A stretch of 32,000 nt of DNA, taken from positions 1,800,001 through 1,832,000 of the forward strand of contig OZ257143.1 in NCBI GenBank assembly GCA_965279305.1. The letters are read 5' to 3'. This document shows positions 1-32,000 of the stretch, one piece after another (the first letter of the stretch is position 1; each line of letters begins with the position of its first letter). Under the pieces are notes generated by a model. The model made no database searches. It saw nothing but the letters and a program-made list of their open reading frames with translations, and was not told the DNA's origin. The position numbers and the translations under genes were made by a program. This DNA comes from Gammaproteobacteria bacterium. GTDB taxonomy: Bacteria > Pseudomonadota > Gammaproteobacteria > JBIOEC01.

Positions 1-476
1 CATCCCGTTAAGGGATTTAGAACAACTGTTTTTTTATACAGATTTTAACAAATAAGGGGTTTCGCTGATAAGGGTATGAGCGGAACGAGTTTAAATAATA
101 CGATAGTGGTGAGATAAGAACACTATCCGAACAGCACCTAAGTGAATAGGTGATTTAACTGATAACCCATTAATAAATATCCGTGTACGAATCGTAAAAA
201 AACGCAGGGCTGAAAAAATATTTTCTCCTGCCATTATACCAATACATACGATTGAGTATTTACGGAAATGGAAAAATGCTTAAAATGATAACGATCATCG
301 GCAAAAAATCTATTGTATTCCACCGTTGGAATCAATAACTTCTTTCACGTTTTAACACGTGAAAAGCCGCGCATTCGTCAGTGCAAATCTCCCACTCCTC
401 AGTCTACGCTGTTTAGATCCTGTTCGGCTTTATATCAAAGTCATTCTCGCCGCTTCACATAAGCGGAATATATTTT
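1..476 (+). promoter_or_regulatory. Long ORF-free region upstream of rne; probable promoter plus long structured 5' leader
   Basis: There is no ORF of 60 aa or more in 476 nt upstream of the rne ATG. A perfect 8-bp hairpin is at 343-350/357-364 (tttcacgt / acgtgaaa, loop tttaac). A 6-bp hairpin at 450-455/461-466 (ccgctt / aagcgg) overlaps the only purine-rich SD-like stretch before ATG 477. E. coli rne is known to have a long autoregulatory hairpin-containing leader. The extent and function here are inferred. Confidence 0.35.
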
Positions 477-3077
477 ATGAAAAGAATGTTAATTAATGCA
501 CAGCGTGAAGAGCTGCGCGTAGCCATTGTTGATGGTCAAAAACTTATCAACTTAGATATCGAAAGCGCCGGTAAAGAACAAAAAAAATCTAATATTTATT
601 TAGGTGTCGTTACCCGCATTGAGCCTAGCTTAGAAGCAGCGTTTGTAGACTACGGCGCTAAGCGTCATGGTTTCTTATCTGTTAAAGATGTAGCGCCTGA
701 TGTTTACATTCGTCCAATGGATGATTCTCATGGTCGCGTTCATATTCGCGATGTATTGGTCGAAGGACAACAAATATTAGTTCAAGTCGAAAAAGAAGAA
801 CGCAGCTCTAAAGGTGCAGCGCTTACTACTTTTATCAGCTTAGCCGGATGTTACTTAGTATTAGTACCTAACAATCCACGAGCGGCTGGAATATCTAAAC
901 GAGTAGAAGGCGATGAACGAAGTGGCCTTAAAGAAATTTTAGAAGCACTTCCCTTACCTAAAGAAATGGGTTTAATTGCCCGCACCGCGAGCGCAGGCAG
1001 AAGCCAAGCAGAACTTGCCTGGGATTTACAAGCACTAATCGACCGTTGGAAAAATATTCAAGAAGTGGCCAAAGAAAAACGCGGTCCACTTTTAATCCAT
1101 CAAGAAAGCGGCGTGATCATTCGTTCCATTCGCGATCATCTACGCGAAGACATCAGCGAAATATTAATTGATGATCCTGAAGTATTTAACAAGACACGTG
1201 AATATGTACGCAGCTTACGACCTGATTGTGTCAACCGCGTTAAGCTTTATCGCGATAACGTGCCTTTGTTTAACCGTTATCAAATTGAATCCACTATTGA
1301 GTCGGCTTTCCAACGTGAAGTGAAACTTCCTTCTGGTGGTTCTATTGTAATCGATCGTACCGAAGCTTTAGTGAGTATTGATATTAACTCCTCTAAAGCG
1401 ACCAAAGGAGTAGATATTGAAGAAACCGCTTTCAACACCAATTTAGAAGCCGCCGAAGAAATTGCCAGACAATTACGTTTGCGCGAACTCGCCGGTCTTA
1501 TTGTGATCGACTTTATCGATATGTCACAAGCGCATCATCAACGTGAAGTAGAAAATCGTTTACGCGATTCATTGCACGACGATAGAGCGCGCGTTCAAAT
1601 TGGTAGAATTTCTCGTTTCGGTCTGCTTGAAATGTCCAGACAACGTCTTGGGCCTACATTGGCAGAATCTATTGAAGACATTTGCCCTACTTGCAGCGGC
1701 CATGGCACTATTCGCGGCGTTGCGTCTTTATCCTTGGTTATTTTACGAGCAATCGAAGAAGAAGCCATCAAAGACAATACCGCGCAAATTCATGCTCAGC
1801 TTCCTGTAGAAGTAGCTACCTATTTGCTGAATGAAAAACGCAAACAGCTGTCGCAAATGGAAGAAAAGCATGGCGTAGAAATAATTATTATTCCTAACCA
1901 ATATATTCATCGTCCGCATTACGATCTCGCTCGTATTCGTGGCGAAGAAGCCATTAATCAAACAGCGCCTAGCTTTAAATTGGTTCGTCTACCGGGTTCT
2001 GATCAAAATCCTGAAGAAAATATCGTGGAACGTCGCGCTGAACCGGTGTTAAAAGATTTACGTGGTTCAGGCTCGCAACGTCAACCTGGCATTATTCAAC
2101 GTATCATTTCTAACTTGTTTGGAGAGAACAAAGAAGCAGAATCTTCTTCTACTTCAATGTCTGAAACCTCTTCTAGCGAAGCCACTGTACGCACAGCGCC
2201 TATTGACCGTCGCTCTGCTCGAGGCGGCAGCCAAGAGCGTTCCAACGATCGTTCAAGACAAGGAAGAAATAATCAACGACGTCAGCCTAACACTCGTCAA
2301 CGTCGTAATGATAATCCAGATACACGCTCTGATAACAGACAAGATAATGGATCGGCATCATTAAGCGAAGATGCTTTATTGCAACAAAAATATGAGGCGA
2401 ATAGCCAACCTGAAGAACGTTCATCTCGTCATTCTGATAGAGAGCAAAGCTCTCGTCACGAACAACGACAAGAGCGCGCACCTCGTCAGCAACGCCCTGC
2501 TCAAGAAGCAGAAACCGAAAAACAGGAAGAAATTACCACTTATACGTTTAGTAATAATCCTGATAACCTTGATAAAATGAAACAAGCCATTGCTGCGTTA
2601 GAAGTTTCTCAAGCGGCTGCACAGGCTGCTCGCGAAGCGAATGGAGCGAATGAAGTTTCAGGTGATTTCTCTGCTGAGAATGCTCCAAGTGAAAATAATC
2701 AGCCTGTTGATTTATTTGGCGAACCTATTGTTCACCGAGAAGAAACAGAGCACGAAGAAATAATCACTGATGAAACCCATTCTAAACATTCTCAAGATAT
2801 GTTTGAAGAATCTCATTTAGATGCTATAAGCGAACCTTCAGAAGATGAATCTGAACATCCAGCCACGGAAGATAAAACCGATGGCGACGGTGATATCAAC
2901 GGAAATGAAAGCGGCGAAAAACGCACGGCGCAAAATAAAAAACGCAAACAACAGCGTCCTTACCGCGGTCCTGGCAGAAGACGCCAACGCGATCCACAAC
3001 CACGCCGTTCAGCCTCATCAGAGCCTGGTGAAACTCCTTCTTCTGGTGGAAATGAACCTGGAAACGATCAGAACTAA
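477..3077 (+). CDS. rne: Ribonuclease E
   Basis: The N-terminus MKRMLINAQREELRVAIVDGQKL...IYLGVVTRIEPSLEAAFVDYGAKRHGFL is near-identical in pattern to E. coli RNase E (S1 domain). The Zn-link motif CPTCSGHG is present. The C-terminal half is a low-complexity Arg-rich then acidic scaffold typical of degradosome RNase E. A candidate amphipathic membrane-targeting helix GIIQRIISNLFG is at about 2088-2123. Confidence 0.96.
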   Translation: MKRMLINAQREELRVAIVDGQKLINLDIESAGKEQKKSNIYLGVVTRIEPSLEAAFVDYGAKRHGFLSVKDVAPDVYIRPMDDSHGRVHIRDVLVEGQQILVQVEKEERSSKGAALTTFISLAGCYLVLVPNNPRAAGISKRVEGDERSGLKEILEALPLPKEMGLIARTASAGRSQAELAWDLQALIDRWKNIQEVAKEKRGPLLIHQESGVIIRSIRDHLREDISEILIDDPEVFNKTREYVRSLRPDCVNRVKLYRDNVPLFNRYQIESTIESAFQREVKLPSGGSIVIDRTEALVSIDINSSKATKGVDIEETAFNTNLEAAEEIARQLRLRELAGLIVIDFIDMSQAHHQREVENRLRDSLHDDRARVQIGRISRFGLLEMSRQRLGPTLAESIEDICPTCSGHGTIRGVASLSLVILRAIEEEAIKDNTAQIHAQLPVEVATYLLNEKRKQLSQMEEKHGVEIIIIPNQYIHRPHYDLARIRGEEAINQTAPSFKLVRLPGSDQNPEENIVERRAEPVLKDLRGSGSQRQPGIIQRIISNLFGENKEAESSSTSMSETSSSEATVRTAPIDRRSARGGSQERSNDRSRQGRNNQRRQPNTRQRRNDNPDTRSDNRQDNGSASLSEDALLQQKYEANSQPEERSSRHSDREQSSRHEQRQERAPRQQRPAQEAETEKQEEITTYTFSNNPDNLDKMKQAIAALEVSQAAAQAAREANGANEVSGDFSAENAPSENNQPVDLFGEPIVHREETEHEEIITDETHSKHSQDMFEESHLDAISEPSEDESEHPATEDKTDGDGDINGNESGEKRTAQNKKRKQQRPYRGPGRRRQRDPQPRRSASSEPGETPSSGGNEPGNDQN

Positions 3078-3088
3078 GGATCACACGC

Positions 3089-3868
3089 ATGTCTGAACAC
3101 TCCGCATCACATAAGCCAGGTTTTTTAAAAAAAATCTGGCTTATGCTGGCTACAGCGGGTGTCACCATCAATACCGCCGTAAAATCGATTGCTCGCGTAC
3201 GCTTTAATCAAATGACGCGCGCAATGGCCGATCACTATATTCATGAATGGGCACGTCGTATATTACAAGTAGTGAATGTGAAAATTGCGCCAGTAAAATG
3301 GGTAGCACCTATCGTTTATCAACCCGATCGTTGCTATATTATTATGAGCAATCATTCTAGTCATTACGATATTCCTATCATTTTTCAAACCATACCTGGA
3401 AGCATTCGAATGCTGGCCAAAAAAGAATTATTCGATATTCCTTTGTTCGGCCGAATGATGCGTGAAAATGAATTTCCTTCTATCGATCGAAACAATCGAA
3501 AACAAGCAATTCTCGATTTAGAAACCGCTGAAAAAATTATGCGTAGCGGCATTGTATTGTGGGTAGCACCCGAAGGCACTCGATCAGTAGATCCTGCTCA
3601 TTTAGGCCCTTTTAAAAAAGGCGGATTTATTTTGGCTATTAAAACAAAAGCGATTATTATTCCCGTAGGCATACGAGGATCAGAGCATATTTTACCCGCA
3701 CAAACCTTGAATTTTTCAACAGGTGAAAATATAGAAGTTCATGTAGGTGAACCGATTGATGCGGGACAATTTAGCTTAGATCAAAAAGATAAATTGCTAG
3801 CCGAAGTAGAAAACAAAATCAGTGAACTCACAGGCCGCCCGATCGCGCCCCCTACTAGCTCTTCTTAA
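3089..3868 (+). CDS. plsC: 1-acyl-sn-glycerol-3-phosphate acyltransferase family protein
   Basis: It carries the acyltransferase motif I NHSSHYD (NHx4D), motif III PEGTRS and an N-terminal hydrophobic segment. An AAGGA SD lies 8 nt upstream of the ATG, directly after the rne stop. Confidence 0.85.
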
Positions 3869-5861
3869 TCAACTCTTGTTGTAATTGATGAATTTTATCT
3901 CGCAGCGAAGCAGCCTCTTCAAACTCCAAATTACGCGCATGAGCAAACATTTTTTGTTCATAAACACTAATACGTTTTAGCAACTCATCTGCCGTTCCTA
4001 ATAAATATTCTGGTGGATTTTCAGCCACGCGATTTCGTTTACCTTTAGCAGGTTTATTAGCATAAGCCCCTTCCATAATATCAGCGATCGCTTTTTTAAT
4101 CGTTGTTGGAGTGATCCCATGCGCTTTATTATATTCTTCTTGTTTTTGTCTACGTCTATCGGTTTCTTCCATCGCACGCTGCATAGAACCCGTTATTCTA
4201 TCGGCATATAAAATCGCTTTACCGTGAACATTACGTGCAGCACGACCAATGGTTTGAATTAATGAACGATCAGAACGTAAAAAACCTTCTTTATCCGCAT
4301 CAAAAATGGCTACCAGCGATACTTCTGGCATATCCAAACCTTCGCGTAATAAATTAATTCCTACCAACACATCAAATTCACCTAAACGCAAACCACGAAT
4401 AATTTCTACACGCTCTACTGTTTCAATATCCGAATGTAAATAACGCACGCGCACGCCATTTTCATGTAAATATTCACTTAAATCTTCAGACATGCGCTTA
4501 GTTAAGGTAGTAATTAATACTCTCTCATCCGCTGCTGCACGTTTTTTAATTTCAGATAACACATCATCTACTTGAGAACTAGCAGGACGTATTTCAATAA
4601 TAGGATCAATTAAACCGGTAGGACGAACCACTTGCTCCACAACTGCACTAGAATGTTCCATTTCATAGGTGCCTGGTGTTGCAGATACATAAATAGTTTG
4701 CGGCGAACGTTTTACAAATTCTTCAAAACGTAAAGGACGATTATCCAATGCAGAAGGCAAACGAAATCCGTATTCTACTAGAGTTTCTTTACGTGAACGA
4801 TCCCCTTTATACATTCCACCTAATTGCGGAATTGTCACATGTGATTCATCTACCACTAATAACGATCCGGCTGGTAAATAATCAAATAAAGTGGGTGGGG
4901 CTTCACCCGGCTCTCGACCTGATAAATATCGTGAATAATTTTCAATACCTGAGCAATAACCTAACTCCAACATCATTTCAATATCATATTGCCCGCGTTG
5001 TTGTAAGCGTTGCGCCTCTACTAATTTATTTAAAGAATATAATTGCTCTAAGCGTTCTCTTAAATCTATTTTGATCTGATCAATCGCTTCTAAAATTTTG
5101 GAGCGCGGCGTTACATAATGACTTTTAGGATAAATCGTTAATCGAGGTACTTTTCTTAATATTTCGCCCGTTAGTGGATCAAAAAAAGATAATTGCTCAA
5201 TCACATCATCAAACAATTCAATACGCACCGCTTCTGCTTCCGATTCTGCGGGAAAAATATCAATCACATCGCCGTGCACGCGATAACTGGCTCTTTCTAA
5301 ATCGGTATTTTGGCGTATATATTGGAGCTCTGCTAATCGTCGTAACAAACTACGGTGATCAATTTTATCACCGCGATCTAAATGCAATACCATACTTAAA
5401 TATTGTTTAGGATCACCTAAACCATAAATAGCCGAAACAGTGGCTACAATCACCACATCTTTACGCTCTAATAAAGCTTTTGTCGCTGATAAACGCATTT
5501 GTTCAATATGTGCATTAATAGCCGCATCTTTTTCGATAAACGTATCAGAAGAAGGCACATACGCTTCTGGCTGATAATAATCGTAATAAGACACAAAATA
5601 TTCCACTGCATTTTCCGGGAAAAATGACTTCATTTCGCCATAAAGTTGAGCCGCCAAGGTTTTATTAGGCGCTAAAATAAGGGTGGGTCTGTTAATCTGC
5701 TGCATCACGTGAGCGATAGTAAAGGTTTTTCCTGAGCCAGTAACACCTAATAAAGTTTGGTGAGCAAGCCCTGCCCCTATTCCTTCCACCAAGCCCGCAA
5801 TGGCCGCGGGCTGATCACCGGCAGGCTTAAAATCGGATGCGAGCTTAAATGTGTTGGTCAT
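3855..5861 (-). CDS. uvrB: Excinuclease ABC subunit B
   Basis: The 668-aa product is full-length UvrB-like, with Walker [11 protein letters not shown], helicase motifs and the C-terminal UVR domain ([14 protein letters not shown]). Its 3' end overlaps the plsC 3' end by 14 nt. Confidence 0.97.
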
Positions 5862-5928
5862 GTCTTTCCATCGTGTTAAAAAATGCGTATCATTATAACA
5901 TTAATTGCGATTTAATGAGGATTTCCAC

Positions 5929-7113
5929 GTGAGTATCAAATTATCCCAACGTAGTGGCCGTATTAAACCTTCTCCTACCTTAGCAGTTAGCGCTAAAGCT
6001 TCTGCTTTAAAAGCCCAAGGAAAAGACGTTATCGACTTAGGCGTAGGCGAGCCCGATTTTGATACGCCAGAGCATATCAAAGAAGCCGGTATTGCCGCTA
6101 TTAAAGCTGGTTTTACCAAATATACCGCGGTAGACGGAATTCCTGAACTAAAACAAGCGATTATCGACAAATTCCGTAAAGAAAATAACTTAAACTACGA
6201 AAAAAACCAAATTTTAGTTTCCGTAGGCGGCAAACAAAGCTTCTACAACCTAGCTCAAGCCTTATTGAACGAAGGTGATGAAGTGATTATTCCTGCGCCT
6301 TATTGGGTGTCTTTCCCCGATATGGTCTTGTTAGCTGATGGAAAACCCGTCATCGTTAAAACTACTATAGACCAATCTTTCAAAATTACGCCCGCACAGC
6401 TAGAAGCGGCTATTACCCCCAAAACTCGTTTATTGGTAATTAACAGCCCCTCTAACCCTTCTGGTATGGATTATACCCCTGAAGAACTAAAAGGCCTGGC
6501 TGAAGTGCTTTTAAAGCACCCTCATGTATTGATTGCTACCGATGATATGTATGAACACATTCGTTGGGGCGGCACTCCTTTCGTAAATATCGTGAACGTA
6601 TGCCCAGAGCTATACGACAGAACCATCGTGCTGAACGGAGTTTCTAAAGCCTATTCTATGACAGGCTGGAGAATTGGTTATGCAGGCGGCCCTGCAGAGC
6701 TGATTGCAGCCATGAAAAATATTCAATCTCAAAGTACCTCTAACCCACCTTCAATGTCTCAGAAAGCCGCTGCGGCTGCATTAACAGGTGATCAAAGCTG
6801 TATTCAAACCATGGTAAAAGCGTTTAAAGAACGCCATGATTTTGTGGTAAAAGGATTAAATGCTATTAATGGTATACGTTGTATTCCTGCTGATGGTGCG
6901 TTTTATGCTTTCTTTGATGTGCAAGCGATTATCGATCGTTTACCTGACGTAAACAACGATTTAGAACTCGCTGAATACTTGTTAAACAAAGCTGAAATTG
7001 CGCTAGTTCCAGGTAGTGCGTTTGGATGCCCTGGTTATTTACGTCTTTCTTTTGCCACCAGCATGGAAAACTTAAAGAAAGCCTTAGAGCGTCTTAAAAA
7101 AGCCGTTGAATAA
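5929..7113 (+). CDS. Pyridoxal-phosphate-dependent aminotransferase (aspartate aminotransferase class Ib-like)
   Basis: Diagnostic motifs are GEPDFDTP, the PLP-lysine context SKAYSMTGWRIGY, and NPSG. The ORF track starts at TTG 5905. I prefer GTG 5929 because a GAGGA SD sits at 5917-5921 with 7-nt spacing and the N-terminus VSIKLSQR matches the family. Confidence 0.9.
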   Translation: MSIKLSQRSGRIKPSPTLAVSAKASALKAQGKDVIDLGVGEPDFDTPEHIKEAGIAAIKAGFTKYTAVDGIPELKQAIIDKFRKENNLNYEKNQILVSVGGKQSFYNLAQALLNEGDEVIIPAPYWVSFPDMVLLADGKPVIVKTTIDQSFKITPAQLEAAITPKTRLLVINSPSNPSGMDYTPEELKGLAEVLLKHPHVLIATDDMYEHIRWGGTPFVNIVNVCPELYDRTIVLNGVSKAYSMTGWRIGYAGGPAELIAAMKNIQSQSTSNPPSMSQKAAAAALTGDQSCIQTMVKAFKERHDFVVKGLNAINGIRCIPADGAFYAFFDVQAIIDRLPDVNNDLELAEYLLNKAEIALVPGSAFGCPGYLRLSFATSMENLKKALERLKKAVE

Positions 7114-7146
7114 AATACCGCTTCCTTTAGAGAGCAACGGATCTCA

Positions 7147-7359
7147 TCAAACTTTCTTGAGGAAGCAGGTTTTTAATACTAAGTTTTTCACATCTTTAGT
7201 TCGACATTCTACTTCTTCACTATTCGACGTTAAATGAATACCTTTAATTAAAGTTCCTCTTTTTAAAGTAGTAGAAGTTCCTTTTACTTTTAAATCTTTA
7301 ATTAGCTGCACAGAATCACCTTCATTTAAAATCGCGCCATTACTATCTCGTGTATCCAT
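7147..7359 (-). CDS. PhnA/YjdM C-terminal-domain protein (stand-alone, lacks N-terminal zinc ribbon)
   Basis: The 70-aa product [39 protein letters not shown]...LKTCFLKK aligns by eye with the C-terminal half of E. coli YjdM ([39 protein letters not shown]...LKSEFVKK). A strong AGGAG SD lies 7 nt upstream of the ATG. Confidence 0.8.
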   Translation of the reverse strand: [70 protein letters not shown]

Positions 7360-7383
7360 TTTTTTCTCCTAGAATATCTTTGC

Positions 7384-7411
7384 ATTATAACGCTTAAATA
7401 TCTTCACACAA
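7384..7411 (-). promoter_or_regulatory. Candidate sigma70 promoter for the PhnA-domain gene
   Basis: On the minus strand this reads TTGTGT (7411-7406), N16, TATAAT (7389-7384), about 25 nt upstream of the start codon. Confidence 0.45.
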
Positions 7412-7699
7412 GATTAGTTATCATTCTTAATTAAATTAACAGCAAATTACCTTGTTTTTTCAAAGTAAATGCTGGCTATAAGCTCTATATGTTGTGAATT
7501 ATTTATACTCATATCGCTATTTTTCTTTACTATCTATCTTTCTTGCTTTTAATATATTAAAATAACATGTGCTTAAGATAGTATGAAATGTTTCTAACAC
7601 ATTTTTCAGAGCATGTCGGTTTATCCGTCTTATTTAATATAAGGTAGTTGCAAACACAATTTAAAGAATGACTTTAGATTTATACGGGAGCTTGTAACT

Positions 7700-10600
7700 A
7701 TGTCGCGCGATCATAAAGATCTAGAAAATCAAAATTCGATTACTAATAAAAGTTTTAATGCGCTTCAATTTATTGCTTTACTTATTATAGGTGGTTTACT
7801 TACTGGCGTATCAATATCTTTCTTAACCACTGCTATTAATTCATTTGCACCTCGCCGTCCCAATGAAAATAATTCGGGTGATGACAATCCACTCAACCCA
7901 TTTCCCACTTTTGATAACGATGCAGAAGCTTTTGCTAATGAATTATCAAGAGCAGCCAGAAGCGCAACTGCGTGTGTTGATTACAGCAATGTCACCGCAT
8001 CCACTATATTAGCGACAGCAACCACCACTCAAATGGCCTGCCAAAATTCTGTTTTGAATCCACTCAATGGCCAAGTGTTTATGGTGTATTGCGATACACC
8101 TACTTCCGTGAAAGGAATAATGCTGAATGCTGATGGCAGTGTTTACAAACCTTCTTTTAATTTAACAGCAAACCCCACTGATGCTGAATATTTTCCTAAC
8201 GTAGAGTATGTAAATGATGTGGGAAATTATCGTGTATCAGGTGGCAGATATAATGCTACTCAAGCAGGCGTAGGCTTGTGGTACCGATATTTTGATGTTA
8301 ATGGAACAGCATTAGGAACTGAAACACCTTTATTCAAATTCGCGGGCGCGAATGTGTGCGCTTGGACGGTAGACAGTAACTCGCCTTATACCAACAATAG
8401 TGTGATCACTCAATTATGGGGAATAGCACAGCTATGTAACACAGGCAGTTATGCTCAATTATTTGTTTATCCTAGAGTGTGTGAAATTAGTGTAGCCGTT
8501 TGCTCAACAGCTGCCTACCAAATAACAACGCCTGGCGGATATTACGGTGAGCCTTCACTAAAGCTAACATCTGCTAACAATTCCACATTAATTTATGGAA
8601 CTCATTCAGCATATCCTACCGCAGGAAATGCCCAACAAGTGTACCAAGAAACATTTTCAATGGGCTCGCCTACGGGTTCGCTTCAAGTATTTGGTTCATC
8701 AGTGCATTACAATCCGATGACACTTACATTGCCGAATGGAAATAATTTTTCAGCAGCTCAAGCAAAACAAGGTGATGGCACATGGAGAATTGTTTTCTCC
8801 ACTAATAATGGACTATCCGTTCAAACATCGGAAACCATGCTTTTCAATAGTGGATACTCACAAACATTATCTTCTCTAGCATTAGAGTATGATATGAATA
8901 ACACTCCTTGGGTTGTTGTTACTATTGTTGAAAATAATCAAGTTAAAGTTGCATTTGTAAATGCAAACACAATGGCCGTTCGGTCTACACCTTATGCAGT
9001 TCCTACTTCATCCAATTTTGGTGCGGGATGGTCACAATCATCTGGCGCTGTTGTGCCCACGTCAACTAAAGATAAATTTTTTGTGCGCAGCACAGAAACG
9101 AATGGAAGCAATAATAAAGAAGTGCTTAACATCATTAATATGAATGATGCTTTAGTGGTAGCACCCACCAATTCTACTTTTACTCAGGCGGGTGGCGCCG
9201 TCAATTTGCCTATTGTTTTACAACGCGCAATCTATGCACCTGATGTATCTTATAGAGTAAGCCTTATCGTAACTCCCAATACTCTAGGCTACTCAGCTGG
9301 AACTTTGTTCAAGGTAAACTCGCCAGCTAATACGACAGTTATCACCACTTCTAATGGACTAAACTTTACCTCAGTAGGGGTAATAGCACTTAACAGCGCA
9401 TGCTTTCAATATCTCCCACCTACGAGCTTCACACAAGGAAGTGGTAGTAATTTAACTCGTGCAATAACCGATGTAACAGTAAGCTATACCATTACATCCA
9501 ACGGGAATGCTAATGGCGGATTGGTTAACATATTAACAGGCAACATTGGCTTAACTGCGCAAGAAGGCGCACATGCACCAACACTGTGGACAAATACTGC
9601 TGGTTTATCAGTTAAACAAAACATTGCGAAAACACTGACATTAAATGATATTAATGCATTAGGCGATGCGTTTAGCGATGACACAACTACCATTTTTAAT
9701 ATTTCTAATACCACACCATCTTCAGTAACACTATTATTAAATGGTGCTGCGGTTACACAATTTTCTCGTGCCGATCTAGTAGCAGGTAATGTTGCTGTTT
9801 TAGTGACTCAATGCACTACCACCTTCCCTACTATTAATTTTACGGTTACCGCTGATGGTTATACCGTTTCAGGATCGTTACCGGTTACTACTTTATATGG
9901 TGCCCCTAATGTTGCAGCGGCGAGCTTGCTCATTTCAAGTAGCGCTTCTGGTGTGATGAGTGCGAATTTACCTTACCAATTAGTAGTAAATTATTGCGGA
10001 AATTCTAGCGCTACTTTTACTGGCTCTGTGAAATCTTCAGGCATTACGTATTACACATTACCTTATTCAAATGCACCTGTTAATCTTTATGTGACACAGT
10101 CCGATCCTGTCACTGGCATTTTATCTTTTACAGCCGCACAGCTAAGCGGAAGTCAATTGGCTCTTATGCCATCAGGCTTACAAGCCAATGCTACCTATTA
10201 TGCATATGCACCTATGTCATACACTTATACCTTAACAACACCTGAAGGCGTAACAAGCGTTACCTCTGGTAGTGTTGTGGATGGCAGAACAGCAACGCCA
10301 CCTACACCAACACTCAGTACCAATAAAGTCACACTCACACAAGCAGAAACGGTGGTGGGAAGCACTATTTTAGCCGCTACGTTTAGCAGCGGTGGATTAG
10401 ATCCTAATTTTATTAGTTTTGATATTTCTAATTTAAATGATTGTTACTTTACTTTAGATGGAGTGCAAGTTACTACCGTTACACAAACGCAAGTAAATAC
10501 ATTCTCTAGAGTAAAACTCGAAGTGACAGGCCCTAATCCTTCTTATTGGGTATCAGCGCGTTATATTAATTCAGCTACAGCTCCAGCTGCAGCATCAGTC

Positions 10601-13210
10601 ACCAATAATATTCCTGTACCAACCACAGTGGCACCTTCAACGGCAACACCCACAACAGCAACGCCAACAACTGCAACACCAACAACAGCAGTTGCTAGTT
10701 CTGCGCCACCAACAGCTGCTCCTACCACATTACCACCGGCTCCTATATTAAATTTCAATAATTTAATTGCCTATATATGGGACGGCGTTAGTTATGTATT
10801 AGGTTTAGGACCAGACAATATTGCTGGTAGTTATCCTGGCAATGGTGATCCCGATAATCTTCGTGCGATTATTAGCAGTCAATCCGGTATTAGTTTTTCA
10901 AAAACTAATTTTACTTTAGGTGAACTTTTTGATGGCGTAAATGCCACAGTCACCGCTAGTAGTATTTTTTACAGAGTAAAAATTTGCGATCCCGATTTTC
11001 CAACGGTTTGCTCAACCAATAGTCCTGCTAGTATTTCATATATAGCAAGGCCCACTAATGCTCCAACAGCAATAGCAAGCTCCGCTCCACCTACAGTTGC
11101 AGCTACTTCTGCTGCACCTACGGCAGAAGCAACTTCCGCTGTGCCGACAGTAGAAGCTACTTCTGCGGTGCCTACGGCACAATCAACTTCTGCTGTACCT
11201 ACGGCAGAAGCTACTTCTGCGGTGCCTACGGCAGAAGCTACTTCTGCGGTGCCTACGGCAGAGGCTACTTCTGCTGTGCCTACAGCACAATCAACTTCTG
11301 CGGTGCCTACGGCAGAAGCTACTTCTGCGGTGCCTACGGCACAATCAACTTCTGCTGTACCGACAGTAGAAGCAACAGGATCGCCTACAGGTGCTCCAAC
11401 CAATACAGCAGCCCCAACCGTGATACTAACGGCTGCACCTAGAACAGCACCCGATATTAGTTTTAATGCTTTCAACGTAACGGCATTGAATCAACTGTTA
11501 CCTTATGGTGTAGCAAATATTCAAGCGGCTGCTATCTATCATTCTTTTGATGAATTAGTTTTTTATTTTAGTCGGATAGTGGGAGGTGTTTTTTACACAG
11601 GTCCTGTTCCCATTACCATGCTGAATAATGTGACTGCAGCCATTACCGGGCTGCAAATTTTGCAAGGATTAATTCAAATAAAAGTCCTTCAAGATGCATT
11701 TACTTACGCTATTACCGCGTGTACTCCTTATGAACTCTGTTCATCTCCAGAAGATGCAGCTGTTTCTTTTTATTTACCCACAGCAGCACCCACTACTCCA
11801 AGTCCATCGGGAGCCACGCCACAGCAGTCAATAGGCGATTGGATTGTTGCTAATTATGCTATTTGGATTGGCCCCGTCGCTGCGCTTCTCTTCTTTGTAG
11901 CCGGTGTTGTTTTTTGGAGAATTCGCAGAACCGCAAAAGCAAAAGACACGCTGCTTTTATTCCAACAAGTATCAAGCCTTTCCCTAGGAAATGCTACGCA
12001 AACAAACCGTTTGTCTATGTATCTTGATCAAAATCGTGTTGCAAAAGAGCTAATAGCGGCTATTGAGAGAATCGGCGGGCTAAAGATTAATATACAAGAT
12101 GATAGAGAAATAACACGGATACTCGAGTGGCTTGATACTGTTAGACTGGTGTTTAGTGGCCCAACCATTTCAAAAGATAAACGCTTCAAAAGTTTTGATG
12201 CAGAAATTATTTCTACGCTGGTTGAACAACACCCAGACGAAGATGCTTTCGACCGACTGAGAGTGGTATTTGATGTTTTAATATCACATATTATGTATGG
12301 TCCTTCTTTAAGTAGAGGCGAATTAGTTTCACTTACCTTTGAACTACTCGAAAATAGAAGAAGGCTTTCTGCTGCGGTACAGTTTGTGACAGAAAAATAT
12401 ATTTTCAATAATGCGCCTACCCAAGAAGGCCGAGATAGTTATGAAATGAATGAGATGGGTGCTGGGGTTAATGGCGATAGTCCAAGTTCTTCTGTACGAA
12501 AAGCCGCCGCCTCTTCCAGTAGCGGATCGGATGTTGCTCCTGTTAATAGCTCTACTAATCTATTAGGATCACAACCACCTTCAAGAGCCGGCAGTAACTC
12601 AAGTAATCGTCCGCCTAGTGTTAGAATTGAGCCACCGCCGCCTGAATATACGGCGCATGAAATAGAAACACCTACCCTTTCTCAACCAGAACTTCTTGCA
12701 CCTACCAATGCAGCCACACCTGTTAAAGAACGTAGACCTGCTCCTAAACCTCCAAGCGAGGCAACCGTAGGATTTGCGGGTGGTAGAGAAGAAGCAGCTG
12801 CACTTGCAGCGATGATGCAAGAAATGCCTGTTAGCCCTGAACCCACCGTACTGGCTGCTCCACCAAAAACAGTTGCATTGCCTTTTGAACCTCGTGACGA
12901 GGTATCGAGAGAAGAATTCAACAAGTTATTTGATGAATCAGATATTGCAGCTCACCAACGAGCTCAAGCGTTATCATCAACAGCACCCAAACCTGCTGTT
13001 TCTAAAATAAGAGTAGGCACTTCACCTGCTTATGGAAATGTTCGTCCGGCAGATGGAACAGTGGTTAAACAAGCAACCCAAGCGAGCAATGACACTATTT
13101 TTAATACAGTGCCTAGCGGCCTGGTAAGACAACCCACAACAGGCTCAGCACCACCGCCGACAGCACCTAAACCTCGTGTTGCAGTAGCGGGAAGACCAGC
13201 AGCGTCGTAA
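7700..13210 (+). CDS. Giant (1836 aa) mucin-like membrane protein of unknown function with two hydrophobic helices, Pro/Thr/Ser/Ala tandem repeats and a proline-rich cytoplasmic tail
   Basis: This is an uninterrupted 5.5-kb ORF, with GGGAG about 9 nt upstream of the ATG and a 340-bp AT-rich upstream region. Composition and architecture were read from the translation (see findings). I recognise no family. Confidence 0.88.
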   Translation: MSRDHKDLENQNSITNKSFNALQFIALLIIGGLLTGVSISFLTTAINSFAPRRPNENNSGDDNPLNPFPTFDNDAEAFANELSRAARSATACVDYSNVTASTILATATTTQMACQNSVLNPLNGQVFMVYCDTPTSVKGIMLNADGSVYKPSFNLTANPTDAEYFPNVEYVNDVGNYRVSGGRYNATQAGVGLWYRYFDVNGTALGTETPLFKFAGANVCAWTVDSNSPYTNNSVITQLWGIAQLCNTGSYAQLFVYPRVCEISVAVCSTAAYQITTPGGYYGEPSLKLTSANNSTLIYGTHSAYPTAGNAQQVYQETFSMGSPTGSLQVFGSSVHYNPMTLTLPNGNNFSAAQAKQGDGTWRIVFSTNNGLSVQTSETMLFNSGYSQTLSSLALEYDMNNTPWVVVTIVENNQVKVAFVNANTMAVRSTPYAVPTSSNFGAGWSQSSGAVVPTSTKDKFFVRSTETNGSNNKEVLNIINMNDALVVAPTNSTFTQAGGAVNLPIVLQRAIYAPDVSYRVSLIVTPNTLGYSAGTLFKVNSPANTTVITTSNGLNFTSVGVIALNSACFQYLPPTSFTQGSGSNLTRAITDVTVSYTITSNGNANGGLVNILTGNIGLTAQEGAHAPTLWTNTAGLSVKQNIAKTLTLNDINALGDAFSDDTTTIFNISNTTPSSVTLLLNGAAVTQFSRADLVAGNVAVLVTQCTTTFPTINFTVTADGYTVSGSLPVTTLYGAPNVAAASLLISSSASGVMSANLPYQLVVNYCGNSSATFTGSVKSSGITYYTLPYSNAPVNLYVTQSDPVTGILSFTAAQLSGSQLALMPSGLQANATYYAYAPMSYTYTLTTPEGVTSVTSGSVVDGRTATPPTPTLSTNKVTLTQAETVVGSTILAATFSSGGLDPNFISFDISNLNDCYFTLDGVQVTTVTQTQVNTFSRVKLEVTGPNPSYWVSARYINSATAPAAASVTNNIPVPTTVAPSTATPTTATPTTATPTTAVASSAPPTAAPTTLPPAPILNFNNLIAYIWDGVSYVLGLGPDNIAGSYPGNGDPDNLRAIISSQSGISFSKTNFTLGELFDGVNATVTASSIFYRVKICDPDFPTVCSTNSPASISYIARPTNAPTAIASSAPPTVAATSAAPTAEATSAVPTVEATSAVPTAQSTSAVPTAEATSAVPTAEATSAVPTAEATSAVPTAQSTSAVPTAEATSAVPTAQSTSAVPTVEATGSPTGAPTNTAAPTVILTAAPRTAPDISFNAFNVTALNQLLPYGVANIQAAAIYHSFDELVFYFSRIVGGVFYTGPVPITMLNNVTAAITGLQILQGLIQIKVLQDAFTYAITACTPYELCSSPEDAAVSFYLPTAAPTTPSPSGATPQQSIGDWIVANYAIWIGPVAALLFFVAGVVFWRIRRTAKAKDTLLLFQQVSSLSLGNATQTNRLSMYLDQNRVAKELIAAIERIGGLKINIQDDREITRILEWLDTVRLVFSGPTISKDKRFKSFDAEIISTLVEQHPDEDAFDRLRVVFDVLISHIMYGPSLSRGELVSLTFELLENRRRLSAAVQFVTEKYIFNNAPTQEGRDSYEMNEMGAGVNGDSPSSSVRKAAASSSSGSDVAPVNSSTNLLGSQPPSRAGSNSSNRPPSVRIEPPPPEYTAHEIETPTLSQPELLAPTNAATPVKERRPAPKPPSEATVGFAGGREEAAALAAMMQEMPVSPEPTVLAAPPKTVALPFEPRDEVSREEFNKLFDESDIAAHQRAQALSSTAPKPAVSKIRVGTSPAYGNVRPADGTVVKQATQASNDTIFNTVPSGLVRQPTTGSAPPPTAPKPRVAVAGRPAAS
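7760..7837 (+). other. Predicted N-terminal transmembrane/signal-anchor helix of the giant protein (aa 21-46)
   Basis: The segment ALQFIALLIIGGLLTGVSISFLTTAI is 26 uncharged hydrophobic residues. It is followed by SFA-PRRP; Pro at +1 argues against signal peptidase I cleavage. Confidence 0.6.
10640..10684 (+). repeat. In-frame 15-bp tandem repeat x3 (TATPT) inside a Pro/Thr/Ala linker
   Basis: The DNA reads acagcaacaccc / acaacagcaacgcca / acaactgcaacacca, encoding TATPT TATPT TATPT. It is embedded in the PT-rich stretch aa 961-1016 (10580-10747). Confidence 0.8.
11102..11371 (+). repeat. In-frame 27-bp tandem repeat, about 10 copies (consensus ATSAVPTAE / STSAVPTAQ)
   Basis: The units are near-identical, e.g. 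gctacttctgcggtgcctacggcagaa versus tcaacttctgctgtacctacggcacaa. Reading aa 1135-1224 gives ten contiguous 9-aa units with no spacers. Confidence 0.95.
11840..11917 (+). other. Predicted second transmembrane helix of the giant protein (aa 1381-1406) with a basic stop-transfer
   Basis: The hydrophobic segment WIVANYAIWIGPVAALLFFVAGVVFW is followed immediately by RIRRTAKAK. Confidence 0.75.
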
Positions 13211-13211
13211 C

Positions 13212-14006
13212 TTAAAACCTTACGCCGCCGCCAAAGCCGATGTAGTGAGAATATCCTTCGAGATCACCGCTCATACGCCAGCCGTATTCTAAATCGACTT
13301 CAATATTGTCGGTAATTAAATATTGAATACCGCCATCACCATTATATCCACTATTTTCATCAGGTCCTGTTTTGGTTTGACCATAAAATTCCACATAGAG
13401 CTGTGTCATTTCGGCTATTTTCCACGCAAATACAATATCAGGGTTAAAACTATTAAAACGTTCACTACCGTCATTAGGTGCTGTTATCTCAGAACTAAAA
13501 CCTAACATGAGTGTGGCTGAAAAAGAATCGGTAAAATTATAACTTGCAATGGCATTAAGAGTGGTTCCCCATTCATCAGTTCCAAAATTATCATTGCCAC
13601 TTGGTGGAGTGGCATATGCTTCTAATGCGTAAATTAAGCTATTATAAATAGGAAACTGATGTTTAAAAGCCATACTGGTAGCACTTGATCCCGTAATAAC
13701 ATCTTCGTGATCAGGATTTTCATGAATATAATTGGGTGCAACTACCAAAAATTCATTACGATTTGGTAATCCAAAACGAATTACCGCTTCGGGAAAATTT
13801 TGGCTATGCCCATCAATAGAGTGTAATTCCAAATATTGATACCCTACTTCTATCACTACGTTTCCGGGTTCAACAGAGCACGGGCTATCTAATACACTAG
13901 GGCGATTTAAAAGCGCTAATAAATCAGCACAAGAAGCCTCCACTATTTCATCGGCAAATGAAATACTGGGCAATAAAAGAAACAGTAAGCTTATTTTTTT
14001 TAACAT
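13212..14006 (-). CDS. Outer-membrane beta-barrel channel, MetA-pathway-of-phenol-degradation (Phenol_MetA_deg) family-like
   Basis: It has a signal peptide MLKKISLLFLLLPSISFA-DE and an N-terminal LNRPSVLDSPCSVEPGNVVIEVGY motif resembling the family's DRPG...G...E.G signature. Alternating beta-strand patterns and a C-terminal aromatic residue (GGGVRF) fit an OMP. An AAGGA SD is present. Confidence 0.75.
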   Translation of the reverse strand: MLKKISLLFLLLPSISFADEIVEASCADLLALLNRPSVLDSPCSVEPGNVVIEVGYQYLELHSIDGHSQNFPEAVIRFGLPNRNEFLVVAPNYIHENPDHEDVITGSSATSMAFKHQFPIYNSLIYALEAYATPPSGNDNFGTDEWGTTLNAIASYNFTDSFSATLMLGFSSEITAPNDGSERFNSFNPDIVFAWKIAEMTQLYVEFYGQTKTGPDENSGYNGDGGIQYLITDNIEVDLEYGWRMSGDLEGYSHYIGFGGGVRF

Positions 14007-14030
14007 GTAAAATCCTTTTTACTTAGCTAC

Positions 14031-15722
14031 TTATTGTGTGAATTGTGTCATAAACCTTTTTAAATGAATAGTAGATAAACTATCAGAGCAATACGCCAAA
14101 TATCCATCCGGTCGTATTAAAAAAAGCCCCGTAGGCACATACTCACTTAGACCATAATTTTCAAATATTTGATTTGATTCTGCTTGAATTATTCTATCAT
14201 CAGGCCCTGTTAAAGAATGCGCAATAAAATGGGTTTTAACTGGCAAGCCAATTTGTGAAGGTAAACCACGTAAATCATTACTAATCGATTGAATTTCTTC
14301 TTTGGAAAGCGATTTTTTCGATAAAGCCATCACATGAAAAATATACCCTTTGGTTAAATCAAACACATCTAGGTATTGGCTAATAGTGGCATTAGGCGCT
14401 CTATACCCCGCTCTTATTTTTTTAGGAAAATGTTTTTTGGCGGATTCAGAAATATTATTCTCTAAAAAAGCATTATCATGGTAATGAATACCTAATTGAG
14501 ATACAAAATGGAATATGACGGATCGTGCTTTATGACTTTTAGAAATCAAACGTATAATATTAGGAAATATAAAATTACGGATTCTATCAATCCATTTATT
14601 TTGCGAGCTAACAATAGAAAACAAACGATCGGTATATTTTAATAATTTTTCACCTATTCGTTTTCGCTCTGAATCATAACTCTCTAATAAGGCTATATTT
14701 CCCTTATTTTTTAAAGCGACAATTATCTTCCAGCTTAAATTGGCTGCATCTTGAATACCGGTATTCATTCCTTGCGCACCTACTGGACTATGAATATGCG
14801 CCGCATCACCTGCCACAAAAGCTCTTCCCACTCGATAATTTTTTACCCCACGATGATGTATTCGATAGCGTGAAGTCCAAACAGGATCAGAAAAAGTGGC
14901 CGGAATATACGAAGCATCATTATAGGCTTTTTGCACGTCTTCTAAAGTAACTGGTGTGGCGGTAGTGGCTTGTTTTTCTGCTTCTGTATCATTTTCCGTA
15001 GAAAAAGGTTTAATAGCAAACATTCTTCCCAAGGCTTTTCCTTTTAAGGGAAAATATAATGCCAACGATTGATCACGCATAAAAATCTTAATATGAGAGT
15101 AATCTAGTGGCCAATCAATAGAGCAATCGGCCAACATAAAGGTTTGTACATAAGAAGCACCTTCAAAATCCAAGTCTAATTTTGATCTCACTATACTATG
15201 AGCACCATCAGCGCCAATAATATATTTACATTCAATTTTTTCTTGTTTCGCTGATTTATTATCTGGTTTATTTTTTACAGTAACGGTGACTTTTTCGTTG
15301 GTTTGAGATAAATCTACTACTTCCGTGCTGCGTTCAATGTAGACGCCATTTTTTGAGAGATATTCACTAAGTATTTTTTCAATTTCAGATTGTGGGCACA
15401 TAAAAAGAAAAGCATATGGCGTATTCATATTGCCAATATCATCTAAATCCACTTGCGCTACCATGCCTTGTTTGGTAAAAACTTGTAGCCCCGGTGCAAT
15501 TACGCCGCGTTTTAAAAACTCTTCTATCAGGCCAATTTTTTGTAATAATTCTAGAGAACGAGAATGCAAAACAAACGCACGTGTTTCGTGCGCTTGCTGC
15601 TCTTGTTTATCAACAATACGAAAAGATATTCCCGACTGCTGCAATAAAACCGCCGCCATTAATCCTGTAGGGCCAGCACCCACAACAACTACATCAGTGT
15701 TGGATTGGGTTAAATCATTCAC
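14031..15722 (-). CDS. FAD-dependent aromatic-ring monooxygenase (PheA/TfdB/MhpA-type, FAD_binding_3) with a C-terminal thioredoxin-like dimerisation domain
   Basis: Motifs are the dinucleotide fold VVVVGAGPTGLMAAVLLQQSGISFRIVDK, CKYIIGADGAHSIVR (DG motif) and GRAFVAGDAAHIHSPVGAQGMNTGIQDAANLSWK (GD motif). The 563-aa length is typical of phenol/3-HPP hydroxylases. The start is GTG, with a GGTGGAG SD 9 nt upstream. Confidence 0.9.
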   Translation of the reverse strand: MNDLTQSNTDVVVVGAGPTGLMAAVLLQQSGISFRIVDKQEQQAHETRAFVLHSRSLELLQKIGLIEEFLKRGVIAPGLQVFTKQGMVAQVDLDDIGNMNTPYAFLFMCPQSEIEKILSEYLSKNGVYIERSTEVVDLSQTNEKVTVTVKNKPDNKSAKQEKIECKYIIGADGAHSIVRSKLDLDFEGASYVQTFMLADCSIDWPLDYSHIKIFMRDQSLALYFPLKGKALGRMFAIKPFSTENDTEAEKQATTATPVTLEDVQKAYNDASYIPATFSDPVWTSRYRIHHRGVKNYRVGRAFVAGDAAHIHSPVGAQGMNTGIQDAANLSWKIIVALKNKGNIALLESYDSERKRIGEKLLKYTDRLFSIVSSQNKWIDRIRNFIFPNIIRLISKSHKARSVIFHFVSQLGIHYHDNAFLENNISESAKKHFPKKIRAGYRAPNATISQYLDVFDLTKGYIFHVMALSKKSLSKEEIQSISNDLRGLPSQIGLPVKTHFIAHSLTGPDDRIIQAESNQIFENYGLSEYVPTGLFLIRPDGYLAYCSDSLSTIHLKRFMTQFTQ

Positions 15723-15728
15723 CAGACA

Positions 15729-16307
15729 TTACTCCACCTTCACATCAGAAACGACACCATCAGCTACGGTTACAACGGTACTAGGAACCGTAGGATCAAA
15801 TGTATACGTATATTTAATGACGCGAATGGGCTGTTGGGGTGTACCCTCATTTAGCACCTCAGTAAAACTAGGATCGCCACAACGGTTACGCACCTCTTCC
15901 ATGGTATTGCCTCGTTTTACTTCTTGGCGTGACTGAGGCACAGGGCCGCAAAAACTGTAAGATTCATAAGGACCACTGCTAGAAGAAGGTGAATAAATCA
16001 GATTCACTTTTCCATCTATAAATTCTACAGAATAGCGCGCGCCTTGCGATAGGCCACTAATAGGTGTTTGATCATTGTCTTCTAACATATTAGCAATATA
16101 GTACCAACGCACTTTTTCACCTTTATTGGGCGTTGGCTGATCATATTGTTCAGTGGTAGTGGGTTCACCGCAATCCGCCATTAGTTGATCGGCTGTTTCG
16201 CCAATAGTGACATAAGCACCAGGAGCACCACACGGGATCGCTTGTATTGCCCAGGCTAATGGAGAAAATAAAGTGCAAAGAAGTAAAATAATAGGTTGTA
16301 CTTTCAT
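15729..16307 (-). CDS. Secreted/periplasmic protein with two tandem Cys-containing modules (DUF2845-like by recollection)
   Basis: The signal peptide is MKVQPIILLLCTLFSPLAWA-IQ. Two internally homologous modules each carry CG...G(E/N)T..(Q/E).....CG(E/D)P...(W/K)Y(Y/T)...(D)G(K/V)V. A strong AAGGAAGGG SD is present. The stop is 6 nt from the monooxygenase start. Confidence 0.75.
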   Translation of the reverse strand: MKVQPIILLLCTLFSPLAWAIQAIPCGAPGAYVTIGETADQLMADCGEPTTTEQYDQPTPNKGEKVRWYYIANMLEDNDQTPISGLSQGARYSVEFIDGKVNLIYSPSSSSGPYESYSFCGPVPQSRQEVKRGNTMEEVRNRCGDPSFTEVLNEGTPQQPIRVIKYTYTFDPTVPSTVVTVADGVVSDVKVE

Positions 16308-16337
16308 GATAGACCCTTCCTTAGTTTAACTCTATTT

Positions 16338-16346
16338 AGTATAGCA
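16338..16346 (-). promoter_or_regulatory. Candidate extended -10 promoter (TGcTATACT) for the three-gene operon
   Basis: The minus strand reads TGCTATACT about 30 nt upstream of ATG 16307. I found no convincing -35. Confidence 0.35.
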
Positions 16347-16413
16347 GCAAAGAAATAGTTAGCAGTACTTGGAGGTATTGCCAGGAGAGGGGTTATCGGA
16401 AGTTATTTAAGAG

Positions 16414-25490: not shown

Positions 25491-26489
25491 TTAGAGGTGG
25501 CCTATGCCCACTTTTTGTTTAATTTGTTGAAGAAATGGCACGCTAATGGCTCTGGCACGCTCAGCTCCCTTTATTAAAATCTGGTCGATTTTTTGAGGGT
25601 TAGCGATCCATTCTTGGTAACGCTCTCTAGGCTCTTTAAGCTCTCGGTTAATCGCTTCAAATAGAGCATCTTTAACGGCACCCCAGGCTATCCCCTCTTC
25701 GTATTGTTTCCGCATATCGGCTACTTCACTTGGGGTAGCAAAGGTTTGGAACCAAGAAAACAAACTGGAATTAGCCGGATCTTTAGGCTCACCTGGCTCT
25801 AAAGAATCGGTTTTAATTTTGCGTATTAATTTTAGTAAGTCTTTTTCGCTGCAAAATAAAGGAATAGTGTTGTGATAACTTTTACTCATTTTGCGACCAT
25901 CAAGCCCCATCAATAAGGCTGACTCTTGCTCCATCATCACCTCAGGTAATACAAAAGTTTCCCCGTAAATATGATTAAAACGTTGTGCAATATCTCTAGC
26001 CATTTCTAAATGCTGAATTTGATCTTTTCCTACCGGCACTTTTTTAGGGTTAAACATCACAATATCAGCGCTCATTAAAATAGGATAACAAAATAATCCC
26101 ATGGTAACGCCTTTATCCGGATCGTTTCCTTCTGCATTTTCAGCCACAGCTGCTTTGTATGCATGTGAGCGATTCATTAAACCTTTGGCGGTTACACAAG
26201 TTAATATCCAAGAAAGCTCTGAAATTTCAGGCACATCCGATTGTCTATAAAACGTGGAATGTTCTGGATCCAAACCTAATGCAAGCCAAGAAGCCGCAAT
26301 TTCAAGAGTAGACTGACGCACTTCTTCAGGTTTTTGGCATTTCACTAAAGCATGTAAATTAGCTAAAAAGAAAAAACTTTCTACATTTTTTTGATGGCTC
26401 ATCTTAATAGCAGGACGAATAGCCCCCACATAATTTCCAATATGAGGAGTTCCTGTGGTGGTAATGCCTGTTAAGATGCGTTCTTTCAT
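25491..26489 (-). CDS. trpS: Tryptophan--tRNA ligase
   Basis: The 332-aa product has a HIGH-type motif TGTPHIGNYVGA and KMSKS present verbatim. The class-I TrpRS length fits. Confidence 0.95.
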   Translation of the reverse strand: MKERILTGITTTGTPHIGNYVGAIRPAIKMSHQKNVESFFFLANLHALVKCQKPEEVRQSTLEIAASWLALGLDPEHSTFYRQSDVPEISELSWILTCVTAKGLMNRSHAYKAAVAENAEGNDPDKGVTMGLFCYPILMSADIVMFNPKKVPVGKDQIQHLEMARDIAQRFNHIYGETFVLPEVMMEQESALLMGLDGRKMSKSYHNTIPLFCSEKDLLKLIRKIKTDSLEPGEPKDPANSSLFSWFQTFATPSEVADMRKQYEEGIAWGAVKDALFEAINRELKEPRERYQEWIANPQKIDQILIKGAERARAISVPFLQQIKQKVGIGHL

Positions 26490-26974
26490 CGTTTTTTTCT
26501 CTCAAGAATTAAAAAAGCATAAGCATAATTATTTTTTTCATCCGGTGCATGGGTTTCGCTATCTACCGTTTCCCATTCTGATTCCGCCAATTCAGGAAAA
26601 TACGTATCTCCCGGAAACTCATGATCAATCAGCGTTAAATAAACACGTTGTACATACGGCATCATTTGTTCAAAAATTTGTTGTCCACCAATTACAAACG
26701 CTTCTGTAGCGTTATCCACTTTTTTTAAAGCTTCGGGAATATCATGAACAATAATAACGCTTGAAGGTGCTTCTACTCCGCTTCGGGTGATAACAATATT
26801 ATCTCGCCCAGGAAGCGGTTTACCTACCGATTCATAGGTATTTCTGCCCATCACAATAGGATGTCCCATGGTGATGCTTTTAAAATGTTGTAAATCGGCT
26901 GGAAAATGCCAAGGCATATTGCCTTGATAACCTATTACCCGATTTCTATCCATTGCTACTATTGCTGAAATCAT
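26486..26974 (-). CDS. folA: Dihydrofolate reductase
   Basis: The sequence MISAIVAMDRNRVIGYQGNMPWHFPADLQHFKSITMGHPIVMGRNTYESVGKPLPGR is collinear with E. coli FolA. The stop overlaps the trpS ATG (ATGA). Confidence 0.95.
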   Translation of the reverse strand: MISAIVAMDRNRVIGYQGNMPWHFPADLQHFKSITMGHPIVMGRNTYESVGKPLPGRDNIVITRSGVEAPSSVIIVHDIPEALKKVDNATEAFVIGGQQIFEQMMPYVQRVYLTLIDHEFPGDTYFPELAESEWETVDSETHAPDEKNNYAYAFLILERKKR

Positions 26975-26977
26975 AAG

Positions 26978-27772
26978 TTATACCGCAATAGGCGCAGAAA
27001 TCGCCGGATGAGATTCATATTCTTCCAAAACAAAATCGTCAAACGTAAAATCAAAAAGTGATGTTACATCAGGGTTTAATTTCATTTTAGGTAAGGTTTT
27101 TGGGGTTCGGCTTAACTGTAAATCTGCTTGCTCTAAATGATTTAAATACAAATGCGCGTCTCCTAAGGTATGTACAAATTCGCCCGGCTTTAACCCTGTT
27201 ACTTGCGCCAGCATCATCGTTAGCAAAGCATAAGAAGCAATATTAAAAGGGACACCCAGAAAAATATCGGCGCTACGCTGATAAAGCTGGCACGATAATT
27301 TTCCGTCCGCCACATAAAATTGAAACAAACAATGGCACGGTGGCAATGCCATTTTTGAAATTTCGCCCACATTCCATGCGTTTACTATCAAACGACGAGA
27401 ATTGGGATTATTTTTTAAGTCATGAATGAGTTGGGTTATTTGATCAATATGCTGTCCATCTGCAGTCGGCCAACTGCGCCATTGATATCCGTAAATAGGC
27501 CCTAAATCGCCATTAGCATTAGCCCATTCATCCCATATAGTTACTTTATGATCATTTAAATATTTAACGTTGGTATCACCCTTCAAGAACCATAATAATT
27601 CATGAATGATAGAGCGTAAGTGTAATTTTTTTGTGGTAATTAAAGGGAAACGCTCGCTAATATCAAAACGCATTTGATATCCAAATGTACTAAGCGTACC
27701 TACACCCGTGCGGTCTTCTTTGCGAGTGCCGTTTTCTTTTACATGCTTTAATAAGTCTAAATATTGTTTCAT
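26978..27772 (-). CDS. thyA: Thymidylate synthase
   Basis: The sequence [36 protein letters not shown]...[18 protein letters not shown] is near-identical in pattern to E. coli ThyA. The catalytic PPCH motif is present. The product is 264 aa. Confidence 0.97.
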
Positions 27773-28557
27773 GATTTTTTTCTATACGCTTGCCACACTA
27801 ACCACAGCCCTAATACCAACATAGGCACTGATAATAATTGCCCCATTGTCATCCAATCAAAGGCCACGAAGCCCATATGCAAATCAGGTTCACGGAAAAA
27901 TTCTACAATAAACCGGAACACAGCATAGCCGATTAAAAACACTCCCGCCACTGCGCCTGCAGGTCGCGGACGTGAAGAAAAACACCATACAATAGCGAAT
28001 AAGACCAAACCTTCCAAAGCAAATTCATATAACTGTGAAGGGTGTCTGGGCAATGTTCCTGCTTGAGGGAATACCACTCCCCAGCTCACATCGGTTACTC
28101 TACCCCATAACTCACCATTAATAAAATTACCTATTCTGCCCATCGCAAGCCCTAAGGGCACTAAAGGAGTCGCAAAATCAGCGACTTTAAATAAGGTTTT
28201 TTTGGTTCTACGCGAGAATAAATAGATCGCGAAAATAACGCCGAGCAAACCGCCATGAAAAGACATTCCGCCTTCCCATACTCTAAATACTGAAGCCGGA
28301 TCAATTAAAATCTGGTCAATATTATAAAATAAAATATAACCTAAACGTCCACCTACAATAGCGCCTAAGGCCGAGTAAAAAATTAAATCGCCTAATTGAT
28401 CAATGGTCCATCCAGAACCCGGCTGTTTTGCACGGTAATAACCTAAGCCCCACGCCAAGCTGAACGCCAATAAATACATAAGCCCATACCAATAAATAGG
28501 GAAAGAACCTATGCTAAAGGCTACGGGATCGATTTGAGGAAGATTAATCATAATCAC
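27769..28557 (-). CDS. lgt: Phosphatidylglycerol--prolipoprotein diacylglyceryl transferase
   Basis: Family blocks present are [34 protein letters not shown] and [14 protein letters not shown]. The ORF-track start is GTG 28557, with an alternative ATG at 28551. The stop overlaps the thyA ATG (ATGA). Confidence 0.94.
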
Positions 28558-29939
28558 TTTTCCTTTAAGGCTAGAAGTAATTTAGTATAGATGCCACCAA
28601 AGCCGCCGTTGCTCATAATTAAAATATAATCACCTGGCTTGGCTGTTTTAGCCACGGCTTTAACAATATCATCTACTTTATCAAAAGCTTCAGCGGGTTT
28701 TGTTTTTGCTAATTCAGCAATCACATCATCCACTTGCCAATCGGTTTTTTCAGGCTGCTGCATAAAAACAGCATTCGCTTCTTTTAAACTGCCAGCTAAT
28801 GTTTCTTTATGTACCCCACTACGCATGGTATAAGAGCGAGGTTCAATAACCACAATAATATTGGCTTTACCTATATGCGCGCGCAAACCACCTAAGGTAG
28901 TTTGAATGGCAGTAGGATGATGAGCAAAATCATCATACACTTTAACGCCATTTTCTTCGCCTTTTAATTCTAACCTACGCGATGGCGCTTCAAAACTGGC
29001 TAACGCTTTTAAAGACTGCGATACCGATACATTCGCTTCTAATGCACACAATATAGCAGCTAATGCATTGTGCAAATTATGCATTCCTAATAATGACCAT
29101 GTTGCACTACCTTCTAATTTACCATTATGGTAAACCGAAAAAGTACTGCCATCTGGCGTATCCGCTTTTATTTGCCAATCACTTTTATTCGATTCCGCAC
29201 TAAATATTTCACTTGAAGACCAACAACCTTGATCAATTACTTCTTGAATAGCTTTAACGCCTGCAGGGTAAATAATTTTCCCATCAGCAGGAATAATGCG
29301 AACCAAATGATGAAATTGACGTTGAATATCTTTAAGATCGTTAAAAATATCCGCATGATCAAACTCAAGATTATTAATTAATAATACCCAAGGATGATAA
29401 TGAATAAATTTGGAACGTTTATCAAAAAAAGCAGTATCGTATTCATCGGCCTCGATCACAAAATATTCGCTATCGGTATAGCGTGCTGATATTCCAAAAT
29501 TTTTGGCTACACCACCAATCAAAAAACCTGGGTTTAAACCCGCATCTTCTAAAATCCATGCCAACATACTCGTGGTGGTCGTTTTTCCATGAGTTCCACT
29601 CACTGCAAATACTTTTTTTCCTACTAATGCATGTTCTTCCAGCCATTGCGCACCAGAGGAATAAGGTAAACGGTGAGATAAAATATATTCAACGCTAGGA
29701 TTTCCGCGGCTTAATGCATTACCGATTACTAATTCTGCATCTTTAGGCAAATGTTTGGGATCATAACCTTCTGTGGCCTTAATGCCTTCTGATGCTAACA
29801 AATCACTCATGGGTGGATATACTTGTTCATCTACACCAGTCACTTCACAACCCATTTGTTTGGCAATCTGTGCAATACCTGCCATAAAAGTGCCGCATAT
29901 TCCTAGAATATGCACATGTGGTTTTTTTCCCTTATTCAT
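28554..29939 (-). CDS. mpl: UDP-N-acetylmuramate:L-alanyl-gamma-D-glutamyl-meso-diaminopimelate ligase
   Basis: Blocks [63 protein letters not shown] and MSNGGFGGI are collinear with E. coli Mpl. I prefer ATG 29939 (AAGGGA SD, 14 nt after the purL stop) over the TTG 29966 extension in the ORF track. Confidence 0.92.
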
Positions 29940-29953
29940 TTTGTCCCTTTTAT

Positions 29954-32000
29954 TTATTTTAACCAAACCCGCGCATTTCTAAATAAACGCATCCAAGGTC
30001 CATCATTGCCTTTCCATTCAGCTGGATGCCAAGAATGTTGTACTACTCTTACAATTCGTTCAGGGTGTGGCATCATAATAGTGACTCGTCCATCGGTTGT
30101 GGTAAAACCGGTTGCACCATTTGCTGATCCATTCGGATTGGCAGGATAACGTTCTGTTGCTTGCCCATGACCATCCACATAACGCGCACAAATTAAAGGA
30201 GCGTCGCCTTTCACATTTTCGGCAAAACCTTCACCATGAGACACAATAATCGGTAATATGCTGCCTTCCATCCCTTTTAATAAAATCGAAGGTGATTCCG
30301 CTATTTCTACATTCACTAATCGCGCTTCAAATTGCTCAGAGCGATTCGACATAAAATAAGGCCAGGCATCAGCACCCGGAATAAGCTCACGTAAATGCGA
30401 TAACATTTGGCATCCATTACAAATACCTAATGTGAAAGTATTATTCCGTGCAAAAAACTCAGCGAACACATCGCGCGCCACTTCGTTTCTTAATATAGTA
30501 GCAGCCCAACCGCGTCCTGCACCTAATACGTCTCCGTAAGAAAAACCACCGCAGGCCGCTAAACCATTAAAACCAGAAAGCTCTACACGACCCGATAATA
30601 TATCGGTCATATGTACATCCACGGCTTCAAAACCGGCATGCATAAATGCGGCGGCCATTTCTAAATGTCCATTAACGCCTTGTTCACGTAAAATAGCCAC
30701 TTTAGGCGCAATACCTTTATTAATATAGGGAGCTGCGATATCGTCACTCATATCAAAATTGATCTTGGCGATTAAACCAAGATCATTTTCGCCTAGAACC
30801 TGATCAAATTGTTGTAAAGCACATTCAGGATTATCTCTAAGCTTTTGAATTTCATAACTGGTTCTAGACCATTTACGCTGTAAATCCACACGGTTGGCTT
30901 GATAAATAAATTGATCAGATTTAATAGTAATATCATTATTACCATTCACTTTTGCTATTTCATGGCAGTATTGATCTAATTGATTTTTGTCAAAAATACT
31001 TTTTACTTTATCTACATCATTCATGCGAACTTGCACGACCACACCCAGCTCTTCATTAAATAAAACGGGTAAGCTTTCACCTAAATGGCTTATATCAATA
31101 TCTAAACCACAATGACTGGCAAAAGCCATCTCTAATAAAGTGGTGATTAATCCACCGTCTGAACGATCGTGGTAAGCTAACAATAATTCTTGATGACGCA
31201 GTTCTTGTAATGCACTAAAAAATTTCACTAGTAATTCAGGTTCTTCAACATTAGGGGGCACATCACCGATATGATTAAATACTTGTGCCAGTGCACTTCC
31301 ACCTAAACGCTGCTGCCCTTTTGCTAAATCAATAAACAATAATTGTGTATCGTGTTGCGTATCTAATAATGGAGTCAGTGTTTTTCTAATATCATTCACC
31401 GCTGAAAACGCAGTCACATTTAAAGATACAGGCGATACTACTAATTTATCGCCTGACCATGCAGAGCGCATGGATAAAGAATCTTTACCGACTGGAACGC
31501 TGATACCAAGTGCATAACACATATCATATGAAAGTGCTTTCACGGCTGCGTATAAACCAGCATCTTCACCTTCATATCCGCAAGCGGCCATCCAGTTTGC
31601 AGATAGTTTGACTTGATTGAGTGCTTTAATATCGGCCGCCATTAAATTTAATACAGCTTCACCTACCGCAATTCTTCCACTGGCAGCAGGATCTAATAAT
31701 GCAATAGGAGGTCTTTCACCTAATGCCATTGCTTCACCCGCAAAACCTTTATAATCAGCTGCAGTAACAGCTACGTCAGCAACAGGTACTTGCCATGGTC
31801 CAATCATTTGATCACGTGCCACCATACCGCCTACAGAGCGATCAGCAATGGTAATTAAAAATGTTTTATCAGACACGCAAGGTAATTGAAGTACACGATC
31901 AATTGCATCTTCTAATGAAATGGTTTTTAAATCTAAGGCTTGATGATTTTTCTTAACGGTTTTCACATTACGCGTTAAAGTTGGCATATTTTCTAATAAT
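29954..32000 (-). CDS. purL: Phosphoribosylformylglycinamidine synthase (large single-chain PurL), C-terminal about 680 aa; N-terminus lies beyond the window
   Basis: The C-terminal glutamine amidotransferase domain has GICNGCQML (catalytic Cys) and HGEG. The ORF stays open to the window edge. Met at 31987 is internal, since single-chain PurL is about 1300 aa. Confidence 0.95.
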   Translation of the reverse strand, partial: LLENMPTLTRNVKTVKKNHQALDLKTISLEDAIDRVLQLPCVSDKTFLITIADRSVGGMVARDQMIGPWQVPVADVAVTAADYKGFAGEAMALGERPPIALLDPAASGRIAVGEAVLNLMAADIKALNQVKLSANWMAACGYEGEDAGLYAAVKALSYDMCYALGISVPVGKDSLSMRSAWSGDKLVVSPVSLNVTAFSAVNDIRKTLTPLLDTQHDTQLLFIDLAKGQQRLGGSALAQVFNHIGDVPPNVEEPELLVKFFSALQELRHQELLLAYHDRSDGGLITTLLEMAFASHCGLDIDISHLGESLPVLFNEELGVVVQVRMNDVDKVKSIFDKNQLDQYCHEIAKVNGNNDITIKSDQFIYQANRVDLQRKWSRTSYEIQKLRDNPECALQQFDQVLGENDLGLIAKINFDMSDDIAAPYINKGIAPKVAILREQGVNGHLEMAAAFMHAGFEAVDVHMTDILSGRVELSGFNGLAACGGFSYGDVLGAGRGWAATILRNEVARDVFAEFFARNNTFTLGICNGCQMLSHLRELIPGADAWPYFMSNRSEQFEARLVNVEIAESPSILLKGMEGSILPIIVSHGEGFAENVKGDAPLICARYVDGHGQATERYPANPNGSANGATGFTTTDGRVTIMMPHPERIVRVVQHSWHPAEWKGNDGPWMRLFRNARVWLK

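Follow-up and report, generated by a model that had tools for sequence, protein, structure and literature searches.

A hypervariable mosaic gene encodes a large orphan protein with two predicted membrane helices in a gammaproteobacterium

Bacterial sensor kinases and chemoreceptors share a canonical topology, in which a short N-terminus is followed by a first transmembrane helix (TM1), a periplasmic domain, a second transmembrane helix (TM2) and a cytoplasmic domain. PEP-CTERM and PGF-CTERM sorting signals combine a Thr/Pro-rich stretch, a hydrophobic helix and a basic cluster at the extreme C-terminus, and a charge-poor composition rich in T/S/N/A/V/G is typical of extracellular bacterial proteins. 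Some eukaryotic type-I proteins, CSPG4 and dystroglycan among them, contain Cadherin_3/CSPG repeats and PPxY-bearing tails, a resemblance that is a lead only; CSPG4 itself is large, crosses the membrane once and has a tail rich in proline. To our knowledge, no known route carries an inner-membrane-anchored ectodomain across the outer membrane. Among type IV transmembrane effectors, about 80% have a periplasmic loop of <30 aa, and translocation is impeded when the periplasmic domain is larger (PMC12981334).

The protein described here shares parts of its plan with each of these systems. It is encoded by an open reading frame (ORF) at 7700-13210 (+) of a 32,000-nucleotide stretch of genomic DNA (the window) from a gammaproteobacterium that is probably eukaryote-associated and intracellular. 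This ORF is a genuine protein-coding gene with the layout given in a first-pass annotation made from the sequence. The upstream frame is closed by an in-frame TAA at 7640-7642; the called product of the ortholog begins 29 codons further upstream because the ortholog lacks this TAA. A second (Logan) assembly carries the ortholog at a syntenic position, and the dN/dS by region is 0.18-0.5; a check for disruption of the reading frame in this independent assembly found it unbroken. Codon usage is native, with a GC3 of 0.27 as compared to 0.21-0.43 in the other genes of the window (9 of 12 at 0.25-0.36), and no paralog is present in the window or in the ortholog-bearing Logan sequence. Features of the gene and its product are collected in Table 1.

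Table 1. Coordinates of features of the 1,836-aa gene and its product (nucleotide positions are those of the window)
Feature	Residues (aa)	Position (nt)	Strand	Remarks
Shine-Dalgarno-like GGGAG		7686..7690	+	ATG 9 nt downstream; read from sequence
Whole ORF	1-1836	7700..13210	+	ATG start; 1,836 aa plus stop
N-terminal polar stub	1-20	7700..7759	+	MSRDHKDLENQN, identical in both orthologs; cytoplasmic according to the predicted topology
Hydrophobic helix 1	21-46	7760..7837	+	Signal anchor (or perhaps a signal peptide of unusual length)
Head	47-480	7838..9139	+	Orphan; predicted all-beta; conserved Cys 114/131, 220/246, 261/268
Beta-module region	481-960	9140..10579	+	About four modules discernible by eye; internal repetition not significant
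Cadherin_3 (CSPG-type cadherin-like) candidate module	627-719	9578..9856	+	In conserved block of backbone-like synonymous divergence
PT stalk 1	961-1016	10580..10747	+	84% P/T/A/S
Module between stalks	1017-1116	10748..11047	+	Cys 1096/1104; PT stalks on either side; missing from ortholog
PT stalk 2	1117-1251	11048..11452	+	76% P+T+A+S; 9-aa units ATSAVPTAE/Q
27-nt tandem repeat encoding stalk 2		11101-11373	+	About 10 copies
Juxtamembrane module	1252-1358	11453..11773	+	Cys 1341/1347; most conserved part, 84-94% identity, dN/dS 0.18
PT stalk 3 + linker	1359-1380	11774..11839	+	aa 1359-1377 are 79% P+T+A+S
Hydrophobic helix 2	1381-1406	11840..11917	+	~33% conserved; hydrophobicity kept in ortholog
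Basic stop-transfer RIRRTAKAK		11918..11944	+	Ortholog counterpart WRRKDKRRE
Tail helical region	~1416-1590	11945..12469	+	No family match; helices from low-confidence model
Ser/Pro/Ala-rich tail	1591-1836	12470..13207	+	Probably disordered
PPPPEY (PPxY)		12632..12649	+	Within PPPPEYTAH, identical in both orthologs

With regard to the surroundings of the gene, a 1,484-aa RasGEF-domain protein is encoded 8 kb away, and a literature search for RasGEF in Legionellales gave no match. The adjacent outer-membrane barrel gene is convergent with the 1,836-aa gene. A FAD mono-oxygenase gene lies directly upstream of the barrel gene on the same strand, which makes it the probable partner of the barrel gene. 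In a UvrB comparison, identity to various Gammaproteobacteria did not exceed 75% among the matches listed. No type IV secretion genes are found within the window.

As far as the databases searched extend, the 1,836-aa protein is an orphan family confined to two closely related genomes. When aa 47-960 were searched exhaustively with HMMER (phmmer) among 1.84 billion representatives, a single relative came up besides the query, the syntenic bacterial ortholog of the Logan assembly, and there was no eukaryotic homolog of this region; the head had been described as having no known relatives, and this description stands. No family member was found in GTDB species genomes, JGI metagenomes and IMG/VR, among plasmids and phages by tblastn, or in PHROGs. 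Exact-match look-ups with this protein and with three proteins of the window yielded no record. Homologues widespread in free-living bacteria, which would have spoken against the first-pass interpretation, are thus absent from the 1.84 billion representatives and the GTDB and JGI sets. The exhaustive search covered aa 47-960, and the tail was compared with Pfam, NCBIfam and PDB profiles only. PDB profiles of the head and of the tail gave no match, and Pfam and NCBIfam at E <= 10 returned nothing but a Cadherin_3 hint, with no autotransporter, TPS, RTX, LPXTG or Big family; the reported absence of hallmarks of known secretion and adhesin families therefore agrees with the profiles, none of which matched at threshold. 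A word-indexed search with the whole protein recovered the query alone, and those with the tail and juxtamembrane-to-helical alignments were empty and missed even the query itself, probably since low-complexity words flooded the candidates.

Comparison of the two alleles reveals a hypervariable mosaic gene with a changing set of modules and repeats. The two genomes share 86-99.6% identity in the flanking genes, whereas the 1,836-aa protein is about 48-56% identical; its dN is 0.37, against 0.002-0.055 for the neighbors, and its dN/dS by region is 0.25-0.76, against 0.01-0.11. Along the gene, stretches of 40-55% nucleotide identity alternate with stretches of 80-92%, with near-saturated synonymous sites in aa 47-620 and 741-1250 and three blocks of backbone age at aa 621-740, 1251-1360 and 1591-1836. 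In well-aligned blocks, 55 of 88 4-fold sites (0.625) differ in the variable segments as compared to 326 of 1,379 (0.236) in the neighbors (P = 9e-14), and the conserved segments (50 of 168) are not significantly different from the neighbors. This mosaic would be explained by recombination with very divergent alleles, which may have replaced, added or removed the head, middle modules, stalks and helix 2. Saturated synonymous sites beside backbone-age blocks within one gene offer a clean example of allele-level recombination. Two alleles alone are too few to tell diversifying selection from relaxed constraint acting together with recombination.

The membrane topology can be approached through hydropathy. 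On the Kyte-Doolittle scale (19-residue windows), aa 18-46 and 1381-1408 are the only stretches above 1.6, and sums on the Hessa (2005) scale are -1.6 kcal/mol for helix 1 and -0.05 kcal/mol for helix 2, with at least +5.7 kcal/mol elsewhere. The ortholog shows the same pattern, with exactly two insertion-competent segments, and the two helices proposed from the translation are therefore borne out by two scales in both orthologs. RIRRTAKAK indeed follows helix 2 directly and precedes a charged tail of ~430 aa, and at least five basic residues follow helix 2 in both orthologs. The middle had been called almost free of K/R/D/E: the contrast with the tail is real (8.3% in aa 47-1380 vs 22.8%), but 8.3% is too much for that wording. 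These features are best accommodated by a topology in which the N-terminus would be inside, followed by TM1, an extracytoplasmic middle, TM2 and a cytoplasmic tail. An RR pair six residues past helix 1 conflicts mildly with the N-in orientation. By eye, the N-terminus comprises a 20-residue polar stub and then a 26-residue hydrophobic core, which looks more anchor-like than a typical cleavable signal peptide.

The head is the most divergent part of the predicted extracytoplasmic region, with 30-57% identity between orthologs and saturated synonymous sites. In the region that follows, PF16184 (Cadherin_3) matches aa 481-960 of the window protein with 18.5 bits (E 0.002) and the ortholog with 22.8 bits (E 9e-5, two stretches), both below the gathering cut-off of 25.5; the isolated candidate module scores 18.2 and 15.8 bits. 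The match is near-full-length in both orthologs (model positions 1-93 of 106, aa ~627-720), the 4-fold divergence of its block is 0.33, and a PDB profile search with the cadherin-like module gave no match. The statement that there are no recognizable domain repeats accordingly holds for Big, for which no profile matches, and is softened for cadherin by this sub-threshold hit. Internal domain repeats suggested by eye (an FTxAQL-type motif) were rejected, as nine hhalign sub-alignments gave a best E of 0.013 and blastp found PT repeats only. A Ricin-B-type lectin at aa 202-348 (PDB 9tpe_B, E 0.0035) was likewise discarded, having been lost with the two-sequence profile and not seen with the ortholog.

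All 15 cysteines lie between the helices, within aa 92-1347, as had been noted, and 11 of 15 are positionally conserved in the ortholog; the further observation that the tail has none is true of the window protein but fails in the ortholog, whose tail carries one. The Cys pairs of the middle region may be disulfide-bonded. The first-pass count of roughly 25 sequons is close to the 24 N-x(not P)-S/T sequons of aa 47-1380, but composition-matched shuffles contain 23.2 +/- 4.1 (P = 0.47), so that their density is no eukaryote-like sign, and 11 sequon columns, of 29 and 27, are common to both orthologs. The three Pro/Thr/Ala/Ser stalks are confirmed by composition at the residues first given for them, with P+T+A+S falling to ~30% between them, and their repeats are not alike in the two alleles. 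Together (~210 residues) the stalks could by themselves exceed the width of the periplasm.

In the tail (aa 1407-1836), no Pfam, NCBIfam or PDB match was found and hence no recognizable signaling or output domain; HAMP, HisKA, HATPase, MCPsignal and GGDEF are all absent by Pfam. Besides the PPxY motif, APKPP is kept in both orthologs, and PTAP and YGNV are not conserved. The C-termini (...VAVAGRPAAS in the window protein, ...SAARPAAW in the ortholog) are not conserved. The C-terminus lacks any of the type IVB signals (a hydrophobic residue at -3 to -1, an E-block or FxxxLxxxK), and neither ortholog has an ExxE in the last 250 residues. A profile of helix 2 and its stop-transfer weakly resembles the CD4 transmembrane region (E 0.025) and was set aside as a trivial helix resemblance. 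AlphaFold2 models from two-sequence alignments were unusable for both aa 1247-1600 (mean pLDDT 38.6) and aa 47-960; the latter, which had been proposed as a check, was run and came out all-beta at low confidence (mean pLDDT 31.7). Because both models failed, the fold and function of the protein remain inferred.

Quite possibly, and this is the reading that we tentatively prefer, the gene product is a modular binding protein that is anchored in the inner membrane, diversifies rapidly and is restricted to this lineage. It has the look of a lineage-specific envelope or adhesin-like protein that diversifies fast, rather than of a protein with a demonstrated origin in a eukaryotic host. It would be inserted into the inner membrane by the Sec/SRP route in a hairpin topology, with the short N-terminus inside, then helix 1, ~1,334 extracytoplasmic residues, helix 2 with its stop-transfer, and ~430 cytoplasmic residues. 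The extracytoplasmic part would form a chain of beta-rich modules with Cys pairs, one of them cadherin/CSPG-like, and between the modules there would be flexible Pro/Thr/Ala/Ser spacers, for which tandem DNA repeats code. The stalks would hold the variable binding head off the inner membrane, and the conserved juxtamembrane module and helix 2 would link it to a helical domain and a proline-rich scaffold in the cytoplasm. Replacement, gain and loss of head, modules, stalks and helix 2 by recombination are the hallmark of a protein that confronts an external antagonist or a variable ligand, be it host, phage or competitor. The protein would have a binding function, with the head in the periplasm or at the cell surface. 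However, selection by an external antagonist would be hard to explain if the head were retained in the periplasm. A bolder version, which we regard as improbable, is a trans-envelope fibre, in which the stalks rising from the two inner-membrane helices would carry the hypervariable head as far as the outer side of the outer membrane, or further out, to the host, or else the whole protein would sit in a host membrane with its conserved PPxY tail recruiting host WW-domain ligases. Either version, if true, would be a mode of display or delivery without described precedent in diderm bacteria. Were the head exposed to the host, the protein would be a lineage-specific, recombining contact protein, a candidate host-range determinant and a natural strain-typing marker.

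Other explanations share part of this evidence. It is rather unlikely that the protein is a surface or released adhesin whose ectodomain attaches to the surface of a host or prey after leaving the periplasm, either through cleavage close to the juxtamembrane module and export (type II secretion, for instance) or by some unknown passage across the outer membrane. Extreme mosaic divergence as in exposed antigens, PT stalks encoded by tandem repeats, modules gained and lost, the sub-threshold cadherin-like hint, the charge-poor composition and a stalk length beyond what the periplasm needs would all suit such an adhesin; on the other hand, the gene has no associated secretion-system gene, barrel partner or sorting signal (the neighboring barrel probably belonging with the FAD mono-oxygenase gene), Pfam gives no match to the autotransporter, TPS or RTX families, and nothing marks a cleavage site. 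The fast evolution could also be plain neutral decay: the gene would be a drifting orphan of low complexity under relaxed constraint, with no specific function, as its dN/dS above that of the neighbors, the low-complexity sequence over much of the protein and the lack of a family match might suggest. Nevertheless, the 5.5-kb ORF stays open in both genomes, the juxtamembrane module has a dN/dS of 0.18 with 84-94% identity, and 11 Cys are conserved; moreover, synonymous divergence is raised 2.6-fold in some segments only, of which relaxed constraint cannot be the cause. We consider drift very unlikely.

Two further explanations place the protein in a eukaryotic context. A type IVB (Dot/Icm-like) transmembrane effector would sit in a host membrane, with the PPxY and PxxP motifs of its tail engaging host WW/SH3 proteins. 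The ~1,334-aa loop with conserved Cys is far from the short loops of such effectors, there is neither a type IVB C-terminal signal nor a conserved C-terminus, PTAP and YGNV are not conserved and the window holds no type IV secretion gene, so that little probability attaches to this idea, even though a RasGEF-domain protein nearby suggests a eukaryote-manipulating lifestyle, PPPPEYTAH and APKPP are conserved, and the N-in/C-in two-helix plan is the commonest among type IV transmembrane effectors (PMC12981334). The leading idea of the first-pass annotation was a host-derived or host-mimicking eukaryotic type-I glycoprotein, laid out like amoebal or metazoan adhesion receptors. The general plan does recall mucin-type receptors, Cadherin_3/CSPG repeats and PPxY tails are known from eukaryotic type-I proteins, and there is the trivial CD4 match; however, the plan loses its force as a pointer to host origin, given sequons that are at chance level and poorly conserved, native codon usage with GC3 in the window range, no eukaryotic homolog of aa 47-960 in 1.84 billion representatives, and an N-terminal helix that does not resemble a typical cleavable signal peptide. 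An identical topology is standard in bacteria, being that of sensor kinases and chemoreceptors, and layout alone does not point to eukaryotes. A host origin is accordingly an extremely doubtful proposition.

Comparison with known systems places the preferred reading, a modular inner-membrane-anchored binding protein, among several partial likenesses. Eukaryotic mucin-type type-I receptors (dystroglycan, CD43, amoebal adhesion receptors) are similar in their Cys-bearing head, PT stalks, membrane-proximal helix with stop-transfer and Pro-rich PPxY tail, but there is no sequence homolog, and chance-level sequons, bacterial codon usage, a syntenic chromosomal locus and an anchor-like N-terminal helix set the present protein apart. 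PF16184 proteins (CSPG4/NG2, FRAS1/FREM and some large bacterial surface proteins) share an F-[ST]-x-A-D-L-x-A-G-N-V-like motif and a near-whole-model match in both orthologs; here, however, the match is below the cut-off and covers one or two modules only, with no PDB match and no significant internal repeat. Legionella and Coxiella type IV-secreted transmembrane effectors have in common with this protein two helices in N-in/C-in orientation, a eukaryote-like tail motif and a eukaryote-like neighboring gene, but differ in a loop of usually <30 aa (~1,334 aa here) and in a C-terminal secretion signal, which is absent here. PEP-CTERM/exosortase proteins and PGF-CTERM S-layer glycoproteins present a Thr/Pro-rich stretch, hydrophobic helix and basic cluster in the same order, but at the very C-terminal end; in the present protein another 430 residues come after the cluster, and no PEP or PGF motif is present. 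Two-helix receptors (periplasmic-sensor histidine kinases and methyl-accepting chemotaxis proteins) have the same order of helices and domains and the same basic cluster after TM2; the periplasmic part here is ~10x larger and modular, with mucin-like stalks, and the tail has no Pfam output domain. Finally, two inner-membrane helices, a ~1,300-residue loop with mucin-like stalks and a motif-bearing tail fit no described mode of large-adhesin display in diderm bacteria, so that locating the protein would reveal either a new route or an unusually large periplasmic receptor.

The 1,836-aa mucin-like membrane protein starts with ATG, with GGGAG 9 nt 5' of it, and the window contains no longer ORF; an in-frame TAA at 7640-7642 shuts the frame upstream. 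Its counterpart P0002, on the Logan-assembly contig L001, begins as called 29 codons further upstream (MSVYPSYLIQ...; L001 2019-2105 versus window 7613-7642), and in the window this TAA is codon 10 of that N-terminal extension. Because the tenth codon of the extension is a stop here, the conserved MSRDHKDLENQN, with GGGAG ahead of it, is likely the true start in both orthologs. Intactness in an independent assembly, which the first-pass annotation had raised, was checked, and the frame is open in L001 as well as in the window; together with the regional dN/dS values given below, this indicates that the gene is not a pseudogene.

The layout that annotation had described (ORF, helices, stalks) was verified in the sequence. 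Kyte-Doolittle values above 1.6 (19-residue windows) occur only at aa 18-46 and 1381-1408, and on the Hessa biological scale helices 1 (aa 21-46) and 2 (aa 1381-1406) sum to -1.6 and -0.05 kcal/mol versus at least +5.7 for the next best segment; the two scales agree for the ortholog also, which has the same two-segment pattern (-0.04 and +1.9). The proposed charge contrast holds, with 22.8% K+R+D+E in the tail versus 8.3% in aa 47-1380. P/T/A/S content is 76-84% in the three stalks (aa 961-1016, 1117-1251 and 1359-1377) and about 30% in the intervening stretches, and the DNA encoding stalk 2 contains about 10 tandem copies of a 27-nt unit. All 15 cysteines lie within aa 92-1347, as claimed, and 11 are conserved between orthologs and confined to the middle, although the ortholog's tail has one cysteine, which weakens the argument from their placement. 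Two hydrophobic segments, these 11 cysteines and, in both proteins, a strongly basic stretch following helix 2 support a predicted topology with both termini cytoplasmic and about 1,334 residues outside the cytoplasm. The hand count of about 25 N-x-S/T sequons in the middle was nearly exact (24), but the argument built on it is weakened, since it equals the shuffle expectation (23.2 +/- 4.1; P = 0.47) and only 11 sequon columns are common to both proteins.

Neither the whole protein nor its pieces match Pfam or NCBIfam at threshold, in keeping with the initial impression that hallmarks of known bacterial giant adhesins are absent. When aa 47-960 were searched exhaustively with phmmer, 1.84 billion cluster representatives yielded, apart from the query protein, a single hit: P0002 (called at 1,794 aa; E 3e-203). 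On the 21-kb contig carrying P0002, the stretch between the aminotransferase and RasGEF genes, both included, has an identical gene order, and P0002 is therefore the ortholog in a close relative. No further member was found in GTDB species genomes, JGI metagenomes, IMG/VR, plasmids, phages or PHROGs. The protein is a true orphan, represented by two members in billions of sequences, with tail comparisons covering Pfam and PDB only; two word-indexed searches that used two-sequence alignments of low-complexity-rich tail regions missed the queries themselves, and their negatives are uninformative. At aa ~627-720, both orthologs match Pfam Cadherin_3 (CSPG-type cadherin-like repeat; model positions 1-93 of 106) below the 25.5-bit cut-off, with 18.5 bits (E 0.002) in the target and 22.8 bits (E 9e-5, two stretches) in the ortholog, making this a probable, unproven candidate beta-sandwich module. 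A ricin-B-lectin match at aa 202-348 (E 0.0035) disappeared with a profile and with the ortholog, and hhalign found no significant internal repeats. AlphaFold2 models from two-sequence alignments are all-beta for aa 47-960 (low pLDDT, 31.7) and helical after the second transmembrane segment for aa 1247-1600 (low pLDDT, 38.6).

Flanking proteins are 86-99.6% identical between the two genomes and the upstream intergenic DNA 86%, versus only about 48-56% for the target, whose dN is 0.37 versus 0.002-0.055 for its neighbours. Nucleotide identity is 40-55% at aa 181-600, 781-870 and 1381-1470, and 80-92% at aa 691-720, 1201-1350, 1561-1650 and 1801-1830. A hypervariable block with ~48% nucleotide identity (window 11840-12100) takes in helix 2 together with the initial 60 residues of the tail, unlike the module directly before it (80-92%); helix 2 has retained its hydrophobicity while its sequence changed. 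At codons with an identical amino acid in solid local alignment only (at least 5/7 identities), 4-fold differences number 55/88 (0.625; saturation ~0.71) in the variable segments (aa 47-620 and 741-1250) versus 326/1379 (0.236) in neighbouring genes (Fisher P = 9e-14), and the conserved segments (aa 621-740, 1251-1360 and 1591-1836; 50/168, 0.30) do not differ significantly from those genes. Because 4-fold sites are near saturation in the variable segments, parts of the gene are far older than the genome backbone, and the very divergent alleles may have been either imported by recombination or long maintained. In addition, the aa 1017-1116 module, with PT stalks on either side, is found in one allele only, and stalk repeats differ in unit and copy number. 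For the juxtamembrane module (aa 1252-1358) the dN/dS ratio is 0.18; most other regions give 0.25-0.5, and the peak of 0.76 lies across helix 2 (aa 1361-1410). Overall, the gene is a hypervariable mosaic, and its recombination pattern is striking.

Features in and around the target gene, by window position
Feature	Position	Strand	Remarks
YjdM/PhnA-like ORF, 70 aa	7147-7359	-	Between aminotransferase and target
Target ORF, 1,836 aa	7700-13210	+	
Outer-membrane barrel (Phenol_MetA_deg/OMP_b-brl)	13212-15722	-	Convergent; ends 1 nt from target stop
DUF2845/BamE-like protein, 192 aa	15729-16307	-	
tRNA-Asn (GTT)	18131-18205	+	Sole Rfam/ARAGORN match in window
RasGEF-domain protein, 1,484 aa	21010-25464	-	47.9 bits; cut-off 23.1

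The surroundings of the target are housekeeping genes, with the RasGEF gene as the exception. Upstream lie genes for RNase E, PlsC, UvrB, an aminotransferase and the small YjdM-like ORF, which is missing from the window's ORF listing (at least 100 aa) and is called with a Pfam YjdM match in the ortholog contig (L001 1558-1770). Downstream come the barrel, an FAD mono-oxygenase, the DUF2845/BamE-like gene, which of all neighbouring genes has diverged most at synonymous sites (dS 0.7; 4-fold divergence 0.41), an ABC-F gene, the tRNA and, on its other side, a GT4/Wzm/Wzt cluster, with TrpS, DHFR, ThyA, Lgt, a Mur ligase and PurL further on. On its own strand the barrel gene comes after that for the FAD-dependent aromatic-ring hydroxylase; this pair looks like an uptake-plus-hydroxylation unit with no relation to the target, and the 90-92% identity of both to their orthologs is below that of core genes. 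Among the matches listed, UvrB reaches no more than 75% identity to assorted Gammaproteobacteria, which allows placement at class level only. The eukaryote-type RasGEF domain (aa 461-625) is the sole recognisable domain of its protein, which is 86% identical to the syntenic ortholog in L001 over the C-terminal 743 aa and likely manipulates a host, suggesting a eukaryote-associated lifestyle.

One rival reading of the target is a type IVB transmembrane effector. Its N-in/C-in plan, the nearby RasGEF gene and conserved PPPPEY and APKPP motifs would fit this. However, periplasmic loops of such effectors are very short, and large loops impede translocation (PMC12981334), whereas the target's loop has about 1,334 residues; the three types of C-terminal signal are all neither present nor conserved, and the PTAP and YGNV motifs are not shared by the ortholog. 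The host-derived origin entertained in the first-pass annotation lacks a homolog in the phmmer search, a sequon signal and a codon signal; with a GC3 of 0.27, the target falls among the other genes of the window, which span 0.21-0.43, so there is no sign of recent foreign origin. Pure drift of an orphan gene cannot explain synonymous saturation confined to certain segments, the conserved juxtamembrane module or retention of a 5.5-kb ORF.

We class the target as a modular, stalked bacterial envelope or adhesin-like protein, its fold, location and function being inferred. Flexible stalks would carry beta modules and a variable binding head. Through the conserved juxtamembrane module and helix 2, these outer parts would be linked on the cytoplasmic side to a helical domain and a scaffold rich in Pro and Ser. 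Mosaic hypervariability suggests that the outside part encounters a changing partner, be it host, phage or competitor. The head could lie in the periplasm or at the surface. The stalks alone (~210 residues) could outreach the width of the periplasm, but no export route is evident. The anchoring is unusual, and a new mode of trans-envelope display or host-membrane delivery seems improbable. The original interpretation is partly supported, and the observation behind it is confirmed.

In bacterial sensor kinases and chemoreceptors, the termini are likewise cytoplasmic as standard, with a domain outside between two helices. The topology predicted for the target is the same, and its layout, which had been likened to that of eukaryotic surface glycoproteins, is therefore not diagnostic of eukaryotes.
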